IMG/VR virus record: IMGVR_UViG_3300045012_000053
Span: 37,361-101,360 of that record
DNA length: 64,000 bases
Source: a virus
Strand: one strand, 5' to 3'
In this document: piece after piece, positions 1-64,000 of the stretch
How positions within the stretch are numbered: the stretch's first letter is position 1
How the letters are laid out: each line of letters begins with the position of its first letter
Translations under genes and position numbers: made by a program
Notes under the pieces: generated by a model
Seen by the model: only the letters and a program-made list of their open reading frames with translations
The model's database searches: none
Told to the model about the DNA's origin: nothing

Positions 1-222
1 AACCGTCAGAATCTGACGCCAGAAGAAGCAGCAAATGCTGTTGAAGTTTACAACAGCGCAGGCCGTCTCGATACAGTGAAAACAAATGCAGCGAACAACG
101 ACATTTTTCACGTGCGCAACGTAGTCATCGTTAACTTAGGCGGCGCTCTTGTAAAGGACGTACCAGCCACAGTAGTGAAGGCCAAGGCAGCGCGCGACAA
201 GTTTTTATCGGACAACCGATAA
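1..222 (+). CDS. 3' part of a hypothetical protein (truncated by window start)
   Basis: Frame 1 is open from base 1 to TAA at 220-222; the next gene follows with an SD. Confidence 0.6.
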   Translation, partial: NRQNLTPEEAANAVEVYNSAGRLDTVKTNAANNDIFHVRNVVIVNLGGALVKDVPATVVKAKAARDKFLSDNR

Positions 223-234
223 GCGGGAGATTTT

Positions 235-528
235 ATGGCGAGTACGATCAGTGGTAACGTAGGCGGCGCGGCAGCATCAGGTGCGCAAGTCCAGTGTTTG
301 AACATTGCGACTAAGGTGATTACTTACGGCGCTGGCGATGGTTCCGGTAACTACTCGATTCCCAGTCTCGCGGCTGGTACATACATCATCTCTGCATCCT
401 TGAGCGCCAACGTTTACTACCACCCGGTTCAAGTTGTAGTGGACGGCGTAGCAACGTTCGCAGGAATCAATTTGAACCCGGTAGCGTTGAACGCGGCGAA
501 CGCGATTCAGCAAGCCACAAACTATTAA
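235..528 (+). CDS. Small beta-sandwich protein (carboxypeptidase-regulatory/prealbumin-like fold), possible virion decoration protein
   Basis: TISGNV...GAQV...DGSGNYSIPSLAAGTYIISAS pattern; GGGAG SD. Confidence 0.6.
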   Translation: MASTISGNVGGAAASGAQVQCLNIATKVITYGAGDGSGNYSIPSLAAGTYIISASLSANVYYHPVQVVVDGVATFAGINLNPVALNAANAIQQATNY

Positions 529-631
529 AGACTTTTGGCAATCCGTTCAGCACGTTCCAAGAACGGTTTCCAATAACAGCGTCTTCAAGGCGGTTCCCCG
601 TCTCGAAGGCGTACACTAAAAGGAAAACACA

Positions 632-1237
632 ATGAGTAACGTATTGGATTTTCAGGTATCCGGAGCATTCCCATCAAAGGTGGGCGGTCTCGGAACCACA
701 GTTAAGTATTTCCCTCGTCCGATTGGTCCTTCCATCGGCGTGGCACCCTCGACCCCGTCTTCGACAAGCGCCATCGGCGCTCTGTTTCTCCCGGCACAGA
801 ACGTGTTTCAGGGACAGCAGATCAACGTCGTAGCGAGCGGTTTCTATGGTTCCGACACGGGCGACCCGTCGGGTACCGTAACCGTTCAGTTGTATGCGGT
901 GACAGGTTCGTTGGCATCCCCGACGTACACCTCTCTCGCAACAACGGGCGCGATCACTCCGTTCTTCGCGCAAGAGCCTTGGGGACTTAACGTAGAACTG
1001 ATTGGCGCATCGAACGCGGGCGCAAACGGATTGCTGCTTGGTGCATACGAAGCATACATCCGTGGCTCTGTAACCGCTCCGACCACCGTGACCAACATCG
1101 TCACCGGGTTGGACTTCAACGCAGGTAACCCGGCGTTGCAGCAGGGCGCGGTGCTTGGCTTCGTTGTCGGCGTAACGTTCGGAACCACGGACGCGTCGAA
1201 CAAAGCAGCCTTGTGCGAATTCACCATCGAGTCGTAA
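632..1237 (+). CDS. Hypothetical beta-rich, likely structural protein
   Basis: 201-aa G/T/S-rich ORF with AAGGA SD. Confidence 0.6.
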   Translation: MSNVLDFQVSGAFPSKVGGLGTTVKYFPRPIGPSIGVAPSTPSSTSAIGALFLPAQNVFQGQQINVVASGFYGSDTGDPSGTVTVQLYAVTGSLASPTYTSLATTGAITPFFAQEPWGLNVELIGASNAGANGLLLGAYEAYIRGSVTAPTTVTNIVTGLDFNAGNPALQQGAVLGFVVGVTFGTTDASNKAALCEFTIES

Positions 1238-1243
1238 TCACCG

Positions 1244-1278
1244 GGGGCGAGCCTTTAGCGACTCGCCCCACTTCTTCC
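1244..1278 (+). terminator. GC hairpin after 632..1237, possible intrinsic terminator
   Basis: GGGGCGAG/CTCGCCCC stem followed by a pyrimidine tract. Confidence 0.45.
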
Positions 1279-1377
1279 TAGTTGGCTGGGACACTCCCAA
1301 GAGAGTGACCACCACAGGCACGTGCGGAAACCACGGCACGCTGGGTAACAGCCCCGGCAAATTTTAAGGATATCACG

Positions 1378-1692
1378 ATGGACCCAGCAGCTCTTACGTT
1401 GGGACAGATTTCCTCGGCCCTCAGAGATTTTACTGTGGTAGGAGTTCTTTTAACTGTCGCGTGGAAGTCGCGCGGCATGTACGAATCGGCGAAGAACTTC
1501 TTTGAGCGATTGACGAAGCACATGGATAAGATGGAGAGTGGTATGGAAACTCTCTTGACTAACCATCTGTTCCATATCGAAAAAGAATTGAAAGTGATGG
1601 CTCGCCGACAGGTGAAGGCTATCGAGGTGTTGCAGGCTCAGTCTGATGTAATGACAGACGACGGCGCACCACCGCCAGTAATAGAGGCGTAA
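1378..1692 (+). CDS. Single-TM plus coiled-coil membrane protein (holin/lysis accessory candidate)
   Basis: FTVVGVLLTVAW hydrophobic segment followed by a heptad-rich helix; AAGGA SD. Confidence 0.5.
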   Translation: MDPAALTLGQISSALRDFTVVGVLLTVAWKSRGMYESAKNFFERLTKHMDKMESGMETLLTNHLFHIEKELKVMARRQVKAIEVLQAQSDVMTDDGAPPPVIEA

Positions 1693-1892
1693 TGCCAGCA
1701 GTATCGAAGAACCAGCGCATCGCGATGGCGATTGCGGAACATCATCCGGAAGACCTGAACGAGAAGAACAAGGGTCTGGCGGATATGTCGCACAAGCAGC
1801 TGCACGAGTTTGCTGCCACACCGGAGAAGGGTCTTCCGGCACACGTTCACAAGAAGGCATCGTATCAAGCTGCTCGCGCAGCAAGGAAGTAG
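1692..1892 (+). CDS. DUF3008-like small phage protein
   Basis: MPAVSKNQRIAMAIA...MSHKQLHEFAATPEKGLP pattern; coupled to the upstream stop. Confidence 0.6.
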   Translation: MPAVSKNQRIAMAIAEHHPEDLNEKNKGLADMSHKQLHEFAATPEKGLPAHVHKKASYQAARAARK

Positions 1893-1894
1893 TC

Positions 1895-2167
1895 ATGGAA
1901 AGCAACAGCAACCCAGAAGAGACACTCCGCAACGGCAGCAAGCCGACGGGCAATGGCGGTTTGAAGGCTCCCGGCAACAGCCAAGCCGCAGCCGTGAAGA
2001 CGACTTCGGACGGCGGCTCGAACCTTGAGTCTCTACGTCAAGGCAGCATTCCGAAGCCGGAAGGCGTAAAGGAAGTTTCCTACGATCAGGCTTGCCTAGC
2101 GAAGGCTCGTGCGCTCTACAACGAGACCACACACGACGCGAATCGCGCGAATAACGACAAAGAATAA
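1895..2167 (+). CDS. Hypothetical disordered protein
   Basis: 90-aa ORF packed 2 nt after the previous gene. Confidence 0.55.
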   Translation: MESNSNPEETLRNGSKPTGNGGLKAPGNSQAAAVKTTSDGGSNLESLRQGSIPKPEGVKEVSYDQACLAKARALYNETTHDANRANNDKE

Positions 2168-2175
2168 TTCAACCT

Positions 2176-2314
2176 TGGACTGGTGACGCAGAAGAACTCT
2201 TCGCCATCAGGAACCCGAAGAGCGGAACCCGGGAATCATACCGGGATGGTTGAGTGCCATCTTCCTAAGCCCCCACTCAGGGGTGTAGAAGAGCATGCGT
2301 CATCAGTGGTTCCA
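2176..2314 (+). ncRNA. Candidate structured ncRNA (closing stem plus four hairpins plus kissing loop)
   Basis: 2179-2190 pairs with 2296-2307 (12 bp); internal stems 2197-2222, 2228-2245, 2245-2261 and 2269-2284; loop TGAGTG is complementary to loop CACTCA. Confidence 0.55.
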
Positions 2315-2337
2315 GCAAATTTTGTGCACAATCGGTC

Positions 2338-2385
2338 GGGCGTGCCACTAACACGCCCTCCTACTCTTTAGTGGAGAGTATCATG
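2338..2385 (+). promoter_or_regulatory. Twin-hairpin kissing-loop leader occluding the SD of an EndoVII gene (copy 1)
   Basis: GGGCGTG-CCACTAA-CACGCCC then TACTCT-TTAGTGG-AGAGTA; the loops are exact reverse complements; ATG at 2383. Confidence 0.65.
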
Positions 2386-2742
2386 ACTTTAAGTTTACGT
2401 GAGCGCAATAATCTTGCGGCTCAAAAGTATCGGAAAAATCATCCCGAGAGAAGGCGTTTTATTCAAGCGCCCAAACGTGGAACAACCAAAGCACAAGCTG
2501 ACGCCAAACTTTTGGAGCAAGAGAATAAGTGTGCGATTTGTGAAGAAATTTTTATAAAGACGCCCCACATTGACCACGACCACGTAACAAATCAATTTAG
2601 AGGGCTACTGTGTAGAGCCTGCAATCACATGCTAGGCAATGCACGAGATAGCATCACTGTTTTACAAAGTGCAGTTGTGTATTTGAAAAAGTATGGAGCC
2701 TACAATGGTAAAGAAGCACCCATTCAGCCACACGGTGGTTGA
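2383..2742 (+). CDS. Endonuclease VII-family HNH (homing) endonuclease
   Basis: QENKCAIC...HIDHDH...RGLLCRACNHMLG; AT-rich relative to flanks. Confidence 0.9.
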   Translation: MTLSLRERNNLAAQKYRKNHPERRRFIQAPKRGTTKAQADAKLLEQENKCAICEEIFIKTPHIDHDHVTNQFRGLLCRACNHMLGNARDSITVLQSAVVYLKKYGAYNGKEAPIQPHGG

Positions 2743-2992
2743 ACATCACAGAGATGGTTCTCACACCATTCATCACATCCACGAAAAGCACGGACATATC
2801 CACAGCGTTCCGAAGCGTGACGGCGATGTGCGTGGCGCTGCGGGCGATCACGATGGGATGCTGGACCACGTTATGGACCACACCTCTCAAATGAACCCGG
2901 GCGAAGGCCACGACGAAAACAACGAAGCGCTTGCGGCAGCAGGTCCGGCGGCAGCAGCCCCGGCGGCAGCGGCGGCACCTCAAGGGGCCTAA
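2705..2992 (+). CDS. Small His-rich protein
   Basis: HTVVEHHRDGSHTIHHIHEKHGHIH; GGAG SD. Confidence 0.65.
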   Translation: MVKKHPFSHTVVEHHRDGSHTIHHIHEKHGHIHSVPKRDGDVRGAAGDHDGMLDHVMDHTSQMNPGEGHDENNEALAAAGPAAAAPAAAAAPQGA

Positions 2993-2993
2993 A

Positions 2994-3176
2994 ATGGCAA
3001 CTTCCTTTTACCGCTCGATGCACCACCTTCGTAAGGGCGGACTGCACGACGCGCTACACATCCCGAGAGACGAGAAGATTCCAGCAGAGCGTCTAGCCTC
3101 GGCGAAGAAATCTCCCAATGCTCATGTGAAGAAGATGGCTGTGATGGCCGATAACATGAAGCACTGGAATCACTAA
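2994..3176 (+). CDS. Small basic phage protein
   Basis: KGGLHDALHIPRDEKIPAERL motif of small basic phage proteins. Confidence 0.6.
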   Translation: MATSFYRSMHHLRKGGLHDALHIPRDEKIPAERLASAKKSPNAHVKKMAVMADNMKHWNH

Positions 3177-3454
3177 TGAACTTCGGTCCAGCGAAGCAGT
3201 TCTTGAAGGCTGCGTTCAGCGACAACGGTACTCCTAGCAGCTCCCGTTTGTTGACGGTGCCTCATAGCATCGCTGCGATCTTTGTTCTCGTTTATCTTAC
3301 CATCCACACAGGACACTATCCGGGTATGGATGAGGCAACAGGGTTGGGCGCGTTCGCTACGGCGCACTATGCGATCAACCGCGTCAGCAATATGTTCGGC
3401 GGGCAGAAGAACGCCGCACCTCCTCCGGTTCCACCAGTACCACCACAGATTTAA
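3176..3454 (+). CDS. Two-TM membrane protein, holin candidate
   Basis: SSSRLL motif followed by two hydrophobic segments and a Pro-rich tail. Confidence 0.55.
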   Translation: MNFGPAKQFLKAAFSDNGTPSSSRLLTVPHSIAAIFVLVYLTIHTGHYPGMDEATGLGAFATAHYAINRVSNMFGGQKNAAPPPVPPVPPQI

Positions 3455-3528
3455 CGCGGAGCAAGGGGTCCTTCGGGAACCGCGTACGCGCGATGGTGCC
3501 TTGCCAAGGGTCGCCCGTGGATAACAAC

Positions 3529-4404
3529 ATGAAACTGTTCCTCGCAGCAGCGTTAGTGATCGCGTCGCTGTTTGCAGTTCCAACTCCTGCCAAGGAGGCG
3601 AAGCCTGATTTAGCGAAGGCGACGCTGCTCGTCTACCAAGGCAAACAGGTCTGCAAGTATCACGAGGAAGCGTTCTTCATTTTCGAGGAACAAGTCTGGG
3701 GCTGTGAGTTCAAGTCGAATTTCACCTGCACCGCTACGGTAGTGGGAGAGTCAGGACACGAGTACATCGGACTGACAGCGGGACACTGCTTCGATTGGAA
3801 CGCGGTGGACAAAAACGAATACTATGTCGCTGACAAGCTGGACGAGAAACCAGTCCTACACAAGATTAAGATCGTCAAGTTCGAGAACGACGAGCGCTAC
3901 GATTACGGCGTCTTCACGTTCGAATCGCTGGAACGCTACGACGTCATGCCAATCGCGGACAACGTCGACCCCAAGGTGGGCGACGAAGTTCTCAACATCA
4001 ACTATTCGCTCGGCCTCACGCAGCAGGTTACGGTCGGAAAGATAGAGAGCGGCATCATCGAATCTCCTGCTATGGAGCAGCTGAAAGACACCAAGGGCAG
4101 ATTCCTCGCGTCCATCAATGGCGGTCCCGGCGCGTCCGGTTCCGCAGTCGTGGACAAGAAGAGCGGACAGATCATCGGCTTGTTGGAGGGACACTTCCCC
4201 AACACGCGCATGGGTATGATCGTCATGCCTACAGGCCAGAAGCTAAAGAATTTTCTGCAAGACGACTCGGCTGGGCTTCGTCCTCAAAAGGCGGGTCCTC
4301 TTCCGAAGCCGCACGTGGCACCGAAACCGCCAGCTCCAACGTTCTGGGAACTGGTACAAGAGCTGATTCGCCGCATCCTTCATAAGATCGGCATTAGAGG
4401 ATAA
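3529..4404 (+). CDS. Secreted trypsin-like serine protease
   Basis: Signal peptide MKLFLAAALVIASLFAVPTPA; catalytic triad motifs LTAGHC, DYGV and GPGASGS. Confidence 0.85.
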   Translation: MKLFLAAALVIASLFAVPTPAKEAKPDLAKATLLVYQGKQVCKYHEEAFFIFEEQVWGCEFKSNFTCTATVVGESGHEYIGLTAGHCFDWNAVDKNEYYVADKLDEKPVLHKIKIVKFENDERYDYGVFTFESLERYDVMPIADNVDPKVGDEVLNINYSLGLTQQVTVGKIESGIIESPAMEQLKDTKGRFLASINGGPGASGSAVVDKKSGQIIGLLEGHFPNTRMGMIVMPTGQKLKNFLQDDSAGLRPQKAGPLPKPHVAPKPPAPTFWELVQELIRRILHKIGIRG

Positions 4405-4405
4405 C

Positions 4406-4672
4406 ATGGCATCAGATTTCGTATCCAACGCGCTAGCGAGCGCACACAAGTATATGGACGCCGAGAAGAAATCGAGCGTCGGAACCAAGAGCGACTTCGC
4501 TCCGAAGGCGGCATCGAAGCCTCAAGCGGAATCGAGCGACTATGCTCACGCGAGAGCGGCCCGTAAGCCGGGCGGCTCGTTCATGGGCGTGGAAGCGAGC
4601 GAAGATCGTGGCAAGGAACTAAAATCGGCGCAAGAACAGCACGACACCAATGTGAAGGCGCTGGACCAGTAA
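4406..4672 (+). CDS. Hypothetical protein
   Basis: 88-aa ORF with SD between protease and terminase. Confidence 0.6.
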   Translation: MASDFVSNALASAHKYMDAEKKSSVGTKSDFAPKAASKPQAESSDYAHARAARKPGGSFMGVEASEDRGKELKSAQEQHDTNVKALDQ

Positions 4673-4693
4673 CACCCTAATAGGAGTTCGACC

Positions 4694-6997
4694 GTGGCAC
4701 TTACCGACGCACAGAGACAGGCAAATAGCAGAGCAAGAAAGAAGGGACTACCTGAACCTTACAGCGCAGCAGAATCGAAGGCACAAGCGGAGGCGCACGC
4801 GGCAAAGGAATCAAGACTCGTAGAACTGTTGGAAGAAGTTGCGGCCCACGACAGAGAAGGAAAGAGATACAAGAGCGAGGCCCGCAGCTATACGAAGTTG
4901 GTGCGTCTGTATTACGGTCAACCTGAGAATGGAGATGCCGATGACGATGAGACCAGCGACGGCAAGACCGCCAAAAAGCCGAAAGGCCCGAAGCGTCCCA
5001 ACCCATCAGAGACTCGTATACGAATTCAAAACTCCGACGCTGCTCCCTTGGAGCCAGTTAAGGGTAAATCCCGCAAGCGCGCAATCGAAGACATCACCTA
5101 CGAAGTAGATGATATCGTCGGTTTCTGGCGCTGGCTCGATCTGCGAGATCGCGCGCGAAAAGATTTGTATTGGCTCTGCCGACTACTCGGGCTGGGCGTG
5201 TACCGCGACGTGCACCAGATCACCTGCGACCAGTTCGTGCAGAAGAACTTCGGCGGACCTTGGCTGAATCGGGACGGCACGGTAGATCGTGAACGCACCC
5301 CGCTTGAGCCGATGTACTTTGAAGGCTACACGCTGGACGATTTTCACGAGATGATCGATGCGCAAGAGCGTTTTGATGCGCAAGGTCGCTCGACAAAAGA
5401 AATGATGCTGCTCGACTCTCGTGGCTTTTACAAGTCAACGATTGACGGAGTAGACTCGGTTCAATGGCTGCTGAACTGCCCTGATATCCGCGTGCTCATC
5501 ATCACTGGTGAGTACAAGCTGGCGCTGTCGTTCATGCTTGAAATCAAGGGCTACTTCTTTGCAGCGGAAGGCCAAGACTTTACCTCGTTCCAGCTATTGT
5601 TTCCCGAGTACGCGCTGTACGGCGTGGATGGGACTTCGAAGGAACCGCTATTCTCTCCCGCTCGTATCCTGACACAACGTCAAGGCTCGATCTGGGTGAA
5701 CTCAATCGTTGCGAACGTATCCGGTTGGCACTGCGACATCAAGAAGGGTGACGATGTTGTCACCAACGCGAACTCGAACACGGAAGACACGAAAGAGAAG
5801 CTAAAGAAAGATTACAACGGCACCGATGACTTGCTCGACCCGCACGGGTTTAGCGATCACATAGGCACCCGTTACTTCACCGACGACTGGTACGGCACGC
5901 GTCTCACGCCTCAAGACGGAGAGAGCGAGATCGCGCCGATCAAGTACCACTGTCGCGGATGCTGGGAAGTTAGACCGGAATACGCAGAAGTTCCGATCAT
6001 GCGCCTCACCGAAGAGATGGTGAAGCTGACGTTCCCGCAGAAGTGGACCTTTGCGAAGTTGCACCGTTTGCTCTTAAAGAAGGGCGAGCGCGACTTCCGC
6101 AACCAGCAGCTCAACGAGCCTACGGACGCCGCAGAAGACAGCGGCTTCAAGGTCAGCTTCACGGAGCATGACTTACGCGCGCACAGCTATCAGCGCGAGG
6201 CCGCGCCGAAGGCTGGAGACGTTTACATTACGTGGGACTGGGCGCTCTCGGACAAGAAGACATCAGACTACTCGGTCGGCGTCGTGGCTCGTTTGTACAA
6301 GAACGACATGAACGAGTGGGCGTTCGTAATTCTCGAAGTCATATACGACAAGTGGAAGTACTCGGAACTCGCTTTTCAGATCGTGGCGCTCTCGAAGCGC
6401 TGGGGTCCGAAGGTCACCATGATCGAAGCGTCCAACGCTTTCGATCTTTTGAGAGACGAGATCACACGAGTCGGCCAGCGTCAAGGCTACCAGCCGTACA
6501 TATACTGGAAGCAGCCATCGCGGGAAGAGAATGCGAAACGAAACCGAATTAAATCGTTGGAAATCCTTTTAGCGGAGCACCGTTTGCACTTCGTGCTCGG
6601 CCCGTGGATTGACGAAACGTTCAAACAGTTCACCCAGTACACAGGCGAGAAGAAGAACAAAGGCCGCAAGGAAGATATCCCGGACGCCATCTCATACATG
6701 ACGTATATTCTCCCGGCGGAAGCTCGACCAATCATCGACAAGATCGACCCGGAAGAAGAGAAGAGACTGGCAGAGGAACGAGACAAGCAGTTTTTGAAAG
6801 TGCGCCACTACGAAGCGTACTTTGGACAGAGAGTTAGAACGAAAGAAGAAGGCGGAAACCTTCCCGCTCCGACGTGGCGACAGTGGTCGCGTGGAGACTC
6901 GGGCGAGGTAAAACCGCCGGAGCCAGAGCCAGAACCGCCAAAGCCGCAGGACCCGAGAATGAAAATCTTCGGCAATAAAGGGCCTTGGCGCTTGTAA
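4694..6997 (+). CDS. terL: Terminase large subunit
   Basis: ATPase motifs SRGFYKST and GWHCDIKKGDD, GTRY, NQQLNEP; RNase H-like WDWA...DYSV...EDIPDA; AGGAG SD; precedes portal. Confidence 0.9.
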   Translation: MALTDAQRQANSRARKKGLPEPYSAAESKAQAEAHAAKESRLVELLEEVAAHDREGKRYKSEARSYTKLVRLYYGQPENGDADDDETSDGKTAKKPKGPKRPNPSETRIRIQNSDAAPLEPVKGKSRKRAIEDITYEVDDIVGFWRWLDLRDRARKDLYWLCRLLGLGVYRDVHQITCDQFVQKNFGGPWLNRDGTVDRERTPLEPMYFEGYTLDDFHEMIDAQERFDAQGRSTKEMMLLDSRGFYKSTIDGVDSVQWLLNCPDIRVLIITGEYKLALSFMLEIKGYFFAAEGQDFTSFQLLFPEYALYGVDGTSKEPLFSPARILTQRQGSIWVNSIVANVSGWHCDIKKGDDVVTNANSNTEDTKEKLKKDYNGTDDLLDPHGFSDHIGTRYFTDDWYGTRLTPQDGESEIAPIKYHCRGCWEVRPEYAEVPIMRLTEEMVKLTFPQKWTFAKLHRLLLKKGERDFRNQQLNEPTDAAEDSGFKVSFTEHDLRAHSYQREAAPKAGDVYITWDWALSDKKTSDYSVGVVARLYKNDMNEWAFVILEVIYDKWKYSELAFQIVALSKRWGPKVTMIEASNAFDLLRDEITRVGQRQGYQPYIYWKQPSREENAKRNRIKSLEILLAEHRLHFVLGPWIDETFKQFTQYTGEKKNKGRKEDIPDAISYMTYILPAEARPIIDKIDPEEEKRLAEERDKQFLKVRHYEAYFGQRVRTKEEGGNLPAPTWRQWSRGDSGEVKPPEPEPEPPKPQDPRMKIFGNKGPWRL

Positions 6998-7015
6998 TAA
7001 TGAGGACATGACAGC

Positions 7016-9127
7016 ATGGCGGACATCGACGTAGCAGTAGCCAACTTGGAACAGGTGCCAGCAGCTGAGATCACGACGGACAATACCTACGTGGACTCGG
7101 AGACTGGGACGATTCAGTTCAATGATACTGCGGCTATCAAACTTGTGCTCGACAGCGCGGAGATAGCGGACAATTTCATCAACATTAATCAGTGGGCCAG
7201 CGGTTGGACAATGTCCGACTTGCTATACCAGTCGCCGATGTCTACCAGCGACGGAGGCTCCGGCAGCACAGACGTAGCGAACTCGGCGGTGCCGAAGTTC
7301 ATGGTCTCGAACCACATCAGTTCGATTGTTCCGAAGATCATGGGCGGCATCTTCTACGAAGACCCGTGCTTCCTGCTTCGTCCGGCCCCGAACACAGATC
7401 AGGACGTGATCGCCGCGAAGACCGCGCTGTTCACGTTTCAGCTCAAGGCTATGCGCTTTGAGGAACAGATCGAACTTGGGCTGGAGCAGATGGCGCTGCT
7501 TGGCACTGCTATCTGGAAGTGGGGCTACACCGAGTACGAAAAGACCGAGAAGAAGTACAAGCGCTATGCGCCCAAGGTTAATGTGCCGGATGGTCTAGAG
7601 ACCGCGCCGATTGACACGCCGGACTCCGACGACTTCGAGATCGAGTTCTACAAGAAGACAGTCTCTCACCCGTGGTTGAAGTTCTGCGACATCCGTACAG
7701 TCCTAGTGGACCCGGGATGCCGCGTGGGCGACATCCGTACAGCCAAGTGGGTTGTGTGGCGCGACTACGCTACTTACGATGATTTGGAAAAGCTTCGCGG
7801 GATGGAAGGTTACGAGATTCCTAGCGAGGCAATTCTTCGCTCGATGTTTGCGAAGGCCACTTCTCCGGGACCTGACAACATTACGATGACCATCCCGGAA
7901 GGGATGATGGGTTATTTGCAGCACTCGAAGCCGAGAAGCTACAAGACTTCGGCGGACCCAAACAAGGCTCCGCTGGAAGTGTTGGAGTATTGGGACAACG
8001 ACAAGGTTATCGTTGTGCTCATCTACAACGGCCACAACATTTTGATTCGCAACGAAGCCAATCCGTTTGGAAAGATTCCTTTCTACTCGGCAAACTGGCG
8101 CAACATTCCTGACTCGTTCTACGGGCAGGGACTGGGCTTGCTAATCGGTAGCGAGCAGATCGTAGAGCAGGGTGTAACCAACCTCGCGCTCGACCTGCTG
8201 GCGTACTGCTTGCAGCCTGTCGCGCTTCGTAAGAAGGGCTTCAATGCACCGACACAGAACACGCGATGGGAGCAGGGCGGCATCATCGACGTCGAAGAGG
8301 ACGTTGACAAGGCCTTCAAGTTCCTGCAAATGCCTCCTGTGCCTGCGGAAGCGTTCAGCTTCATCCAGCAGTCACAGAGCGCGGGCGCATCCACGTCGGG
8401 CGCGAACGAGCAGGTGGTGCAGGGCGCGGGACACGCGGGTATCAGCACGACGGGTATGAGAAGCGGCACGGGCGCGGCGGCTGTTATTCAAGCCAACGCA
8501 TCTCGTCTCGACGGTCCTACCGGACGTTTCGTGCGCCAAGTTTTCGAACCGTGGCTCTTTCAGATGGATGATCTCGACAACGACCTGTTGCCGACTAGCG
8601 TCATCAAGGATATCCTCGGCGAGAAGATGGGCAACGACTTCAAGGTCGACCACATCGAAATGCGTAACGCGAAGGTCGAATATGAAGTGCTCGCGGGCAG
8701 CAGCCTAGGTGCCAAGAAAGAAATGGCACAGGCTCTTCCGATCATGATTCAGTTGTTGAACAACCCGACGTTCACTGCAAACGCGAACGACGCCGGATAT
8801 CAGTTCGACGCGGTCGCCATCTTCCAAGCGTTCGTGGACGCGGCTGGTTGGAAGTTCAGCCAGAAGTTCTTACGCGAGATGACACCGGACGAGAAGAAGA
8901 AGCACGACGCGAACAGCCCAGCGGCTATCGCGGCGGCGCAGCAGGCATCAGCGCAGAAGATGCAGCAGGACAAGTTCCAACAGGAACAGGTTCTGGAAAA
9001 CCAGAAGCAGCTCGGCAAGGCGGGTAACGAAGCCTTCCGCTCTTCTATCGAAAAGTCAACCGCCCCGCCGTTGCTGGGCACAGGCCCGGACCAGACACAA
9101 GGGTTCGGCGCAACAGACTCTCTATAA
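7016..9127 (+). CDS. Portal protein
   Basis: 703 aa after TerL; LLGTAIWK, NPFGKIPF, FYGQGLG and RSGTG motifs typical of podoviral portals. Confidence 0.85.
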   Translation: MADIDVAVANLEQVPAAEITTDNTYVDSETGTIQFNDTAAIKLVLDSAEIADNFININQWASGWTMSDLLYQSPMSTSDGGSGSTDVANSAVPKFMVSNHISSIVPKIMGGIFYEDPCFLLRPAPNTDQDVIAAKTALFTFQLKAMRFEEQIELGLEQMALLGTAIWKWGYTEYEKTEKKYKRYAPKVNVPDGLETAPIDTPDSDDFEIEFYKKTVSHPWLKFCDIRTVLVDPGCRVGDIRTAKWVVWRDYATYDDLEKLRGMEGYEIPSEAILRSMFAKATSPGPDNITMTIPEGMMGYLQHSKPRSYKTSADPNKAPLEVLEYWDNDKVIVVLIYNGHNILIRNEANPFGKIPFYSANWRNIPDSFYGQGLGLLIGSEQIVEQGVTNLALDLLAYCLQPVALRKKGFNAPTQNTRWEQGGIIDVEEDVDKAFKFLQMPPVPAEAFSFIQQSQSAGASTSGANEQVVQGAGHAGISTTGMRSGTGAAAVIQANASRLDGPTGRFVRQVFEPWLFQMDDLDNDLLPTSVIKDILGEKMGNDFKVDHIEMRNAKVEYEVLAGSSLGAKKEMAQALPIMIQLLNNPTFTANANDAGYQFDAVAIFQAFVDAAGWKFSQKFLREMTPDEKKKHDANSPAAIAAAQQASAQKMQQDKFQQEQVLENQKQLGKAGNEAFRSSIEKSTAPPLLGTGPDQTQGFGATDSL

Positions 9128-9133
9128 TCCGGA

Positions 9134-9151
9134 TGGGGCCGCAAGGCCCCG
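9134..9151 (+). terminator. GNRA-capped hairpin after portal
   Basis: GGGGCC-GCAA-GGCCCC; no U tract, so possibly a stabilising or processing hairpin. Confidence 0.35.
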
Positions 9152-9169
9152 TACCGACAGGATGGACCA

Positions 9170-9535
9170 ATGTCAGAGGAACGTAAAGTGTTGGGGGAAA
9201 CCCTGACGTTTGAAGAGCGCTTGTCGCTCGCACAACTCGTGAATCAGCCGGGATGGAAGATTCTTGTTCGCTTGATGGCAGAGTCATGCCGCCGCGCGAC
9301 TGAGGAAGTCATGAAGCTGAACCCGAGTGCGGAGCGTTATCCAGAACTGCTGGTAGGAATGCAGACCACGGCTCGCGCGATGCACAAGTTCTCCGCTGAG
9401 GTGCTTGACTCCGTCAAGTTGCACCAGCGCACAGCAGTATCGGAAGCACAGCAGAGAGAAAATCCTCAGCCCGTTTTAGAGGGCGTGAAGAACCGTTTTC
9501 GTCTGCCCATAAATCCCCCCGAGGGGAAGCAGTAA
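9170..9535 (+). CDS. Small helical protein between portal and scaffold
   Basis: 121 aa at a position commonly occupied in podoviral head modules. Confidence 0.65.
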   Translation: MSEERKVLGETLTFEERLSLAQLVNQPGWKILVRLMAESCRRATEEVMKLNPSAERYPELLVGMQTTARAMHKFSAEVLDSVKLHQRTAVSEAQQRENPQPVLEGVKNRFRLPINPPEGKQ

Positions 9536-9556
9536 CAATCAAATACAGAGGACCAA

Positions 9557-10858
9557 ATGGCTATTACAAAGGAAGCAGTGCTGCTCATGGACTTGAAGTC
9601 CATCTTCGCAGCCGTGAAAGACCCCGCTACCTCGAAAGAGATGCAGAACATTATTCGAGACCGTCAGGTTGCGTCTCGTATTTCGGAGTTGATGCTGGAA
9701 GCTCAGAACCGCGAGGCCGAAGTCGATGCGCAGATCGCGCGCGTCGTTCCTCCCACCACAGAAGAGCTGGCAGCGCAGGCCGCAGTGATGGCAGCAGAGC
9801 CAGCCGCAGTCGTGGCCCCCGCCACTCCCGTCGCGCCCGTCGTCGAACCTGTAGTTGACACAACTCTGTCGACCAAGGAAGAAGACGAGGCCTACAAAAA
9901 GGTAGGCGTAACAATCGTTCGAGACGCCAAGGGCGTCCCAACCCGCTACATCCAAGACTACCAAGTCCGCGATGAGAAGGGGCAGGCGATTGGTCGTCCG
10001 ACGCATTTGGAAGCGCGCACGCTACCCGACCTGATTTTGAAGAAGCAGGAAGCGCACGAGAGCGCGACCCGCGCTTTTCATCGCATGAAGATGCAGAACC
10101 TGACCTTCAAGCAGAGCAAAACAATTTTGACGCCGGAACAAATCTCGGAAGCAGCGAGACTAGCATTGGAGTCCAAGGACCCGGCGAAGGTCACCGAAGT
10201 TATTAGCGAGGTGATCGAGAGCCAGTATCAGCAGCGCGAGAAGGATTTGAAGGCGAAGGAGTGGCGAGAAGAAGGACGCGCCATCGCCAACGAATTCATG
10301 CGCCGCCATTTGCACGACTACAACCCGTGCGATGCCAACCAGAAAGAGCTTGGTGTTTATCTTTCTGAACATAATCTTGAGTTTACCGTGGACAACCTAG
10401 AGTTCGCACTTGCGGACCTCTTGGAACAAGGTGACAAGCTTGTCAAGGTGGAAAACACCGGGACAACGAAACATGCGGTTGAGGTCGCTAATCCGACCAC
10501 ACCCGCTACTGTAGCAGCCTCCGCAGCTCCGGCAATCCCGGTCGTGGACCCAGCCGCCGCAGTACCAACAGAACCAACACAGCCCGCAGCGCCTAGTCAG
10601 CCTGTGGCAGAGATAACGGTAACGACGCCTGCCGCCGCACCCAATGTGCAACCAGCGGCCCGTCGTCCGGGAGTGAATGGGAGCCTACCTCCGGGTACGT
10701 TGAGCGCACAACGTCCGGGAGCACAAGACCCAGCACTCGCAAGGAAGGAATTCCTACAGTCAGTAAAGAAAATGGACCCGGAAACAATGAAGAAGAAGTT
10801 GAAGACGGACCCTCAATTCGTCAAGACTTTGCTATCTTACGGGATTCGTATTCAGTAA
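9557..10858 (+). CDS. Capsid scaffolding protein (putative)
   Basis: Charged helical protein with P/A/T-rich linkers directly upstream of the capsid gene. Confidence 0.7.
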   Translation: MAITKEAVLLMDLKSIFAAVKDPATSKEMQNIIRDRQVASRISELMLEAQNREAEVDAQIARVVPPTTEELAAQAAVMAAEPAAVVAPATPVAPVVEPVVDTTLSTKEEDEAYKKVGVTIVRDAKGVPTRYIQDYQVRDEKGQAIGRPTHLEARTLPDLILKKQEAHESATRAFHRMKMQNLTFKQSKTILTPEQISEAARLALESKDPAKVTEVISEVIESQYQQREKDLKAKEWREEGRAIANEFMRRHLHDYNPCDANQKELGVYLSEHNLEFTVDNLEFALADLLEQGDKLVKVENTGTTKHAVEVANPTTPATVAASAAPAIPVVDPAAAVPTEPTQPAAPSQPVAEITVTTPAAAPNVQPAARRPGVNGSLPPGTLSAQRPGAQDPALARKEFLQSVKKMDPETMKKKLKTDPQFVKTLLSYGIRIQ

Positions 10859-10900
10859 CTGGCACCCCGCACAGCGGGAGCAAAAGACTAGAGCAACACC

Positions 10901-11926
10901 ATGAGCGGACCAAATCCCTCAGCATCAAACGTAGCAAACGTCCTGACAGCACAGGCAATCATTTTCGACAAGGAACTGATTCCGAACTTGAAGGGCAACA
11001 CCAACGCATTCGTTGGCGCGGCAGAACGTCGTGTTCAGGGCCTTCACATGGGCGTGAACCGTACGTTCTTCCAGTACAACACACTTTCGGGTGACGTTGT
11101 GCAGAACTCCGATGGTACCGTGGGCAACCCGGAAACCATCACTCAGTTGTCGTCTCCGGCACAGATCGGAGAATGGAACAACTACAGCAACTTCTCATCG
11201 TTCGCTATCGCAGCGGCGATTGACGAGCTTGTTGGCAACAGCGCAGTCGAACTTGGCTACCAAGCCGGGCAGTCGATCAGCGAGTTGTACAGCGCAGTTG
11301 CAGACAGCGCATCTGGTGTGGACGCAAACGTCAACCAGTCGTCGTTGCTTGCATCTCCGTACACCATTGACTTGGGCACCATCCGTGAATTGAAGCAGCA
11401 GCTTGTTTCAAAGAACGTATTGCCTTGCAAGCGTGGCATGTTCTTGGGCGCAATCAGCCCGAACGTGTTGGGTGACATCTACAACGCAACGACAGTGAAC
11501 AACTCTATCGTTGACTTGTGGAAGTACGAAAACATGGAGAAGTTTGATGCAATGGCAGGCAGCGACCAGAACAAGGTCATTGTCCTACCGGGCACCAACA
11601 TCGGCTTCATGCAGACCCCGTTCGTAACCACAACGGCCAACTACAACGGCTCGGGTAAGATCGGATACCGCACATATGTTTTTGGCAATTATGCCATGAT
11701 CGGTGTCTGGCTTCAAGTGCCGGGAGACACTGATCTTGATGAAGGCGATTGGAAGACCATCGATTGCCGCGTCGTGACAGATGCCCCTGCATCCAGCTTT
11801 GACCCTGTCTCAACAATTGGTGGGTGGTGCAGCTATAAGTTCCACCAGACAGTTACGTTGCCACCAGCAACTGGCGCGAATACCCAGCGTATTCGCTACA
11901 TTGACTCGGTTCCGGCAATTCAGTAA
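10901..11926 (+). CDS. Major capsid protein (N4-gp56-like)
   Basis: 341 aa; position; ELGYQAGQS..., DPVSTIGGWCSYKF pattern; strongly biased codons. Confidence 0.8.
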   Translation: MSGPNPSASNVANVLTAQAIIFDKELIPNLKGNTNAFVGAAERRVQGLHMGVNRTFFQYNTLSGDVVQNSDGTVGNPETITQLSSPAQIGEWNNYSNFSSFAIAAAIDELVGNSAVELGYQAGQSISELYSAVADSASGVDANVNQSSLLASPYTIDLGTIRELKQQLVSKNVLPCKRGMFLGAISPNVLGDIYNATTVNNSIVDLWKYENMEKFDAMAGSDQNKVIVLPGTNIGFMQTPFVTTTANYNGSGKIGYRTYVFGNYAMIGVWLQVPGDTDLDEGDWKTIDCRVVTDAPASSFDPVSTIGGWCSYKFHQTVTLPPATGANTQRIRYIDSVPAIQ

Positions 11927-11935
11927 ATATTCCTC

Positions 11936-11964
11936 TTGACACAGGTTGCAACTTGTGTTAAGAT
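11936..11964 (+). promoter_or_regulatory. sigma70-type promoter for the EndoVII gene
   Basis: TTGACA-N17-TAAGAT with extended -10 TG; spacer is an imperfect palindrome. Confidence 0.7.
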
Positions 11965-11967
11965 GCA

Positions 11968-12028
11968 GATTGGGGGTGTGTGCCCAAACACACGCCCCTA
12001 ATCAACTCTTTTGGGAGAGTATAAAGTG
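11968..12028 (+). promoter_or_regulatory. Twin-hairpin kissing-loop leader occluding the SD of an EndoVII gene (copy 2)
   Basis: 15-bp stem with loop CCCAAA (11983-11988), then ACTCT-TTTGGG-AGAGT; loops complementary; GTG at 12026. Confidence 0.65.
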
Positions 12029-12391
12029 AAAACATCGACTTTGAAAGTTCGTCAATGGCGTGAGAAAAATACAGAACGTAATCGAAACAATGGCCGTCGC
12101 TGGTTTGAGAAAAACAGGCAATATGATAGGCTACGTCGACACAGTCTCACACAAGAACAATACGACGCAAAGATGCAAGAGCAAGATAGTCGTTGCGCTG
12201 TCTGCTATAAAGAATTCACAGGAACGCCGCACGTTGACCATAATCACAGATGCTGCCCAATACGAAGAAGTTGTGTCAAATGCCGACGCGGCCTTCTCTG
12301 TGAAGATTGTAATCTAGGCCTCGGCAGATTCAAAGACTCAATAGAAGTTCTCAGCAACGCAATCGAATATCTCAAAGGATACAAACAATGA
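12026..12391 (+). CDS. Endonuclease VII-family HNH (homing) endonuclease
   Basis: QDSRCAVC...HVDHNH...RGLLCEDCNLGLG. Confidence 0.9.
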   Translation: MKTSTLKVRQWREKNTERNRNNGRRWFEKNRQYDRLRRHSLTQEQYDAKMQEQDSRCAVCYKEFTGTPHVDHNHRCCPIRRSCVKCRRGLLCEDCNLGLGRFKDSIEVLSNAIEYLKGYKQ

Positions 12392-13080
12392 CCATTCATC
12401 AGCCGGGCCAGCCCTTCATCAAAGGCACGGATGTCGAGAATCCGTTCAACGAACGACACGACATAGACGCTACACATGAAGCGATTCAACAGATGCTCGC
12501 GGGCGGCACGCCGAACTGGGTGAAGTGGCCGCACGAGTATAAGTCATACGTTAAAGAGTCATTCGCCGCCGAGAAAGAAATCTCGAACAAGATGGCAGCG
12601 GCGTACAAGTGGGACGATCAGGAGAACCTCACGAACGAGGCCGCTCGTCACATCAATCGAACCACCACAAGAGATTTTTTGAAGAAGTTAAACGATAACG
12701 GCATTAAGACGGCGATCTTCGATAACGGCTGGGTAGGACCCGGCGGCATTCCGACGGTCGGATTGTTTTGTGTTCCCCCCTCGAATCCGCGCAAGCTTCG
12801 TCCTGTTTGCTACATGGATGTGCCCGCGATGTGGGAGTGGAGCGTTCTCCTTCTAGACAGCCACGGCATCCCGAACGGGGAGAAGTCGCGCGGATGGCGC
12901 ACCATAGCGATTCAGCTCGTCGAGAAAGAGATCATCACCGAACAAGAGTGCCACAAAATTTTTGGGGTACCATCACCCAATGCAGTATCCGCCAGATATT
13001 TCCGCAGTCTTTGGGAGAAGCGTAACGGCAAACGTTACATGGATATCGAAGATCAGGAAAGTCTCGGACAATCTGCCTGA
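12388..13080 (+). CDS. Hypothetical head-module protein
   Basis: 230-aa ORF with SD. Confidence 0.7.
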   Translation: MTIHQPGQPFIKGTDVENPFNERHDIDATHEAIQQMLAGGTPNWVKWPHEYKSYVKESFAAEKEISNKMAAAYKWDDQENLTNEAARHINRTTTRDFLKKLNDNGIKTAIFDNGWVGPGGIPTVGLFCVPPSNPRKLRPVCYMDVPAMWEWSVLLLDSHGIPNGEKSRGWRTIAIQLVEKEIITEQECHKIFGVPSPNAVSARYFRSLWEKRNGKRYMDIEDQESLGQSA

Positions 13081-13133
13081 CCCCGGGCTAGTACAGGGCG
13101 GTTGAAGAAGTTTGCCAACCTTGAAGGTGTAAA

Positions 13134-13712
13134 ATGACGAACCAGAATCAGAAGCCTGCGGCCACTGAAGTTGATGTGAACGCAGTGCTAGCAGAAGCAC
13201 AAAAGACCGGAAATCTTTCCGAGTCTAAGTTCATGGCACTTCTCAGCATCATGATGGCGAAGGAAGCCCGCATCGCTGAAAAGGAAGCGGCGCTTGAAGT
13301 TGCTTTGAAGGCGCGCGACGACCAGCGCAGAAAAGAGTCGGAGAATTACACGGTCAGCAAGATCGAAACCCAGAAGGCTTGCAAGCACTTGAAGGGCGGC
13401 AAGGGACGCACCCGTGGTCAGCAGCGCGACCCGGCGGTCTACAGCCACGTCTTCACCGATGGCACCCGAGTCATCAAGTGTCAGCTGTGTGGAGCGCGTT
13501 GGCTTCCGGGCGACACCGACGAGTACTTGACACGCAATGGGAGCAAGATTCCTAACTGGACGAACATCGGTTGGGGTCGAGCACAAGAGATGTGCGAAGA
13601 CAGCAGCAACAAGCCGTCGTCTTCGGAGCGTTTCGGCGGTTCACAGTTTGGTTCCAACGTCTCAGACGTTGACAAGGCCAAGACCGCAGCGATCAAGAAC
13701 CTACAGATTTAA
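13134..13712 (+). CDS. Coiled-coil plus Zn-finger protein
   Basis: CKH...H...CQLC motif. Confidence 0.65.
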   Translation: MTNQNQKPAATEVDVNAVLAEAQKTGNLSESKFMALLSIMMAKEARIAEKEAALEVALKARDDQRRKESENYTVSKIETQKACKHLKGGKGRTRGQQRDPAVYSHVFTDGTRVIKCQLCGARWLPGDTDEYLTRNGSKIPNWTNIGWGRAQEMCEDSSNKPSSSERFGGSQFGSNVSDVDKAKTAAIKNLQI

Positions 13713-13723
13713 CCTTTACCCGA

Positions 13724-13750
13724 GGGGCGGCGGTTCCGCCCCATTCTTTT
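13724..13750 (+). terminator. Intrinsic terminator
   Basis: GGGGCGG-cggtt-CCGCCCC followed by attctttt. Confidence 0.6.
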
Positions 13751-13864
13751 CTCCGAGGAAAGATGACGACAGTAGCCACCACACAAACTTCTCAATCGAC
13801 CTCCTTCGGCTGCATCCAAACACAATTTAAAAGCGCTCCCACCGCTGCGCTTGAGGTATTTTAA

Positions 13865-16243
13865 ATGGCAAATAACCAACTCCTAGCTTCTGATAATTTT
13901 GCGTCCGGCTCTCTTGCGGCGGGATGGTCCGCTCTACCGGGTCTGTCTATGACGCAAGTGGTCGCGGGTTCCCCGAACGTAACAGAGCCAAATTCTGTAG
14001 GGACAGGAGCCGGACAAATATGGACAGGCATAACATGGCCTGCGGACCAAATTTCAGAAGTTACGTTGAACAATCTTAATGTGAGCGGTTCTACGGTCGG
14101 TCTTGCAGTTCGTATGAATTCTGTTGTACAATCGGGCTACTTGGCTGTTTTTAATTTTCAAGGCGGCGCTGGCGCGGGAAGGCTTACCGTTTTTAAAGAC
14201 GTTTCTGGTTCTGTAACACAGTTAGGCAGCGCAGTTACTACACTAACTTTTGCTGCCGGGGATGTTTTAACCTTTCAGGCTGCCGGATGCGCTCTTACTG
14301 TTAATAAAAATGGCAAGAGAATTTATTATTTTTACGACACAACCTTCACGTCTGGCGGAAGTCCCGGCTACGACCAAAATTCGGCGGGGAGCGTTACCAA
14401 TTCTCAGGTGAGTTCTTGGCGCGGTTATTCTGCTGTTCAACAAGACGGTATTTGGAATAAACAGGGCATTGTCATCGCCCCGGTCATTGCTGATTTAAAT
14501 GGTGCAACCGCTGGCGTCGGCATTCAATCTTGGTCCGTGTTTCAAGATACGAACGCCCAGATACTGTCAGGAACAGTATATAAAACTTGGCTCGTTAGTG
14601 ATTGGTCGAATGACGCGACATCGAGTATGTATTACGCCGAGTCTCTTGACGGAGTTAGTTGGACCCGCAGAGGAGCAGCGGTTCTTGCAAACGTCACAAA
14701 CGGCTTTGTTTTTAAGAACGGCTCGACATATTACATGTACGCTCAAACTGCGGGCGCGTCTGGCACTGGCAACATGCTGGTATATACCAGCAGTGACGGA
14801 ATAAATTGGGCTTTGCAGTCTCCGTCAAGTGTCCTAGTCAAAGGTACAGCAGGAGCATGGGATTCAGGTTCTTTTTATAACATTATTTGCGTAACAATTG
14901 TCGCGGGAACTTGGTACGGGTTCTATAATGGTAACAACGGCGGGGCGTTTTCGGTTGGTTTGGCAACATCAACGGACGGAATAAACTGGACAAAGTATTC
15001 CGGCAATCCTGTTATTTCTGGGGCCGTAACTACAGGAAATAACATCGTTAATGTTGGCGGAACGTACTATCTATGGGGTGCCGCAACCCAGCCGGGCCAA
15101 GGTGGTTCTGTGTTGGACCCATACGAGGCCGTACGTTATAAGTCTACTAATTTGACGTCTTGGTCTCTTTCGTCGCACTCCCTTCACCGTAGTCAAATAT
15201 TTGAATCTCTCAACGCTGTTACTGGAGGCGTTCAGGGTTTGGCTATGCTTAATGTGGGAGGAAGTACCTATCTTTATACGAACAGTTCTCAGGGAGATGC
15301 TGTTGCCCCTCAGATTGGACAAATTGGATTAGCGATAGCGCCCGTACCTGTAAGTTCTATAGTTTTGTTTCCAGAAGACGGTGCTTCACAAGTTGCAACC
15401 GACTTGTTCACTAGTGGAGCAGGAGATTTAAGTTCAAATTGGGTGACCCCGACTGGATATACAAAATTACAATTAACTGCGGGAGCTTTAGCGGAGCCTT
15501 CGGCAGCAAATACGGCTTGCGTTATGGCGTATACCGGAGCCTCTTTTTCTACAAATCAGTATTCGGAAATTACGCTTAAATCACTTGCAACAACCAGCGA
15601 TACGTTTAGTCCGAGCGTCAGAACGCAAACCGGGTCAGAAGGTCTCTACAGCTTTAATTTGGTTGGACCAATTGGGAGCGCATATGCGTTTCTTCAACTT
15701 TATAAAGTCGTTTCTGGCGTTTCAACCAGCTTCGGTCCTGTCGTACAAATAACGCCGCAAATTGGAGATGTCATTAGGCTATCTGTCATCACGGGAAGTG
15801 ACGGATTTCCGATTCTTTCTATCTATCAAAATGGTTTTTTAATTCTACAGTCAGAAGACTACGGAAATTCTCTTACAACAGGTTTTCCGGGAATGGTTGC
15901 TCTTGGTGTCGCTGCCGTAACAAACGCTCAAATAAGTTTGTGGTCCGGCGGAAATACAAATGTCACACCCCCGTATCCGCCGCCCGGGTCCAACGCGTAC
16001 AGCGTCCCAGATAGCAGAGTTTCGACGGCAACAACACCAAATTCTTCCCGTAATGTTCAGGGTACCTTGATATACGACGTCCCTAAGGTCTACTCTTTGC
16101 AGTATTGGTTCGACATTCTTTTCAACCGAACACAACCCTTGCCGGAAGACTGCCGTGCAGCAGGTGCGCCAGTAGATTGCCGCATCAGTCCCAACATTCC
16201 GCAGAATTCACGAGCACCGGGCACTTACGGGCCGGGAGAATAA
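13865..16243 (+). CDS. Virion-associated glycoside-hydrolase-like beta-propeller flanked by two lectin-like domains
   Basis: Repeated SxDGxxW blades (ESLDGVSW, SSDGINW, STDGINWTKYSGNPVI); duplicated ASDNF...DQISEVTL / ATDLF...NQYSEITL domain. Confidence 0.7.
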   Translation: MANNQLLASDNFASGSLAAGWSALPGLSMTQVVAGSPNVTEPNSVGTGAGQIWTGITWPADQISEVTLNNLNVSGSTVGLAVRMNSVVQSGYLAVFNFQGGAGAGRLTVFKDVSGSVTQLGSAVTTLTFAAGDVLTFQAAGCALTVNKNGKRIYYFYDTTFTSGGSPGYDQNSAGSVTNSQVSSWRGYSAVQQDGIWNKQGIVIAPVIADLNGATAGVGIQSWSVFQDTNAQILSGTVYKTWLVSDWSNDATSSMYYAESLDGVSWTRRGAAVLANVTNGFVFKNGSTYYMYAQTAGASGTGNMLVYTSSDGINWALQSPSSVLVKGTAGAWDSGSFYNIICVTIVAGTWYGFYNGNNGGAFSVGLATSTDGINWTKYSGNPVISGAVTTGNNIVNVGGTYYLWGAATQPGQGGSVLDPYEAVRYKSTNLTSWSLSSHSLHRSQIFESLNAVTGGVQGLAMLNVGGSTYLYTNSSQGDAVAPQIGQIGLAIAPVPVSSIVLFPEDGASQVATDLFTSGAGDLSSNWVTPTGYTKLQLTAGALAEPSAANTACVMAYTGASFSTNQYSEITLKSLATTSDTFSPSVRTQTGSEGLYSFNLVGPIGSAYAFLQLYKVVSGVSTSFGPVVQITPQIGDVIRLSVITGSDGFPILSIYQNGFLILQSEDYGNSLTTGFPGMVALGVAAVTNAQISLWSGGNTNVTPPYPPPGSNAYSVPDSRVSTATTPNSSRNVQGTLIYDVPKVYSLQYWFDILFNRTQPLPEDCRAAGAPVDCRISPNIPQNSRAPGTYGPGE

Positions 16244-16246
16244 TAG

Positions 16247-17821
16247 ATGGCATACGGATATTTTTCAAGCTTGTCAACCGTACAGTTGCAGCACTTGGTT
16301 GATGTCGCGCAAACGTACGGTGACATAGAACCCGTACTCAACGCGGGCGGATTCACGCAGACCATCGCGCTCTCTTGCGCGAACACTGTGATGAACGATA
16401 TCTGCGCCGTAGCCTTCCCTCACAAGTGGAACGAGTTCGTCATCCCCCCTATTTACTCCAATAGCTTTCAGCAGGATTACGCGGTCGTAAACGCTGCGGG
16501 CGTGTCCGGAATCCTGACGCTCACATCGGTATCTCAAGTCTCGACCTCATCGAATACCACGACCTATCTCGGTACAATCGTTGGCGGTGACTTCGGTGGT
16601 TGGGTCGGTGTGCCGTTCGTGATCGCGGGCTTCACCAATTCGAACAACAACGGAACCTTCATGTGCGTCGCCTCATCGGCTGGCGCGCTCGTTCTACAAA
16701 ACACAGGGACCGTGGAAACTCATGCGGCGACTGCAATATCAGCCGCAGGCCCGCTGCTTAATATGTCGTGGTTGGAGCGCGGCGTCGGATTCGACATCAA
16801 TAACACGGCCATTCCGAAGCCGTTCGTTCGCATCGAGTGCGGACGTCAGCTACCACAGTTTACCGCGAGCTACACGGGCGGCGCGGGACTCGGCGACCCC
16901 GGCTTCCGCGTCAATTGGTTCCCGAACCGCACGCTGTACTACGGCACGTGGGGACAAGCCAATGTTGGCGGTGCTACGCTGGGGAACAACCCCGGCCCGG
17001 GTTCGCTGTACATCAACCCGCTCGGCGCTTCCATCAGCGCGGCCTCGTGGGTCGGCGGGCACGCTGCGTTCACAGTCAACTACATCCCGTCTACGGTCAC
17101 GCTCGGTTCGATTCTCACTGTCACCAGCGTGTTCCCGGTAGCCTACAACGGCAACTGGGTTGTCACCAACATCAGCGACTCGGTGCAGACTGCGCCCGTT
17201 ATCACGGTTACGATGGTTGCTAACCCCGGCACATACGAGTCGGGCGGCATCATCAATAACACTGCGCCTCTATCTCAGCCGGACAACCCGATCACTCAGA
17301 TCATTGACGCCAATGGAAACTTCTTGCTCCTAACCACGTATGGTACCGAGGGCACTACAGCGCCTCTAGCAGCTGCGAACGCGGTTCCCGGCACCACAGT
17401 GTCAGGAACTGGCGCAACGACTGTGTGGACGGTTCTTGACCCGAATGGGTGGGGCTTCCGCTTCTCTCCAGTTCCGTCTCAGACAGGCACCGAATGGCAG
17501 TTTAATCTGATCGCACAAATGAAGCCTGTTCGCTTCGTCAGCTTGAGCCAGACGCTGGCACCGTTGCCCGACGAATTCGAGCCACACTTTCGTGAAGGGT
17601 TTATTGCGCAGCTGTACAAGCGCTCCCCCGAGAAGGCGGTGTACGCGAAGTTCAAGGATATGTATCAGGTGTGGAAGGAATCTTTGAACAGCATGCGCGT
17701 GAAGGAAGACCGTGAGCTGGAAGAAAATAAGTTCATTCCCAGCCGCACCATCTTTGGCGCAGCACGTAGCCGCAATAACTTCCAAGGCGGCGCTTGGCCG
17801 TATAACTACCCGAGACCATAA
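16247..17821 (+). CDS. Head-tail adaptor-like virion protein with inserted beta domains
   Basis: Helical N- and C-termini (FPHKWN; LPDEFEPHF) around beta-rich inserts. Confidence 0.6.
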   Translation: MAYGYFSSLSTVQLQHLVDVAQTYGDIEPVLNAGGFTQTIALSCANTVMNDICAVAFPHKWNEFVIPPIYSNSFQQDYAVVNAAGVSGILTLTSVSQVSTSSNTTTYLGTIVGGDFGGWVGVPFVIAGFTNSNNNGTFMCVASSAGALVLQNTGTVETHAATAISAAGPLLNMSWLERGVGFDINNTAIPKPFVRIECGRQLPQFTASYTGGAGLGDPGFRVNWFPNRTLYYGTWGQANVGGATLGNNPGPGSLYINPLGASISAASWVGGHAAFTVNYIPSTVTLGSILTVTSVFPVAYNGNWVVTNISDSVQTAPVITVTMVANPGTYESGGIINNTAPLSQPDNPITQIIDANGNFLLLTTYGTEGTTAPLAAANAVPGTTVSGTGATTVWTVLDPNGWGFRFSPVPSQTGTEWQFNLIAQMKPVRFVSLSQTLAPLPDEFEPHFREGFIAQLYKRSPEKAVYAKFKDMYQVWKESLNSMRVKEDRELEENKFIPSRTIFGAARSRNNFQGGAWPYNYPRP

Positions 17822-17823
17822 TC

Positions 17824-18762
17824 ATGACTTTTACACTACAAAACACAATCAATTTCGTCGAGACCTACATTCAGTACGCGCCTCTCACAGCAGGTCTGGG
17901 GCAGGAGCCTGCGGTCTCAACAGGCTCTATGGTTCGCAACTCGATGCTGAACGCGCCGCTGACGTGGCAGTTCAATCGCAACGAGGTTACGTTTCCCACT
18001 GTTGTGGGACAGCAGGACTACACCTTAGCAACGATGCCAGATATGTCGTTCGTGGAAAAAGTCGCGCTGACAGATGATGCGGGCAACGTCTACGAAATCA
18101 AAGACATTTATAACAATTCAGCCTTGGCGGTTTCATCGTTTCAACAGCGTCCCAGCGCGGTGTCGGTAGAGTCTTCGTCCGTCATTACCAGCGTGTTGAA
18201 CTACAAGCTTCGTTTCCTCGGCGTGCCGGACAAGATTTATACCGTGACGGTGACCTATCAGAAGCTGGCTCCTCAGTTTGGGCCATACTTTATCACCTCT
18301 GCGGCGAACGCGGCTGGCGGCAACACGGTATACACGGGTAGCTTTGACCCTCTATCGTTCCCCACGGGCGCGACTGCGATCATCACCGGATTCAAGACCA
18401 ACGCGGTAAACAACGGCTCTTTCACTGTGGTGAGCGTCACGACTACGACGCTGACTCTTGCAAACGCGGCGGGCGTTGCGGAAACGATTTCGGCTTACGC
18501 GAACAACTTCTCGTGGGCACCCATCCCCGATCAGTATTCGGATGTTTACAACAATTTGTTCCTTTCGGAAGCTATGGCTGGCGTCGATGACGCTCGCGCG
18601 CAGCTTTACCGCCAGCGTGGAGTAGCCGCGTTGATGGCGAAGTCAACAGGCTTGACAGAAATGCAGAAGAACGCGTTCGCCCAACAGTGGCTGGCGCGCG
18701 GCACGGAACGCGCCGCAGCAGCAGGAATGGCGCAGATAGGAAATAACAGCAGAGGCGTTTAA
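17824..18762 (+). CDS. Head-tail adaptor / tail tubular A-like protein
   Basis: WQFNR...GQQDYTL...VPDKIYTV...IPDQY pattern. Confidence 0.65.
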   Translation: MTFTLQNTINFVETYIQYAPLTAGLGQEPAVSTGSMVRNSMLNAPLTWQFNRNEVTFPTVVGQQDYTLATMPDMSFVEKVALTDDAGNVYEIKDIYNNSALAVSSFQQRPSAVSVESSSVITSVLNYKLRFLGVPDKIYTVTVTYQKLAPQFGPYFITSAANAAGGNTVYTGSFDPLSFPTGATAIITGFKTNAVNNGSFTVVSVTTTTLTLANAAGVAETISAYANNFSWAPIPDQYSDVYNNLFLSEAMAGVDDARAQLYRQRGVAALMAKSTGLTEMQKNAFAQQWLARGTERAAAAGMAQIGNNSRGV

Positions 18763-18768
18763 AGACTA

Positions 18769-21700
18769 ATGACTACACTTGTTGAGAGCAGCGGAGGCGG
18801 ACCACAGAAGCAGCCCAAGTACGTTCCTATTTTCATGGACCGTGCCTTCACCGGGTTGTACACCCAGCGTGCGGTGCTGCACGACCCGTCCGACGTTTAC
18901 ACAGCAAGATTCTACGGCGGACGACCGGATGCACTTCTAGGCGGACGCAACATCGAGCTGACCAACCGTTTGACGTTGCAGCGTCGCCCCGGCATGAGTG
19001 TGTTCGGCGGCGGCTCGCTTTATCCGACCACCCCAGATCGTGCGTTCTCTTTCCAATTGTCTGACGGAACCATTCGCGTAATTATCGACACCTCGTCGAG
19101 CGGTCTGCTGACAGTTACCAGCGCTAACAACGCGTCTGCGGGCACCACGGTTTACAACGGCACGTTTCCCGGCGGCGGCTCGAACGGATATGTAGGACTA
19201 AAGTTTTTGATCGCGGGCTTCGGAACCAACGCGGGCAACAACGGTACGTTCACTGTAACGGCCTCAACAACAACGACATTGACGTTGAACAACCCGGCTG
19301 GTATCGCGGAAACAATCGCTGCGACAGCGATCACAGCGGGCGGCGTTTACTGGGATGAGCAGAACGGCAGCAAGGTTCTCTTGGTAGCCAAGTCTCCGGG
19401 CGCGGGCCAGATGTATTTCGTCTCCGTAGCTGGCATCCTTTACATGGGCGATGGCATTGACACGAGACAGTACACCCCGCTGAATTTGAACGGAACGATT
19501 TGGAACTGGGGAATTGTAGCACCGACGACCCAGCCGTCGGTTACGATCACATCTTCGGGCGCTGCGGCATCGAAGTGGCAAGCCTCGACCGTATTCTCAA
19601 CGATGGGTCTGACGCTCGACACGAACGCTACGCCGCAAATTTGGCAGGTCATCGGCACGAACGCGGACGGCTCTAACCCGTCCAATCCGCAGTTCGGCAC
19701 AACCGGAACGGGAGAACCGAACTGGGCATCCGCGACTGCGGAGGGTTCGACGCTGGTTGACGGCGGCGTTACGTGGCAGAACGCGGGTATCATGAACGAT
19801 TGGAAGGCCAATTCGTTCTACACCGATCTTGGATTTTTCGGCCACACTCCGGCTCCGTCGTTCGCAGATCCGGCGGCTATTGCGGTCGCGAACGTAAGCG
19901 CGATCTACGGTAACTATAAGAACTCTGGAAGCCTCGGGCAAACGGGAGCTGCGGCGAACGAGCCGCACTTCTCCGGCGTGTATCCGGGTTCGAGCTACTT
20001 CGACAACAACACGCACTGGTTCGCGGTTGGCAACTATTCGACACCTGCTGGCATGGCGCTGATGCGCTGGAAGCCGTCGCATGTGTACACAGGGTGGCAG
20101 GGCGGCGGCAGCACGCTGTCTTTGAATGGCACGCCAAACTTCATTCTAACAAACAATCTTCCTGCGCCGCCTCTCACAACGGTTTATATGTTCGTACCGA
20201 AGGTTGGCGGAACATCGTCGTCAGGCTACCAGCCGTTCCCCGCAAGCGCGGGAATCGGTACCACGGTCAGCGACGGACAGATTCAGTGGTTGAATCTCGG
20301 ACAAGGTGCGTGGCAGGCCAGCACGCCATACATTCAGTGGCAGGCTCAAGGCTTGACGTTCGGCGTAATTTGGGACGGAGCAAACTTTCAAGTCTGTATC
20401 GCAAGCGGAACCAGTGGGAGCCACATTCCGGGAACTACGCTCGCGACAGCGGTCAGCATCACGGCTGGTAACGCTTCGGGCGGCAACACGACGTACACGC
20501 TCGGCTCCGGCACATGGACCGTTACTCCGGCTGCGGGCGATCAGATCACATTCAGTGGATTTACGAACGCGGGAAATAACGGAACGTATCAGGTTGTGTC
20601 CGCAACAACGAACACAATAACGGTCAAGAACGCGCAAGGCGTCTCGGAAACGCACAGCGCCTCGGCAGCGTACACCGCGTGGGCAACCACGTACGGCGGA
20701 ACCACACAGGACGGCAGCATCACGTGGACCTGCGTAGGACAGAACGTTGCGTGGGCTGCGGCACAAACTTGGAATTTCCCTTCGGTAGGATTTCAGCCGC
20801 CCGGTCCCTCAGAGCCGTTCGGTGGTTCCGAGGTCGACGGCACAAACAACTTCGTTCAAGCTGTAATCGAATCAGGAACATCAGGCTCGGTTCAACCAAC
20901 ATGGGTCACCCCGTCTTCCATCCCGCCGACAGTAACGGATGGTACGATCACGTGGCAGGCGGTTGGACCTGTATCGACAAACTCGCTCTCGTGGTTGTTC
21001 GGTCTTGCATATGCATATGCATATAAGTCTCGAACGCTGACGGACGCTTATTCGCCTCTGCCATTGGGCGGCGGACTAGTTCCCCCGGGCAGTGTCGTTC
21101 TAGGACCGCCGTTCGGTTCCGAGACGGGCGCGATTTCATCCGCGTCGCCCGCAAATCAAATTATCGGAGCGAATTCTGGCGCGGTAAACACAATTTTAGG
21201 AAACTATTCGCCGGACCCACAGGTTGATACGATTGTCATCTATCGTTCCGCAGACAGCGCGAGCGGTGCTGCGGATATGTTTGAGCTAACAGAAATCCCG
21301 AACATCCCGTCTCAGGCTGGAATCTCGAAGTGGCAGTTCCAAGACTTCCTGCCCAGCGTTGCGAACAGCGTTTTCCCGGGCTTGAACATTCTTTTCCCGG
21401 CTCCGATTGACGGAGTCAACAATCCGCCGAACTCTGCGTTCCTTCCGATGGTATACAACTACCAGCGTATTTGGGGCGCGCTCGGACAGAGCGTGGCCTT
21501 TTCGGGAGGCCCGGACACGGAAGTTGGAAATCCGAATCAAGCGTTTAACGTTGCTGACAACCTTCCGTTCCTCGCTCCAGTCATCCGTCTTGTGAAGACG
21601 CCGCAAGGCATCGTCACATTCTTGACTGACAGTATTGAAATGATCGGCGGCGGTCCAGCAACTGCGACCTTCTTCTCGGTCACGATGGCACCGGGCGTGG

Positions 21701-22530
21701 GACTGTTATCTTACAACGCGTGCGACGTGTTTGCGGGAGAAATTTACTTCTTCTCCGCAGACAATATGTTCCGTGTAATCACTCCTGCGTTGAACCTTTC
21801 AAACTTTGGATTCCCGCTGGGCGATCAATTCGCTAATCAGCCGTCGTTCGGAAGTTTGGATACAACGTGGAACCCGAAGAACGTATACGTGGCGGTTCAC
21901 CAAAACGGCACCGACAACTGCATCTTTGTTGCGGACGGCTCAACTGGGTGGTACCGCTTGAACCCGCACCAAGTGCCGGGCGCTGCGCAAGGACCGGAAC
22001 CGATCTGGTCTCCGTTCGCGGCGATCACGGACGGTGTCAAGCTGGTTCAAAGCGTGGAAACATCTCCGGGCATTAAGCAGCTGCTTGCTGGCTCGGTTCT
22101 CCCAGCCGACAATCTAACGTTCCGCGATCTGACAGTCTTTCAAGACGAGGGCGTTTCATATGATGCGTTCTTCACGATGGGCAGTATCTCACTGGCTCAC
22201 CCGGGACAGCTAGCGCTCGTGAAATTCTTAGAGTTCGACTTCTCCGGAATTGGGTTTCAGCCGACCGTTAGCTATTTGCTCAACGAGATCAGCGGCACAT
22301 TCACGCCGTTCGTAAATGGTGCGAACGCGGTGCCTCAAGCCGACCCGCCGTCGATCTACGGGGCTACCTCTATCGCGACGAGCTACAGCCCGAACCGCTA
22401 TTACTTTAGTTCGAACCCGGTGCTTGCGCGCTGCCGTCACATGCAGGTGAAGGTTGATTACGGCACAAACGCAACCGGAAACGAGCTGTACAGCATGACG
22501 ATCTATGGTCGTCTAATGATCGAAACGTAA
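18769..22530 (+). CDS. Tail nozzle / stabilisation protein with inserted repeats
   Basis: 1253 aa; NIEL...LQRRPG N-terminus, propeller-like C-terminus, repeated DGxxTW modules. Confidence 0.7.
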   Translation: MTTLVESSGGGPQKQPKYVPIFMDRAFTGLYTQRAVLHDPSDVYTARFYGGRPDALLGGRNIELTNRLTLQRRPGMSVFGGGSLYPTTPDRAFSFQLSDGTIRVIIDTSSSGLLTVTSANNASAGTTVYNGTFPGGGSNGYVGLKFLIAGFGTNAGNNGTFTVTASTTTTLTLNNPAGIAETIAATAITAGGVYWDEQNGSKVLLVAKSPGAGQMYFVSVAGILYMGDGIDTRQYTPLNLNGTIWNWGIVAPTTQPSVTITSSGAAASKWQASTVFSTMGLTLDTNATPQIWQVIGTNADGSNPSNPQFGTTGTGEPNWASATAEGSTLVDGGVTWQNAGIMNDWKANSFYTDLGFFGHTPAPSFADPAAIAVANVSAIYGNYKNSGSLGQTGAAANEPHFSGVYPGSSYFDNNTHWFAVGNYSTPAGMALMRWKPSHVYTGWQGGGSTLSLNGTPNFILTNNLPAPPLTTVYMFVPKVGGTSSSGYQPFPASAGIGTTVSDGQIQWLNLGQGAWQASTPYIQWQAQGLTFGVIWDGANFQVCIASGTSGSHIPGTTLATAVSITAGNASGGNTTYTLGSGTWTVTPAAGDQITFSGFTNAGNNGTYQVVSATTNTITVKNAQGVSETHSASAAYTAWATTYGGTTQDGSITWTCVGQNVAWAAAQTWNFPSVGFQPPGPSEPFGGSEVDGTNNFVQAVIESGTSGSVQPTWVTPSSIPPTVTDGTITWQAVGPVSTNSLSWLFGLAYAYAYKSRTLTDAYSPLPLGGGLVPPGSVVLGPPFGSETGAISSASPANQIIGANSGAVNTILGNYSPDPQVDTIVIYRSADSASGAADMFELTEIPNIPSQAGISKWQFQDFLPSVANSVFPGLNILFPAPIDGVNNPPNSAFLPMVYNYQRIWGALGQSVAFSGGPDTEVGNPNQAFNVADNLPFLAPVIRLVKTPQGIVTFLTDSIEMIGGGPATATFFSVTMAPGVGLLSYNACDVFAGEIYFFSADNMFRVITPALNLSNFGFPLGDQFANQPSFGSLDTTWNPKNVYVAVHQNGTDNCIFVADGSTGWYRLNPHQVPGAAQGPEPIWSPFAAITDGVKLVQSVETSPGIKQLLAGSVLPADNLTFRDLTVFQDEGVSYDAFFTMGSISLAHPGQLALVKFLEFDFSGIGFQPTVSYLLNEISGTFTPFVNGANAVPQADPPSIYGATSIATSYSPNRYYFSSNPVLARCRHMQVKVDYGTNATGNELYSMTIYGRLMIET

Positions 22531-24290
22531 TGGCCGACAACTTCATAGACGAGAAGAAGGTACCCGAGAATCTGACGCCGATTGATGTACCTGCGACGGT
22601 TCCCGGGAGAGCGCCACTAGGTGCACCTGCGCCGCCTATCCCGCACAATATGCCGCAGTTCTTCTCAGGTTCTATGCCGCCGTCATTGCAGCACGACGTC
22701 AGCTTCGTGGGCACGGAAGTCGGGACACCGCGCATCGATAAGTATTCTTTGATGCCGTTCGGCAACCAAGCGAATCCATTCACGAACGCGGCAGCACAGA
22801 GTGCCGTGATTCAAACGGGTGGTTCGTCCACGCCTGTGGCTCCGTCCACGGACGTGGAGTCAATCGCGACCAACCTGCAAACGGGAACCAACTATACGGT
22901 TCAAGTGTCGGACTTGGACACGCTGATCTCGATCTCGAATTCATCTCCGGGGACGGTGATTCTGCCGGGACCCCCGGGCGGTTCGTTCGCGCACGTTCAA
23001 ACGGTGAACTTCAACGCGAGCGCGATGTCGGCTACCACGACGATCACGAACACGGCTGGCAATCTGATGGTGCTATCTGTCAAGACCAGCGACGGTGGTT
23101 TGACATACCCGACGGTTGTCGACAGTAACGGTAACACGTGGAGAAAGATCACGGTCGTTCTCGACGGTGGAAATATTCCAACGTCTCTCTGGTACGCTTA
23201 CAATATCGCGGGCGGTTCGAACACTATCGTCGTTACAAACATCTCGACAAGTTCGTTCTGCTTGCCGACCGTGTCCGAGTACTCGGGATTTTCGTCGGCT
23301 GACCCGCTCGATGCATTTGCAGACTATACAGACGCGGTTGGCACGCTGACGACGGTAGCAACAAATTGCGCTATTTATTCGGCCATCAACTGGGGAACGG
23401 TTTCCAACCCGACGTCTCCTGCGGGATGGACGCAGCGCTTCACCAATACAGAACAGCTAGTTCAAGATCGCCTCGCGCCTCTCGCGGCAACTACCGTAAC
23501 GGTGGACAGCGTTCCGACTGTGGCTGGTGGTGATACTGCGTCGGTTGCGGCCAGTTTCAAGACAACGAACGGCCCGAACTTCTCCCGGTTCCCCTCGGGA
23601 TGGTTCACGTACATTGAAAACCGGGGCACCGGAATCGTAATGGTAACATCGGCGGCTCTAATCGATGGCAGTTCCTCGGCCATTTCGCTCCCGCCAAACA
23701 CGGGCATTTTGGTTGTGTTCAACGGCGTGGGCTGGTACACAATGCGCGGCGTTCCGCCGGGCGTTCTGCCTCAAGGATTCACGCTCGTCTCGAACGAGTT
23801 CCTAACGTCGTACAACGCGGCAACCGGATTGTTCACAGCGGCCAAGGCAGCGTTCATCGGATTGTCGGATACTCCGGCCAGCTATTCAGGTTCGGGAAAC
23901 TTCGAGGTCGACGTCAACAGCGGCGCGACAGCGCTGGTGTTTAACCCGAGACCGTACGTTGTTTGCGCATTCGCTGGCGGCACGTACACGAACTCTCAGA
24001 TTATTTTGGCGTACCCGGTAGACCGTGCGGTAACGTTTGCTGCAAACTTCTCCGGTTCCAAGGCAACGCTGACTGCGGCTGTAACAGCCTCGACAACGTT
24101 CTTGGTTCAAAAGAACGGCTCGACCATCGGGACAATCGTGTTCGCATCCGGCACTACAGCGACTTCGTTTACAACTTCCGGCGGCACTGCACAGACGTTC
24201 GCTGCGGGCGATATTCTATCTGTTCTAGGTCCGGCATCAGCAGACGCCACAGCGGCAGGTCTCGGATTCTCGTTGCAGGGAACTAGATAA
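22530..24290 (+). CDS. Tail fibre / receptor-binding protein
   Basis: QTGTNYT...SDLDT and FIGLSDTPASY fibre motifs; T/S-rich. Confidence 0.7.
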   Translation: MADNFIDEKKVPENLTPIDVPATVPGRAPLGAPAPPIPHNMPQFFSGSMPPSLQHDVSFVGTEVGTPRIDKYSLMPFGNQANPFTNAAAQSAVIQTGGSSTPVAPSTDVESIATNLQTGTNYTVQVSDLDTLISISNSSPGTVILPGPPGGSFAHVQTVNFNASAMSATTTITNTAGNLMVLSVKTSDGGLTYPTVVDSNGNTWRKITVVLDGGNIPTSLWYAYNIAGGSNTIVVTNISTSSFCLPTVSEYSGFSSADPLDAFADYTDAVGTLTTVATNCAIYSAINWGTVSNPTSPAGWTQRFTNTEQLVQDRLAPLAATTVTVDSVPTVAGGDTASVAASFKTTNGPNFSRFPSGWFTYIENRGTGIVMVTSAALIDGSSSAISLPPNTGILVVFNGVGWYTMRGVPPGVLPQGFTLVSNEFLTSYNAATGLFTAAKAAFIGLSDTPASYSGSGNFEVDVNSGATALVFNPRPYVVCAFAGGTYTNSQIILAYPVDRAVTFAANFSGSKATLTAAVTASTTFLVQKNGSTIGTIVFASGTTATSFTTSGGTAQTFAAGDILSVLGPASADATAAGLGFSLQGTR

Positions 24291-24964
24291 TGTCACTGGC
24301 TTATGTTCAATCGAGTTCTGGATTTTCATCCGGCTCATCGTTCACGATAAACATCCCGGGAACCACGTTAGGCTCCTTGATTCTTTTGATGATCGTTACG
24401 GCTCCGGATACTGGCGGTCCAACAATCTCGTCCATCGTTGATACGTTCACGAACACTTATCACTTGATAGATTCGAATCACGACAACGCCAGCTTCGGTG
24501 GAAAGATTTATACCTACGCCTGCTATCAGAATGCTGGAAGCGGTGGAAACAATGTCACGGTGAATTTGTCCGGCGCGTCGACATTTCTTTTAATCGGTTA
24601 CGAGGAAATCACAGGACAGGATACGACGGCCCCTATCAGCGCGTTCGGGGCTTACCAGTATGTTTCATCTGGGACGTCGCCGTCCATTAATCCGGTGACC
24701 ACTACCTTTCTCAGTCAGATGGTATTGGGGTTTGGATATCAAGGGTCAAACTCAGCATCAACGCCGGGTTCAGGATATACAGTTCGAGCCGGATTTGCCA
24801 ACAGTTTTTTCACGGAAGATCAGCTGTTTTTTGGAACTGGAACTTTTACGCCGACAGCTACAAATAGCTCGGAAAAGTGGTTTGTTGGTTCGTTGGCAAT
24901 CAAACCAGCGGGTGCTGTACCGCCATCTTCCGGAGCAGGGACTATAGTGTTTGTGATAACATGA
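24290..24964 (+). CDS. Beta-rich tail accessory protein, paralogous to the central domain of 22530..24290
   Basis: Shared VQ...G.L..L...VD...NT...Y..N..GG.N.V.V...E..G pattern. Confidence 0.6.
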   Translation: MSLAYVQSSSGFSSGSSFTINIPGTTLGSLILLMIVTAPDTGGPTISSIVDTFTNTYHLIDSNHDNASFGGKIYTYACYQNAGSGGNNVTVNLSGASTFLLIGYEEITGQDTTAPISAFGAYQYVSSGTSPSINPVTTTFLSQMVLGFGYQGSNSASTPGSGYTVRAGFANSFFTEDQLFFGTGTFTPTATNSSEKWFVGSLAIKPAGAVPPSSGAGTIVFVIT

Positions 24965-25386
24965 TAGAATTCAGAGATTCAACAGCTCAAGATCAGCCGC
25001 AAATTCTTGCGTGGACGTTGGCTGACCCGTATCACGGCCATCAAGCGGAATACTCCGGGCCGGGATGGTGGTTGACCAATGCGGCTGGCAGTCTACTCGC
25101 CTTCTGTTTGAAAGATGAGCGTGGCCCCCTGAGTTACGTTCGTATCGATGCGGAAGGCGAGTACATTCGCATCCACATTCAGTTCGCGCCGGAGTCGGAA
25201 GTCTCGAAGCGCAGGTTGATAGCCGGGCTGATTACCGGGCTGAGAGCCATTAGAAAGTTTTACGAATCGTTCGGCGTGAAGGGGATGATCTTCAATTCGG
25301 TCAGTCCAACGCTGATAGCGTTCATGGAAAGACAAGGATTTAAGTCGGTGGGCAGTGATGACTATCGATTGGACTTCGAGGGATAA
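24961..25386 (+). CDS. GNAT-fold-like protein preceding the ejection genes
   Basis: IAFMERQGF motif; position like T7 gp13. Confidence 0.5.
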   Translation: MIEFRDSTAQDQPQILAWTLADPYHGHQAEYSGPGWWLTNAAGSLLAFCLKDERGPLSYVRIDAEGEYIRIHIQFAPESEVSKRRLIAGLITGLRAIRKFYESFGVKGMIFNSVSPTLIAFMERQGFKSVGSDDYRLDFEG

Positions 25387-25391
25387 TAAGC

Positions 25392-26069
25392 ATGTGCGGA
25401 CCATCGTCAAGTGAGAAGTCGTTACAGCAAGGGAGCGAAAATTTCTCCCAGTTGTTGAACAACAACTATCAAGCGCTGTACGGCAATCAAGCGGATGTTT
25501 TAAAGGAAATCGGCAACTCTCTTTCGCCGACTCTGGCTGCGGGACCTAGCCAGCAAGGGTTCAGCGCGGCTGAACTGGCTGCGCGCAATACGCAGGCCAT
25601 CAACAGCTCTGCTGCTGCGGGTCGTAACGCGGCGCAGGCGGCTCGTACGTTTGGCGCGGGTGAGGGCGGTGGCGGTACCAGCGGCTTGACATCCGGCATC
25701 ACCAAGCAGATCGAGGGCAGCATTGCGTCCCAGACAACGAACAACTTGGCGACCCAGCAGAACAACATCGTTAATGAGAACTACCAGCAAGGCAACCAGA
25801 ACTACTGGCGCGCGGAAGGTGGGCTGCAAACTCTCGGACAGCAGTACGGCAGCGCAGCGTCTTCGGCAGAGACCGGAGCCATCAACGAAAACGCAGACTC
25901 CTTTGGACAAGCATCTCAGATCACGAAGGAAAACAATCAGGAAGCGGAGACCATCGCGGGCGGTATTACTTCTCTCGCGGGCGCGGCAATTCCCTTCGCT
26001 AACAACAACAACTTTTTGAGCGGTCTCGGCGGCGGCAAAATATTTGGCCCCGGCGGATTCTTCGGATAA
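25392..26069 (+). CDS. Internal virion (ejection) protein 1
   Basis: MCG- start; Q/N/A/G-rich; Gly-rich hydrophobic C-terminus. Confidence 0.7.
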   Translation: MCGPSSSEKSLQQGSENFSQLLNNNYQALYGNQADVLKEIGNSLSPTLAAGPSQQGFSAAELAARNTQAINSSAAAGRNAAQAARTFGAGEGGGGTSGLTSGITKQIEGSIASQTTNNLATQQNNIVNENYQQGNQNYWRAEGGLQTLGQQYGSAASSAETGAINENADSFGQASQITKENNQEAETIAGGITSLAGAAIPFANNNNFLSGLGGGKIFGPGGFFG

Positions 26070-26080
26070 GGAATATATCA

Positions 26081-28378
26081 ATGACGATTCAAGATAGCGC
26101 CACACCACAGTTAGATCAGAACGGGAACCCGCTTCCCGCGCAAGGCGCGGCACCCGGTGCGCCTCCTCCATCACCGATTGTTTCCGGTGCGCCGGACTTG
26201 GCAACTGCGGTCGCGCAAGCATTTTTGAAGCATACGGCTCAGATCGCGCAGAACTCGACAGTGGCTCAAAGCGCGAGAGCGGCGGAAGCGCAGAAGGCTC
26301 TTGCCTCCGCAACTCCCGCAGTCGACCGTCCTGTAGATGACGACAATCAAGCGTCAGCGCCCGGCTCATTTGCATCCAAGCTGACTGGAGCGCTCGGCGA
26401 CGCGGCTCACGCGACCGACCGCCCGGGCGGGTGGTTGAGCGGCGTGGTGAATACATTGAACGCGAAGAATGTGCGTCTCGCTCAAGAACAGAAGGACGCA
26501 GTTTTGATGGCGAAGTCACAAGCGGAAAACATTGCGCTGCACCGCAACTTCTATCAGCAGGATTTGCAGCACCGTCAGCAGTTTCAAGAAGGTAACAAGG
26601 CGTTCTTCTCTCAGTACAGAGAGTCGAACGATGTGCAAGACGGCGTGTCCCAAGAAGAAGTCATGGACCGTATGAAGAAGGACAAGAACTTCCCGAAGGA
26701 TTTTCTTGTTCGCGCTACCGGAGAAGTGCCTGTAGCCGATAAGGACGGGAAGGAAAAGATCGATCAGTTCGGTAACCCTGTTATGAAGCCGACCTTCTCG
26801 ATCATGACGGTCGCAACCAAGGACGGCTCCGATGCGACGAAGACCATAGACGGGGACGAGAGCGCTGCGTACAACAAGCTACTCGGAATGAGATTGCCCG
26901 CTGGTACGAAGTTGACGATGGCGCAAGACAACGCGCTCAGCTTGAAGCTTGCGGCTGCTCGCGACAACACAAACATTTTGACGAAGGTCAACGGCGGGAA
27001 GGAACTCAGCCCGGACGTTATGGCTTCGATCAGACCGCTCATCACGGACCCGACAGTCGGCGCAGCTCTGGCTGCTGTCCCGGGAAAGCCGTACGACGGC
27101 ATTGTTCAACACATGCAGAACGCGGACGCGCATCTCGCTGTGTATCAGCAGCAAGCCAAGATGGCGAAGGAACAGAACAACCAGCAGGCGCTGGATGCTG
27201 CGAACGCGGGCATCAAGAGCGTTCAAGAGGAACGCCAGAAGCTGCAAGCCATTGTAGATCAAGCAATTCCGGATAAGGAAATCGAGGCGTACAACAAGAA
27301 GGCCGATGATGCAACGTCGATGATAACCGACTTGCAGAAGAAGGCGGATGCTGCGCACGGCGAAGAAGCTGCGGCGCTGGCGGCATCGACAAAGAAGATG
27401 CTGGAAGACGGCCAGTACACAGACTCTCAAAAGAAGATTCTTGGCCGCATCGCGGTTCAAGCGCAGACGGCAGCGGATGCCAGCCTAGCATTTGAAGAGA
27501 AGAAGGAAAAGAACAAGGCCGAGGCTACCAACGCCCTCGCGGAAGGCGACACGGATACTCTGGTTGCCGCTGCGGAGAACTACCAGCTAGACCCGAACAA
27601 GCTGTACTCGATGCGCAAGAACACGAACGCGGAGTTCAAGGCGAAGTTGCTCGCGAAGGACCCGACGTGGAGCGAGACGACTTACAAGCAGCGTTACGCG
27701 ATGAATCAGGAACTCGCTTCCGACAAGCCGAACAGCATGGGCGGACAGGTCGAAAGCTTGAACCGTTTCGCTTACCACACAGGGGAAGCAAACCGCAGCA
27801 TCGAAGGGCTGCGTAACATCGGCTCTCCGATTGTGAACACCGCGTTGAACAAGATCAAGGCGGGCACGGTCGGTTTCGAAGAGGCTCAAGCGTTCAAGAT
27901 CAAGGCGGAAACGGCTAAGGACGAATTCTTGAACTTCATTAAGAACGGCCACGTTCCTCCAACAGATCAGGAAGAAAGACTTGCGGCGTCGATCAATGAG
28001 AACAGAACGCCAGCGGAACTACAGTCTTCGTTCCGCGCGATGGCAGAACTGGCAGCCGCTCGTGCGAAGGCAATGAACGGACGCTACAACACCATCATGG
28101 GCAAGGGAAATATCCCGGGCCTTTTGTCGCCTGACACGACCAGCATCCTCAGTCAGTTCGGCGTGGATGTTAACGCGATCACAAACACAACTGGGACCAG
28201 CAGCTTTAGCCGCGCGATCAACCCCGGGTCGGTTCCAAACAACCAGCCGCCGAAGAACGCGGTAGACCCGACCAAGATGGGTAAGGCTGTTGACGGAACG
28301 CCTGTATGGTTGGCGAAAGACGGCAGCGTAGTAGACGCGCAAGGCAACGTATACGTGAACGGTAAGAGACAACAATAA
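26081..28378 (+). CDS. Internal virion (ejection) protein 2
   Basis: 765-aa helical A/Q/K-rich protein; position. Confidence 0.7.
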   Translation: MTIQDSATPQLDQNGNPLPAQGAAPGAPPPSPIVSGAPDLATAVAQAFLKHTAQIAQNSTVAQSARAAEAQKALASATPAVDRPVDDDNQASAPGSFASKLTGALGDAAHATDRPGGWLSGVVNTLNAKNVRLAQEQKDAVLMAKSQAENIALHRNFYQQDLQHRQQFQEGNKAFFSQYRESNDVQDGVSQEEVMDRMKKDKNFPKDFLVRATGEVPVADKDGKEKIDQFGNPVMKPTFSIMTVATKDGSDATKTIDGDESAAYNKLLGMRLPAGTKLTMAQDNALSLKLAAARDNTNILTKVNGGKELSPDVMASIRPLITDPTVGAALAAVPGKPYDGIVQHMQNADAHLAVYQQQAKMAKEQNNQQALDAANAGIKSVQEERQKLQAIVDQAIPDKEIEAYNKKADDATSMITDLQKKADAAHGEEAAALAASTKKMLEDGQYTDSQKKILGRIAVQAQTAADASLAFEEKKEKNKAEATNALAEGDTDTLVAAAENYQLDPNKLYSMRKNTNAEFKAKLLAKDPTWSETTYKQRYAMNQELASDKPNSMGGQVESLNRFAYHTGEANRSIEGLRNIGSPIVNTALNKIKAGTVGFEEAQAFKIKAETAKDEFLNFIKNGHVPPTDQEERLAASINENRTPAELQSSFRAMAELAAARAKAMNGRYNTIMGKGNIPGLLSPDTTSILSQFGVDVNAITNTTGTSSFSRAINPGSVPNNQPPKNAVDPTKMGKAVDGTPVWLAKDGSVVDAQGNVYVNGKRQQ

Positions 28379-31300
28379 TGACCGACGCAAACGCAACACC
28401 AGACACGCTGGACAGCGGGCCGAAGCAGATTAATGTCCCGCCGTATCCCGGCACAACGCGAATCGAGAACGGACAAGCCTTTGATGTTGCGGGCAAGGTT
28501 CTCGGCGGCGTTGATGACAGCGGGAAGCCGACAGGCAAGGCTGCGCCCACGCCCCCAGCCCAGACATTCGATTACGGATTCGGCAAGCAGGCGAAACCTG
28601 CAACACCAGCTGCGAGCGGATTCGACTACGGATTCGGAAAGCACAACGATAACCCCACCAAGGGAACTCGTTTCGAAGGCGCTGAGAAGATCGGTAATTA
28701 TTTCTTAGCGAAGCCAATGGAAGGAGAAGAGAATGCGGGCGTAGCCCACTCAATCCACGGCCTTCTAAGTTTTCCCAACGCTCTTTACCACGCGTTCTCC
28801 GACCCGGCAACGCCACAAGAGAAAGTTGAGATCGAACAGAAGATGAACCAGATGCGCGCCGGGCAGGGCATGCCAGCTGCATCGACGTTGCCTGCTGTTC
28901 CCGGACAAGTGATCGGCGCGGTTACAAATACGTACGACAAGACACCGAAGCCGCCGACTCGTACGCAGCTCGCGCTGCACCGTTTGATCGACGCGCCTGC
29001 GGACGAGTTGGACGCGAAAGCTAACAGAGAATTGGAAACGTCTCGCGAACTGTGGGATAAGCGTCACGAGTGGAGCGGATTGATTCCAACGGGCACGGGC
29101 ATCTCGATTCCCATGAATCAGGCTATGGCGCTCAGCGGTTCGTTGTCCGGAGCTGCGGATAAAGTTTTGTCTCGCATTCCGATGTTGGGTCCTCTCGTTA
29201 ACGGCATATCGGAAAAATTTGAGAAGGGCGACATCTCCGGCGGTATGACCGATCTCGCTGGATTGAAGTTGATGGAAGCTGTGCACCAAGAGGCTACGGG
29301 CGAACCTGCCGTCCCGAGTAAGATGTGGCACGACAAGGGCAATGAACTAGGACGTGCTGCGGGCAAACTGCTTTCAAAGGCGAGCGAAGTCAGCGACAAG
29401 GCGAACGCCGCGAAGGAAGACTTCCAACGCGTTGTGCCTCCGACGAAGGCTGCGCCATATGACGCCAACGATTATGAGATCGTGCGCCGTGGTGCGGAAG
29501 AGCAGCACAAGGCTGACAAGCTGAGCGGCGGACAAGGTATCACAGACGTGGAGTCTGCGCGCGACGCGGTGGAAGACAGCAGACAGGCTATCGAGAACAA
29601 GCGCGGCGGTGCGGTGAAGGCAAACGCCGACCGCCCGATCACGACAAACGTTTTTGAAGACGTAGCGAACGCGCTGTTCGACAAGGACCAGAATGTTCCC
29701 GGATGGCGTGATCGCGGCATGAAGGTGCTGGAAGACTACGACTTCAAGGATATGACGAACGGGGAAGCGGACGCGGTTCGTAAAGAACTGGTTGCGAAGA
29801 ACCGTTTGAAGGTACAGAAGCCGGGCGACGCGGCCAGCTTGAGAGAGTCGGACCCGGTTTACGCGGCGAACGAAGCGGTAATCAACAGCTTGCGCAACGG
29901 CATTTACGGCTCTTTGCAGGAAGCGGGCGTTCCGGAAGCGTACGATTGGGCGCGCGACGAGGCTGCGCACATCCGTGTGCGTAACGCTATCGACCGCCAG
30001 CTGTACAACGGAGAGAAGACTTTACGCGGTAGCGGAGATGCCAGCACCGCGCGCAAGATCGCCGCGCAGTCAGCTAGAGGCCTATCAACGGTCACTGGGG
30101 GCGGCGTGGGCGCTGCTGTCGGCGGACTCCCGGGAGCAATCGTAGGAAGCGCTGCGGGAAGCGTGCTGGGAGAAGGATTAAGCAGAGCCATTCTACCGGA
30201 TGATTTGACTCGTAACGAAATGATGGCGAGATCGTTTCAAAACGAAACGGCAACGCCGGGCGGTCCAACCGTACCGGAATCGCAGGCTCCGAACGTACCG
30301 CATCCGGAAGGCCCAGCAGGCCCCGATCTGCCGCCTCCACCTCAGCCTATCGCACCTGTGATGCCTCCACCGGACCACGCGCTGCACGCTGCGCTGGCAA
30401 CCCGTGTCGGCACGACTGTCGAAAGAAGCAGCTTGAACAACCTGATGACGCAGTTCCAGCAGTACTTGGACAGCACGCCGACGCAGAACTTGACGGACGC
30501 TGACCGCGAGCTGCTAGAACAGGTCAATCAGTCTCAAGGCGCGCGTCGCGCGAAGATGGCCGAGGCGGTTCAAACGGCTGTCGAGAAGAACAAGGCTGCG
30601 AGAGAGAAGTGGCAGCAGGAAGTTCAAAAGGTTCAAGAAAAGTACGCGGCGGAACAGAAGAAGTCTGTTGCGGAAGCCGTGACAGATAAAGAGAAGGAGC
30701 AGGCCGATCTTCTCGCGGATGAGAACATCGCGCACAGCCCGGTCATGAAGGCGACCGAGAAGGCGATGGAAATCAAGGGCGTGGAAGGCCGCACGCCGTT
30801 GCAGAACATGGAGCATGAGCATGGACACATACTGGCGTTCGCGGCAGAGAAGCTGAACCCGATTAACTTCATCTCGGAAAGTCACCCGGATGCTTTGGAG
30901 CACAACGCTGCGGCGTCTGTGCAAGCGGACGTATCGGACGCGGAGGAAGGCGCGAAGGGTCTTGCCCAGCGCGTCGTAGGTATCCTCGGCGGTCCAGCGT
31001 TCGATGAAATTCACCACGACATCTCTATCAACAGAAATCCGGGTGCGCGTGCGGACATCGCTCGTGCTCGTGAAATTCTGAGAGGGGAAGGCGGATTGAA
31101 GGGCGATGACTTGAATAAGGTCTTCGATGCTCTTTATGACCGCGCGAAGGAACACGTATCTAACCCGGAAGCGCTCGCGCTCGTGAGAGCAAACGCGCCT
31201 CTTCGTGAAGCAGGTCTGCACGAAAATTACCATATGAGTCCGGGACGCCTAGCAGAATATGTCAAGAAACTACAAGGAGTATTCAATGGAAACGGTGAAA

Positions 31301-33696
31301 CACCAAGCACCACAGGAGTTCATGAAGGGCCTGCCGATGGCGGACTACCAGAAGGAGAACAAGCTGGAGCCGGAGGAGCAGGAGAAAAACCGAATGGACC
31401 TGCTGCAAGAGTTTCATCCGAAGAAGCACGAGCGGCTGATGAAGCTGGCGGCGGGAAAGAAGGAAAACGAGAAGAGCAAGCAAACCTAAGTAAGGAAGAT
31501 GAAGAAGCGTTCCTTACTAGCGAGTATCATACACCTTTAAAGCAGAGATACAATGTCGAAGTCACTGAAGGTGGGGAGACTCGCAACGAGGCGGTTGATG
31601 CGTTTTCTCACAAGCAGGCGATGAAGGCCGTACAAAAAGAGTTTCCTAATGCTCAAGAATGGAGCGTCGGGGAGCGCGCATCGATTCCGAATGAGGGCGG
31701 TTACTCGGTTCCGAACAAGGCTCCTCTGTTCACCCCCGGAAGTAAGGGCGGGAGAATGCCTATTGAAAACACCATGAAGCACGAGCTAGGTCACTACATG
31801 GTGGGGCACAACGAAGGATTTTTATCCGACGGTGTTTTGAGACACACTCATCCCGATATGCCGAAGGGTGTCAATGCTGCTGTATTTTGGGATAACGGAC
31901 AGTTCTATGACGCTGCCACGCGTCGCATCAAAGCAGAGAAGTTGCCCGGCGTGATACGCATGCTAATGGGCGGCGTGGCTGCGGACGAAGCTTTCTCCGA
32001 TCTCCCTCGCGATAAGAGCATTCAGTTCGACCCGAAAGCGGGCGGGGACGGCACGATGGCTCTTCGATTCTTGCGCACAGCGGGATTCGATCACGATACC
32101 GCCATGAGTATGATGCACGCTGCGGTAGATCAAGCAAAAGAACACTTGACAAAACCAGCGGTTTCTGATATCATAAATGAAAATGCAGGGGTGCGCGAGA
32201 ACAATCTCTCGACCCAGTACCACTATAGTCCGGAAAGACTCAAGGCTATGGGAGATGAAGCGTCGAGAAGACTAGGAGAACAAAATGAGCCTAACAACGG
32301 AAGAGCTGGCACAACAGGCGATCAAATCCGCGCAGCAAATGTCGGAGGAAGAGAAGGCGAAGCTGCGGGAACAGTTGGAGAAAGAGTTCAAACCCCGCAA
32401 GTAAGTGATCGCGTATCAACCCGCGTGCCGGAAGGGAAGGCCGCGACGGAGAACCCGCTGGAAGGCGAGCCTCTAGTCGTTGGTAGAGAGGCATTGAAGA
32501 ACACGCCGGAGAAGCTGCAACAGAAGTTCGCGGACACGGTTCGCGATTACCCGGGCGTGAAGATTCCGGCAGGCGTGAAGGACCCGGGCAAGGTCATGGA
32601 CCGCTTCGTGAGTCACGTGAAGGACAACTTGAAGTTCATCTACGATCAGGTTCCCCCGGAGAAGCAGGCCGCGAACGCCAAGTGGTACGAGTCTGCAAAC
32701 AAGCTGTCGAAAGATTTGGCGGACCAGCACGGCATTTCGGAGCCGCAGTCGGCTGCAACCATCGCGACCCAGTCGCCTCAAAAGGACTGGGACATGAACG
32801 TCTCGCTGGCGCGCCGTATCGCTGACATTCACACGAATCACCAAGACACGGTCACGACTCCCGAGATGCTTCAAAAGGGCCGCGACATCGTGAAGAACAC
32901 AGGGGCTAACGAAGACCTAGGGAAGGCGCTCGACAACTTGGAGGGAAAGAAGTTCTCCCAGTTGACCGACCCGTACGACCGCGCTGCTTGGGTACGTCTA
33001 TACGACGAAGCGCACAATGGTCGGGAGTTCCATTCCATCGACCCGGGCACTGGTGAGAACCGTGGGCTGCGCACCAACGCGGACGGGAGTCCGTCCAAGG
33101 TCGCGTGGGGTTCCCTGCCGCAGATCGACAACGCTCTCTCAGTCTTGGACAATGGAAGCAGAGAGAATATTTCGGAACGCTTGGGCGGTATGCACAAGGT
33201 TCGTAACTTCTACAACAACATCATTGACCCGACCAACGATCAGGACGTAACGATTGACACCCACGCGGTCGCTGCGGGGTTGATGCAGCCGCTGGGCGGT
33301 AGCGCGCCGGAAGTGCTGGACAACTTCGGCAAGGCTGGGAAGCACACCGGAACCGGAGTGAAGGGAACGTACCCGCTTTACGCGGACGCGTACCGTCAAG
33401 CTGCCGGGGAGCTGGGCATCAAGCCTCGTGAACTGCAATCGGTTGTGTGGGAGCACGTTCGTGAAATGTTCCCCTCGGAGTGGAAGTCGCCGGAGAACGA
33501 GAAGCTGGTGAAGAACGTTTGGAAGAAGTACTCCGACGGGAAACAGAGCCTCGATAAGACGCGCCAGCAGATTTTGAAAATCTCGGAAGAGGCCCAGAAG
33601 GGCGTGAACGACACTAGGGAAGCAGCCCAAAAGAAAGCGCTTGACAAACAGGCCAAACTAGTGTATGCTGGTAAAGAATCAGGAGGTGCGGAATGA
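28378..33696 (+). CDS. Giant polyvalent ejection protein: Gly-zipper TM region, two M41/FtsH-like Zn-protease domains, C-terminal HhH-GPD/Ogg2-like domain
   Basis: HEHGH...LGGPAFDE...GARAD; HELGH...MGGVAADE...AGGD; KVRNFYNN...TIDTH...ELQSVVW. Confidence 0.75.
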   Translation: MTDANATPDTLDSGPKQINVPPYPGTTRIENGQAFDVAGKVLGGVDDSGKPTGKAAPTPPAQTFDYGFGKQAKPATPAASGFDYGFGKHNDNPTKGTRFEGAEKIGNYFLAKPMEGEENAGVAHSIHGLLSFPNALYHAFSDPATPQEKVEIEQKMNQMRAGQGMPAASTLPAVPGQVIGAVTNTYDKTPKPPTRTQLALHRLIDAPADELDAKANRELETSRELWDKRHEWSGLIPTGTGISIPMNQAMALSGSLSGAADKVLSRIPMLGPLVNGISEKFEKGDISGGMTDLAGLKLMEAVHQEATGEPAVPSKMWHDKGNELGRAAGKLLSKASEVSDKANAAKEDFQRVVPPTKAAPYDANDYEIVRRGAEEQHKADKLSGGQGITDVESARDAVEDSRQAIENKRGGAVKANADRPITTNVFEDVANALFDKDQNVPGWRDRGMKVLEDYDFKDMTNGEADAVRKELVAKNRLKVQKPGDAASLRESDPVYAANEAVINSLRNGIYGSLQEAGVPEAYDWARDEAAHIRVRNAIDRQLYNGEKTLRGSGDASTARKIAAQSARGLSTVTGGGVGAAVGGLPGAIVGSAAGSVLGEGLSRAILPDDLTRNEMMARSFQNETATPGGPTVPESQAPNVPHPEGPAGPDLPPPPQPIAPVMPPPDHALHAALATRVGTTVERSSLNNLMTQFQQYLDSTPTQNLTDADRELLEQVNQSQGARRAKMAEAVQTAVEKNKAAREKWQQEVQKVQEKYAAEQKKSVAEAVTDKEKEQADLLADENIAHSPVMKATEKAMEIKGVEGRTPLQNMEHEHGHILAFAAEKLNPINFISESHPDALEHNAAASVQADVSDAEEGAKGLAQRVVGILGGPAFDEIHHDISINRNPGARADIARAREILRGEGGLKGDDLNKVFDALYDRAKEHVSNPEALALVRANAPLREAGLHENYHMSPGRLAEYVKKLQGVFNGNGETPSTTGVHEGPADGGLPEGEQAGAGGAGEKPNGPAARVSSEEARAADEAGGGKEGKREEQANLSKEDEEAFLTSEYHTPLKQRYNVEVTEGGETRNEAVDAFSHKQAMKAVQKEFPNAQEWSVGERASIPNEGGYSVPNKAPLFTPGSKGGRMPIENTMKHELGHYMVGHNEGFLSDGVLRHTHPDMPKGVNAAVFWDNGQFYDAATRRIKAEKLPGVIRMLMGGVAADEAFSDLPRDKSIQFDPKAGGDGTMALRFLRTAGFDHDTAMSMMHAAVDQAKEHLTKPAVSDIINENAGVRENNLSTQYHYSPERLKAMGDEASRRLGEQNEPNNGRAGTTGDQIRAANVGGREGEAAGTVGERVQTPQVSDRVSTRVPEGKAATENPLEGEPLVVGREALKNTPEKLQQKFADTVRDYPGVKIPAGVKDPGKVMDRFVSHVKDNLKFIYDQVPPEKQAANAKWYESANKLSKDLADQHGISEPQSAATIATQSPQKDWDMNVSLARRIADIHTNHQDTVTTPEMLQKGRDIVKNTGANEDLGKALDNLEGKKFSQLTDPYDRAAWVRLYDEAHNGREFHSIDPGTGENRGLRTNADGSPSKVAWGSLPQIDNALSVLDNGSRENISERLGGMHKVRNFYNNIIDPTNDQDVTIDTHAVAAGLMQPLGGSAPEVLDNFGKAGKHTGTGVKGTYPLYADAYRQAAGELGIKPRELQSVVWEHVREMFPSEWKSPENEKLVKNVWKKYSDGKQSLDKTRQQILKISEEAQKGVNDTREAAQKKALDKQAKLVYAGKESGGAE
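31286..31489 (+). CDS. Nested +1-frame ORF (67 aa) after protease domain 1; candidate inhibitor
   Basis: AAGGAG SD 6 nt before ATG; charged helical product; the overlapped main frame is a low-complexity G/E/A/P linker. Confidence 0.55.
   Translation: METVKHQAPQEFMKGLPMADYQKENKLEPEEQEKNRMDLLQEFHPKKHERLMKLAAGKKENEKSKQT
32146..32174 (+). promoter_or_regulatory. Intragenic sigma70 promoter upstream of nested ORF 32285
   Basis: TTGACA-N17-TATCAT with extended -10 TG. Confidence 0.6.
32285..32404 (+). CDS. Nested +1-frame ORF (39 aa, MSLTTEELAQQAIKSAQQMSEEEKAKLREQLEKEFKPRK) after protease domain 2; candidate inhibitor
   Basis: AGGAG SD 6 nt before ATG; promoter upstream; clean amphipathic helices; the main frame is a G/R/A linker. 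Confidence 0.55.
   Translation: MSLTTEELAQQAIKSAQQMSEEEKAKLREQLEKEFKPRK
33641..33669 (+). promoter_or_regulatory. Intragenic sigma70 promoter at the 3' end of the giant gene
   Basis: TTGACA-N17-TATGCT. Confidence 0.65.
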
Positions 33697-33872
33697 GCGA
33701 TATCGTCTTAAACAAGATGAAGGAGATGGGGGTTGAACCGACCCGCAAGAACTATCTCGACTTCGCTTATCTCGGCACACCGCCTGAGAAACTATCAGCG
33801 GAAGAGGAAGCGATGCTTCCGAAAGGGCTGCGAGATGACGACACAGGAAGTTCAGAAGGCGCTGGCGCGTAA
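33693..33872 (+). CDS. 59-aa acidic protein (..PTRKNYLDFAYLGTPPEKLSAEEEAMLP..) after the HhH-like domain; candidate inhibitor
   Basis: AGGAGG SD, ATGA overlap with the giant gene's stop, own promoter; below the ORF-track cutoff. Confidence 0.7.
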   Translation: MSDIVLNKMKEMGVEPTRKNYLDFAYLGTPPEKLSAEEEAMLPKGLRDDDTGSSEGAGA

Positions 33873-33964
33873 GCACGCGGCTGTCCCTCCGTTTCGGCGG
33901 GTACCGTGTAAACAACTCCCGGGGATGATCGCAATCCCGGTGGAAGAAAAAGAGGAAACCAAAA

Positions 33965-34228
33965 ATGAGATCAGTTAACGGCGGCGGCGATCAGTTGGCA
34001 CGCGGCGCGGTACGAATGACTTACGGCGCGGCCAGCAAGACGACGTCTGACGAAAAGTGGAACAGTATCTTTGACAGTTACGACCCGGAGGCATACAAGA
34101 ATGCTCCCAACCCAGCACAAGTCCGTCATAGCAATCCCGGCGGCGAAGAGACCGGAGTTGTTAGCACTGACGTTGGAGAAGCTGTCAGCAGCGCTCCCGC
34201 ACCAGTCGACACCGACCTCGTCTCCTGA
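33965..34228 (+). CDS. Hypothetical protein
   Basis: GAGG SD; 3' half overlaps the next ORF. Confidence 0.45.
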   Translation: MRSVNGGGDQLARGAVRMTYGAASKTTSDEKWNSIFDSYDPEAYKNAPNPAQVRHSNPGGEETGVVSTDVGEAVSSAPAPVDTDLVS

Positions 34229-34907
34229 CGTCCACATTTACGCAGACTCGATAGATGAAACACGCCTCCGAGAGATAGAGATCGTCCGCGATCTTTACCT
34301 TCCGGAGGCTTTTTTGTTTCGCGCGGGAAAGCACGTCTCTGCGCCTTCCGGCTGCTGGAACATCTTAAACGCCATAAAAAACGCGTCCCGGTGGGCTGAG
34401 AGCGTTTATTTGGTGGAAGAAGATGTCCTAGTATACCCCTATTTCTTCCAGTGGCACCAGTCTCAGACCTCCCCGGCCTCCTGCGGCAGACGCCACCCGG
34501 ACAAGCGGTGGAAGTACCGACACCTGTATACCAACCCCGGCTCCTGTTTGCGTCGCCCACTTCTAGACGCTCTAGTCCCCCACATCAACGATGAATACTT
34601 TTCCGACACGCGCGGCTACTTAGATCGCACGTTCGGCCCTTGGCACGAGATCACGCACTTGGATGACGGCCTGATTCGGAACGTGATGAGAGCGAACGGA
34701 TGGGAGGCGGCGTATGGGAAGCCTGTGTGTGCGCATATCGGCTTTCGTGGATACGCGCAGCTGGACCTGTTTCAAAACAACGAGCTGGATTTGGAAAAGA
34801 GAATCGAGAGAGCTAGGGAGATTATGGCTACGACGACGGCGGACAATCCGTGGTCGGCGGATTTTGAACCGTACGCTCCTAGAGAAGATGCTTCGCGAGG
34901 AAGCTGA
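34071..34907 (+). CDS. GT-A fold glycosyltransferase-like protein (start may be ATG 34101)
   Basis: IAIPAAKRPE...LVEEDV...DDG...AHIG pattern. Confidence 0.65.
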   Translation: MTVTTRRHTRMLPTQHKSVIAIPAAKRPELLALTLEKLSAALPHQSTPTSSPDVHIYADSIDETRLREIEIVRDLYLPEAFLFRAGKHVSAPSGCWNILNAIKNASRWAESVYLVEEDVLVYPYFFQWHQSQTSPASCGRRHPDKRWKYRHLYTNPGSCLRRPLLDALVPHINDEYFSDTRGYLDRTFGPWHEITHLDDGLIRNVMRANGWEAAYGKPVCAHIGFRGYAQLDLFQNNELDLEKRIERAREIMATTTADNPWSADFEPYAPREDASRGS

Positions 34908-35001
34908 CCCACTTGACCGCTAAAACTGCGGCGGCGAGTAGAACCATTAGCGCTACGATGGCAAATCCGATGATCGATGCAGCCAATTCCAAGAATTCCA
35001 T
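34879..35001 (-). CDS. 40-aa membrane peptide
   Basis: MEFLELAASIIGFAIVALMVLLAAAVLAVKW; AGGAGG SD. Confidence 0.5.
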   Translation of the reverse strand: MEFLELAASIIGFAIVALMVLLAAAVLAVKWVSFLAKHLL

Positions 35002-35204
35002 AAATCCTCCTAAACTCTAGTGAACGATGTTGTGAATGTAAATTACTGTGTTCGGTCGAACGTCAAGCTTCGGCCCACAGAAGCATTTCTCGCTCAAGAT
35101 GTGGCCCGGCATCGCGTACCGCTCAATCACGGGCACGATGTGCGGGTGCTCCTTCTTATCCCGGTAAGTGCCCCACATAATCATCGGGATGTCTTTACCC
35201 GGCA

Positions 35205-35609
35205 TCAACTACCCCACAGCGGCAGATAGTCGAGGATGTCCACAATCTGTTTCGGTTCCGCCAGCACAGCCATCGCCGTGATCGGATTGAATTTGCCATA
35301 CGCGGCTTCGTTCTCGTCGGAGAAGAGAACCGGGTAGAGTCTCTTCTTCACCAAGGTGGCGAAGTTGTGCATCAGCTCCCTCGAATCGCGCGCTTGTAAG
35401 ATGATCGTGGTGATCGGCTGGAACTCGTGGCAGTGCTTCTCCGGTGGGTTCTCGTGGCGAAGCATGCTCACCGCGTGGCACGCTTGCGCGATCTGCCGTC
35501 CCATAGGTTGCAGCACGTGCATCACCTTCCCGCTGTATCCCACGCCAGCAGGAGCTGGGACTTGAACGGTCGCCGGGATGACTACGTAGATGCGCTTCTC
35601 TTCCTTCAT
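35205..35609 (-). CDS. Peptidyl-tRNA hydrolase 2 (Pth2)-like protein
   Basis: GRQIAQACHA, TIILQ, FSD, ITAMA and LPLW match the PTH2 fold motifs. Confidence 0.7.
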   Translation of the reverse strand: MKEEKRIYVVIPATVQVPAPAGVGYSGKVMHVLQPMGRQIAQACHAVSMLRHENPPEKHCHEFQPITTIILQARDSRELMHNFATLVKKRLYPVLFSDENEAAYGKFNPITAMAVLAEPKQIVDILDYLPLWGS

Positions 35610-35992
35610 GCTGTTTCCTCCGTATCCGGTCTCCTATAACCCATTTGGTCCGCGATCTCTCTGCACTTCACAGCTACATCCTTGAACGCTTCGTCCGGTT
35701 CGTAAATCCCGGTCCAGAACGCGCGCACCCACTGGCGTCTCTCCGAATCAACAACCATGAACATGCCGTTGCCCGGCCCGCAACTGATTGATGAGATAAA
35801 AATTTCATCTTCCGCGCGGTCCATCATGTTGCCGACGATCTCAATTGCTGCGTCCGATGTCTCTTCCGTGTCCCATTTGTGAAGCAATTCCCATTGCCCG
35901 TTCTTGTAGTCGTGGAGCATTCCACCCCATTCCTCCGAGTGCATCACTAGAACCTTCGCGCCCCAATGACGAAGCCAGCGAGGAAGAATCAC
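35606..35992 (-). CDS. Hypothetical protein
   Basis: 128-aa ORF overlapping both neighbours by 4 nt. Confidence 0.55.
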   Translation of the reverse strand: MILPRWLRHWGAKVLVMHSEEWGGMLHDYKNGQWELLHKWDTEETSDAAIEIVGNMMDRAEDEIFISSISCGPGNGMFMVVDSERRQWVRAFWTGIYEPDEAFKDVAVKCREIADQMGYRRPDTEETA

Positions 35993-36870
35993 AGTTGAAA
36001 CCCCAGTCCGGCCTTTTCAGACCATGACTTCCTTTCATCGATTTGACTTCCGATCTTGGTGTAGCGCTCCGTAACGTCACCCGCTGCGTGGCCTACCCAA
36101 AACTTGATGAGCGTCGCGGGTACGTTGTTCGCTTGGAGAAGAGTGATGCGAAAGCGGCGCAAGCTGTGAAACCCGGGGATGTGGAGAGCGGCCAGCTGAC
36201 GGCGGTATGTCTCATCGGAAGATGGGAACAGCGGCGTTCCCGATTCGCGGTTCCCAAATTGAGAACGGAGGAGCTGGTTCAGCTGAGGGTCCAAGTCGAC
36301 CGTGCGGGTGCCCGCCTTTGTCTTCGTGTGCGGCTGGGTCTCCCCGTCAACCCGGGTAGAATGGACGCGGAGCGTACCCGCCTCCCCGTCCCAGTCCCCC
36401 ACAGTCAAGGACAGTGCTTCTCCTATTCTAAGGCCCGTCCCGGCCAGTAGGGCTACCAAGACCCTAGTTTCGCTAGAAGTCGTCCCCACGGCCCCCTGTA
36501 TTGCAGGAAGGGGGCATATAGGAGCCTTTTGAGACATCGGGTCGACCCGGGGGGAGTCGATAAACCGGGCGTTCCACGTGCGGGGGTAGAGCTGGTTGCC
36601 CTCTTCGTCCACCGCCGACTTCACGATCTGTTTCACCAAGCTGACCGCCAAGGTAATGGTGGAAGGACTCAGTCCGGCCTCGGTGAGACGGCCTACGAGC
36701 ATCTTGGCGGTCTTGTTGCCGACGTCCGCCATTTCCACCCCGCCGATCAAGGGTAAGATGCGAGCGTCTAGAAGGGAACGGTAAACGTGCAGAGTGTTCG
36801 GTCTGATTGGGTCAGACTTCCGGCTGGTTATCTCCGATATGAACGCTTCTGCTTGTTGTTTAAAGTTCAT
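35989..36870 (-). CDS. int: Tyrosine recombinase / integrase
   Basis: GLRIGE, KTK, HSLRR, GH...TERY catalytic residues; GGAG SD before ATG 36870. Confidence 0.9.
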   Translation of the reverse strand: MNFKQQAEAFISEITSRKSDPIRPNTLHVYRSLLDARILPLIGGVEMADVGNKTAKMLVGRLTEAGLSPSTITLAVSLVKQIVKSAVDEEGNQLYPRTWNARFIDSPRVDPMSQKAPICPLPAIQGAVGTTSSETRVLVALLAGTGLRIGEALSLTVGDWDGEAGTLRVHSTRVDGETQPHTKTKAGTRTVDLDPQLNQLLRSQFGNRESGTPLFPSSDETYRRQLAALHIPGFHSLRRFRITLLQANNVPATLIKFWVGHAAGDVTERYTKIGSQIDERKSWSEKAGLGFQL

Positions 36871-36886
36871 CGCATTCTCCACAGAC

Positions 36887-36915
36887 AGACTACCACAAGA
36901 CGAGAACTTTGTCAA
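36887..36915 (-). promoter_or_regulatory. sigma70 promoter of the integrase
   Basis: TTGACA-N17-TAGTCT with TG extension. Confidence 0.65.
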
Positions 36916-36943
36916 GAACTATTTTAAATGAGTTTAAAAGAGT

Positions 36944-37579
36944 TTAAAGAAAATCGCCCGATCTGGGACTAGACCGGGCGCCCAATGACCGCTCGAATCC
37001 TTCTACACGTCCTTGCTGGCGCTGCCACTCTGGGCCAACGGCTTTATCACGAAGCCTCTTAGCTTCGCTTAACTGCTGCTCAATGCCCGCTTCCCCCTGC
37101 TTGCCCTCGACGGGCGGCTCCACGCTTTCGATGTACTCGTAGCGGCACATGCAACCACCTGCTTCGGTTATGACGCCGCAATAGCTAGTAGTCTGGTGCT
37201 CATGGTGACATTCAGCACAACGCCAGATGCGTCTGACGGGCGGCTCGGCTATTTTCGCGTTTAGAATCCTGTGCAACTCGCAAGAACATCCATCCTCATC
37301 CTCTCCGCGCAAATGCTCTTCGCAGAATCGTACAGCCTTTTTCCATTCAGATGACTCATCGGACCAGACTGTATGCTCTGGCGCGGGCGGCTCTCCTGCT
37401 GCTGGGACGGCGAGCAGGGCTTCGAGTTCGTCGGCGCAATAACGCAACGCATCCACGGTCTGACCATTGACTGTTGGACCTGCCAAGCTCCAACGCACAG
37501 CTTTATCACGCCACATTGCCACCAGGCCCCGCAGCGCCTCAAAGGGCTTCTGTTCGCTCATCATAACACCACCGTACAA
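36944..37579 (-). CDS. Hypothetical protein with Cys/His cluster
   Basis: CADELEA motif and CAECHHEH...C...CMC. Confidence 0.5.
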   Translation of the reverse strand: MYGGVMMSEQKPFEALRGLVAMWRDKAVRWSLAGPTVNGQTVDALRYCADELEALLAVPAAGEPPAPEHTVWSDESSEWKKAVRFCEEHLRGEDEDGCSCELHRILNAKIAEPPVRRIWRCAECHHEHQTTSYCGVITEAGGCMCRYEYIESVEPPVEGKQGEAGIEQQLSEAKRLRDKAVGPEWQRQQGRVEGFERSLGARSSPRSGDFL

Positions 37580-38648
37580 GTGATCGCCGCCGCGAATAGA
37601 AAATAGAGTGATCGGCGATAATCTTTTTGAAGGAGATAAGCGATTGACAAGACCACGTTGAAGAAGATTAGTGCTAGCCCGATCAGACTCGCCGAACTCA
37701 TGTACTTGCTAATGTGATTCGGCATTTTTAATCGCTTTCCTCGAATTTAATTGATAGTTCCACTACTGCCAACATTCCCATCACATTCGCAAGACATCGC
37801 AGTTTGTTGGTTCCGGGCTGCGGGGTCGGCTCTCCAATGAGAACGATGCCGGGGCGGATTTCTGTTCCGTCCATCTTGGGCAATACCATGCTGCCTCTCA
37901 CAGCAAGCCCTCCTTATCCAAAACTTCTTCCAATTCTCTCAGTGTCACATGGCCCCAGCACATCTGAGTGCCGCAGTTCAGTTTTCTTTCAATAATCATT
38001 TCCCTCTCCCGTTCTGGTTCACAAATTCGATGTCACTGAGATGCTTTTCCTTCTCAAGCCGACGAGTAACGACTACGTACTCCTCCCACGATCTTGTCTC
38101 CAAGACGCGCATCGCCTTCACCAAATCATCGTTCGGTTCCGGATGCCCGGGTCCACACATCACGCCAGCTCCTTCAACAGCAGATTCTTCGGCCCTAACA
38201 GCAGCTCGTAGAGATCACACGCGAACTCGTACGTGTAGCGGCCCGACAGGTAATCGTACCAGATCGCGGCCTTGATGCGGGTCAGTTGTTCCATAACCAC
38301 CCCAAAATATAAGCCAAGATAATTAGTGCGACAGGGACGCCAACGAGCGGTGTCATTAGTATCAACATCATCAGACCTAGAAATACTGCGATCACGCCGC
38401 CGATTATTCCCAACATTCCTAAGCCAACCGAAATGTTTTGTAGATGCTTTTTCATCGCACTCTCACAAGTGCTTGAAATTCCCGACGCATATCGTTCTTG
38501 CCCGCTTCGTACGCTCTTTCTAAAAGACGATACTCGCCCTCTTCAATCAACAATTCTGTCCACTGGTTCATTGAGCCAAAGATGTATCGAACTCTATAGA
38601 TGCGAATGTTGTCTGGCAGGTGTCCTAAAAATTCCATGCAGATGTTTC

Positions 38649-39185
38649 TCATCGCGGTCCCTCGAAGTAGTTGTCTATGATGATCTGGCGGAATCCGCCC
38701 TGCATATCGATTTGCAGCATGCAGGAGCGCCACAGCCTTCCGTGGTCGATCTGTACGCCGAAGAAATCCCTGTCCGTGCTCCACACTTTGATGTGGCACA
38801 TCTCGTGAAGCATCGTGAAGTCCGCGACCCTAGGTGCCAGCGTGTACCGCTCGTTGTAACTGATCTCGCAATTCGTGCCCGCGTCGTCGTGGCAGAACGA
38901 GGACGCCATGCGCTTGGTGTGCTCCGACAAATCGATCTTGATATTTTTAGGAAGGCGGTCGTGGAAGTAGACAGCGTTATAAGTGTCATAAAGCTGGTGC
39001 AGGTAAGCCGCGTCGGTCTCCCCCATAGTAGTGACGGGGGTGTCGACGTAGACCTCCGGCATGGACGGCTCTTGTTGGGGCGCGTGGCCGAAGAGGAGAA
39101 ACGCGATCACGCCGAGGAGAATGGTGAGGACGATCTTCATCCCCAAAGGTGTTTTAAAAATAACGTCGTCCTGATATCTAGGCAT
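38649..39185 (-). CDS. Membrane-anchored SprT-like zinc metalloprotease
   Basis: TM helix, YNAVYF..RLP, LHEMCH, DHG..W. Confidence 0.75.
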   Translation of the reverse strand: MPRYQDDVIFKTPLGMKIVLTILLGVIAFLLFGHAPQQEPSMPEVYVDTPVTTMGETDAAYLHQLYDTYNAVYFHDRLPKNIKIDLSEHTKRMASSFCHDDAGTNCEISYNERYTLAPRVADFTMLHEMCHIKVWSTDRDFFGVQIDHGRLWRSCMLQIDMQGGFRQIIIDNYFEGPR

Positions 39186-39758
39186 CTTCTCCCTCGTCCA
39201 CTCGGATGATGTCTTGATGCTCATACAGGCTATCACAATTCGGGTCGTTTGTCAAGGGCAAAATTTCGTCCACCTCCGGCAGCTTCGGCTGCGATAACAA
39301 CGCCGAGGACGGTGGCAATACGGAGAACTTCCCCTTCACGAGTATCCACTGCCTAGGGTTGTCCGGGTCCTCCCGGTAAACGATGGCCTCCGGGACGTTG
39401 TAGCGGGCGGGAACCTTCTCGTCCGCGCGGAGAACCACGCGCGCGTCCTTCACGGAGCCGCCGGGCTGGAAGGCTACGATCACAGTGTCTTTAATCTCTT
39501 TAATTTAATTGAAACTACTTTGTCGGCTGGTATTTTGCTGGATATCATTCTTCCTCGTTTATCTCTACGAGGTTTTGGATTTTCATTAGCCCCTCACTCT
39601 CAAATGCCGAACGACGTCCGATTTCCCGCCGTTGACGCTGTGCTCGATGACCGTGACGATCTCCTGCTTCGGTCGAGCGGCGTTCTGCTCTTTACGCAGC
39701 TTTTTAAAGAACTCCGCGCTGCCCGGATTCTTGCGGTTGCGGTGACCTTTGTCGCTTC

Positions 39759-40691
39759 TCATTTTTCAATCCTTTTAATGCGCCCATCCTCAACTGCCTT
39801 CAAGAACTTTGCGACATACCCGTTATCGTATTGCAGCATCATTTCGTTATAGTTTTCTAGAGCAAACTCTCGGAACCAGCCGGAGCACAAAGTGGTGCAA
39901 ATCCTCATCACGGCCCACTCGTACGCTTTTCTAGGGTTAGCGATTGCCTCTCCCTCGAAGAGCATCGGGATGATACACCGCTCCAAAGCGATCACGTAGG
40001 CTTCTTCTTGAACACAGCGGATACGTGCTGTGAGTGACATCGCGTCAAACTTCTCTTTAGAACACGCGACTTTGTCCGGGTCGATCTTGATTCTCTCGAA
40101 CATCGGGCGCTCCCCGAACGCCATCACCTCATGAATCTGGTCATGGATGAACGTGCGGTTCGAGACGTTGTCATCGAAGAAATCGACTGCCATCTTGTTC
40201 AACGAGGGGGTACGAAGACGTTCTCGCTCCACGACCTCTTTGTATCGAAGCGCGGTGACTTTCTCGAAATAATCTTTTCCGTATTGAAATATGTTATGGA
40301 GAAGGGTGTAATCTTGAACGTGCTTGTGGAACATTCGAGGCGAGTGGCGATGTGATCTCTTCAAGCTGTACAGCATTTCGAGAGGCGCGACGTCGATCTT
40401 CATTCCGCAGAATTCTGCTTGATCTAGTCTGCCCATCTTCTCCGCGTAATCGAGATACAAACTGGTGGAATCGCCATACTGGGCGATGTCAAACTCCACC
40501 ATCTTACCATCCGGAGCCTTACAGAGGACTTTGGTCGGCGCAACCTTCAAATAAGTCAGGCCCATGAAGTTAGCTGCATTGAAGACTTCGTCTTCTCGCA
40601 CGAGTAGGTCAAGATCGGTAGGCACTCTGTGGAGTGACCGTCCGATCTTTTCCAATCCGAAACGCAGCGCTTGTGAGCCTATGACGATCAT
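39759..40691 (-). CDS. Phage nucleotidyltransferase-fold protein
   Basis: IGSQAL...DLDLL (GS..DxD), LKRSH, HDQIHE, EEAYV, CTTLCSGWFREF. Confidence 0.7.
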   Translation of the reverse strand: MIVIGSQALRFGLEKIGRSLHRVPTDLDLLVREDEVFNAANFMGLTYLKVAPTKVLCKAPDGKMVEFDIAQYGDSTSLYLDYAEKMGRLDQAEFCGMKIDVAPLEMLYSLKRSHRHSPRMFHKHVQDYTLLHNIFQYGKDYFEKVTALRYKEVVERERLRTPSLNKMAVDFFDDNVSNRTFIHDQIHEVMAFGERPMFERIKIDPDKVACSKEKFDAMSLTARIRCVQEEAYVIALERCIIPMLFEGEAIANPRKAYEWAVMRICTTLCSGWFREFALENYNEMMLQYDNGYVAKFLKAVEDGRIKRIEK

Positions 40692-40954
40692 TAGTAGCTC
40701 GATGATTCGATGTACGGCTCGCTCTCAACAAATTCGACGCTGGATTCATACGTCGACATATAGTCGGAGCGAAGCTTTTGAAAATCTTCCAGCGTGTACT
40801 CGGCCTTGAATTGCAGGCCAGCGGAGGCCGCGTCCTGTTTCAAGTCGGTGAGTTCTGAGAACGCTTCCTGCGGGGTGAATGTGCCGTTCTCCACATAGAA
40901 AACGATATCCAGCAATCGCCGTTGTGCATCAGTCAGAGTGAACTTCGAGGCCAT
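40691..40954 (-). CDS. Small acidic protein with repeated YESS tail
   Basis: AGGAGG SD; coupled to the nucleotidyltransferase gene. Confidence 0.65.
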   Translation of the reverse strand: MASKFTLTDAQRRLLDIVFYVENGTFTPQEAFSELTDLKQDAASAGLQFKAEYTLEDFQKLRSDYMSTYESSVEFVESEPYIESSSY

Positions 40955-40983
40955 AGCCCCTCCTTTATTTGAACAACGAAACC

Positions 40984-41012
40984 AGCCTATCATACTGCAA
41001 TCGAAAAGTCAA
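40984..41012 (-). promoter_or_regulatory. sigma70 promoter
   Basis: TTGACT-N17-TAGGCT with TG extension. Confidence 0.6.
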
Positions 41013-41237
41013 GAGAAAAATTCTAGGGTCCACGCCTATGAACCACCCGATCAGCGCGGGTATTCCGTGGACTGGACAGAACCACTCAATCACGGGTCAG
41101 CTTTCCTTTCAACTCCGGGAACGCGTGTTCAATCTCTCGATCTTCAATCCAGTCCGCAACCGCCCACCACAATCGGAGGATGCCCAATCCAACTGGCAGG
41201 ACAAGAGCGCTTACAAGTGCGACGATGAGTAACATCT

Positions 41238-41627
41238 TCATCGAGGGTAGCTCGCGAGCACGCCGAACGGATTGATCTGGTCCGGGCGGGTGCGCTTGTC
41301 CACCACGGTCTTGGTGTTGTCGAGAACGGTGAGCAGGATGGACGCAATGGCGATGGTCAGCCCTGCTTGCGGCTGGGGCGGCTTCCCTGCGTGCTCCCGC
41401 TTGATTGTGCGCACTAGTTCGCCCCGGAGCTGACGGTGAGACATCTTCGGGACAGCCTTCCCATACAGTTCCAGCCGCTCCTGTTCCGCCTTCCGTTCCG
41501 CTGCGGCCTTCTCCAAGGCGGCGCGCAACTCAGCTTGCTGTTCTGCGGTGAGAACTACCGCAGCGGGGGCCTTCTTCACGTTCTTCTTAAACGGCTTCTT
41601 GTCGCTCATTTTTCTCTCCTGTACCAT
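41238..41627 (-). CDS. Hypothetical basic protein
   Basis: ORF with SD before MSDKK. Confidence 0.55.
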   Translation of the reverse strand: MVQERKMSDKKPFKKNVKKAPAAVVLTAEQQAELRAALEKAAAERKAEQERLELYGKAVPKMSHRQLRGELVRTIKREHAGKPPQPQAGLTIAIASILLTVLDNTKTVVDKRTRPDQINPFGVLASYPR

Positions 41628-42037
41628 CCGCCGATTCGTAACTTTTTAGCGGGCGGTGAATTTAAATAAGATTGAAACGGAATGCACAATTTCAAAACTT
41701 TTGGACGTCTTTCCAATGCTCCAAGAATTCGATTACATAACGTGCACAAGAGACCTCGAACTCTTTTTAATCCTCCGTGTTCGTGGTCTATATTTAAGGT
41801 CTTCCAGCGCCCTTCTTTACTTGTCTTTGACCCGCAAATGGCGCAACGACCTTTTTGAAATCGAAACAAAGACCGAACTTGTTCCGACGTTAAGCCGTAT
41901 TGAGACATCCACATATACGCTCTCTTGATGCTTTTTCCTTTCTTTCGATACCAAGCGCGTATCTGAGCGTTGATTCTATTTCGGTTTTTATTTCTGTAAA
42001 TCGCCATCCTTTCAAGTTTGTTTAATTTTGCCATCAT
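41606..42037 (-). CDS. Endonuclease VII-family HNH endonuclease
   Basis: YGLT...QKGRCAIC...IDHEH...VRGLLCTLCN; AT-rich. Confidence 0.9.
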   Translation of the reverse strand: MMAKLNKLERMAIYRNKNRNRINAQIRAWYRKKGKSIKRAYMWMSQYGLTSEQVRSLFRFQKGRCAICGSKTSKEGRWKTLNIDHEHGGLKRVRGLLCTLCNRILGALERRPKVLKLCIPFQSYLNSPPAKKLRIGGWYRREK

Positions 42038-42189
42038 TAATCACCGATACTATTTTTCCTGTTCTGCATTTCCAATGCCAAGTCCCATCTTCAAAACAGA
42101 TCGCCTTGTGTTTGCAAACGTAACAGCCACCGCACCGGGAACACAGGAACAGATACTCCCCGTGCATACTTACCAGCTTGCAGTTATGC

Positions 42190-42573
42190 TTACTCATGCT
42201 GGTGATTAGAGAACCAGCAGGTTGGCATTGTTTCCACTTCGATCTCGTAATGCGCTAATCGTCGCAGCACGCCGATCAACTTCAACGAAGATGAATCATA
42301 AGATGAGGCAAATTTTACGTCGTGCGTGAAAACCGGGCGTCCTGTAGGCGTCACGCCAGCCAAGTACTGAGGAGCGCTCTCTCTCATCACGATCACGTGG
42401 GAGGAGAATTTATCCGCCAGTGTGAGAATTTCGGTGTTACTTGGAGGCGCGTAAAAGTGCGCGTGCCCGCGTTCCACGTCCCGCAAGTATTTCTCTGCTA
42501 AAGTATGAATATCTGTCATCACAGTCCTTTCCAAATCTAAGGGCAGTCTAGCATAAGACTGCCCCCTTGTCAA
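42190..42573 (-). CDS. Hypothetical protein (true start probably MTDIH)
   Basis: ORF downstream of a promoter. Confidence 0.55.
   Translation of the reverse strand: MTRGQSYARLPLDLERTVMTDIHTLAEKYLRDVERGHAHFYAPPSNTEILTLADKFSSHVIVMRESAPQYLAGVTPTGRPVFTHDVKFASSYDSSSLKLIGVLRRLAHYEIEVETMPTCWFSNHQHE
42545..42573 (-). promoter_or_regulatory. sigma70 promoter overlapped by a 9-bp inverted repeat
   Basis: TTGACA-N17-TAGACT; GGGCAGTCT/AGACTGCCC. Confidence 0.6.
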
Positions 42574-42576
42574 GCA

Positions 42577-43728
42577 CTATTTTCCTTCCCCAAAGAACTG
42601 TACCGAAACGGTACCCTCTTGGTCGTCCGCAGCCGTTACACTGATCTTGGACGTGGCGCGCTTGCGGAGATAGCTGACCGCCACTCCGGAGGTATACACG
42701 TTGCCCGTCAGAATGATCTCCCCGCGCCCCATACCGATGGCGCGATCAAGGATTGCGATGCCTTGAGGACTTAGGGCTACCCGGGTCGTGGGACAAACGC
42801 CTGCCGCCGTGGTTCTCAGTACGCGGAAGCTGCCGAGATCGGTTAAACGAACCGGGGTCTCTACACGTTCCGGAACTGGCTGCGGCTTTACTTCCGTCTT
42901 AGGTTCCTCCCAAGTAATCACGCGAGGAGTGACCGCTTGTGGCTGAGGCTGAGGCGGCTGCTCCACCAAGACCTGCTTAGGAGTGACGATCATCAAACAC
43001 TGTGCCAACGTAAGCTTGGCGCGCTTTGCGGCATCAGTGCTGCAAAGGATGCGCGCGGAGGCCTCGTCGTTGCCGAGAGCGTGGAAGATGACGGCGGTCT
43101 GCCGGGAATCGCAGCCCTTGTCGGTCTTGCTGACGCCGAAAGAGCCTGCAAAACCGGGAGACGATGCGCCGCCGCTGAAACCTTTCACGCACGGTGAGGT
43201 GGTGAACGCCGCTTCCGGCGCGTACGCCATCGGTGTGTTGCGCTGGACGTTCTCGGTGAACGAGGTGGAGTTACCGGAAGAGTTGTTTGACGAACTCGCG
43301 GAGCCGCCTGCTCCACCCGTTGCTGAATTTGTGTTGGTATTGGAAGAATTCCCGGAGTTGTTCACGGTCGAGTTGCCACTGTTCTTCACAGCCGACGACC
43401 CGCCCGTCGCTGTCGCGGAGCCACCTGCTGCTGTAGCTGCTGAGTTGCCGCCTGCGGCGTTGGAGGTACTGGATGAGTTGCTGTTTGCTGTGCTCGTCGA
43501 GTTTGCTGACGAGTTCTGTGACTGATTCTGTTGCTGAGCCGGACCCGGTGTCGGGTTGGCCGGAGTTGCTGGTACGCATATGAATGCAATTCCCTCCACC
43601 ACGTCGTAGAACGGCGTGGTTGTTGGCGTCCCGGGGGGCGCTTGCTGCCTGATCTGTCCGGTAGGACAGTTCCACGCCATTGCGGGTGATGCAAAAAGCA
43701 AAGCTAGGACTGGGAGAAACTTCTTCAT
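42577..43728 (-). CDS. Secreted protein with long S/N/G/T-rich linker and Cys-containing domains
   Basis: Signal peptide MKKFLPVLALLFASPAMA. Confidence 0.75.
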   Translation of the reverse strand: MKKFLPVLALLFASPAMAWNCPTGQIRQQAPPGTPTTTPFYDVVEGIAFICVPATPANPTPGPAQQQNQSQNSSANSTSTANSNSSSTSNAAGGNSAATAAGGSATATGGSSAVKNSGNSTVNNSGNSSNTNTNSATGGAGGSASSSNNSSGNSTSFTENVQRNTPMAYAPEAAFTTSPCVKGFSGGASSPGFAGSFGVSKTDKGCDSRQTAVIFHALGNDEASARILCSTDAAKRAKLTLAQCLMIVTPKQVLVEQPPQPQPQAVTPRVITWEEPKTEVKPQPVPERVETPVRLTDLGSFRVLRTTAAGVCPTTRVALSPQGIAILDRAIGMGRGEIILTGNVYTSGVAVSYLRKRATSKISVTAADDQEGTVSVQFFGEGK

Positions 43729-43745
43729 TGTTGCTCTTTTCTGGC

Positions 43746-43982
43746 CTATGGCCGATTAGTTTTTAGTTTGTAATCGCGGAACATGTTCATCAGCACACGA
43801 ATCGCAAACGCCTGCCAGAAAGTAATCTTGGCGACGCCGAACACGAGTGTGATGATCTGGGCGGTGAAGAGGACATTCACCAGAAATTCTGTAAACCACG
43901 TGGTTGCCAACAGAAGTAAAACGGCAACGATCACTTGTGTAAGTATCTTCATAAAACCTCCACTCGTATTACAGCCTAACAC
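43746..43982 (-). CDS. Small membrane protein
   Basis: Hydrophobic; ITFWQAF motif; GGAGG SD before MKILT. Confidence 0.6.
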   Translation of the reverse strand: MLGCNTSGGFMKILTQVIVAVLLLLATTWFTEFLVNVLFTAQIITLVFGVAKITFWQAFAIRVLMNMFRDYKLKTNRP

Positions 43983-44001
43983 ACTTCGTCTGAAATGTCA
44001 A
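43973..44001 (-). promoter_or_regulatory. sigma70 promoter
   Basis: TTGACA-N17-TAGGCT with TG extension. Confidence 0.65.
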
Positions 44002-44506
44002 GCACAATTTTCTCGCAGAAGAGACAGGTCGGCGGGTCCTGCTTTTCATAGAAGTAAACAGGCGCGCGGCAGATACAGCAGAGCGTGGTAGGGGGAGGGG
44101 GCGGGATGTAACGGGTAGCTGTGGGCGGGAGAGGCGGGAGATCGGACGCGTCGATGTAGCCTTTCTCAGGAATGGGCGTCGCCTTACCTTCCTGCTCCTG
44201 CATCTTCAATTTCTTTTTCAGTTCTTTGTTGTGTTCCGCGAGGAGAGCCTTCGTCTCCGCGTTTTTCTGTTCCACGGCCCACAAAGACACAAACTGTTCC
44301 CTCGCTTCCGGGGAGATAGTGAGTCCGGAAGCTGGGCGATTCTCTCTTAATTTTCCAAGAGGCCCAGCCTTGTACGTGTACCATATCCATTCGGGTGCTC
44401 CGTCAGTCTTGAAACCCGCTCCCTTCGCGGCGGCGAGATCGCCGTGGAAGTCTTGGGAGAACTCGGCCTCGAAGCGGCGAAAAGTACCATTCCAGCGGAG
44501 GTTCAT
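43976..44506 (-). CDS. Hypothetical protein with C-terminal Zn ribbon
   Basis: CCIC...CLFC. Confidence 0.6.
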   Translation of the reverse strand: MNLRWNGTFRRFEAEFSQDFHGDLAAAKGAGFKTDGAPEWIWYTYKAGPLGKLRENRPASGLTISPEAREQFVSLWAVEQKNAETKALLAEHNKELKKKLKMQEQEGKATPIPEKGYIDASDLPPLPPTATRYIPPPPPTTLCCICRAPVYFYEKQDPPTCLFCEKIVLDISDEVC

Positions 44507-44965
44507 TTATTGAGGTGATCTCTCAGTCTCTCGAAGACCCAGTTCACGGTGTCGTACGCTTGCTGCTCCGGAAGATTGTGGTCCTCGATCAGGTGTACAA
44601 TTAGTCGGTTCGCCATTCGCATACTGACGCTGCTCTTACAGCGCAGACAATCCCTCATCATCGGAATATCGATGACAGTAACAACGCGGGGGCCGTAGAT
44701 CATTCGTTGGATGAGGGAGAGCATTACGTGCTCAACCCCAACTCGATGCCGCTCTTCGCCAGTTCCAAGGCGCGGCGCAGCTTCCCGTTTTCTGCGATCA
44801 GATCATCCATCGTTTGACTCACGATGTTCCACTGCTCCGAGACCTGCGACGCAACCAAGTGCGACGTTGGGTCCTCGTTTGATTTCTCCGTGCTCGTAGT
44901 GAGCATGTTCTCTATTTGACTTTCTATCCATCCTTGCGCGAATATAGCAGAAGATAATTTATGGC

Positions 44966-45523
44966 TCATTTTAACCTCTTTACGTAATTTTTGATACATT
45001 GCACCTGCTTCAAGAAGTCTGTGCCGCTCATTCTCAGTTTCATCCGGTTACAAATTTCGCAACAGGGGCGACAATTATTCCGCACATAGCCTACGTTGTT
45101 GTTCCACCGATCTATACCACGCGGTTTTTCTTTTTCACCACAATAGTGACAAGACTGAATTACTAGTGCTTTAAACTGTTCTATCGTTATAACAAACTTT
45201 AATTCTCTGTAACGAGCATTACGTTTGTATCGGACAAAAGAGCCATCTGGATTACAAGTTGAGCAAACGCTACGCTCTCTATTATGCTTGCAAAATCCTT
45301 GACCTCCGCACTCTCTACAGTATCGTCGACGGCGATTGTGTCTACAAAAATTGCTGCCCCCGCACTCCTTGCACGTAGAGCGATGATGATTATGTTGACA
45401 TATGCCGCTACCCTTGCAGATTTTACAGTTGCTGCGTCTCCGCTCGTGTTCACAAATGCTGCTGCCTTTGCAGTCTATACACTGAGCACGTCGTTTATTA
45501 TGAGTGCATTTTATATCCGTCAT
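44966..45523 (-). CDS. HNH-type endonuclease with tandem CxH-x5-CxxC repeats
   Basis: About 6 repeats like CEHERRRSNCKICKGSG; CHYCG...GIDR.NN.VGY...NCRPCC..CN. Confidence 0.85.
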   Translation of the reverse strand: MTDIKCTHNKRRAQCIDCKGSSICEHERRRSNCKICKGSGICQHNHHRSTCKECGGSNFCRHNRRRRYCRECGGQGFCKHNRERSVCSTCNPDGSFVRYKRNARYRELKFVITIEQFKALVIQSCHYCGEKEKPRGIDRWNNNVGYVRNNCRPCCEICNRMKLRMSGTDFLKQVQCIKNYVKRLK

Positions 45524-45933
45524 AATCCCAGACGATCTCTTCTTTTTGGGTCGTTCTGTTCGGCCTTCTCTTTCTCGTCGATTGTCTTGAAGTAGTTCAT
45601 GCTCTTCAATCCGTAGTTCCCGTACAAGCTGTGCCACATATCGTAGCAGAGAAAGCACACGCGGTGACTGATCGCGCCGTACAATCTTTTGCAAGCGCAT
45701 TTCTCGTCGTCGCACACGAACACAAGTTCTCTCACCACCTTCTCGTCGCCGGACAAAACATAGTTACATATTCGGCAGCGCGCTGGAAGCAGGCGGCGCA
45801 CCTTGTCGTACTGCCAGCAATTCAAGAACGCAGTGCGGGGCGTATCCGGATGCTTCTGGCCCTCTATCCACACCTTCAATTGGTTCATCCACTTCTGCCC
45901 CGTGGTTATCACGAATTTATACGCGAAATCCAC
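45520..45933 (-). CDS. Cys-rich hypothetical protein
   Basis: CRIC, C..CAC, CFLC. Confidence 0.55.
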   Translation of the reverse strand: MDFAYKFVITTGQKWMNQLKVWIEGQKHPDTPRTAFLNCWQYDKVRRLLPARCRICNYVLSGDEKVVRELVFVCDDEKCACKRLYGAISHRVCFLCYDMWHSLYGNYGLKSMNYFKTIDEKEKAEQNDPKRRDRLGL

Positions 45934-46388
45934 CCGTTGATAAAGACGCCGTCTTCTGGGTGAACGTTCACGATGTTCACCACGTGTTGAATCAGGGTCG
46001 TCTTGTAGCCGGGGAGTAAGCCACTAGATTGATTAACTGCGGCCAGCGTGTTCGGCCCGAAGACGCCGTCCGACACGAGACCGATCTCGTTCGTCATAGA
46101 AATTTGCAGCATCTTCACCGCAGTCGCTGCTCCGAAGAGAACGCCCATGTCAAAAACTTTTTCTGCGAGAAGCTGATCGGTGATCTGGGAATACAAAGGC
46201 TTCCAATAATTTTCTGCGTAATACTGGGCGGCTTGGTCCGCTGTGATGTTCGCGATGTTCACGCCTGGCATATCGGCTTGAGTGATGCCGTATTTGGTGG
46301 GACCGCCGCGGTCCGCCGGGTTGTTGACGTAGCCGCCCTCGTGGGTTAGCGTTTTCGAGACTGCTGTTTTAAAATCAGCCATTCCCAT
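45909..46388 (-). CDS. Endolysin, glycoside hydrolase family 108
   Basis: HEGGYVNNPADRGGPTKYGIT; DGVFGPNT; FINGWISRI. Confidence 0.9.
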   Translation of the reverse strand: MGMADFKTAVSKTLTHEGGYVNNPADRGGPTKYGITQADMPGVNIANITADQAAQYYAENYWKPLYSQITDQLLAEKVFDMGVLFGAATAVKMLQISMTNEIGLVSDGVFGPNTLAAVNQSSGLLPGYKTTLIQHVVNIVNVHPEDGVFINGWISRINS

Positions 46389-46989
46389 CCTCCATAATCA
46401 CGTGGGGCGCAAGGATATCGCCGCTTCGAAGATCAAGTCCGAATAAAACAGTTGCTCGCGGTTTCCCCGGTGGGTCACCTTCGAAGCCCTCCGGTCGAGG
46501 TTGGGGACCGAAAAATACGACACCAGCTGTTTTCTGAAATTCGTCTAATTCTACGCGTTTCTCGGTGCGCTGTGCTTTAATGACGTCGAGATATATTTCT
46601 CTTATATCACCAACGATGTTATGAAGCTGCGATTGCTCCGCAGTAAAACCAGCTTCGAAGTGGCCCTCATCGATGATGGTATTACCATCTTCTCCGTAAA
46701 CCTTACTTCTATACTCGTGACACATTCCGCCGTACTTCGATTGACGAATATATGCGCCGTCGTATCTTCCAGCATATCTCACAGACTTGTTGCTAAGATA
46801 ATAGAGTAGATCGAAAATTTCTAAACCAGTGATCTCTCCGGCTTCCATCTGTTCAAAACAATCCATGCATATCCAGCTAGAAGTTTGGCGACTTCTGCGT
46901 TCTTGCTCTTCTGGTGTAAGGCCAATGTGACCAAAACAACACGACTGCCACTGATGAGTACAACGTCTGCATTCCCAATAGTGAATCAT
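46375..46989 (-). CDS. Hypothetical protein with N-terminal Zn finger
   Basis: CRRC...CMDC. Confidence 0.55.
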   Translation of the reverse strand: MIHYWECRRCTHQWQSCCFGHIGLTPEEQERRSRQTSSWICMDCFEQMEAGEITGLEIFDLLYYLSNKSVRYAGRYDGAYIRQSKYGGMCHEYRSKVYGEDGNTIIDEGHFEAGFTAEQSQLHNIVGDIREIYLDVIKAQRTEKRVELDEFQKTAGVVFFGPQPRPEGFEGDPPGKPRATVLFGLDLRSGDILAPHVIMEDGNG

Positions 46990-47702
46990 TGTTCTCTCTT
47001 CGGTCCCCGCGCCTGATACTTGTCGGGGTGTGCTATGAACTTGTTGAATTCAACAACGTTATAACCTGTGTACTCGACCGCGAACAGCCGCTGCCACTTG
47101 TGCTTCAATTCTTTGGTCGGGTCGATGCCGAGGAGAGCCTTGTCTCGCTCCAATCGCTCCGCGCTGTGAAAGCCGTCCCAAATGTTGTGGAGGTGTCCGT
47201 GGACGTTCAACGCGCAACCCTCCGGCAGGCCCCACTCCATTGCTCCGTACGGCTTGTAGCCGTTCGACTTCACGACAGCATTGGCTGGCTCGTGCGTGAG
47301 AAGGACGTTGCGGAACACCATCTGATCGAGCGCGATGTGGAATCCGTGCTCCATCCACCACGTGCAAGAGTGCGCGCGGTCGTGGTTCCCACGAATGAGA
47401 ACCTTGCGGCCCGGCCACGCTTGAACCATCCACTCCCAGTCGGCGTACTTACCGATGCCGACATCACCGAGATGGATGAGCATATCGGTGTCTTTCACCG
47501 TGTTCATAACGTTCTTGTGAATGCGTTCCGTGAAGTCGGAGGGGCGCTGGCAGTACGTTTCCATTTTCTCGTGCTTCAAATGCGTATCGGAAATCAGGTA
47601 CACGTTCATGTTCTCGCCCTCCTGTATGTAGCCGTCGTACCAGTCGCGAACGCCGAACGAAGCGATCTCGGAGTCAGTAGGTAATACTATCACAGATTTC
47701 AT
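46986..47702 (-). CDS. Calcineurin-like metallophosphoesterase (start possibly 47609)
   Basis: SDTH, LGD, GNHD, THEP and HGHLH motifs. Confidence 0.9.
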
Positions 47703-48649
47703 GGTTTGTCAAGGTCTAATTCTGCATCGACCATCAGTCGGACCAGCTCCTTGAACCGCACCTTTGGCTCCCAGCCTAGAACGCGCTTTGCCTTGCTGGC
47801 GTCGCCTAATAGTAGATCGACCTCAGCGGGACGGTATAGCTCCGGGTCAGTCTTCACGTAGTTCTCCCAATCGAGGCCGAGGTATTCGAACGCCTCAGTC
47901 AAGAACTCGCGGATGGAGTGGGTCTCTCCGGTCGCCAAGACATAGTCATCCGGGAATGGCTGTTGGAGCATCATCCACATGCCTTCCACGTAATCCTTCG
48001 CGTAGCCCCAGTCGCGGCGCGCGTCCACATTCCCGAGCATCAGATTCTTTTGCTGGCCGCGTAGGATAGCGACCGCCGCCTTCGTGATCTTCTGAGTGAC
48101 GAATCCGGTTCCACGACGTGGGGACTCGTGGTTGAAGAGAATCCCGTTGCACGCGAACATATCGTAGCTCTCTCGGTAGTTCACCGTTGACCAAAACGCG
48201 AACTGCTTCGCGACGCCGTACGGGCTGCGCGGATAGAACGGGGTCTTTTCGTTCTGGGGTGTTTCCAAGGCCTTCCCGAATAGTTCGCTAGAACTGGCTT
48301 GGTAGAATCTGCCGCCGTGCGCGCGGCACAGTTCCAGCAGACGAAGCGCACCCAATCCGGTCACGTCGCCCGTGTATTCGGGCACTTCAAAGCTTGCGCG
48401 TACATCGCTTTGCGCGCCTAGGTTGTACACCTCATCGAACTGGTACTTTGCGAACACGTTTTCCACGGACTGGCTATCGGACAGATCACCGAGATGCAGA
48501 TGCAGATCGCCCAGCAGATGCTTGATACGCTCCGTATTAATGCTGCTAGCGCGGCGCAGTATGCCGTGTACCTCGTACCCTTTCTCTAGCAGCAGTTCCG
48601 AGAGATAGGAACCATCTTGACCGCTGACGCCCGTAACCAATGCTCTCAT
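47699..48649 (-). CDS. gmd: GDP-mannose 4,6-dehydratase
   Basis: [50 protein letters not shown]. Confidence 0.95.
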
Positions 48650-49854
48650 GTAGTCTCCAAGTATGGGAGTGGAAATACCAGCTTCTGGCCTTTGTACTTT
48701 GCGCTGTCTTTGAAAAAACTCTTAAAGTGCCACGGGAGAACGATCAAGTAGTCAAACTTCCCCACCACTTCCGATTCCGGCACGATGGGTATCCACGTTC
48801 CCGGAGTGTAGCACCCGAACTTATCCGGGTTCACTTCTCCGATACAAGGAATGTCCTTCTCAGTCAAGCCGCAGTACTGTAACAACACGTTGCCTTTGGT
48901 GGATGCGCCGAGGGCCGCAATTGTTTTTCCTTCCGCCTTCACGGAATCGATGAACTCAAGCAGCCTGCGCTTTGATTCCAAAGTTTTTTCCGCAAAATCT
49001 TGAAACGGCGCGGAGGTATTAAATCCGCGTATAGTCTCGTAATCGAGAACCTTCTGCACTGAAAGAGAGGGCCAGCTTCCCGGCTTTTTTGATAAGGTTA
49101 CCGAGAAACTGCCACCGTTAACTGTATTAAATTCCACATCAAGGATGTTGAAGCCCACGCGATCAGCCATCCACTTGATCTGCCACAGCCCGTAAAATTC
49201 TAGGTGCTCGTGGCAAACGGTATCATAAGAGTTTGTTTGCAGCATGGACGGCATATAGCTCTGTTCGATTACCCAAATGCCGTCGTCATCCAGTGATTTG
49301 TAAATGTCTCTCATGAAGGCCATTGGGTCTTCTAAGTCGTAGAACATAGAGAACGACGTGATGACCTTAGCCTTCGGGAACCGCGAGAGGAACGACTCAG
49401 CTGAAAAGAAATCAGGAATCAACTCGATGTACCACGGGTACTCGGAGAGAAACTTCGTCCCCGCCGGGTCGTAGCCAACCGGGATAGCCGCGTGAGGATA
49501 CGCTTTCAACGTGGTTCCGTCGTTGCTACCGATGTCTAAAACCACGTCGCCCATGTTCAGCTTGATCTGGCTTAAAATTCTCTCCACCTTTCGTTGTAGG
49601 TGCCACACCATACTGATATTCAAGCCAGAGCGGTAGCCGTAATTATCGCCGTACATCTCGGAGGAATCGTAGGAGTGTTCCAGTTGTACCAGTCCGCAAC
49701 CACGGACGCATCTCACCAGACGGAGCGGTCCCGTGGTGATCTTCTCGTGCTTCACCTTCGGGAAGACTCCGGTGAGCGCTTGCTCTCCCAAGTCGAGCAC
49801 GAGTTCGAGGTTTCGGTTTCCGCAGATGCGGCAGCTATCGATTTTCTTTGTCAT
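48646..49854 (-). CDS. NDP-sugar C-methyltransferase
   Basis: CRICG Zn site, [33 protein letters not shown]. Confidence 0.9.
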
Positions 49855-50095
49855 ACATTTTTGTGCTGCCCTGCTTGTACGTCTTCTGCTTTTCTCCCGA
49901 AGCGATCTGGTTCAACTCCTCATCTATCGCTTGTATCAAATCATTGCGCTGCTGGTTCACGACGTTGGTTATTCTGGTAGCGTCCGCGATCTGCTTGTCT
50001 GTCGCGCTCGCGTTTCTTTTCACGTCTTCCGCCATCCAGATGCGCAGGTTCGCGATGGTCAGCTGATCGATCAGATTTCCGATGGTGATCTTCAT
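49835..50095 (-). CDS. DUF4254-like helical protein
   Basis: TIGNLIDQLTI.NLRIW.AED...NQQRNDLIQAID. Confidence 0.7.
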   Translation of the reverse strand: MKITIGNLIDQLTIANLRIWMAEDVKRNASATDKQIADATRITNVVNQQRNDLIQAIDEELNQIASGEKQKTYKQGSTKMYDKENR

Positions 50096-51078
50096 AGTCG
50101 GCCTAGTAGGGCGCGAAGTCTCGAACGGAACTCTTCCCGGTGGTTCGCCTTCGGGGGGAACCGCAGCTCGTGCTCCGGAGGATTCTGCCCCGGCGGGTCC
50201 GCGACCACCAGCTCTATCGGCCCGTTTGCGAGCGACACCGTGCTCATAATGAAGGAGCCGCAGTACTGAATCTTCGGCGTCGGCTTGTTGCCCCAGCAGC
50301 TCGTCGCCACAGATATCCCGCTGGATATCCCAGTGAAGAGATCGCAGTAGTTGTTGACCAGCGCGGTTTGACGCACCGTGAACTGGTTGCAGTTGAACAC
50401 GCCGTCGTCTCCAAATCTGGTGTAGTCCCCGGCGCACGCAAATACGATGTTACACTTGCCCCACTTCTGGCGGCACATCGCGATCACTTCCCGCGTCAAG
50501 TCATCATCCCAGTGAGACTTGCCGGATGTGAAGTTTGTCTCCATCATCACAGTCTTTTGATGCGGAAACTTCGAACAGAACTCTTTTACTGATTCCCGCT
50601 CTTGATCGGTAAAACCTAAGTACGGGTGCCACTCCCACGCGGGGTCGGCCCCGAACACCTTTCTGGAAATGTTAGGGTAGTCAATTCCGTGGCGCTGCGC
50701 CAAGGTCATCATCCACGGGGTGGGAAAGTAGCCCTCGTCCAAATCCTTGGTGGACTCGAACTGGTGCTTCCGATCTTGATGAAGGCGATTGTCGGAATTC
50801 ATCAGCACGCTAAAGTCGGCCCACGGCAGGTCCTTCGAAAGACCGTCGGCTATTCTTTGGTTCTCCAACACGCAACGCTCCGGCAGCTTCCAGCCCTCCG
50901 GCCAGTGTCGGACTTCCGCGATGGCGTCGTTATGGTTCAAGACTTCTCGGAACCGTTCACCGCAGAACCAGATAACGTCCTTGTCCGGCCAGAGCACGTC
51001 CTTGTATTTCAACACGGACATCGCGCTCATAATGTCGCCGTTCAATCCGGGTAGGAATATTCCTATCTTGCCTCTCAT
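50092..51078 (-). CDS. GT-B (GT9-like) glycosyltransferase
   Basis: GLNGDIM and CDLFTGISSGIS motifs. Confidence 0.65.
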   Translation of the reverse strand: MRGKIGIFLPGLNGDIMSAMSVLKYKDVLWPDKDVIWFCGERFREVLNHNDAIAEVRHWPEGWKLPERCVLENQRIADGLSKDLPWADFSVLMNSDNRLHQDRKHQFESTKDLDEGYFPTPWMMTLAQRHGIDYPNISRKVFGADPAWEWHPYLGFTDQERESVKEFCSKFPHQKTVMMETNFTSGKSHWDDDLTREVIAMCRQKWGKCNIVFACAGDYTRFGDDGVFNCNQFTVRQTALVNNYCDLFTGISSGISVATSCWGNKPTPKIQYCGSFIMSTVSLANGPIELVVADPPGQNPPEHELRFPPKANHREEFRSRLRALLGRL

Positions 51079-51608
51079 CGCGTCCACCAATCCTCGAACG
51101 GCATCCCGTTCACTGGTACTCCGTTTAGTACGCACGGCGGGGAGAGCACGTCCGGCACCGCGAGCGTGTAACCCTGTTCTAGTAGAAACTCTCGAATGGC
51201 GTCCCGCTTTTCCAGCTTGATGCCCATGCTGTCATGCTCCACCGTGGCGCAGCGGAACGTTACGCCAGCAGCGGCTAGATTACGGAGCACTTGAAGTTCT
51301 TCCCCGTACAAGTCTAGAGACAGGTAGCCGATCTCAAGCGGCAAGCCATTCGCTGTCAGCACTGCGCGCCAGTCAACGTCCAGCGCGTTCGCGCAAATAG
51401 CCGGGCAGCTTCTGTACTGACTCCAAGACGATATGAACAGGTTCTCGAAATCGATAGCCAGTCCCTTCCAGCCGATGTGCTCCAAGGCATAAGTGTTATT
51501 TCCCGAGAACGGCTCCATGCACCCGATGTCCAAGAACGTAAAGTTGCCGCTGGAGTTTTCTGCGGCCCACAAGTCTTGTCCCGACTGGCTCCAAGATTTC
51601 TTTATCAT
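51075..51608 (-). CDS. FkbM-like SAM methyltransferase
   Basis: SQSGQD, FLDIG, NNT..LE..GWKG, YLSLD, TVEHD, FEDWW. Confidence 0.8.
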   Translation of the reverse strand: MIKKSWSQSGQDLWAAENSSGNFTFLDIGCMEPFSGNNTYALEHIGWKGLAIDFENLFISSWSQYRSCPAICANALDVDWRAVLTANGLPLEIGYLSLDLYGEELQVLRNLAAAGVTFRCATVEHDSMGIKLEKRDAIREFLLEQGYTLAVPDVLSPPCVLNGVPVNGMPFEDWWTR

Positions 51609-52237
51609 ACGACTCCCGTTAATTTCGCAATCACGTCTTCCGGATAGCAGGAGCTGCTTCTCACTTTCTCAATGACGTCGCTGGTAAAGTGCTGCGGGTC
51701 GAGGTACCAGTCTTCGAACGGGTAATCCTCAAGCTCGGGCTGGCGAACAAAAATGTCTGCGCACGCTAGGACGTATCCCTTGCTCAAAAGAAACTCCCTT
51801 TGGGGCGCGCGATATTTGTCACCGTGGAGATACGCGTCGTGCTCGATGCCGATGATTTTGAATCGGTACTGATCGTGAGGGAGAAGCTTGGCGACTTCCA
51901 AGTCCAGCACGTCCACGTCGAGGGACAGGAAGTCGATGGAAGACGGCATGCGCATCTTCGAAAACACATCCGCATAATCGACCTTCGTAGCGTCTGTGTT
52001 GAGATAGAGACAGGCGTTTCTGTCGGCATAAGTGAGGTTGTAATAGCTTTCTAGTTCGATGCACAACCCGCGCCAACCCAGCCGGGCATCCAAATAAGTC
52101 GAATTATTGTGATGAGTCGAATGCGCCGAACCGATATCGACGTAGGTACCGCCTGTTTTAAAGTTTAACAAGCGGGCGCAGAATTCGTCGAGCCGGGAAC
52201 CGCTGTGGCAGTAAGGAAAATTCACAAAACTTTTCAT
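51605..52237 (-). CDS. FkbM-like SAM methyltransferase
   Basis: YVDIG, NNS, GWRGLCIE, FLSLDVD, IEHD, FEDWY. Confidence 0.8.
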   Translation of the reverse strand: MKSFVNFPYCHSGSRLDEFCARLLNFKTGGTYVDIGSAHSTHHNNSTYLDARLGWRGLCIELESYYNLTYADRNACLYLNTDATKVDYADVFSKMRMPSSIDFLSLDVDVLDLEVAKLLPHDQYRFKIIGIEHDAYLHGDKYRAPQREFLLSKGYVLACADIFVRQPELEDYPFEDWYLDPQHFTSDVIEKVRSSSCYPEDVIAKLTGVV

Positions 52238-52794
52238 GATCGAACCCTCACATAAAAAATCGTTTCGTTGCCTACCACTTCCTCGGTATAACTGGGGAAC
52301 ATCTGCGTCAGTTCTTCTTTGTTGAAGGCAAGCGTCGGGATGTCGCCCTGCCAGAGCGGACTTCCAATGACGTAATGCCGAGTCTCTTCAACGAACGGCG
52401 TGAACGTGATGACTACCAATCTCTCGCAGGAAGCGAGCGCGTTTCTGAGAATGTCTTTCCACTCAAAGTTGTGTTCCAAAACGCCGCGAAGGAGAATGCC
52501 ATAAGTGCTCGATTTATAATCACGAAGATCGGCGACCACGTGCGCGTAGTCATCCGTTCCATCCACTCCGGTATATCCGTGAGTAAAGAAGTGTCGCGCG
52601 TAACAGGTGCCGCAGCCCCAGTCTTCCACGGGTCCGTTGTCGAGCCAAGCCGCTGCCTTACGATACGTTGAATCTGTTCCGTTCGGCTCCAAATAGGCTT
52701 CGCCTTTGTTATCATTGGTGGATTCTTCCCGCAGTCCCTTCCACCGATTTATCATATTGACGCGCTCGCTCACCCTATTCTCCCTTTGAGCCAT
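52234..52794 (-). CDS. Class I SAM methyltransferase
   Basis: VEDWGCG, YTGVD, VLEH. Confidence 0.75.
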   Translation of the reverse strand: MAQRENRVSERVNMINRWKGLREESTNDNKGEAYLEPNGTDSTYRKAAAWLDNGPVEDWGCGTCYARHFFTHGYTGVDGTDDYAHVVADLRDYKSSTYGILLRGVLEHNFEWKDILRNALASCERLVVITFTPFVEETRHYVIGSPLWQGDIPTLAFNKEELTQMFPSYTEEVVGNETIFYVRVRS

Positions 52795-53561
52795 TCTGTC
52801 TTCTGACGGTGGTAGTCGCTACCCCGATGGTTCCAGTTGGAGCCGGAGCGGTAGTGTAATACTGTAGCACACTTGTCCCCGTTTGTCAAGTAGAATTCAT
52901 CGTAGTCGGCCTCTTGGAAGTGCTTGCGGTTCACGTGCGCGACGTCGAGGTCGGGATGCGATTGAAAGTAGTGATAGGTCTGCCCGCCCACGTCCACGGG
53001 CACGTCTTCCACCCGTCCGCACCACCAGTTGAGAGTCCCAGCGTCCGGCAGGGTCGCCATATTTGCTAGCATGAACGTCGGCCACATATAGCGGAAGGTC
53101 CGTCCGTCTGCGTGTGGCTTGCCGTCCGGCACGTTGAGCATCTGGTGAGGGTCCAGCATTTCCGTTAAACTCAGCGGCTCGATCAGGAACACGTCCGAAT
53201 CGAGGATGGCGATGTTGCCCTTCTCCTTCGAGATGTAGTTCTCCCAAGCGTAGCAGAGCGCGTACGCGTGCGCCACATTGGCACTGGTATACAGTCCTTG
53301 ATGGTTGAACACGGGGCCGCTGGGTTCGATATCTTGACACCGTCTCATCAGGTCGGGAATCTTCACGACATCGATCACGTTCACGCCGACCGACTTGCCT
53401 ACGCTGTGAAGATCGTGGTACTTCGCGCCGCCCGTGCTGTCGAACTGCGCGTTGTTGAACACGGTCAGCTCGAACTCTTCTCGGAGATGCTTCCGAAACG
53501 AGTGCATCTGTAGCTCGATGAAGTCTGGGCGGTTTGCGCCGAAGCTGAATATGGAAATCAT
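52770..53561 (-). CDS. GT-A glycosyltransferase-like protein
   Basis: RPDFIELQ, ILDSDVFL, DVGG, HYRSGSNW. Confidence 0.7.
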   Translation of the reverse strand: MISIFSFGANRPDFIELQMHSFRKHLREEFELTVFNNAQFDSTGGAKYHDLHSVGKSVGVNVIDVVKIPDLMRRCQDIEPSGPVFNHQGLYTSANVAHAYALCYAWENYISKEKGNIAILDSDVFLIEPLSLTEMLDPHQMLNVPDGKPHADGRTFRYMWPTFMLANMATLPDAGTLNWWCGRVEDVPVDVGGQTYHYFQSHPDLDVAHVNRKHFQEADYDEFYLTNGDKCATVLHYRSGSNWNHRGSDYHRQKTEWLKGRIG

Positions 53562-54049
53562 TAATTTCTTCTCCTAGCACGGCGGTCACTAGCCAGCGAT
53601 TGTTGCCAAATATAAAAATCATAAACTGTTTGAAAAACCTTGCGCCGAGTCGACGTAAATCTCCAAACTACTTTATACTTTCTGCCTGCCCTATATTCTA
53701 AAATTGCTCTGGCCCATTGAACCACAGATAGCCAATCCTGCTTGGGTCCTTTTTCTTCCAAATATTCTTTTCTAAAATCAGGCCACCCGAATCCTTTTGT
53801 TGCTTTCAGTAAAATCTTGGAAGAAATAAAACGCTCAGAAACCAAAAACTTTATTTCAGTTTTTGAAAATTCATCTCCATATTTCTTCTTTTTAACTGGC
53901 GCTTCAATTTGTTTTAAAAACAACCTCAGCGTACTTTTTGCTGATCGAGCAAGCCTGTTATTAAAGTCAATGAGATCACCGCATTCTGAGCATTGTCTAG
54001 TTTCTATTTTATGCTTGCAACGCTTAATCATTGAGGAGTCCATTATCAA
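53561..54049 (-). CDS. AT-rich inserted ORF with CxH-x5-CxxC start
   Basis: Sharp drop in GC; K-rich; CKHKIETRQCSEC. Confidence 0.55.
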   Translation of the reverse strand: MIMDSSMIKRCKHKIETRQCSECGDLIDFNNRLARSAKSTLRLFLKQIEAPVKKKKYGDEFSKTEIKFLVSERFISSKILLKATKGFGWPDFRKEYLEEKGPKQDWLSVVQWARAILEYRAGRKYKVVWRFTSTRRKVFQTVYDFYIWQQSLASDRRARRRN

Positions 54050-55010
54050 ACAACAAACAAGTTAGAGCGTCGTAATTCATCTCGGCGTTTTGTGAACTGA
54101 ATTCTCTCGTCAGAGCCGGGTACTCGGTTGCACCCGTGAACACAGATCGGATTACATAATATTCGCCGCGAAGAACTGTTCTGGAAACTTCTTCCTCGCT
54201 GACAAGTATCTCGTGCGTCTTCTCTCCCGGGCGAGCGCCCACGAATTCAACCTTGATGTCTCTGCACCCGATGATCTTGTGCGCGATGTCTATCACGGCT
54301 GCGGACGGAATGATAGGGACGTAAATTTCCCCATTCAGTCCGCGCTCCACGGCCTCGAATACGGTGTCGACCGCCTTGTCCAGCGTGAGAAGGAACCGGG
54401 TCATGTGACCGTCGGTGACGGTGACTGGTCCTCCCTTCCTAATCTGCTGCTTGAAGAGGGGAATTACGGAACCCGTCGATGCCAGCACGTTGCCGTAACG
54501 GACGCACAAAAATGTTGTCCCGGGGCAGCGTTCCTGCCCGGATAAGAAGATGCGCTCTTGAATCGCTTTCGTCATTCCCATCACATTCACGGGCTTGCAC
54601 GCCTTGTCGGTCGAGATTCCGACCACGAATAGAGGACTGGTCACTTGCGCAGCTCGTACGATATTCTCCGCGCCGTCGATGTTGGTGCGCACCGCTTCGT
54701 GAGGAAAATACTCGCAAGACGGAACCTGCTTCAAAGCCGCCGCGTTGAACACGATGTCGACGTTTTCCATGCAACTAACCACTGTGTGGTAGTCTCGCAC
54801 GTCTCCGATACGGAACTGAACGATATCCTTAAACTTCTCCGAAGAAGCGTACTCCTGCTTCAAAGCTGACTGCTTCGCCTCGTCACGGGAGAGAACAGTA
54901 ATTCGGTACGGCAAGCCCTTCTCGCCAGAGAGTAAGCGTCGCAGGAGTGTGCTACCAAGCGAACCTGTGCCGCCTGTAATTAGAATTTGTTTGCCGTCAA
55001 ATAGCGCCAT
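54024..55010 (-). CDS. UDP-GlcNAc 4,6-dehydratase (FnlA/PseB/CapE-like)
   Basis: TGGTGSLG, SRDEAKQ, AALKQVPSCE, STDKA, RYGNV, MTRF, RPGEK. Confidence 0.9.
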   Translation of the reverse strand: MALFDGKQILITGGTGSLGSTLLRRLLSGEKGLPYRITVLSRDEAKQSALKQEYASSEKFKDIVQFRIGDVRDYHTVVSCMENVDIVFNAAALKQVPSCEYFPHEAVRTNIDGAENIVRAAQVTSPLFVVGISTDKACKPVNVMGMTKAIQERIFLSGQERCPGTTFLCVRYGNVLASTGSVIPLFKQQIRKGGPVTVTDGHMTRFLLTLDKAVDTVFEAVERGLNGEIYVPIIPSAAVIDIAHKIIGCRDIKVEFVGARPGEKTHEILVSEEEVSRTVLRGEYYVIRSVFTGATEYPALTREFSSQNAEMNYDALTCLLFDNGLLND

Positions 55011-55800
55011 ATCGCCCCCTGTCTTTATACGCTTGATTGATAATCATCATGTTTAGTTCTGGGATTGAAATCTGCGTGTCGCGACGAAACTTCTCGCTGT
55101 TCAAACTTCGATCACAACGCGGATATTCCATTGGAATAATGTTAACGTCTGTCTTACCATAAACGGACTTGAACGTCTCCAACAGATGAAACTTCGAAAC
55201 GGGTCTTGTTGCCACCTGATATAGACCTGTGAACTTCCTTCTGTAAATCAGTTCTGCCGTGAGGCTCGCTAACCAGTTGGTTGTGACGCCCGAAAAGATT
55301 GCATTAGTGTATCCCTTCACGTCGCCCTTCTGGCGCAAGAACCACTCTAGCAAACCGTGATAATTGGCGGTCTCTCTGCCAATAATGGACGTGCGCAGCG
55401 TCAGCGTGTTTGGCCCAGTGACTTCGCCGAGATACTTCGTGATGCCGTACAAGTCTTCCGCGTCCGACTTGCTATCTTCCTTATAATCGCCGTCTTTACC
55501 TGAGAACACGCAGTCGGTACTATAGTGAATGAGATACGCGCCGCTCTGCCGACACGCTCGTTGAAGATTGTGGGGAAACAGAGCGTTAACCGCAATACTC
55601 TCCCTAGGATTTTGCACCCGCTGCTTGATTACACCGACGCAATTAACAACGACGTCCGGTCGGTCTGCTCTGATATGACCGCAGTCCATAGGCTCTTCGG
55701 CGTCAATTCGAGGTGTAGTTACATTAGGGAAGTGCTCTTGTAAACGCTCCACCATCTTGTGCCCCAGCATCCCGGTTGAGCCTAGTACCGCGATCTTCAT
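54997..55800 (-). CDS. RmlD-like NDP-4-keto-6-deoxysugar reductase
   Basis: GSTGMLG, STDCVFSG, YGITK, RTSIIG. Confidence 0.9.
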   Translation of the reverse strand: MKIAVLGSTGMLGHKMVERLQEHFPNVTTPRIDAEEPMDCGHIRADRPDVVVNCVGVIKQRVQNPRESIAVNALFPHNLQRACRQSGAYLIHYSTDCVFSGKDGDYKEDSKSDAEDLYGITKYLGEVTGPNTLTLRTSIIGRETANYHGLLEWFLRQKGDVKGYTNAIFSGVTTNWLASLTAELIYRRKFTGLYQVATRPVSKFHLLETFKSVYGKTDVNIIPMEYPRCDRSLNSEKFRRDTQISIPELNMMIINQAYKDRGRYGAI

Positions 55801-56747
55801 GACCGCGCCTCCAACGTCATCTTTGCCGCCTTCATAACCGAATCGATTTTGGTTAGGTAGGTGTGCTTCTCCGCGACCTCATCCATCAGCTGGTGAAGAT
55901 CGGCCAGTTTGTAGCTTTTCAGCTGCTCCCGCGCTTCGTAGAACAGCTTGTACGTGTCATCGTTGTAGATGAGTCTTCCTTGAAACGCTTCTTGCGCGTA
56001 TCTGTTATTGGTGAGCGGAAGACATCCGTATGAGATGTTCTTATAGGTGCGGCACGGAATGTAGCCGACCTTAGCGTGATACTTATCGCCGATGGCTGGT
56101 GCCATGTAGGACGCGCGCACCAGTCGCACGTTCTCCTCGATTGACACGGGTGCCGCGCCGGAGAAGCCGCCCATTGTGACGAATCTGATTCCGTTCTCTT
56201 GGCACGCGGTACGAAACGGCCCGTGAACGTTTTCGTAAACGGTCCCCACGAAGTTGATCTCTTTGCTGTCTTCATTGAAAACGCGGGTCGGTTTGTTGGC
56301 CTCGATCTCGTGAGGGAACAAATCAGTGCCCCAGCGCAAGATTACGCAGCTATACGCCTCGTGCGCCTGCTGCGTGAAATATGTTTCCGGGCCGACTTCG
56401 ATGTTGTCCGGCGTCAGATTGGTCGTGCTCGTGTACATGCCGTAGTTCATCACCGAATACTGACGCATATCGCCGAAGAATTCCTTCGTAGTTTCGTCTG
56501 TGTTGTGGATGACGTAGAAGCAGTCCTTACGCTTCGGCAGGCCGCTCAAGTTCGCGACGTTGACGGAGAACACCACAGCGTTCGTGAAGTCCGCGTCTTC
56601 CGGGTTCATCTCATCGACCCATGAGACCTTGCGGTCGGGGAACTTGTATTTTAACGCGCGGTACCACGCTTCCTGAATGTGGCCGAACGTGTTGTACGAG
56701 TTGCGGAACCCGTACACGACAAAGTTGCACGTATCAAGATTAATCAT
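55797..56747 (-). CDS. Glycosyltransferase (GT-B, CgeB-like C-terminus)
   Basis: W.TDL.P.EI, INFVG, YIPCR.YKNISYG, HTY motifs. Confidence 0.7.
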   Translation of the reverse strand: MINLDTCNFVVYGFRNSYNTFGHIQEAWYRALKYKFPDRKVSWVDEMNPEDADFTNAVVFSVNVANLSGLPKRKDCFYVIHNTDETTKEFFGDMRQYSVMNYGMYTSTTNLTPDNIEVGPETYFTQQAHEAYSCVILRWGTDLFPHEIEANKPTRVFNEDSKEINFVGTVYENVHGPFRTACQENGIRFVTMGGFSGAAPVSIEENVRLVRASYMAPAIGDKYHAKVGYIPCRTYKNISYGCLPLTNNRYAQEAFQGRLIYNDDTYKLFYEAREQLKSYKLADLHQLMDEVAEKHTYLTKIDSVMKAAKMTLEARS

Positions 56748-57511
56748 ATTTTTATCCATCTCTCCGGTACGATATCGCGTGCGTCCTCGCTTGATGTTTG
56801 AAACCAGTTCTTCGGTGCTACCACGATTCGATCTCTCTTCCCGAGGTACGCGCCCCACCAGCTGAAAGAAGAGTTGGCGATGATCGCGCTCTTGCAGAGA
56901 GACATCGCTTGAATGTCAGCCGCCTCTTCCGTCGGGTGAACAATGTAATGGCCCTTGAAGTTTTCCTCGCACCACGTAGAGTCGTCGCTGAATATGAAAA
57001 ACTTTGTGTGGCGGACCCGGTCGGTGACGTACTTCATAGCTTCTCGGTAGTAGTCCATCCCGAGGTTGCCGTGAAAGCTAGCGTGTGGCTCCCTCGTGTA
57101 ATCGCCTCTGCGGACGTGGACCGCGACGGGCTGAATCTCGCTAAAGATCGCTTCCAGCGCCGCGTTGTTGGTCGCGCGAGGACGGAGCGCCGTCAGCTCT
57201 TCTTCCACGCCTTGAAAGTATTTCTCCGACTGCCAGTAGCCTTGGATGACGTCGCCGTTCACAATGCTGTTTGCAATCGAGGGATTGAACGGCATGCCTA
57301 CTTCGCTCACGTTCGGTTGCACCGCGTACGGCACTTCCAGCTTGTCTCCGTTCCACTGGTTCAAGCTGTAAGGACGCGCGCCGCCCAGACGGGACGTGTT
57401 GAGTTGCAGCTTCGTTCCCAGTCGCTTTGCTTGCGCTAACCCGAACGCATACTGAAATAACTGATTACCGTGTCCGCCGAGTAGTTGTATCGTAATCACT
57501 TCGCGCTCCAA
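56744..57511 (-). CDS. Alpha-1,2-fucosyltransferase (GT11)
   Basis: GGHGNQLFQYA, GYWQSEKYF, HVRRGDY, FSDD, IANSSFSWWGA. Confidence 0.9.
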   Translation of the reverse strand: MEREVITIQLLGGHGNQLFQYAFGLAQAKRLGTKLQLNTSRLGGARPYSLNQWNGDKLEVPYAVQPNVSEVGMPFNPSIANSIVNGDVIQGYWQSEKYFQGVEEELTALRPRATNNAALEAIFSEIQPVAVHVRRGDYTREPHASFHGNLGMDYYREAMKYVTDRVRHTKFFIFSDDSTWCEENFKGHYIVHPTEEAADIQAMSLCKSAIIANSSFSWWGAYLGKRDRIVVAPKNWFQTSSEDARDIVPERWIKI

Positions 57512-58164
57512 GTCAGTTCTGGGTGCAGGCTCATCATCACTTCGATCATCTTTCCTCTATTCATCTTTGAAACCATCGACTGCGGCTTCCTGCGGTAGAA
57601 GAACAACGGTTCGTTCAAGACGGCGACCTTCCAGCCGCGCTTCAAAATTGAAACCCACAGCTCCCAGTCCTCGCAGCCCTCGGTCATGATAGACTTGTAT
57701 CCGCCCGCCTGCTCGATTGCCTTCCTACGAATCAGGGAGCACACGGGCATACCGTTGTACTGCGTGATCTGGTGAATGGTCGTGTGGGTGGGACGCAGAC
57801 GATCTGAGTGTGTGCCGAAGTACATCATGTCGGTCGAGACCACCCCGATGTCGTTCGCCATATTCATCAGCGCCGTGGTTCTAAAAAGATAGTTCGGGTC
57901 GATCTTGTCGTCCGCGTCCAGCGGCAGAATCAGTTCGCCCGTTGCGAAATCGATGCCCGCGTTCCTCGCGGCTGACAGCCCGGCGTTTTCCTGATTGATG
58001 ATCTTGACCGGGAAGTTCTCTATCACGCTCAACGAGCCATCGGTAGAGCCGTCGTTGACGACGATCACTTCGAAGTCGTCATAGTTCTGCGTGAGAGCGG
58101 AGCAGATAGCCTCCGCGACGTACTCGCTCTGGTTGTAGCACGGGATGACGATAGAAACTCTCAT
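57496..58164 (-). CDS. GT2 glycosyltransferase
   Basis: IVIPCYN, VNDGSTD, GLSAARNAG, LDADD, EDWE. Confidence 0.95.
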   Translation of the reverse strand: MRVSIVIPCYNQSEYVAEAICSALTQNYDDFEVIVVNDGSTDGSLSVIENFPVKIINQENAGLSAARNAGIDFATGELILPLDADDKIDPNYLFRTTALMNMANDIGVVSTDMMYFGTHSDRLRPTHTTIHQITQYNGMPVCSLIRRKAIEQAGGYKSIMTEGCEDWELWVSILKRGWKVAVLNEPLFFYRRKPQSMVSKMNRGKMIEVMMSLHPELTWSAK

Positions 58165-58841
58165 CGGTCGCCCTTGGTCAGCGCCACAATTTTCGGCGTC
58201 GGACTTATCCCCGCCGCTGCCCACTTGTCTAGGTAGTGCGCGCCCGCATTTTCCGGATAGCAGTAGCTTGGGTCAAGCACCTTGGCTGGCAGATGATCTG
58301 CAAGATATCGATTCCAGTGGCTCTCGTCGTGCCAAACGGCCATCATCCCTCGACGTTCATCCAGCCCGATATCCATTGCTAGTTGGTCCGCCATATTCAA
58401 ATAGTGCAGCGCGCTTCCACCTTGAAATCCGCCGCAGTAATAAGCGGTGTTGTGAGAGCAGTACGCGTAAGAGTTAGGATTTGTTTCCGGTGTTCCCCGA
58501 GTCCCAACATAGCCGGGATGCAGAGTAGCCGTGAGTCCTTCCGAGAATATCTCCGTACCGACAGGAGCAACAAACAGCATATCCGCATCGATGTAGAATA
58601 TCTGATCGTAACTCTCCCACAAATCTATGTGCTCCAACATCGTGTGGTACCGCATCAGTGTCTCTCTCGGATAGCCCTTTGCCTCCGTAAAGAATGCGCC
58701 CTCTTGGAGAAACGCGGACGGCTCATCCGTGTAAACGTACGGGTCGTGGAGAGGGAAGAACTTGATGGCAGAGCGAAACATCGCCTTCGCGTAGTTGCGA
58801 TACGAGGCCCCGGTCGCGATTGTAATCAGCGCGGTCTTCAC
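58161..58841 (-). CDS. GT6 (ABO-like alpha-1,3-Gal/GalNAc) glycosyltransferase
   Basis: IATG..Y, DAD, LHPGY, YYCGGFQGG, WHDESHWNRY, PSYCYP. Confidence 0.9.
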   Translation of the reverse strand: MKTALITIATGASYRNYAKAMFRSAIKFFPLHDPYVYTDEPSAFLQEGAFFTEAKGYPRETLMRYHTMLEHIDLWESYDQIFYIDADMLFVAPVGTEIFSEGLTATLHPGYVGTRGTPETNPNSYAYCSHNTAYYCGGFQGGSALHYLNMADQLAMDIGLDERRGMMAVWHDESHWNRYLADHLPAKVLDPSYCYPENAGAHYLDKWAAAGISPTPKIVALTKGDR

Positions 58842-59524
58842 GAGTTCACCGAGTGCATCGTCTCCATCCACTTGGAATCAGGATGGTATCCCTTGCCGAA
58901 CTGCGCAGCCGGGTAGTGCCACGAGTAGGTGTTCGCGGGAAGGTCCAGCGCGGTCATTTCTTTTTTCGCGATCAGGGGGCCGAGCACTTGTCCAACCCAC
59001 AAATCTTCCGCCCAGCCTTGAGGAAACTTGTCCGCGATCAGTCCGACCGCGTCCATCGAGAGGAAGTATCCGAAGCCGCCGCTGGCCCACGGGTAGCAGT
59101 TCGGGATGTGATCGGTGACGCCGTTGCGTCCCACAGCATCGTAGGGGAACGTTACGCCGAGCGGCTTGCTGATCTTGCCCGCGTAGTCGTAGCCACGGTA
59201 CCCGCACGCTAACAGGCGCGCCGCATTCACGTAGGTGTCCGTGTCGCAGAGGAAAACGTCGTCGACCAGCTTGTTCAGCGCCCACTGGCAGATGCCGCGC
59301 GTCTTGAACGGAAGAGAATTGTAATCATCGCCCGCTTCCACAGCAACCTCGTCCGACTTGTAGTGGTGTGAGGTCTTGCCGTCCGTTTCCACACCCACGA
59401 AGAACCGCACCAGCGCCCGCCCTTTCAGCGCTTGTCCCCACGTGTTGCGAATGACGTCATGGGAGCCTTTGTACATATCCTCATGGCATGACTTTACTGC
59501 TACTAGAAGAGTCACTTTACGCAT
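58838..59524 (-). CDS. GT31-like (beta-1,3) glycosyltransferase
   Basis: R.TW, DDYNSLPFKT, CDTDTYV, ASGGFGYFLS, EDLWVG. Confidence 0.85.
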   Translation of the reverse strand: MRKVTLLVAVKSCHEDMYKGSHDVIRNTWGQALKGRALVRFFVGVETDGKTSHHYKSDEVAVEAGDDYNSLPFKTRGICQWALNKLVDDVFLCDTDTYVNAARLLACGYRGYDYAGKISKPLGVTFPYDAVGRNGVTDHIPNCYPWASGGFGYFLSMDAVGLIADKFPQGWAEDLWVGQVLGPLIAKKEMTALDLPANTYSWHYPAAQFGKGYHPDSKWMETMHSVNS

Positions 59525-60297
59525 CCTCCCGGAGAACGAACTACCGGAACCTGTTGATCGAAACCGTAATAGTCTTTAATGTCGCGCTTTCTCATCATTA
59601 GCTCGTGTCCTATATTGGCACGGCGGCGGAACTCCCGGTAATCCGGGTGCTGCTTGCTGGCGTCGTAAGGAAACGTGTTGATGTTTGCATAAGGGAGGAA
59701 CGCAACGCACTTACCCGCCGCTTTCAAATCCAAAAAGAAATCCGCGTGCTCCCCGCCGATAGGCCGGATGTTCGCATCCCAAGGAATTTCTCTCAAGACT
59801 TCGGTGCGCGCGAGAAAAAAGTTCGCTGCGATGTCAATCGAGTAGAGAACGAACGGCTTCAAAATAAAAGGCACGTCGGTGGCGTGAAGACGGTGCTCCT
59901 TGATGTAGCTTCCCTTCACGTATTCGAGAAAGCCTTCGTACGGCTTGTTGTTCACGCGGCCCGCTACCACGTCAACGCACTGATTGTATTTTAGCACCAT
60001 CATCATCTCGATGACGCTCTTTCTTGCCCACGTTGTGGAGAAATCGTAGTCGTCCGAGCCGATCAGCGTATACTTGGTACGCGTAAGGTTCACACCAAGA
60101 TTACGCTTCCCGGTTAATCCAGTGTCGTAAGGAAGCGTGCGCCAAACGGTGCAGTTCCCCTTCGTGCCCTCGTCGTCATCAGACACGACAATGACGTCGC
60201 ACTCAGGAAGATTCCAAGAGATACCGTGCAGGCAGTCTCTCAGATATCCTCGGCGGTGAAACGTCGGGATGATGATGGTGGTGTCCGACAATCGCAT
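59512..60297 (-). CDS. GT2-like glycosyltransferase
   Basis: IIIPTFHR, SDD, GLTGKRN, DDYD, NFFLAR, EHADFF. Confidence 0.8.
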   Translation of the reverse strand: MRLSDTTIIIPTFHRRGYLRDCLHGISWNLPECDVIVVSDDDEGTKGNCTVWRTLPYDTGLTGKRNLGVNLTRTKYTLIGSDDYDFSTTWARKSVIEMMMVLKYNQCVDVVAGRVNNKPYEGFLEYVKGSYIKEHRLHATDVPFILKPFVLYSIDIAANFFLARTEVLREIPWDANIRPIGGEHADFFLDLKAAGKCVAFLPYANINTFPYDASKQHPDYREFRRRANIGHELMMRKRDIKDYYGFDQQVPVVRSPGGCVK

Positions 60298-60482
60298 TAC
60301 TTAACCAGTCGGAGCGCTTGAATGGCGATGTCGGCCTTCGCGATGCGGTTCTCGTTGTCGGCCCACAGGACCGTCAAAATGACCGAGAGGGTCGATACGG
60401 CGCTGACTACCACCATCTTCGGACCACCGCTTTTCAGTTGTACCACCGAACCGATTGTGATTGCCTTCTGTTGCTTTTTCAT
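60297..60482 (-). CDS. DUF2158/YodC-like protein
   Basis: GSVVQLKSGGPKMVV. Confidence 0.8.
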   Translation of the reverse strand: MKKQQKAITIGSVVQLKSGGPKMVVVSAVSTLSVILTVLWADNENRIAKADIAIQALRLVK

Positions 60483-61027
60483 GATGCTTCTCCTTCTTTC
60501 TTAGGCTGCGGCGCGCTCTTGCGCGGCAGGATGTTGAACCGACCGTACTTTTTCACTAAGATGCGGGCCGCTCTTTTGCGCGCCTTCTGCAACTCTTCCT
60601 TGGTGTACTCGTCGGGAATCAGAGAGTAGACCAGTTGAACGAACTCGTTGGCTCGCTTGTTTAGCGGCGGCTTCAACCGCTTGCCCTTGAACGCGGCAGC
60701 GCCGATGATCTGCCGCTTCGTGGGCGGCTCATCCGGGCGGACAGCAGTGCGGAAATCAAGCACCAGCTCTCCCTTCTCGTCTTCTCGATAGTATTCGTAG
60801 TCACCGATGCGGCTCGTGAAAACCTGCTCGCACGGCGTGCCTCGATGACGAAGCTTGCAGACCTGACACTTGAACATGCGCCCGAGTTCCGGGTGCCGCT
60901 CCGAATACGAGCGGTGCGTGATAGCGCTTAACGCCGCGTCAACGGCCTTCTGCACCTCTTCCGAGACGTTGAACTTTGCGGGTTCAACTTCTGGTACCGA
61001 CTCAAGCGGAATCAGTTCATCTGTCAT
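60479..61027 (-). CDS. Hypothetical protein with Zn finger
   Basis: CQVC..RH...C. Confidence 0.6.
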   Translation of the reverse strand: MTDELIPLESVPEVEPAKFNVSEEVQKAVDAALSAITHRSYSERHPELGRMFKCQVCKLRHRGTPCEQVFTSRIGDYEYYREDEKGELVLDFRTAVRPDEPPTKRQIIGAAAFKGKRLKPPLNKRANEFVQLVYSLIPDEYTKEELQKARKRAARILVKKYGRFNILPRKSAPQPKKEGEAS

Positions 61028-61602
61028 ATGGCTCTCCCGAAGTCATAGTATCTGCCCTCGTGGGTCTTCTCGTTGTCTTCCGGCTCCGGCTTGATCGCCG
61101 GGATTCGTTTCGGCCCTACGTAGGTCCTTGCGTCCAAGATCAGCATGCCGTACTCTTCGATGCGATCTTGCGCGTCCTTGTTGCCTTCCACGTAAGCGCG
61201 TTCAATGTGCTCGCTCTCAATTGTGGCGACACGCGGAGTCTTGGGTGCCAGCCACTTGCGTTTCTTCCTCTCCGTCTCGTCCACCGGGTCGCTGCTGGTG
61301 TACACGATATCGGTTCCCGGGATGTCTTCCACGTAGGACTCGGTCTGCTTACCCGTACCCCGGCAGCGCGCACAGTTTCGAACCTCCGGGTCCGCATTAC
61401 ACATCTCGCAGATGACGTCTCGAAAGCCTCTAGATCGTTGCTTTACCACCCACTTGGCTTCCCCTATGTTGACCAGCCGGGTCGCTTCCATGATGGTGAC
61501 TACTTGCTTGCAGCGGCACTTCTTTGCGGGCGGCTCCTGCTCTTGTAGCACCACCGCTTCCTGCCCGTGGCAGGAGTGAACCTTTGATACGTAGACGACC
61601 AT
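61024..61602 (-). CDS. Protein with DnaJ-type CxxCxGxG zinc finger
   Basis: CEMC...CARCRGTG. Confidence 0.6.
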   Translation of the reverse strand: MVVYVSKVHSCHGQEAVVLQEQEPPAKKCRCKQVVTIMEATRLVNIGEAKWVVKQRSRGFRDVICEMCNADPEVRNCARCRGTGKQTESYVEDIPGTDIVYTSSDPVDETERKKRKWLAPKTPRVATIESEHIERAYVEGNKDAQDRIEEYGMLILDARTYVGPKRIPAIKPEPEDNEKTHEGRYYDFGRAI

Positions 61603-61618
61603 CCTTTCTCCTCATCCC

Positions 61619-62038
61619 TCATGGATTCGGGAGGAGTGGCATCGGACGGCCTCTTTTGCCCTTTCTGGGTTGATTAGTATCGGAGCGCTTGTTCAAGGCA
61701 GCGCGACGGATATTGCGGAGGAGAGACCGCACGGTATCTACGGTGACACCCATCTCGGCGGCGGCGTGGTTGTACGGCAACCCCATGCGGTAAACCAACA
61801 TGATGGCCTGATTCCAGCGGGCGGCGCGCTTACGCTGCTCCCAGTCGGTCGCCAACTTGGGAAACACGCGCAGCAAGATCACTCTGACTTCCGCGTCGTT
61901 GGATGCCCACTCCGGGGTGTCCTTCTGCCCGAAGAGCACGCGGACCTTTTTAATCTGGTGCGCCTTCATGAAGCCTTCGCTGCCGTCCATCTTTTTGCGC
62001 ATCTTTGCCATATCTTTTTTACTGGTCTCGCTCGCCAT
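61619..62038 (-). CDS. HTH DNA-binding protein (sigma region-4-like)
   Basis: GLPYNHAAAEMGVTVDTVRSLL. Confidence 0.65.
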   Translation of the reverse strand: MASETSKKDMAKMRKKMDGSEGFMKAHQIKKVRVLFGQKDTPEWASNDAEVRVILLRVFPKLATDWEQRKRAARWNQAIMLVYRMGLPYNHAAAEMGVTVDTVRSLLRNIRRAALNKRSDTNQPRKGKRGRPMPLLPNP

Positions 62039-62167
62039 CCGTTTCCTCCGCGTTTGCGTTTGGAACTTCTTTCAGCCCGAGTTGCCGTTCTCCCAGCCCC
62101 CACGACTCTAGAACCAGCTCCCAGTAACTCTTCTCCGTGTTCTCCACGTCCGGCTTGGTTATCTTTT

Positions 62168-63373
62168 TCATGCCTCGTTATCCTCGTTGTCCTCTTCCGC
62201 GAAGATATCGATGTCCTCGTCGGACTTTATAAAGTTTGCATCCCGGTACTGCTTGTCGTTCAACACGAACGCGCGGAAGTACGGGTCGGTTCTCGTATCG
62301 TTCGGGTAACGCACCCCGAACCTGTTCTCCCAGTCGTCGGACTTCCACGAGTTGACGATGTTCACGATCTGACGCGCGGCTATCTTGCCCGCGTCTTCCG
62401 CAGACTCCACGGTGACGAAGCCCGCGTTGAACTGTAGCCGCTGCTTCGTGATCTCGCTCTCGTCGACCAGCGTGCCGTACTGTCTCAGCCACTCGTCTCG
62501 ACGCGCCTTGGCTTCCTTGGTCTGGTCCGTCTTGCCGTTCTTCTTTCCTTGCGCGCGCTCCATTTCCTCAACCATGAAGTCGTTCGGTAAGAGCCAGATG
62601 CCGTCCTCCCCCACTTGTGCGACCACGGCCTCCGAGCCAGCCTTCATCATTTCCACGTCTTCCAGCAGCGTGACCGAATAACCTTTTTGAATCGTCAGTC
62701 CCTTCTTTACAAACCACAAGAGCGCAACATCGCGAATGCCGCTGAGCCACGAATAGCGACGCAGCTGTGTATCGTACGCTGCAATCCCATATTGATCTGG
62801 GAAGTCTGTACCAGCAGTTTTGATATCAACAATGATGGGGCGGAAAGCGCCATACTCAGGGAGCCAATTAAGCTTGGGTAGGAGAGGATGGTTGGGTTCA
62901 ACGAAGGCGACGATGTCAAGCTTGCCTTGGTCTTCGATTCCTCCATAGTTTGGGTCATTAGGAAATACCTCCTTCGAGTACATTCTTTGAAATACGCACT
63001 GCCCGCCGACCGGAATGGGAAGAGACGGCTGACGGATGGCGTACAGCTTCAACCAGTCGGTTCCGATGCGCAAGCACTGCGCCCAGTCCTTTTCTTTCTT
63101 GGTGTATTGCAGCTCCTTGTTGTCGGCGAACGGTTGCCACTTGGAAACGAAGTGCTGGATGGACGCCTTCAAGTCGCCACGGTTCTCGTGGTAGAACTGA
63201 ATGGCGTCTTCGAATGCCTTCCCGAACTCGAACCGCGCCTTCAAGTTCTTTTCCCGCCAGCCGTGAATCTTTTGCAGCTTGTATTTCAACGGGCACTGAT
63301 CGAACGTGTTGCCCGCAGAATACGAGTGCTTGGTCCAAGCCTGTCCTTTCGAGTTAATGTAGAGAAATGCCAT
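62168..63373 (-). CDS. PD-(D/E)XK (RecB/Cas4-like) nuclease
   Basis: SYS...CPLKY, GKLD, IVDIKT, QLRRY; acidic tail. Confidence 0.8.
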   Translation of the reverse strand: MAFLYINSKGQAWTKHSYSAGNTFDQCPLKYKLQKIHGWREKNLKARFEFGKAFEDAIQFYHENRGDLKASIQHFVSKWQPFADNKELQYTKKEKDWAQCLRIGTDWLKLYAIRQPSLPIPVGGQCVFQRMYSKEVFPNDPNYGGIEDQGKLDIVAFVEPNHPLLPKLNWLPEYGAFRPIIVDIKTAGTDFPDQYGIAAYDTQLRRYSWLSGIRDVALLWFVKKGLTIQKGYSVTLLEDVEMMKAGSEAVVAQVGEDGIWLLPNDFMVEEMERAQGKKNGKTDQTKEAKARRDEWLRQYGTLVDESEITKQRLQFNAGFVTVESAEDAGKIAARQIVNIVNSWKSDDWENRFGVRYPNDTRTDPYFRAFVLNDKQYRDANFIKSDEDIDIFAEEDNEDNEA

Positions 63374-63382
63374 CGTTGTCCT

Positions 63383-64000
63383 TTACTTCTTAAATCCGAG
63401 CGTGAAACCTTCCACCGACTTGTCTCCCACCTTGCTCATTCGGAAGACTTCCTTGATATTGCCCTTCAATCGGCGAATGGTCTCGTCGAAGCTGTGCTGG
63501 AACGCGAGCATCGCGACCGCGAGTTCACGAAGGTGAGCCATTCCGAGGCCAGCCGTTTGCTCCACCATATTGTCCATCTGCTCCAGCGTGGCGTGGTTCT
63601 TGAAGAGGCGTACCAAGTAAGCACGACGCGCTTCCGACACGGGCGGATTCAGCCCGATCACCAAGTCGAACCGACCGGGACGTTTCATAATGCGGTCTTC
63701 CAACGCGTCTGGTTTATTAGTCGTTGCCACGTTGATGACGTTACCGATCTGCTTCTCACCGTCGAGGAACGACAGCGTGTCGCTCTCCGTCTCCTTGTTC
63801 TCCAACAGCTTCTCGATGTCTTCAAAGATGCACATCACCGGACGGGCAGGTTCCACCTCTCTCAATTTCAAGAGGATGTCCTGATCGTTGTCGATATCCG
63901 TGATCGAGAGAACGATGCCTCCCCGCTTGATGATCTCGTTCGCGAGCATGCGGATGATGCTCGTCTTGCCGCACCCGGCGGGTCCGTAAAAGAGCACGCC
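63383..64000 (-). CDS. AAA+ ATPase (5' truncated by window)
   Basis: GPAGCGKT, IFEDIE, ATTN, RPGRFD. Confidence 0.9.
   Translation of the reverse strand, partial: GVLFYGPAGCGKTSIIRMLANEIIKRGGIVLSITDIDNDQDILLKLREVEPARPVMCIFEDIEKLLENKETESDTLSFLDGEKQIGNVINVATTNKPDALEDRIMKRPGRFDLVIGLNPPVSEARRAYLVRLFKNHATLEQMDNMVEQTAGLGMAHLRELAVAMLAFQHSFDETIRRLKGNIKEVFRMSKVGDKSVEGFTLGFKK

Follow-up and report, generated by a model that had tools for sequence, protein, structure and literature searches.

The pRNA of phage phi29 oligomerizes on the packaging motor through complementary loops, and RNAs of this type work with a packaging ATPase that has no nuclease domain, in a protein-primed phage. Large terminases with an RNaseH-like nuclease domain are not known to need an RNA to bind the portal. 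The element described here is likewise a phage RNA of similar size near the packaging machinery, but pRNA (RF00044) is a three-way junction, whereas the present family is predicted to have a five-way junction and a pseudoknot. Small self-cleaving ribozymes such as hammerhead, twister, pistol, and hatchet likewise occur sporadically, in association with phages and between genes, and comparison with this group (which also includes twister-sister and hairpin, the latter a four-way junction) brings out several shared traits: a length near 130 nt, covarying helices around a conserved junction core, tertiary contacts by pseudoknot or loop-loop pairing, and a sporadic, lateral distribution in intergenic positions between codirectional genes. 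The lysine riboswitch (L-box) combines a five-way junction with a loop-loop contact of neighboring hairpins, and both features recur here, as do invariant nucleotides at the junction and a location 5' of a codirectional ORF. EAR, a conserved, pseudoknotted RNA of about 120 nt, lies between genes of the Bacillus eps operon; with EAR/epsC and with HK022 put, the present element shares a cis, intraoperon placement on the coding strand, a similar size, and, in the case of EAR, the pseudoknot.

Viral RNAs have also been predicted in bulk. Fremin et al. 2023 (PMC10690425) obtained over 10,000 unnamed candidate RNAs ("DNAVirus_N") from IMG/VR and report 14 candidates that are consistently upstream of large-terminase genes. 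The present family comes from the same resource and may be one of those unnamed candidates, for which the text describes neither a pseudoknot nor tertiary pairs nor an analysis by lineage. Should the family prove to be among them, its pseudoknot, tertiary pair, and alternative peripheral contacts would still be new, as would its distribution across two lineages and its accessory status. Our search of the literature found no description of the motif.

A preliminary description of this locus, made from its letters, proposed a functional phage RNA with a multiway junction and a kissing loop, akin to pRNA, ribozyme-like, or regulatory, upstream of the packaging genes. By collecting homologues, we can now say with near certainty that the element is a real structured RNA, maintained by selection, and that it belongs to a new family. 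What the RNA does is a more tentative matter, which we take up after describing its fold, its variation, and the company it keeps.

RESULTS

The element and its surroundings

The window, by which we mean the whole stretch of 64,000 nucleotides that was analyzed, is the right-hand 64 kb of a complete IMG/VR record, with terminal repeats, of a soil phage of 101,360 bp. The element occupies 135 bases on the + strand (2179-2313) and is the only copy in this genome. On its upstream side is a 90-codon ORF (1895-2167), and on its downstream side an endonuclease VII/HNH gene (2383-2742). The gene for the large terminase (TerL, 4694-6997), a protein with a Terminase_6C RNaseH-like nuclease domain that matches phrog_38 (terminase large subunit), lies 2.4 kb downstream and is followed by an SU10-type portal gene (7016-9127).

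The minimum-free-energy structure calculated by RNAfold (-56.8 kcal/mol) consists of a 12-bp closing helix and four hairpins, with a z score of -3.5 and only 1 of 200 shuffled sequences as stable. It reproduces the layout of the preliminary description, in which every coordinate and motif proved exact, including the four hairpins (CTCTTCG/CGAAGAG, CCCGG/CCGGG, GATGG/CCATC, and GCCCC/GGGGT). The features of the element, as refined by the family alignment, are collected in Table 1. Coaxial stacking of P1 on the pseudoknot helix is possible, and the A/U run that follows them is a possible 3' boundary or processing site.

Table 1. Features of the element, in window coordinates
Feature	Position	Strand	Remarks
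P1 5' strand, ACUGGUGACGCA	2179..2190	+	12-bp closing helix (RNAfold); 12/12 pairs change on both sides
J1/2, GAAGAA (family consensus R-GAAGAAC)	2191..2196	+	identical in 39/39 sequences; also a search anchor
P2 hairpin, CUCUUCG/CGAAGAG	2197..2222	+	loop holds the pseudoknot 5' strand; 6/7 pairs change on both sides
Pseudoknot 5' strand, GGAACC (loop 2)	2210..2215	+	pairs with 2308-2313
J2/3 linker, consensus GCGnAC	2223..2227	+	covarying base G2225 (column 71)
P3 hairpin, CCCGG/CCGGG	2228..2245	+	conserved 8-nt loop GAAUCAUA (consensus nAnnnAUR); C2237 pairs with G2225
P4 hairpin, GAUGG/CCAUC, loop UGAGUG 2251-2256	2245..2261	+	length variable in the family; 4/4 modeled pairs covary
P5	2261..2291	+	invariant lower stem and internal loop (CUUCCUAAG opposite GUAGAAG)
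P5 upper stem, GCCCC/GGGGU, loop CACUCA 2274-2279	within 2261..2291	+	upper stem covaries
J5/1, AGCA, end of invariant AGAAGAGCA	2292..2295	+	from the alignment; also a search anchor
P1 3' strand, UGCGUCAUCAGU	2296..2307	+	pairs with 2179-2190, one G-U
Pseudoknot 3' strand, GGUUCC	2308..2313	+	abuts P1; spacer after P1 of 0-2 nt family-wide
A/U run, AAAUUUU (family pattern AAAWUUU)	2317..2323	+	position-specific composition in both lineages

The statement that the element belonged to no recognized family held up. At the gathering threshold, none of the 4227 Rfam families matched at the element in a search of the whole window, and cmscan against the same 4227 families returned nothing relevant for positions 1900-2600 (E<=10) or for 16 other members of the family (E<=5). 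ARAGORN found no tRNA or tmRNA.

A family from uncultured phages

A terminase-based set of 45 related loci contained two homologues. One (L018) is 84% identical to the window element, with compensatory changes already visible; in the other (L026) the stem sequences differ, and the architecture and junction strands are as in the window. With the junction strands as anchors, pattern scans were run through viral, metagenome, and prokaryote-genome collections, and true members were separated from purine-rich coding false positives by folding and a covariance model. The false positives were not rare, as they made up 8 of the first 20 pattern matches, and a looser pattern with two anchors returned mostly purine-rich coding sequence. 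The outcome was 40 matches, 39 of them distinct, all on uncultured viral or metagenome contigs. Because GAAGAAC, CCUAAG, and AGAAGAGCA served as search anchors, their invariance in the family is partly by construction. When the covariance model built from all members was run on two sets of loci selected by TerL only (45 and 79 loci), it returned one weak, incomplete candidate with different anchors and no other different-anchor variant in those sets.

A scan of 185,579 prokaryote genomes produced 11 pattern matches, none of which was confirmed by the covariance model; annotated phage records gave no match by megablast or blastn, and an exact 22-mer scan of viral contigs gave none either. The range of the family is thereby limited to uncultured phages about 100 kb in size, chiefly from soil metagenomes.

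Covariation and tertiary structure

Across the 39 distinct sequences, 33 of the 40 nested pairs show compensatory changes on both sides. All five helices covary, so the covariation expected of homologues of a structured RNA is present throughout, and the sole invariant part is the lower portion of P5 (CUU.C.U with A.G.AAG). Standard pairs fill 94.6% of the paired cells in the 39 sequences, compared to 64.7% after shuffling of columns and 38-48% with slid partners, in an alignment that was fitted to the covariance model and so favors structure. The tests of the pseudoknot and of the loops, described below, are free of the alignment. The proposal of a functional structured RNA is borne out by these substitutions, which fit neither a coding sequence nor a chance fold.

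The pairing of loop GGAACC (2210-2215) with the tail GGTTCC (2308-2313), which had been put forward as an option for the window, turned out to be a family-wide pseudoknot. Complementarity between the P2 loop and the tail after P1 was found in 21/21 nonredundant members tested, in many different sequences, with runs of 4-8 Watson-Crick pairs (mean, 6.3) compared to a mean of 3.8 for mismatched combinations of loop and tail. None of 5000 permutations reached the observed total (p<1/5000), and members found later are alike. Between the window and L018, GGAACC/GGUUCC is replaced by GGACC/GGUCC, both strands of the pairing having lost one matching base.

A mutual-information scan recovered all the nested helices and one further pair, which joins a base of the J2/3 linker to a base of the P3 loop. 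This covarying tertiary pair (columns 71 and 83) is C-G in 22 sequences, G-C in 15, and something else in 2 (n=39), and its equivalent in the window is G2225 with C2237. Invariant strands line the junction: RGAAGAAC, GCGnAC, CUU(A)CCUAAG, and AGAAGAGCAY. The alignment contains 77 G-U plus U-G combinations but only 22 A-C plus C-A, an asymmetry that identifies the folding strand as the gene (+) strand. These comparisons show a predicted architecture of five helices, P1 to P5, around one junction, locked by the pseudoknot and carrying a tertiary pair between J2/3 and loop 3. We infer that the conserved core is far more elaborate than a simple stabilizing hairpin would need.

An extra 5' helix was considered and left out of the family structure. 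The pairing of UUGGA in the 5' flank with UCCAG, as drawn in the minimum-free-energy fold, competes with the pseudoknot, and a GGG in that flank is conserved in one lineage only.

Interchangeable contacts at P4 and P5

The kissing interaction between TGAGTG and CACTCA was a central feature of the preliminary description. It stands as a covarying contact, real wherever it is present, but it is limited to part of the family. Loops 4 and 5 can form four or more Watson-Crick pairs with each other in 8/39 members (permutation p<1/5000) and use five sequence pairs to achieve this: UGAGU/ACUCA in the window and L280 (shortened to UGAG/CUCA in L018 and L274), CAAAAC/GUUUUG, AGCC/GGCU, GUUGG/CCAAC, and AUUGA/UCAAU. 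Members without kissing loops have a GNRA tetraloop in one or both positions or a palindromic loop 4, the latter being an invariant (G)GUAGCUAG (UAGCUA) in 8 members; in 23/39 the loops are neither complementary nor palindromic. The pattern of exchange shows that kissing loops, GNRA loops, and a palindromic loop are interchangeable as predicted peripheral contacts of P4 and P5. Such swapping is typical of large folded RNAs.

The complementarity of loops 4 and 5 would fit pairing within one molecule as well as pairing between two. P4 (5-7 bp) and P5 (equivalent to about 10-12 bp) are unequal in length, which leaves room for a contact between molecules.

The 11-nt receptor for GAAA tetraloops pairs 5'-CCUAAG-3' with 5'-UAUGG-3', and the invariant CCUAAG at the base of P5 (also a search anchor) is identical to its 5' strand. 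There is a G-U or G-C closing pair at the equivalent position, as in the receptor, and many members have GNRA loops on P4 or P5. The canonical receptor was nevertheless rejected, since the opposite strand is YNYAG (UGUAG in the window) rather than UAUGG and two of the defining contacts are unmet. A UAA/GAN motif at CCUAAG was likewise rejected, its opposite strand being unfit.

An accessory of the head and packaging module

The RNA is always intergenic, on the gene strand, and within a few genes of TerL or the portal gene in both of the lineages that carry it, which extends to the family the placement beside packaging genes first seen in the window. The upstream ORF ends about 8-12 nt before P1 with its stop codon, a run resembling AAAWUUU follows the pseudoknot, and the flanks are A/U-rich on both sides. 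Many members have a Shine-Dalgarno sequence and ATG within 10-30 nt after the tail.

Two gene orders were found, and they belong to lineages with unrelated types of TerL and portal (SU10-type versus P22-type). The lineage of the window has a small DUF3008-like gene, the RNA, an optional insert, protein A, protein B, further genes, TerL, and the SU10-type portal. Protein A (window 2693-2992) is a small His-rich protein and the commonest downstream gene of the RNA, and protein B (2994-3176) is DUF3008-like. The inserts, which separate the RNA from the conserved downstream gene in at least 8 members, include EndoVII or HNH genes (window, L048, L050, and L051), histidine phosphatase genes (L018 and L187), and an unknown ORF (L026 and L203). 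The second lineage, with the P22-type portal, has TerL, the RNA, a weakly GroES-like gene, and the portal.

Most phages with related terminases do without the RNA, which is present in 2/45 and 1-2/79 of the loci selected by TerL. Completeness reaches at least 99% in four of the relatives without the RNA, two of which have TerL proteins 69-76% identical. Where it is missing, protein A comes directly after the upstream gene or after other cargo: u90 abuts protein A with nothing between in L037 and L044, and HNH-like matches lie just before protein A in L003, L009, and L014. These distributions show that the RNA is accessory, an optional cargo of the head/packaging module in two unrelated lineages.

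The nuclease gene that follows the RNA in the window raised the idea of a homing cassette (HNH/EndoVII) that includes the RNA. We rejected it, because a nuclease gene follows the RNA in only 4/23 surveyed contexts (window, L048, L050, and L051) and HNH-like matches also occur in relatives without the RNA. As both the RNA and HNH genes occupy a variable slot, their adjacency in the window is coincidental. A conserved GUGCCACUAnCAC leader lies downstream of the RNA in these four contexts and in L265, whose downstream sequence is the same as that of L048. A link to the phage's own RNase P RNA was also discarded, as that RNA is present in 4/5 genomes with the element and 4/5 without it.

Promoters of the sigma-70 type, the only type covered, were not enriched before P1 (2/39, compared to a background of 2.2%). 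The window has no promoter or terminator flanking the element and no canonical terminator after it, and the U run is short and lies 3-5 nt from the pseudoknot helix. The G-U asymmetry and these searches show an RNA that is predicted to be transcribed from the gene strand with no detected sigma-70-type promoter of its own.

DISCUSSION

RNAs with this much conserved tertiary structure are usually ribozymes, riboswitch aptamers, or ribonucleoprotein cores. Since the two lineages have different TerL and portal types, the partner of the RNA should not be a lineage-specific phage protein; occurrence with unrelated packaging proteins leaves a host component or the RNA itself. Since unrelated genes have been inserted downstream, the RNA should not be controlling a neighboring ribosome-binding site. 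The constant place in two lineages suggests action in cis on the late transcript.

The explanation we tentatively favor is that the RNA acts by itself, in cis, on the late polycistronic transcript of which it is part. Whether as a ribozyme that cleaves itself or as a processing element of high specificity, it would split or mark the mRNA at the start of the head genes. Such an RNA would be self-contained and indifferent to its neighbors, in keeping with a next gene that varies from His-rich and GroES-like to EndoVII/HNH, histidine phosphatase, or an unknown ORF. An optional, laterally spread element at a constant position in its module, with no enrichment of a promoter of its own and with A/U-rich flanks, is consistent with the same idea. 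The comparison with small ribozymes has its limits, as the conserved sequences differ and no member of that group, including the HDV-like, glmS, and VS ribozymes, was matched through Rfam at E<=10 in the window or E<=5 in the other members. We recognized no cleavage site or catalytic motif, and the 12-bp P1 is longer than is known for the closing helices of small ribozymes. The constant position could also stem from a hot spot for recombination or from linkage to the DUF3008-like genes alongside, and a role in trans, through a host protein or small ligand, fits the same data almost equally well.

More broadly, soil phages might carry in this family a small RNA of a new class, either catalytic or self-assembling, a possibility we hold with equal caution. 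The catalytic variant of this reading would be a new class of self-cleaving ribozyme. The self-assembling variant would form a homo-oligomer through the P4 and P5 loops, in the manner of pRNA, ROOL, or GOLLD, and would work with head assembly or against a host defense that senses terminase or portal.

A stable RNA of about 140 nt, cut from the late transcript at its A/U-rich flanks and acting in trans, is about as likely as the favored account and just as tentative. Its junction would bind a host factor, whether protein, RNA, or small molecule (a signaling nucleotide, for instance), and the RNA would serve as a decoy, sponge, or cofactor, for example as an anti-defense RNA. Both ends of the molecule are closed into the abutting P1 and pseudoknot helices, and the flanks on both sides are A/U-rich. 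Accessory status, lateral spread, and indifference to adjoining genes recall a moron or anti-defense gene, and the association with unrelated packaging proteins in two lineages would point to a host-derived or universal partner. Against this account, anti-defense genes are usually early, whereas the element is among late genes, and a trans-acting RNA need not keep its place beside TerL or the portal, yet this one does so in two lineages. No promoter or terminator of its own was detected, and the partner is putative.

A further reading has host RNA polymerase as the target. The element would then be an operon-level transcription element, either a processive antiterminator of the put or EAR kind or an attenuator preceding the morphogenesis genes. 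An RNA on the same strand, inside an operon, with no promoter of its own and at a constant position at the head/packaging module of two lineages is placed as such an element would be; a modifier of polymerase would tolerate downstream inserts, and a host enzyme as partner would allow spread across lineages. We nonetheless consider this rather unlikely. Close relatives with the same late genes lack the RNA and have nothing in its place (L037 and L044), which is hard to reconcile with a required antiterminator and sets the family apart from put and EAR as dispensable. There was no match to the EAR model or to any other Rfam family, no associated terminators were identified, and no canonical terminator follows the element, in which the U run is both short and displaced by 3-5 nt from the pseudoknot helix.

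The fold might instead suggest a riboswitch, in which the junction would be a metabolite or ion aptamer and the pseudoknot would control the gene starting 15-40 nt downstream. Invariant junction nucleotides, covarying helices, and a pseudoknot with the 3' tail are aptamer-like, a Shine-Dalgarno sequence and ATG follow the tail closely in many members, and the commonest downstream gene encodes a small His-rich protein. With tails read by eye, however, the ribosome-binding site is never in the pseudoknot, and no consistent anti-Shine-Dalgarno or terminator pairing was seen; P1, with its 12 bp, seems too stable to serve as a helix that switches. The downstream genes are functionally incoherent, and unrelated inserts come before the conserved downstream gene in at least 8 members. 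To our knowledge, every validated riboswitch class occurs in cells, but no copy of this RNA was found in 185,579 prokaryote genomes. The resemblance to the lysine riboswitch fails on the same points, as there is no Rfam match, no expression platform, no coherent set of downstream genes, and no cellular copy. A translational riboswitch is probably not the role of this RNA, and we regard riboswitch function in general as improbable.

The analogy with phi29 pRNA, which the preliminary description had offered, did not survive as a mechanism. According to it, the RNA would multimerize through complementary loops and form part of the motor on the portal, and several observations make the idea attractive: both lineages have the RNA in the packaging module, 8 members show complementary, covarying loops 4 and 5, 8 further members have a self-complementary UAGCUA loop 4 that could pair between molecules, and the unequal lengths of P4 and P5 would permit an intermolecular contact. 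A motor component, however, should not be missing from four relatives that are at least 99% complete and have homologous TerL and portal genes, nor be shared by two lineages with unrelated TerL and portal types. In contrast to phi29 pRNA, the present RNA is optional among close relatives and occurs with nuclease-bearing terminases of two unrelated types; the TerL in the window has a classical RNaseH-like nuclease domain. The covarying loop pair is found in 8/39 only, not family-wide, and 23/39 members have loops that are neither complementary nor palindromic. The Rfam pRNA family (RF00044) gave no match at the gathering threshold over the window or at E<=10 over 1900-2600. We judge a pRNA-like role to be very improbable.

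The last reading, that there is no RNA element and that the locus is a small coding gene (ORF 2183-2371), a DNA site (pac/cos or an origin), or a chance fold, is effectively refuted: a 62-codon ORF does span the element in the window, some forward frame is open in 25/39 members, and pac and cos sites often adjoin terminase genes, but codon-level conservation of the ORF was looked for and not found, stops interrupt all forward frames in 14/39 members, substitutions by codon position (7/11/4 and 7/7/8) show no third-position bias, anchor spacing varies modulo 3, massive compensatory covariation that includes the pseudoknot speaks against chance or a DNA site, and strand-asymmetric G-U pairs (77 versus 22) are unexpected for a double-stranded DNA site.

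The slot upstream of the head genes emerges from this survey as a hot spot in which RNA genes, homing nucleases, and other cargo accumulate. The 39 sequences, together with the consensus and the covariance model (R2), suffice for synthesis and direct testing of the RNA. If the RNA is catalytic, a class would be added to the known ribozymes; binding to a host factor would instead make it a phage RNA effector of a new kind.

Loop motifs and reduced forms of the RNA

In the window copy of the RNA, the sequence GGAACC occurs twice, once in loop 2 (2210-2215) and once across the J2/3 linker and P3 (2224-2229), so that in the window sequence alone the tail GGUUCC has a second potential partner. Covariation across the family backs only the pairing of the tail with loop 2 and gives no such backing to 2224-2229. 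In eight members of the family, the P4 loop carries an invariant self-complementary UAGCUA within the sequence (G)GUAGCUAG. Seven of these are the copies at loci L062, L190, L191, L194, L199, L178, and L275, and the motif is present in the P4 loop of L229 too, although that loop was clipped by the parser. The palindromic loop could serve in dimerization or in protein binding.

The element at locus L305 is possibly related to the RNA, as a minimal or decayed form. Helices P1, P2, and P5 are present together with a pseudoknot of 6 bp (GGGGCC/GGCCCC), P3 and P4 are missing, and the junction motifs are degraded (GAAGACC, CUUCCUAGG, and GAGACGGCA); the element scores E = 0.003 to the family model, with a fold z of -1.3. 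As for other structured RNAs, bacterial RNase P RNA is matched in 8 of 10 genomes, each about 100 kb long, from relatives of the window's phage (G001-G003, G005, and G007-G010). The E values are 1e-27 to 1e-33, and most of the matches fall slightly short of the Rfam cut-off; they support the view that phages of this group encode an RNase P RNA of their own.

Features in and around the RNA locus
Feature	Location	Description
Candidate minimal or decayed RNA relative	L305 2039-2148	Directly 3' of P22-lineage TerL
Small basic proteins	window 1692-1892 and 2994-3176	60-66 aa; one each side of RNA slot
Protein A	window 2693-2992	Small His-rich protein, Ala/Pro-rich tail
Histidine-phosphatase-superfamily (His_Phos_1) gene	L018 3125-3757; L187 3749-4360; L003 3112-4104	Slot upstream of protein A
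Large terminase (TerL)	window 4694-6997	767 aa, unusually long
Weakly GroES-like gene	L062 9644-10051(-); L194 3449-3727(-); L212 3840-4184(+); L190 1952-2242(+)	3' of RNA, P22-portal lineage

Genes surrounding the RNA

Where EndoVII/HNH genes lie 3' of the RNA, a common leader precedes them in five members, namely the window (2318-2385), L048, L050, L051, and L265. In all five it begins immediately past the AAAUUUUGU of the RNA and includes a conserved GGGnGUGCCACUAnCACnCCC hairpin. In the window, the inserted EndoVII gene runs at its end into the 5' end of the gene for protein A, which probably starts in truth at the ATG at 2705. Most relatives likewise have protein A conserved upstream of their terminase. 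The protein bears the motifs HHxDGSHTxHHxHE ... DHDGMxDH ... NPGE, and searches of Pfam and PHROG returned no match to it. The His_Phos_1 gene fills the same variable slot in phages both with and without the RNA.

Of the two small basic proteins flanking the RNA slot, the upstream one matches DUF3008 at 23.1 bits, just under the Pfam cut-off of 24 bits, and phages of the P22-portal lineage (L055 and L212) also have an upstream-type protein adjoining their RNA. The downstream one, protein B, has no Pfam match and looks DUF3008-like solely from its conserved motif, SLYRxxHHLRKGGLHxALG. Between the RNA and TerL in the window, no small-terminase gene was recognized. Terminase profiles match TerL only from about residue 214 on, which leaves roughly 210 residues at the N terminus as an extension outside these matches.

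Next to the RNA on its 3' side, phages of the P22-portal lineage have a gene for a protein of about 90 to 135 aa. This protein matches Cpn10/GroES weakly, at an E value of 8e-4 that does not reach the Pfam cut-off, and a DRVLV-type N-terminal motif could be read by eye in at least the L212 and L275 proteins. The weakly GroES-like protein may serve the phage as a co-chaperonin in assembling the head.

Follow-up and report, generated by a model that had tools for sequence, protein, structure and literature searches.

Two leader RNAs in the analysed stretch

The window analysed here is a 64,000-nucleotide stretch, bases 37361-101360 of a complete 101,360-bp uncultured virus record with direct terminal repeats (IMGVR_UViG_3300045012_000053). 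Within it, two genes for nucleases of Pfam family Endonuclease_7 (EndoVII, HNH-type) are each preceded on the + strand by two adjacent hairpins. The relevant features, in window coordinates, are as follows.

2338-2358 (+), copy 1 hairpin A: stem 2338-2344/2352-2358 (7 bp, GGGCGTG/CACGCCC), loop CCACTAA at 2345-2351
2362-2380 (+), copy 1 hairpin B: stem 2362-2367/2375-2380 (6 bp, TACTCT/AGAGTA), loop TTAGTGG at 2368-2374; the Shine-Dalgarno (SD) sequence GGAGAG at 2373-2378 spans the loop/stem boundary
2383-2742 (+), copy 1 gene: 119-aa Endonuclease_7 nuclease, ATG start (PF02945, E = 8.8e-19)
10901-11926 (+), backbone gene just upstream of copy 2: major head protein
11936-11964 (+), copy 2 promoter-like sequence: TTGACA-N17-TAAGAT with TG extended −10 (10 of 12 matches in a promoter scan); its spacer is a covarying palindrome (CACAGGTTGCAACTTGTG)
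11968-12003 (+), copy 2 hairpin A: 15-bp stem 11968-11982/11989-12003 with one G-U (lower part GATT/AATC), loop CCCAAA at 11983-11988
12005-12020 (+), copy 2 hairpin B: stem 12005-12009/12016-12020, loop TTTGGG at 12010-12015, SD GGGAGAG at 12013-12019
12026-12391 (+), copy 2 gene: 121-aa Endonuclease_7 nuclease, GTG start (PF02945, E = 6.9e-19); its end overlaps the start of the next backbone gene at 12388

In copy 1 the hairpins are separated by the linker TCC, and TC follows hairpin B before the ATG; in copy 2 the linker is a single A. At both sites the loops of hairpins A and B are exact reverse complements, and RNAfold predicts both hairpins (z = −3.9 and −4.6). The two nucleases are only 40% identical to each other. 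Copy 1 lies just before the terminase and portal genes. The observation made in a preliminary description, namely two hairpins with perfectly complementary loops in front of each of two EndoVII genes, with hairpin B burying the SD, is therefore confirmed.

A scan of the whole 101-kb genome for two adjacent hairpins with complementary 6-7-nt loops found exactly three sites on the + strand, against 0.15 per shuffled genome. The third site (CCTATA/TATAGG) lies about 1 kb before the window, inside the tRNA cluster of the phage (genome 36209-36804, L045:410-1005; L and G numbers are our labels for the retrieved sequences). There are tRNA genes at L045:410-482 and 933-1005, and the 3′ end of the nuclease ORF (560-994) runs into the next tRNA gene. 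This copy 3 gene encodes an HNH endonuclease of another family, PHROG 2255, with no Endonuclease_7 hit.

The non-coding stretch between a 90-aa ORF (1895-2167) and copy 1, at window 2176-2314, also looks structured. A long closing helix is visible by eye, and the descriptor scan found a pair of hairpins with complementary 5-nt loops, TGAGT/ACTCA (L001:1265-1305, about window 2243-2283). This stretch gave no Rfam or tRNA hit.

The loop-loop complementarity is conserved by compensatory change

A megablast search of 12 kb of the window against cultured phages returned nothing. Upstream regions of the closer protein homologues all showed the same architecture with different, exactly complementary loops. 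MAFFT placed the leaders out of register, and we therefore used a gapless 3-sequence seed and alignments guided by covariance models (CMs). The preliminary description had proposed that loss of loop complementarity in homologues would count against it, and this was examined with CMs in which only the two stems are paired (R1 and R2), so that the models carry no information about loop-loop complementarity. Copy 1 itself scores 57.3 bits with R2. On 80 contigs retrieved through the conserved gene upstream of copy 2, R2 gave 45 distinct hits at E < 1e-3. Of these, 37 have exactly complementary loops, 6 have loop A fully paired inside a loop B that is 1-2 nt larger, and the remaining 2 each differ by one substitution that makes a G-U wobble. 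A DNA pattern fixing only conserved stem and SD bases, with both central loop triplets left free, returned 40 distinct sites from all viral contigs. All 40 have complementary triplets, 13 different ones, where chance predicts about 0.6.

A search of 26 large related virus records found leaders in 21, including all 10 that are at least 90% complete, with up to 6 per genome. Of these 63 hits, 59 have exact complements (49 with 7 of 7 and 10 with 6 of 6 bases) and 1 has a G-U. One has a real mismatch (L324, G010:2898-2948), in a cassette whose start codon is also lost (ATG to ATA), one is disrupted and one is a plain terminator. L324 is the only leader with a true loop mismatch. Other cassettes are also decaying (L021:1462-1647, L156:657-785, L215:3532-3645, L201:3600-3656): several keep an intact leader in front of a truncated nuclease ORF (38-62 aa), and L201 keeps the complementary loop sequences but has lost stem B. 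In total, over 100 distinct leaders were recovered from related phage contigs, nearly all with exactly complementary loops and with more than 45 different loop sequences; the few exceptions are G-U wobbles or decaying cassettes.

In a clean alignment of 53 distinct sequences, 98% of cells are paired over 18 pairs. The loop-loop helix is 96% paired, 5 of its 7 pairs change on both sides, and its three central pairs each show four pair types; stems A and B covary too. For the whole structure 0 of 500 shuffles reach the observed values, and sliding the partner columns drops pairing to about 50%. The few unpaired cells come from rows whose longer stem or loop is out of register in the alignment. 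G-U pairs are tolerated in all three helices on the + strand only and A-C is rare, which identifies the + strand RNA as the pairing species.

Weak CM hits (L015:3194, L016:3342, L058, L326, L150, L183 and L193:5941) are plain terminators or terminator-plus-RBS sites without loop complementarity, and served as negative controls. We also considered mimicry of an anticodon loop (CC-NNN-AA) but rejected it, since the central triplets are unconstrained, with 13 or more different ones, and simply mirror loop B. Loops within one genome are all different (0 identical in 103 pairs against 1.7 expected), but not significantly more so than by chance (P = 0.15).

The leader belongs to homing-endonuclease cassettes

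The preliminary description inferred that the element travels with the EndoVII family. This does not hold. Three of the five Endonuclease_7-type genes in this genome lack it (window 41678-41911 on the − strand; genome 18042-18248 and 5450-5635, − strand, outside the window). It is likewise absent, by CM and by a sequence-independent descriptor scan, from 97 more distant loci, comprising 80 with relatives of the copy 3 HNH protein and 17 distant EndoVII loci. Within this phage lineage, however, it precedes nucleases of several families, and every leader examined precedes a homing-endonuclease-type gene. Of 52 downstream proteins, 31 are Endonuclease_7 and 12 are GIY-YIG (10 of them with NUMOD3), a fold unrelated to the HNH fold. 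Eight of the other nine match HNH or endonuclease PHROGs, and one (L172) matches nothing.

Relatives whose head-protein gene is 96-99% identical but which lack a cassette have, at the same place, a terminator hairpin (stem GGGGAGG/CCTCCCC, loop TCGATG, plus a T-run) followed by the next backbone gene. Promoter, leader and nuclease gene thus form a presence/absence insertion that replaces a terminator, as expected for free-standing homing endonucleases. The upstream gene was identified by a tblastn match to the annotated major head protein of Tunturiibacter phage Tunturi_3, the nearest cultured relative (36% identity), which has no significant leader hit.

Anatomy of the leader and its promoter

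Across about 85-97 distinct leaders, the module is about 45-55 nt long. A long, G+C-rich hairpin A, which has a covarying lower extension (GATT/AATC, GGTT/AACT, GACTGG/CTGGTC, AATCA/AGATT and others), has a median of 13 bp and −19 kcal/mol. It is joined by a linker with a median of 1 nt to a short, weak hairpin B with a median of 5 bp and −3.5 kcal/mol, and the loop duplex is estimated at −7.3 kcal/mol. Loop A almost always starts 5′-CC and loop B ends GG-3′, which are the first SD bases. The SD, (A)GGAGAG, is thus split, with (A)GG in loop B and AGAG in stem B.

The 8 nt after stem A hold 4.0 U on average against a background of 1.9, at least as U-rich as the backbone terminators that the cassette replaces, and hairpin A of copy 2 was flagged as terminator-like in the scan. 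The run is, however, interrupted by C and is weak in copy 1 (3 U in the first 8 nt).

About 32 of 53 distinct leaders have a strong σ70-type promoter sequence with an extended −10 directly upstream, ending 6-13 nt before the upper stem, so the expected start falls at or inside the lower stem. About 40% of leaders, including copy 1, have no recognisable promoter there. The promoter spacer (window 11942-11958, and the same position in about 25 loci) is a palindrome kept with different sequences (GGTTGCAACC-type, GGACGGCCATCC-type and CAGCCTCATGAACTGTGG-type), and leaders without a clear −35 element have a G+C-rich hairpin at the same place. It could be an operator, a third RNA hairpin on read-through transcripts, or a leftover of the upstream terminator. 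By eye, and without a late-promoter consensus for this phage, no conserved promoter-like sequence was evident between hairpins A and B.

Possible mechanisms of control

The analysis establishes the three helices as evolutionary constraints, their covariation, the split SD and the association with nuclease cassettes. Translational repression, the steric exclusion of pairing in cis, termination at hairpin A and pairing between molecules are all inferred from sequence. The interpretation offered in the preliminary description is partly supported: kissing loops kept by compensatory change, burial of part of the SD by hairpin B and the precedent of single RBS-sequestering hairpins in T4-type homing endonucleases hold, but neither the link to the EndoVII family nor a simple kissing fold within one molecule does.

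Since the element covers the ribosome-binding site, its likely function is to hold down translation of a potentially harmful nuclease. The whole site would be double-stranded only when stem B and the loop-loop helix exist together. In kissing complexes with fully paired 6-7-nt loops, such as TAR-TAR* and ColE1, the two stems stack on either end of the loop-loop helix. Here this would put the bases of stems A and B some 50-70 Å apart, yet they are joined by 0-2 nt, and intramolecular kissing with both stems intact is sterically implausible, so that the pairing would be either intermolecular or alternate with hairpin B. Covariation cannot tell cis from trans pairing, and only this steric argument bears directly on pairing between two molecules, but since the SD would be fully double-stranded only when stem B and the loop-loop helix coexist, we tentatively favour pairing between molecules, in which loop A of one leader would kiss loop B of another mRNA. 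The donor could be a full-length mRNA or a short RNA ended at the U-rich run after hairpin A, including upstream transcripts that end there, and the more leader RNA is made, the less nuclease each mRNA would yield. Such kissing is physically plausible, since 6-7 complementary nucleotides is the usual size for antisense loops and 5′-CCNY/RNGG-3′ loops in particular kiss between molecules with low-nanomolar KD (PMC4872101), although the loop-loop helices here have only 2-4 G-C pairs, fewer than the strongest selected kissers. In its furthest form, which is possible but less than even in likelihood, the leader would be a self-titrating regulator of a kind not described before. A strong promoter would mostly make a short, stable hairpin-A RNA, or full mRNAs carrying it, whose loop kisses the SD hairpin loop of sister transcripts from the same cassette. 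This would be an antisense-like regulator encoded in tandem on the same strand as its target, capping nuclease output regardless of gene dose, with each cassette having its own loop address.

The main rival, which we consider somewhat less likely, is a two-state switch within one molecule. On transcripts reading through from upstream genes, the full 12-15-bp stem A and hairpin B would form and the loops would stay apart. On transcripts from the cassette's own promoter, starting at or inside the base of stem A, the freed 3′ strand of the lower stem would become a linker, loop A would pair with the loop-B sequence as stem 2 of an H-type pseudoknot, and hairpin B would melt. The two transcript classes would then be translated differently, a variant of the T4 logic, where endonuclease genes do discriminate between transcripts by their 5′ ends (PMC2988022). 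With a crude pseudoknot penalty, the pseudoknot is +6.4 kcal/mol relative to the two-hairpin fold for full leaders but only +1.1 kcal/mol (median) for those starting at the upper stem, where it is the more stable in 40%. Loop 3 would be 5-15 nt (median 10), enough to cross a 7-8-bp stem, but only if the lower stem A and hairpin B are melted. Loops 1 and 2 would be 0 nt because all 6-7 loop bases pair, which is unusual for cis pseudoknots and typical of kissing complexes. Moreover, neither state frees the SD, since the pseudoknot pairs (A)GG and hairpin B pairs AGAG, and there is no obvious ON state; the lack of a recognisable promoter in about 40% of leaders also weighs against it.

It is unlikely that hairpin A is mainly a terminator, an mRNA 3′/5′ end protector or an RNase III-type processing site brought in to replace the backbone terminator, with hairpin B the usual pairing of a terminator U-run with the next RBS and the loops serving RNA processing or stability. 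The terminator at empty sites, the U-rich tail and ordinary terminator-plus-RBS arrangements of similar shape elsewhere in these phages (L015:3194, L016:3342, L326) are consistent with this view. However, those ordinary sites lack loop complementarity, so complementarity is specific to nuclease cassettes, and the paired loop-B bases include the first SD bases in nearly every member, which points to the ribosome-binding site as the target. An element acting as DNA, such as a cruciform or a site for a protein, for example the nuclease itself, is very unlikely. Both hairpins and the loop pair are inverted repeats in DNA as well, and EndoVII-type enzymes act on branched DNA, but the tolerated G-U pairs would be A-C mismatches on the other strand or in DNA. 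The element also always lies on the sense strand immediately 5′ of the start codon and contains the SD, and loop sequences differ completely between cassettes encoding similar proteins.

Comparison with known systems

The closest described system is the RBS-sequestering hairpin of T-even phage homing-endonuclease genes (I-TevI, I-TevII, I-TevIII, segB, Aeh1 mobE; PMC2988022). As there, an RNA structure directly upstream of a homing-endonuclease gene contains the SD, a dedicated promoter lies close by, and the presumed purpose is to limit nuclease translation. The T4 cases, however, use one very stable hairpin with a late promoter inside it, whose transcripts cannot form it. Here the SD hairpin is weak, a second long hairpin supplies a covarying loop-loop helix, and the promoter-like elements lie upstream of both hairpins and are of the host σ70 type.

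In antisense control by kissing loops (ColE1 RNA I/RNA II, R1 CopA/CopT; kissing repertoire in PMC4872101), stable stems likewise present fully complementary 6-7-nt loops, one of them in a hairpin at a translation or priming control site, and the 5′-CC.../...GG-3′ loop ends match the strongest selected kissing motif. Those partners are transcribed from opposite strands and are complementary along their whole length, whereas here both loops lie in tandem on the + strand, 20-30 nt apart, and only the loops are complementary. The phi29 pRNA and bicoid mRNA 3′UTR (cited in PMC4872101) also have two complementary loops in one RNA. In these RNAs the loops are held where they cannot meet within the molecule, so that pairing occurs between copies, but they serve packaging-motor assembly or mRNA localisation rather than control of a ribosome-binding site; multimerisation of the present leader is inferred only. 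In cobalamin riboswitches (PMC6158498, PMC9600662) an intramolecular loop-loop helix involves the hairpin that holds the RBS and represses translation, but it is stabilised by a ligand bound to a large aptamer with long connectors. Here the leader is only two helices with almost no unpaired conserved nucleotide that could bind a ligand, and Rfam 15 gave no match at gathering score in the window and none at E ≤ 1 on four leader loci. Literature searches for kissing or loop-loop leaders of homing endonucleases found no description among open-access papers.

Homing endonucleases are selfish genes that have to stay nearly harmless to the phage that carries them, and single RBS hairpins in T-even phages are so far the only described RNA solution. 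The leader of this lineage of ~100-kb soil phages is a different and very compact design, shared by nucleases of unrelated folds, very strongly supported by natural compensatory variation and small enough to dissect completely in vitro. If the loops pair between molecules, it would be a simple dose-limiting circuit that needs no protein. It would also supply a natural library of dozens of mutually distinct 6-7-nt kissing pairs for RNA engineering. It further marks homing-endonuclease cassettes and their boundaries in uncultured phage genomes.

Further observations in related genomes

In many relatives (L161:2501-3754, L217:2501-3937, L189:2501-3738 and about 20 further loci) the match to the gene for the 341-aa major head protein spans 200-400 nt more than the gene's 1023 nt. 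No Rfam family, for example a group I intron, reaches the gathering score in three of them, and the extra length suggests an insertion inside the capsid gene. A search of bacterial and archaeal genomes for a clue to the host gave one chance match and one contig filed under an ‘uncultured archaeon’ genome bin (L333, CABMCB010000038.1, 36.7 kb). The latter carries a typical bacterial σ70-type promoter, leader and HNH cassette of this phage lineage, and is probably a mis-binned phage contig.

Follow-up and report, generated by a model that had tools for sequence, protein, structure and literature searches.

Homing endonucleases belong to the proteins whose synthesis must be limited. Control by means of kissing loops is known from plasmids, where the antisense systems of ColE1 (RNA I/RNA II) and R1 (CopA/CopT) involve two separate RNAs, and where a loop pairing that adjoins the Shine-Dalgarno sequence (SD) can also activate translation, as it does in the rep pseudoknot of the IncB/IncI-alpha plasmids. 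The dimerisation initiation site (DIS) of HIV-1 is a hairpin with a 9-nt loop in which a 6-nt palindrome is flanked by two nucleotides on one side and one on the other (2+1), and in riboswitches of the preQ1-II and SAM-II types the SD lies within a pseudoknot helix. The described systems that come closest to the locus presented here are the homing endonucleases of the T-even phages, in which RNA structures that sequester the ribosome-binding site (RBS) limit translation (PMC2988022); such hairpins have been reviewed for I-TevI, I-TevII, I-TevIII, segB and Aeh1 mobE (PMC2988022). An RNA structure that limits the translation of a phage homing endonuclease is in itself a known kind of element. 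What has not been described is the architecture found here, which combines hypervariable but compensated kissing loops, a hairpin that embeds a promoter, and use across unrelated nuclease families. Literature searches turned up no kissing-loop leader for homing endonucleases, and the text of a catalogue with some 10,000 candidates for structured viral RNAs (PMC10690425) contains no such leader, although its supplement may hold one as an unnamed entry. The covariance models of Rfam 15 gave no match at gathering thresholds in the window as a whole, and within 11800-12200 only two matches at chance level (E 1.5 and 2.7).

The window, i.e. the whole stretch of 64,000 nucleotides that was analysed, forms the final 64 kb of a record of 101,360 bp that is complete, belongs to an uncultured virus and has direct terminal repeats. 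The full stretch is also present in a soil metagenome run, from which it may derive. Positions given below are those of the window, unless they are assigned to the genome. The cassette and the gene that precedes it are made up as follows.

10901..11926, plus strand: upstream gene, probable major capsid protein, 341 aa (language-model similarity and gene order)
11934..11963, plus strand: H0, a 13-bp hairpin/palindrome around TGCA, with arms 11934-11946 and 11951-11963 (minimum-free-energy fold, covarying arms)
11936..11964, plus strand: predicted sigma-70-type promoter, TTGACA (11936-11941), 17 nt with TG, TAAGAT (11959-11964) (promoter scan, 10/12 with TG)
11968..12003, plus strand: H1, a 15-bp G+C-rich hairpin with its core at 11972-11999 and GATT/AATC as the lower four pairs (sequence, covariation)
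11983..11988, plus strand: loop 1, CCCAAA, exactly complementary to loop 2 (sequence, covariation)
12004, plus strand: the linker base A between H1 and H2 (sequence)
12005..12020, plus strand: H2, ACTCT [TTTGGG] AGAGT, a weak hairpin (arms 12005-12009 and 12016-12020) with the SD in its loop and 3' arm (sequence, covariation)
12010..12015, plus strand: loop 2, TTTGGG, of which the final two G form the first half of the GGAG of the SD (sequence, covariation)
12013..12019, plus strand: Shine-Dalgarno sequence GGGAGAG, core GGAG at 12014-12017, 8 nt 5' of the start codon (sequence)
12026..12391, plus strand: free-standing homing-endonuclease-like gene of the Endonuclease VII family, 121 aa, GTG start (Pfam PF02945)

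The promoter, the loop of H1, H2 and the GTG at 12026 had all been named in a sequence-only reading of this DNA, and each of them was recovered in its place. Folding of the 105-nt leader gives three hairpins with -48.4 kcal/mol (z = -7.0; none of 200 shuffles was as good), and the pattern of H2 occurs twice in the 64-kb window against an expected 0.03 occurrences. The SD at 12013-12019 is paired in part with loop 1 and in part within the stem of H2.

The location of the element directly after a capsid gene, which had also been proposed, holds as well, with the capsid identity coming from language-model similarity and gene order: an Atlas feature search connects the product (0.98) to Phage_capsid_3/4 and to N4-gp56-type capsid clusters, and the genes run from terminase via portal to 10901-11926, which is probably the major capsid gene. 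The product has no match in Pfam or in PHROGs, and searches of PHROGs and of PDB sequences gave no informative match for the neighbouring virion genes. Contigs from one run of a soil metatranscriptome (2016 library) match the capsid gene within 11021-11855, among them a 261-nt piece (11595-11855) with zero differences that could stem from DNA carry-over. It is the one RNA library in which the phage was seen, in the form of contigs of the capsid gene; none of them extends over 11871-13000, which speaks neither for nor against transcription of the cassette.

The ORF at 12026-12391 matches the Pfam model Endonuclease_7 (PF02945) with an E-value of 7e-19 (68 bits at a cut-off of 23.6), which marks it as a free-standing homing-endonuclease-like gene with predicted homing and cleavage activity; the close relative L006 has an ATG at the position of its GTG. 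A tblastn search with the endonuclease recovered only relatives of less than 60% identity, mostly from actinobacterial phages, and a blastn search with 10901-13100 against 50,697 phage records gave no match. The gene ends in an ATGA overlap, in which its stop codon shares bases with the ATG (12388) of the virion gene that follows. The last codons of the nuclease gene (AAAGGATACAAACAATGA, 12385-12391) coincide with the stretch that serves nuclease-free relatives as SD and ATG for that virion gene (AAAGGAAAACCAATGAG), so that the insertion has absorbed the RBS of the downstream gene.

The site between the capsid gene and the next gene is polymorphic among relatives, with the cassette present in L274, L276 and L280 and absent from L275, L277 and L278. 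In the latter three the stretch from the capsid stop to the next gene (82-103 nt) contains no promoter, H0, H1 or H2. Since the nuclease-free relatives lack the promoter, the palindrome and both hairpins, all these parts belong to the mobile cassette; by this comparison the region from about 11927 to 12385 is the insertion. We take 11927-12391 as one mobile cassette, of which the 3' end of the capsid gene (..ATTCAGTAA) forms the left border.

To collect further leaders, a covariance model was built from the two nested hairpins only, i.e. the loop columns were not modelled as pairs. The alignment was made with Infernal from a two-sequence seed, and MAFFT alignments were dropped because of misplaced gaps. 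The model matched 92 copies in viral contigs, 79 of which are distinct, and homologous elements, on whose occurrence elsewhere the sequence-only reading had made itself depend, are thereby present in number. Over the 79 distinct sequences, the loop-loop helix (7 bp) is paired in 100% of the cells, with double-sided changes at five of its seven pairs, three to five pair types at each of the three central pairs, and 23 different central triplets across the family. H1 is paired in 98.4% of the cells and shows changes on both sides at 10 of 10 modelled pairs, and H2 is paired in 99.3% with double changes at three of four pairs. None of 500 shuffles reached the observed values, and pairing fell to about 53% when the partner columns were slid. 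The loop pairs among the relatives of the endonuclease illustrate the range (CCTAGAA/TTCTAGG, CACGAA/TTCGTG, CCAAGAA/TTCTTGG, CCCTTAA/TTAAGGG and CCTCAAA/TTTGAGG).

A separate pattern search, in which the loop ends and the SD were fixed and the three central loop bases were left free, gave complementary central triplets in 71 of 84 matches in viral contigs, compared with 3 of 80 in the genomes of bacteria and archaea, and none of these 3 had an H1 stem; the chance of a complementary triplet is 1 in 64. Two subsets are free of ascertainment by this pattern, namely the sequences that do not match it (111 of 112 cells Watson-Crick) and those found via protein homology (87 of 87). The loop-loop, H1 and H2 helices are established by covariation, which bears out, across the family, the earlier proposals of two hairpins with a buried SD and of a loop-loop pairing that is kept through compensatory change. 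Apart from the stems, conservation is seen in the SD and, within the loops, at CC/GG and AA/UU; the GG and AGA(G) of the SD region and the sequence TCTTT are nearly invariant in the alignment. Weak matches at 13724-13768 of the window, L006:3340 and L008:3198 turned out to be ordinary terminator-like hairpins and are not counted as family members.

Two other copies belong to the same genome.

2338..2385, plus strand: leader copy 1, with the ATG at 2383 (sequence; model match E 1.6e-6)
36315-36357 of the genome: further leader copy just outside the window, with loops CCTATA/TATAGG (sequence)

Copy 1 consists of H1 GGGCGTG [CCACTAA] CACGCCC and H2 ACTCT [TTAGTGG] AGAGT, and is preceded by a palindrome of 10 bp (TTGTGCACAA, 2322-2331). 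Reading out copies 1 and 2 side by side confirms that their loops differ with the pairing and the H2 stem ACTCT/AGAGT kept. The ORF downstream of copy 1 (2383-2742) is a paralogue of the Endonuclease VII gene at 12026, with 41% identity. The copy at 36315-36357 (within L031:1700-2300, which corresponds to 36200-36800 of the genome) comes directly after a tRNA-like 3' end (..CCA), ahead of an HNH-type gene of 144-145 aa, and its H0 reads CTTCGGGG TTGC TCCCGAAG. Another Endonuclease VII paralogue, on the minus strand at 41606-42037, is without a kissing leader. A small Cys-rich (zinc-ribbon-like) ORF ends just before the start of this paralogue (41606-42190, minus strand).

The genes that follow the leaders are diverse. 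Endonuclease_7 accounts for 31 of the 74 downstream ORFs and GIY-YIG for 21 (17 of these with NUMOD3); the others include several with HNH models, a few of the PD-(D/E)XK type (DUF559, Vsr, PDDEXK_5) and about seven small zinc-ribbon-rich proteins without a Pfam family. Judged from these annotations, the leader is common to at least four unrelated nuclease families. A conserved gene end ..AT[TC]CA[AG]TAA lies within 70 nt of 26 of the 79 leaders, and the leaders at this end precede genes that fall, by heuristic classes, into the GIY-YIG-like or Endonuclease VII-like groups. The site 3' of the capsid end ..AT[TC]CA[AG]TAA is an insertion hot spot (e.g. in L004, L010, L011, L062, L095, L101 and L114), and the cassettes that occupy it in different relatives have the same promoter and leader in common.

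Upstream of H1, the -35 hexamer and the greater part of the -10 hexamer lie in the stem of H0, whose pairing crosses both of them. A palindrome in the promoter spacer had been noted before and was taken for an autoregulatory operator. The palindrome is there, and with 13 bp it is longer than was noted, but the combination of the GTTGCAAC palindrome and promoter precedes GIY-YIG-like genes as well as Endonuclease VII genes, which argues that it is no operator for the Endonuclease VII protein. The arms of H0 covary in 21 distinct homologues, and their mismatches are G-T in 21 cases versus A-C in 8 (four of these at the outermost position), a preference that points to a single-strand hairpin. Other family members have in this place a stem of 6-7 bp with a loop of 7-9 nt, and by our count some 15 of 19 copies with such loops contain a 6-nt palindrome (TTATAA, TAATTA, TCATGA, TTCGAA or TGATCA), where roughly 6% would be expected. 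In the 9-nt loops the palindrome is arranged as 2+6+1, as in the HIV-1 DIS, and in our copy the centre is likewise self-complementary (TGCA/TTGCAA); unlike the DIS, H0 overlaps a promoter and belongs to a phage mRNA instead of a retroviral genome, and dimerisation is putative here. H0 hairpins with a palindromic loop were seen in L012, L046, L048, L055, L056, L058, L060, L061, L070, L076, L086, L099, L100 and L108. As to its role, H0 may fold as a hairpin when transcription reads through, may provide a loop for dimerisation, or may be a dyad in the DNA.

These data also bear on whether the element acts at the level of RNA at all. That it works as DNA, be it as an operator for a protein, as a site of homing or recombination or as a cruciform, would agree with its travelling with mobile DNA and with H0 being palindromic through its centre in copies 1 and 2. 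The alignment of H1 is rich in G-U pairs (GU 25, UG 13), which places the structure on the sense-strand RNA; H0 likewise has many of them, and A-C pairs are rare. In the 9-nt loops of H0 the axis of the stem and that of the loop palindrome do not coincide but lie half a base apart, which speaks against a simple dyad in the DNA, and three nested or crossing helices with an SD and start codon at fixed spacing are a signature of RNA. We therefore regard a purely DNA-level function as extremely improbable.

With respect to the promoter itself, at least 21 distinct homologous leaders have a nearly invariant TTGACA, a second hexamer of the form TAnnnT, a 17-nt spacing and the TG, i.e. the conservation pattern of a sigma-70 promoter. 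At least 11 further sites of the form TTGACA-N17-(TGTGn)TAGnnT occur in this genome, mostly in the minus-strand early region, and this recurrent motif probably represents the host-RNA-polymerase promoters of the phage; none of these other promoter-like sites has a palindromic spacer. Sites of the form TTGACA-N17-TAGnnT were observed on the minus strand at 36915, 39255, 41012, 42573, 44001, 47712 and 52889 and on the plus strand at 32146 and 33641, usually with TTGTGn before the second hexamer, and several of them lie directly 5' of an SD and ATG. The predicted transcription start of the cassette falls at about 11971-11973, i.e. at the 5' end of the H1 core, and in most copies this core begins 6-8 nt 3' of the -10 hexamer. 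With the H1 core at the expected +1, the cassette's own mRNA would begin with H1. Family-wide conservation of the hexamers, the similar sites in the genome and the position of H1 all speak for the promoter that the sequence-only reading had proposed. A 12-codon ORF from an ATG that overlaps the -10 hexamer (11963) was rejected, as it is not conserved in L004, L006 and L010.

An arrangement in which the hexamers lie inside the stem of H0, and in which the H1 core follows the -10 by 6-8 nt in most class-1 copies, would be in line with a transcript-dependent switch. Read-through RNA would carry H0 and the full 15-bp H1, the cassette's own transcript would contain neither H0 nor the GATT side of the lower stem, and with the linker sequestered in one RNA species and free in the other the two would fold differently, such that one class pairs its loops and the other is translated. 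In agreement with this, H0 and the lower stem of H1 show compensatory changes and G-U pairs (e.g. GATT/AATC versus GAGT/ACTC), which implies that both are transcribed in some RNA, and homing endonuclease genes of T4 have promoters in regulatory hairpins (PMC2988022). Nevertheless, we consider a switch unlikely, because loop 1 (11983-11988) and H2 (12005-12020) both lie 3' of the predicted start (the -10 ends at 11964), so that neither transcript would be without the parts that mask the SD, and because the lower stem of H1 is not universal (H1 comprises 4-17 bp across the family).

We lean, by a modest margin of belief, towards the reading that a cis kissing-hairpin pseudoknot in the leader damps the translation of the nuclease. 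In outline, the cassette would consist of a host-type (sigma-70-like) promoter within H0, a leader of about 55 nt and the Endonuclease VII gene. The stable H1 would display a loop of 6-7 nt, every base of which pairs with one in the loop of the weak H2, and the GGAG would thereby be held doubly, the GG by the loop-loop helix and the AG(AG) by the stem of H2. The resulting pseudoknot would reduce binding of the 30S subunit, and the yield of nuclease would be low from transcripts of the cassette's own promoter as well as from read-through of the capsid gene. In this scheme, the pairing within one molecule and the repression of translation are the parts that we infer. The cis-damping reading fits both the need to limit the synthesis of homing endonucleases and the precedent of the T-even phages. 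It also agrees with the energetics: H2 by itself is weak (-3.1 kcal/mol in the copy at 12005-12020; family median -0.8, range -5.4 to +1.8), the loop-loop duplex is strong (median -7.4 kcal/mol, next to -15 for H1), and masking of the GGAG would consequently depend on the pairing with loop 1.

The likeness to the T-even hairpins lies in a cis RNA structure 5' of phage homing endonuclease genes in which the SD is buried, in a promoter embedded in a leader hairpin, and in the presumed aim of limiting or timing nuclease synthesis. The differences are that the SD is held here by a weak hairpin together with a loop-loop helix to a separate upstream hairpin, that the loops are hypervariable and always compensated, with no sequence similarity between the two systems, and that a single leader is in use with four or more unrelated nuclease families. 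In systems of the T4 type the SD sits in a stable local helix; here it is paired, the local helix H2 is weak, and most of the stability comes from the loop-loop helix. In the T4 type, moreover, RNA started at the embedded promoter lacks the inhibitory arm and can be translated, whereas here the promoter lies 5' of all masking parts, its transcripts are not freed, T4-style release does not apply, and no other means of release was seen. With the plasmid systems (ColE1, R1, IncB/IncI-alpha) the leader has in common complementary loops of 6-7 nt, specificity by loop, and pairing at or next to the SD; in contrast to the antisense RNAs and to the activation in IncB, a single mRNA leader carries both loops here, and the pairing includes the SD itself. 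As in riboswitches of the preQ1-II and SAM-II types, the SD is sequestered in a pseudoknot helix, but the leader has no conserved ligand pocket and its pairing bases vary, which sets it apart from riboswitches.

Whether the pairing takes place within one molecule is addressed by the geometry of the leader. The path from loop 1 to H2 (the 3' arm of H1 plus the linker) is mostly 12-16 nt long (range 10-18) despite an H1 of anything from 4 to 17 bp (r = -0.82), and its near-constancy suggests a constraint within one molecule. On the other hand, the short linker between H1 and H2 measures 1 nt in the present copy and 0-6 nt in most others (median 5 nt), whereas by an A-form estimate a coaxial stack of H1 (8-15 bp), a loop helix of 6-7 bp and H2 (4-5 bp) would need a connector of about 8-10 nt. 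Coaxial pairing in cis would therefore require the lower pairs of H1 to be open, which makes pairing between molecules a live rival.

In such an intermolecular mode, loop 1 of one leader would pair with loop 2 of another, giving dimers or chains, and translation would fall with concentration. H0, whose loop is usually self-complementary, may assist, and the loops would give every nuclease gene an 'address' of its own. The leader would then be an RNA-RNA recognition device, with a private address of 6-7 nt and a DIS-like H0 on read-through mRNAs that pair mutually. Adjacent hairpins joined by a linker of 0-6 nt suit pairing in trans better than a coaxial complex in cis, and the frequent palindromes in the H0 loops fit as well. 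In addition, the loops differ among all copies on one contig, but since only about 1.8 shared pairs would be expected their absence is not significant, and the central loop positions are near saturation, with 0.62 differences per site in pairs of sequences that have about 0.25 per site elsewhere, a comparison that is biased because the other positions are under constraint. Covariation cannot separate cis from trans, H0 would be missing from transcripts of the embedded promoter, and the path length discussed above favours the single molecule. Taken together, we hold pairing between molecules, and with it the recognition device, to be distinctly unlikely; if it were true, it would constitute a protein-free dosage limiter that is carried by selfish genes.

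The sign of the effect could also be the opposite of the damping that we favour, in that the structure aids expression as a 5' stabiliser against 5'-end-dependent decay, as an activating pseudoknot or as a ribosome standby site. The position of H1 at the extreme 5' end of the cassette's own transcript would suit a stabiliser, and the IncB/IncI-alpha plasmids provide activating pseudoknots that adjoin the SD. The pairing found here, however, covers the first two G of the GGAG and H2 pairs the remainder, and a stabiliser has no need of complementary loops, which leaves a positive role highly improbable.

A further reading takes H1 to be mainly a terminator or attenuator that replaces the terminator of the capsid gene, with the CTCTTT of H2 as U-tract and the loop pairing as a means to tune termination. 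Nuclease-free relatives do have a terminator-like hairpin (GGGGAGG..CCTCCCC) and a T-run at the same place, i.e. at the junction in L275, L277 and L278, a scan flags 11968-12003 plus AACTCTTTTG as terminator-like, and the TCTTT is nearly invariant. Across the family, however, the T-run starts 5 nt or more past the stem in most copies (median 5 nt), the leader also occurs away from capsid genes in this genome (after the tRNA gene and before packaging genes), and the match between loop 1 and loop 2 would be left without an explanation. We consider this very unlikely as the main function; H1 and the CTCTTT may possibly have a secondary, insulating role at the position of the capsid terminator. 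The junction hairpin of the nuclease-free relatives reads GGGGAGG TCGA TGCCTCCCC followed by the T-run (L275:2390-2510, L277:2012-2125 and L278:2099-2195), and its G-rich stem and the following TCT(C)TT..GGA look like H1 and H2 of the cassette. This resemblance may be a coincidence, or the leader may in part be derived from, or mimic, the native junction.

As enzymes that cut DNA and whose genes sit within essential operons of the phage, homing endonucleases must be kept at very low levels, and what has been described of the control of free-standing ones concerns, to our knowledge, largely the T4 group. The leader described here represents a compact and portable module of promoter and RNA that is found in many uncultured phages. 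As the module is common to at least four unrelated nuclease families, regulation seems to travel together with the selfish gene. The unusually clean covariation (23 loop variants, with all aligned loop positions paired) moreover makes the family a ready natural test set, which may be used for the thermodynamics of kissing loops, for orthogonal translational regulators and for the annotation of homing endonuclease cassettes in viromes.

Follow-up and report, generated by a model that had tools for sequence, protein, structure and literature searches.

The window, the whole 64,000-nucleotide stretch of viral DNA that was analysed, carries on its plus strand a giant ORF with which three small ORFs are associated (Table 1). 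The giant ORF is the last large gene of a terminase-portal-tail block and, with gene order as the basis, we infer that its product belongs to the virion module. The protein combines two HExxH domains, paralogous and FtsH/M41-like in fold, with a C-terminal DUF7178 domain. A small ORF adjoins the 3' side of each of these domains; the first two are nested in the +1 frame of the giant ORF. An earlier note on this DNA had described just such a layout, a domain and then a small ORF three times over, and its coordinates and frames agree with the sequence. The strong Shine-Dalgarno (SD) sequences that it reported are all present, and the main frame across both nested ORFs is, as it had claimed, a linker rich in G, A, E and P. 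Purines are strongly enriched on the coding strand, and 2.3 kb downstream there is an integrase gene.

Table 1 Positions of the genes, domains and candidate expression signals in the window
Feature	Position	Strand	Details
Main ORF	28378..33696	+	1772 aa, polyvalent protein; closes the terminase-portal-tail gene block
Zincin domain 1	30700..31257	+	HEHGH at nt 30814 (aa 813)
SD of nested gene 1	31274..31279	+	AAGGAG, 6 nt before ATG; AAGGAG/AAGGGG in loci L018 and L104
Nested gene 1	31286..31489	+	+1 frame, 67 aa
Zincin domain 2	31495..32289	+	aa 1040-1304; HELGH (aa 1135) and MGGVAADE motifs
Candidate sigma-70-like promoter for gene 2	32146..32174	+	TTGACA-N17-TATCAT, TG extension, 11/12
SD of nested gene 2	32274..32278	+	AGGAG, 6 nt before ATG
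Nested gene 2	32285..32404	+	+1 frame, 39 aa helical peptide; motifs LTTEQL and MSPEEKAE
DUF7178 domain	32398..33693	+	C-terminal; Pfam PF23802, 96.5 bits (cut-off 27)
Candidate sigma-70-like promoter for gene 3	33641..33669	+	TTGACA-N17-TATGCT, 10/12
SD of small gene 3	33681..33686	+	AGGAGG, 6 nt before ATG
Small gene 3	33693..33872	+	59 aa, acidic; ATGA overlap with the stop of the main ORF

Homologues of the giant protein range from 1000 to 2900 aa and their modules are shuffled; relatives carry a GNAT or an additional HEAGH domain instead, or one protease rather than two. Searches gave about 200 domain relatives, and short proteins with a stand-alone protease (P0147 and P0161) also occur. 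Polyvalent proteins of phages and conjugative elements, some with zincin-like metallopeptidase domains, have been described (Iyer et al. 2017, PMC5512222). The present protein has the features of that class, at least two effector-type domains including a zincin metallopeptidase and an architecture that varies among relatives. Phage GenBank records yielded no nucleotide match, and the DUF7178 part was common to only four of them. Neither Pfam nor PHROGs assigns a family to the small proteins or to the first 1300 aa of the giant protein, and peptide 2 and the other small proteins have no detectable similarity to any Pfam family. A scan of 185,579 GTDB species genomes with the domain 2 alignment found no prophage relative.

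Structure of the enzymatic domains

The two zincin domains are paralogues that share about 28% identity. Domain 2 consists of a small N-terminal alpha/beta subdomain and then the protease fold. When its AF2 model (pLDDT 90) was compared with known structures using VIA, FtsH and FtsHi protease domains were retrieved at Z 13.2-11.1 (138-162 residues aligned, rmsd 3.0-3.8), with the next unrelated folds at only about Z 5. The top 15 Foldseek matches were all FtsH, YME1 or AFG3L2, with weak E values (1.4e-2). H96, E97 and H100 of the domain are invariant across 16 sequences. Sequence searches found less. The whole protein, searched against Pfam at E<=1, gives DUF7178 alone and no match to Peptidase_M41, and a profile search of PDB sequences returned only spurious repeats and did not recover FtsH. 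Pfam detects no AAA+ ATPase family in the main ORF, where domain 2 is preceded by the subdomain and a linker. The "M41-like" label of the earlier note is thus apt for the fold and the HExxH motif, and not for Pfam sequence membership, a fused AAA+ module or a membrane anchor.

The proteases of the relatives fall into HEHGH, HDxxH, HEWAH and HELGH subtypes, and the subtype of the small peptide covaries with them. The variant HDxxH domains, which may be catalytically altered, also keep their partner gene, so inhibition alone explains the partners less easily.

The DUF7178 model is helical (AF2, pLDDT 87.5), and the top 20 structures retrieved by VIA consist entirely of HhH-GPD glycosylases and the related DUF2419 (Z 8.6-5.2). 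Foldseek gave nothing at E<=1e-3; the glycosylase AGOG (1xqp) was listed with a probability of 0.57. These matches lend the description of this domain as HhH-like moderate support, although the Z values are only modest for a helical model. Invariant among DUF7178 sequences is HKVRNF...DVTIDTH, which includes K267 and D287-T288-H289. In sequence this resembles the hairpin-lysine and catalytic motif of EndoIII, GRKTAN...VDTH.

Conservation of the small genes

Codon shuffles of the T-poor linkers produced +1 ORFs as long as or longer than those observed in 7-42% of trials. ORF length was consequently rejected as evidence for a gene, and the case rests on conservation. Peptide 2, together with its SD, ATG and stop, is kept in 16/16 distinct homologous loci, the domains of which share just 38-54% identity. 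A GGAG-type core lies 4-8 nt 5' of the ATG in every one of them. In the copy in the window the SD has been recreated 6 nt downstream and the start codon has shifted along with it.

The pattern of substitution distinguishes the two frames. Across the gene 2 overlap, nested codon positions 1/2/3 differ at 0.48/0.29/0.50 and main-frame positions 1/2/3 at 0.50/0.48/0.29, compared with 0.41/0.35/0.66 for main-frame positions in the adjacent domain, which is not overlapped. The suppressed synonymous variation that the earlier note had proposed looking for is therefore seen: the third position of the main frame, at 0.29 against 0.66, is the least variable in the overlap. The same DNA encodes proteins with 43% amino-acid identity in the nested frame and 30% in the main frame. 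Four further sets of nested genes have the same codon-position direction. For nested gene 1 the nested positions differ at 0.36/0.23/0.41 and amino-acid identity is 55% in the nested frame and 43% in the main frame. This gene is kept in two further lineages (L018/L103 and L104/L105), and its distant relatives come after the first domain in L005, L008, L015 and L016. An alternative ATG at 31259, in frame with nested gene 1, has no SD. These comparisons point to the nested frame as the selected frame in the overlaps. The nested ORFs lie in the +1 frame, wholly internal to the giant gene, and both frames are maintained in all loci.

A DNA-pattern scan of IMG/VR gave 12 strong matches to peptide 2, every one of them nested in a longer ORF. 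These ORFs measure at least 434-2163 aa, lengths that are lower bounds since the shortest run off the end of their DNA stretch. No free-standing copy occurs among these strong matches. A profile of peptide 2 matches 54 called small proteins in a database of 5.8 billion proteins.

Small gene 3 is tied to DUF7178. It is present in 13/13 loci with this domain and in 0/6 loci that lack it, one of the latter ending at its contig edge. In seven loci it is free-standing and in six it is nested in the +1 frame, according to whether the big ORF stops or continues; in one case (L012) the big ORF continues over it into another protease domain. The two arrangements fit, at the level of sequence, a gene fusion in which the small gene was retained.

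Each small ORF is thus associated with the domain that precedes it, as the earlier note had it, through subtypes that track one another, the co-occurrence of gene 3 with DUF7178 and one predicted cognate pair (below). Whether homologous domains elsewhere are followed by homologous small ORFs had been raised as a check, and they are, in all of the peptide 2 and DUF7178 loci compared. Taken across loci, the comparison shows the three small ORFs to be genuine genes that are under selection, linked to their domains and equipped with conserved expression signals.

Promoter-like sites within coding sequence

The TTGACA-N17 promoters which the earlier note had placed at 32146 and 33641, inside the coding sequence of the upstream domain, were found, 110 nt before nested gene 2 and 23 nt before small gene 3, respectively. 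They are two of only four plus-strand sites that score at least 10/12 as matches to the sigma-70 consensus in the whole 64 kb. A site at the homologous place before gene 2 scores at least 10/12 in 13/16 loci and at least 9/12 in 14/16. The leucine codon at this promoter is TTG in 15/16 loci, compared with a usage of 25%. Before gene 3, TTGACA-N17/18 sites of at least 10/12 occur in 10/13 loci. This conservation of the candidate promoters of genes 2 and 3 goes beyond what the amino-acid sequence requires, and the choice among synonymous codons is constrained. Nested gene 1 has no conserved promoter among the loci compared.

Predicted complex of peptide 2 with domain 2

The earlier note had suggested modelling cognate and non-cognate pairs. 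For the second pair, three runs of the complex of peptide 2 with domain 2 gave ipSAE values of 0.86, 0.88 and 0.88, against 0.02 for the best of three controls. The partner has a pLDDT of 88 and the contacts agree to at least 89%. The pass mark applied is reached by 58/80 solved complexes and by 2/110 mismatched pairs. The modelled interface is large and spans nearly the whole peptide. It includes H100, the second histidine of HELGH, and the near-invariant W132; two invariant residues without an apparent catalytic function, D185 and A189, also belong to it. The conserved LTTEQL segment, N-terminal in the peptide, is modelled against the zinc-binding histidine and a strand of the cleft. In this one modelled pair, peptide 2 is predicted to sit over the active site and catalytic cleft of domain 2. 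Binding of this kind would suit a chaperone, a structural subunit, an activator or a substrate equally well.

Discussion

We propose that the locus encodes a modular polyvalent protein of the virion module, with two FtsH-like zinc-protease domains and one HhH-GPD glycosylase-like domain, in which each domain would have its own small partner gene placed immediately 3'. Two of the partner genes would be read in the +1 frame within the linker behind their domain, and the sequence of the giant protein there would be largely a by-product of the small gene. Translation of every small gene would begin at a ribosome-binding site of its own, and for genes 2 and 3 dedicated sigma-70-type promoters within the coding region of the preceding domain would supply transcripts as well. 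The small protein would bind its cognate domain and block the active site, and the enzyme would thereby stay inactive in the producing cell. Unfolding of the giant protein for packaging or ejection would strip the partner off. Colicins, for example, shed their immunity protein during import. On balance we think it somewhat probable that the small proteins are cognate partners of this kind, which block the active sites of the domains and silence the enzymes in the producing cell. Inhibition, toxicity, ejection and the timing and place of promoter activity are what we infer within this proposal.

The partners might instead be cognate and non-inhibitory, serving as folding or assembly chaperones, packaging adaptors or structural subunits that keep the domains soluble or competent for ejection, or that are needed for activity. 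The same conservation and the same predicted binding would apply, and the shared late mRNA would co-express the partner with the giant protein. The retention of partners after variant HDxxH domains favours such a role, as does the large, subunit-like interface that takes in nearly the whole peptide. Against it stands the placement of LTTEQL in the model, which would obstruct access of substrate. A separate host-type promoter would moreover uncouple expression of the partner from that of the giant protein, for which a stoichiometric chaperone has no obvious need. We regard a non-inhibitory role as rather unlikely, though one to be taken seriously.

A role in competition between phages appears improbable. 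Driven by their own promoters, the small proteins would here be made early or constitutively and would neutralise the effector domains of a superinfecting relative (superinfection exclusion), with no part in self-protection during assembly. The conservation of sigma-70-like promoters within late-gene coding sequence, the integrase gene downstream and the predicted binding over the active site would all suit this role. It is at odds with the lack of any prophage relative in the species genomes scanned and with the promoterless gene 1, and the promoters on which it draws are consensus matches only.

It is very improbable that ribosomes enter the nested frames by programmed frameshifting, which would yield truncated giant proteins with a cis-acting peptide tail. 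The frames do overlap, the peptide does lie immediately 3' of its domain and in some loci the 35-50 codons upstream of the ATG contain no stop in the +1 frame. However, a +1 stop lies 1-4 codons upstream of the conserved ATG in 9/16 first-copy ORFs, the SD core stands at its 4-8 nt in all 16 loci and gene 3 is free-standing in seven. An informal look around the starts noticed no conserved slippery motif.

Scarcely credible is that the nested ORFs are not genes and arise incidentally from linkers poor in T and rich in purines and GGAG, which naturally lack stops: the codon shuffles and the purine richness of the strand would allow it, but the comparative data already contradict it through the start, stop and peptide kept in every locus, the quiet third positions of the main frame and the higher identity of the nested frame in the same DNA, and the confident complex prediction, specific against controls, also speaks against it.

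The inhibitory-partner proposal has parallels in several known systems, and the arrangement differs from each of them. Like the polyvalent proteins of Iyer et al., the product is a giant phage virion-module protein with HExxH zincins and variable modules (GNAT, DUF7178); unlike them, every protease module examined here has its own small out-of-frame gene. The words "overlapping" and "frameshift" are absent from the text of PMC5512222, which does not describe partner genes nested in linkers.

Overprinted phage genes are known from lambda Rz/Rz1, where the larger gene contains the whole of the smaller one, complete with a start of its own, in the +1 frame; the two proteins are both produced and interact. 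A complete small gene embedded in the +1 frame of a larger phage gene is likewise found here. Rz1, however, is a lipoprotein that acts in lysis, whereas the present nested products are predicted to be soluble helical peptides encoded in linkers, one per enzyme domain, and two of the present small genes have their own candidate promoters. In Bacillus subtilis, comS is a peptide gene of about 46 codons situated out of frame inside the giant multi-module srfA, a setting much like that of the present genes. ComS regulates competence via MecA/ClpCP and is not known to be a partner of the srfA-encoded protein; peptide 2, by contrast, is predicted by modelling to bind the product of the overlapping frame.

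In polymorphic toxins and the colicin/Im systems immunity genes are normally separate downstream ORFs. The present genes resemble such pairs in that a small partner gene comes directly after the matching enzymatic domain and the types are shuffled as cassettes; the two nested ones differ in being overprinted on the linker of the main gene itself. Small peptide inhibitors of FtsH are known in lambda CIII and B. subtilis SpoVM. The domains described here share with the FtsH/M41 targets of these peptides the fold, the HExxH motif and a GG-x-A-A-[DE]-E helix, and peptide 2 is, like CIII, a short helical phage peptide predicted to occupy an FtsH-like protease. Unlike FtsH, the domains have no AAA+ ATPase module, membrane anchor or Pfam M41 match. 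Phages also encode glycosylase inhibitors, Ugi and p56. The HhH-GPD DNA glycosylases (EndoIII, Ogg, AGOG) are the structural relatives suggested for DUF7178, which is here accompanied by a small acidic phage protein; the structural Z of DUF7178 is only 8.6 and gene 3 is without Pfam similarity. Literature searches on DUF7178 and on genes nested or embedded within those for virion proteins yielded nothing relevant, and we found no publication describing a layout of partner genes nested in a giant phage gene.

Polyvalent proteins in general may, we suggest tentatively and as something short of probable, carry unannotated cassettes in which an enzymatic module is joined to a small inhibitor overprinted on the inter-domain linker. 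For some of the inhibitors, the coding region of the preceding domain would contain a dedicated host-type promoter. Injected enzymes would be kept off in the producing cell, or infected cells would disarm incoming relatives, and the enzymes would be armed only by unfolding during packaging or ejection.

Standard gene finders disallow fully nested genes, and nested partner proteins are therefore missing from annotations; only the 54 fragments of the peptide 2 family have been called among 5.8 billion proteins. If the partners are inhibitors, they would explain how proteases and DNA-modifying enzymes destined for the next host can be made and packaged safely, and would offer a handle on the functions of the domains of polyvalent proteins. 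They would also be small peptide ligands of FtsH-like proteases that form a new family. The locus further provides a clean natural case of overprinting, in which the "old" frame has decayed to a linker and the small gene dictates the sequence, and in which the same small gene is free-standing or nested depending on the relative. That a promoter is conserved within coding sequence by way of constrained synonymous codons makes a regulatory prediction open to direct test.

The giant protein and its protease domains

The window belongs to the complete genome of an uncultured virus, which is 101,360 bp long and has direct terminal repeats. A plus-strand block of a large terminase, an SU10-type portal and large tail-type genes ends with the giant ORF, and an integrase gene is present. 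DUF7178, near the C-terminus, is the sole Pfam match in the giant protein.

Features of the window and their coordinates
Feature	Coordinates	Strand	Details
Sigma-70-like sites	11936 and 12215	+	at least 10/12; ahead of ORF 12011..12391
Upstream gene	26081-28378		765 aa; joins the giant gene by an ATGA overlap
Giant ORF	28378..33696	+	1772 aa
Nested gene 1	31286..31489	+	+1 frame; AAGGAG 6 nt ahead of ATG
Beta-alpha-beta subdomain	31495-31700		aa 12-68 in the model of domain 2
Sigma-70-like site	32146	+	11/12, with TG extension
Nested gene 2	32285..32404	+	+1 frame; AGGAG 6 nt ahead of ATG
Sigma-70-like site	33641	+	10/12
Small gene 3	33693..33872	+	AGGAGG 6 nt ahead of ATG; start overlaps giant-ORF stop as ATGA

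An earlier note on this DNA named two M41-like protease domains. HExxH motifs stand at aa 813 and aa 1135, and the two regions are paralogues of about 28% identity. An AlphaFold model of domain 2 from an alignment of 16 homologues reached pLDDT 90, and its nearest solved structures are the protease domains of FtsH, FtsHi and YME1 (VIA Z 13.2-11.1 over 138-162 aligned residues, next unrelated folds at about Z 5; the best 15 Foldseek matches all belong to this group, with weak E-values). With FtsH-group folds leading both searches, the label "M41-like" is reasonable. Besides HELGH, domain 2 has an invariant MGG[VI]AADE helix, and we take the two to resemble HEAGH and GGRxAEE of FtsH. Since an ATPase module is absent and the M41 model of Pfam finds no match in the giant protein even at E<=1, domain 2 as modelled is M41-like in fold only, not a member of the M41 family. 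It fits the zincin "MPTase" modules, which Iyer et al. 2017 (PMC5512222) describe as the most frequent domain in the polyvalent proteins of phages. A search of 1.84 billion proteins for the domain gave a small family of 216 cluster representatives, nearly all of them 900-2900 aa long.

For the small beta-alpha-beta subdomain ahead of the protease fold, structural matches are weak only (Z about 5) and include T7 Gp2, AcrIE2 and ribosomal proteins. In some relatives, the homologous loci L012 (L012:9400-9900) and L017, the C-terminal end of the big ORF is a protease domain of a third type (HEAGH); judged by eye, it seems closer to FtsH in sequence than the window domains are.

Conservation of the nested genes

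Both +1 ORFs described by the earlier note exist, each opposite a G/A/E/P-rich linker in the main frame. Taken in a single genome they are not beyond chance: the linkers are T-poor, and 7-42% of linker codon shuffles yield +1 ORFs of equal or greater length. The case for nested genes is therefore one of comparison with relatives, for which homologous loci were gathered from IMG/VR and JGI metagenomes.

A peptide 2 family member (consensus M-x(n)-LTTEQL-x(11)-MSPEEKAE-x-R-x-x-L-x-K) lies in the +1 frame just past the HELGH-type domain in 16/16 distinct loci. All copies begin with ATG, stop at the same position and have a GGAG, AGGAG or AGGAGG core 4-8 nt upstream, opposite a variable low-complexity main-frame linker. 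Over the same aligned DNA, identity between loci is 43% in the nested frame and 30% in the main frame. Pairwise differences at nested codon positions 1, 2 and 3 are 0.48, 0.29 and 0.50; counted in the main frame, it is position 3 that varies least (0.29), whereas the adjacent non-overlapped domain shows the normal 0.41, 0.35 and 0.66. This reversal indicates that selection in the overlap acts on the nested frame. Nested gene 1, compared with relatives in two further lineages, gives 0.36, 0.23 and 0.41, with amino acid identity of 55% (nested) against 43% (main), and more distant first-domain peptides, HEWAH-associated peptides and nested copies of gene 3 point in the same direction. Nested ORFs as chance products are largely excluded, as is a frameshift tail.

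As a rule, the Shine-Dalgarno sequence of gene 2 is formed by AGG AGA, the codons of an invariant Arg-Arg pair. In the window these read AGA AGA, with AGGAG recreated 6 nt downstream and the start shifted to match, which argues that the ribosome-binding site is itself under selection. Run against a database of 5.8 billion proteins, a peptide 2 profile matched 54 called proteins of small size (E-values down to 1e-15), and strong DNA-pattern matches in IMG/VR were all nested in giant ORFs. One locus has two tandem peptide-2 genes in one linker (L013:6776-7030); the second copy (MTTEQLGQAVLKSVQQMSPTEKAE...) begins one codon past the stop of the first and lacks a clear Shine-Dalgarno sequence.

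Across loci, peptide subtype tracks protease subtype: distinct peptides accompany HEHGH domains (the window, L018 and L104), HDxxH domains (L005, L008, L015 and L016), HEWAH domains (L002 and L019) and HELGH domains (16 loci). Peptides 1 and 2 show a distant resemblance (LEPEEQ.. and MSPEEK..), and so do their domains, which suggests that domain and peptide were duplicated as one.

DUF7178 and small gene 3

Each of the best 20 structural matches of the DUF7178 model (pLDDT 87.5) is either an HhH-GPD DNA glycosylase or the queuine-salvage family DUF2419, which is related to these (Z 8.6-5.2), so that the earlier label "HhH-like" is reasonable, with no more than moderate support. The invariant K267 and D287-T288-H289 resemble the hairpin lysine of EndoIII and the aspartate of its VDTH motif.

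The third small ORF is likewise present as described. A homologue follows DUF7178 in 13/13 loci with the domain and in 0/6 loci without it (one of the six cut at a contig end). It is free-standing in seven loci, including the window, and nested in the +1 frame in six, in which the giant ORF extends past it, reaching an additional HEAGH protease domain in L012. Occurrence in both forms fits an origin in which neighbouring genes were joined by read-through or fusion and the small gene was retained.

At L020:2995-4394 the DUF7178 region lies in another frame, beginning 23 nt past an upstream 809-aa ORF and followed by gene 3, which suggests that domain and partner can occur as a unit apart from a giant fusion. 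At L016:7750-8250 the region is split across three frames (frameshifts or assembly errors) and the downstream gene 3 is intact.

Promoter-like sites

Both sigma-70-like sites that the earlier note placed within upstream coding sequence are present, as consensus matches and thus putative promoters. Only four plus-strand sites in the whole window reach at least 10/12, the other two lying ahead of an ORF elsewhere. The 32146 site falls within a conserved LTKPxVSDII motif. The homologous place scores at least 10/12 in 13/16 loci and at least 9/12 in 14/16, with a perfect 12/12 in L003, and lies 101-110 nt upstream of the nested ATG; only 4.3% of 200-nt segments in the same genes reach that score. 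Codon choice is constrained here: Leu is TTG in 15/16 loci, against 25% of all Leu codons, and GAT, or GGT where the residue differs, preserves the first T in the -10 element. Ahead of gene 3, 10/13 loci show a TTGACA-N17/18 site of at least 10/12. No such site precedes gene 1.

Predicted binding and function

Modelled from domain-2 and peptide-2 alignments, the complex gave ipSAE 0.86, 0.88 and 0.88 in three runs (best of three controls, 0.02), with partner pLDDT 88 and at least 89% contact agreement between runs. Of solved complexes 58/80 scored at or above the pass mark, and of mismatched pairs 2/110, rates that are only rough since our own alignments were used. Nearly all of peptide 2 takes part in the modelled interface. 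The domain contributes H100, which is the second His of the zinc site, W132, which is near-invariant and lies on the cleft strand, the helix that precedes the MGG..ADE motif, and the invariant D185 and A189. In the model, the LTTEQL segment, conserved at the N-terminus of the peptide, lies against H100 and W132. Binding of peptide 2 over the active site is supported by this prediction, which would fit an inhibitor, a subunit or a substrate alike.

We propose, as the best reading and with slightly better than even confidence, that the small proteins are cognate inhibitors. Each partner would silence its enzyme within the producing cell and be shed as the giant protein unfolds for packaging or ejection; promoters of their own would secure a supply of partners ahead of the giant protein or uncoupled from it. 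The main rival, a chaperone, adaptor or subunit, draws on the same evidence and on the retention of partners after HDxxH variant domains; we regard it as possible and rather doubtful. A further variation, superinfection exclusion, rests on the promoter evidence and seems improbable. Toxicity of the domains, ejection of the giant protein and use of the promoters by a lysogen, as the earlier note envisages, are hypothetical; an integrase gene is present, but no related prophage was found among 185,579 species genomes.

Embedded genes are known, Rz/Rz1 being an example that nested genes 1 and 2 resemble, and adjacency of partner gene and domain is shared with toxin-immunity systems; polyvalent proteins too are established. 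Our literature search found no paper on partner genes nested in polyvalent proteins. What is new is the systematic combination of these components, together with the conserved putative intragenic promoters.

Module exchange and neighbouring genes

In several relatives (the protein homologues P0002, P0007, P0009 and P0017) a GNAT acetyltransferase domain stands in place of, or besides, DUF7178, an exchange that shows module swapping in the family. The short conserved motif (E/D)(G/D)DTSF(D/N/E)FGAN, absent from the window's giant protein, recurs amid variable sequence in main-frame tails after DUF7178 in L004, L007, L009, L012, L013 and L014, and past domain 2 in the linker of L004; a role in processing or docking is possible. 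The same six loci carry, 3' of the giant gene, a conserved small gene of endonuclease VII / HNH type (CxxCGGPLD...VDH(F/Y)HF). The gene directly 5' of the giant gene gave no match in a family search, and relatives have one of similar size (658-786 aa) upstream.
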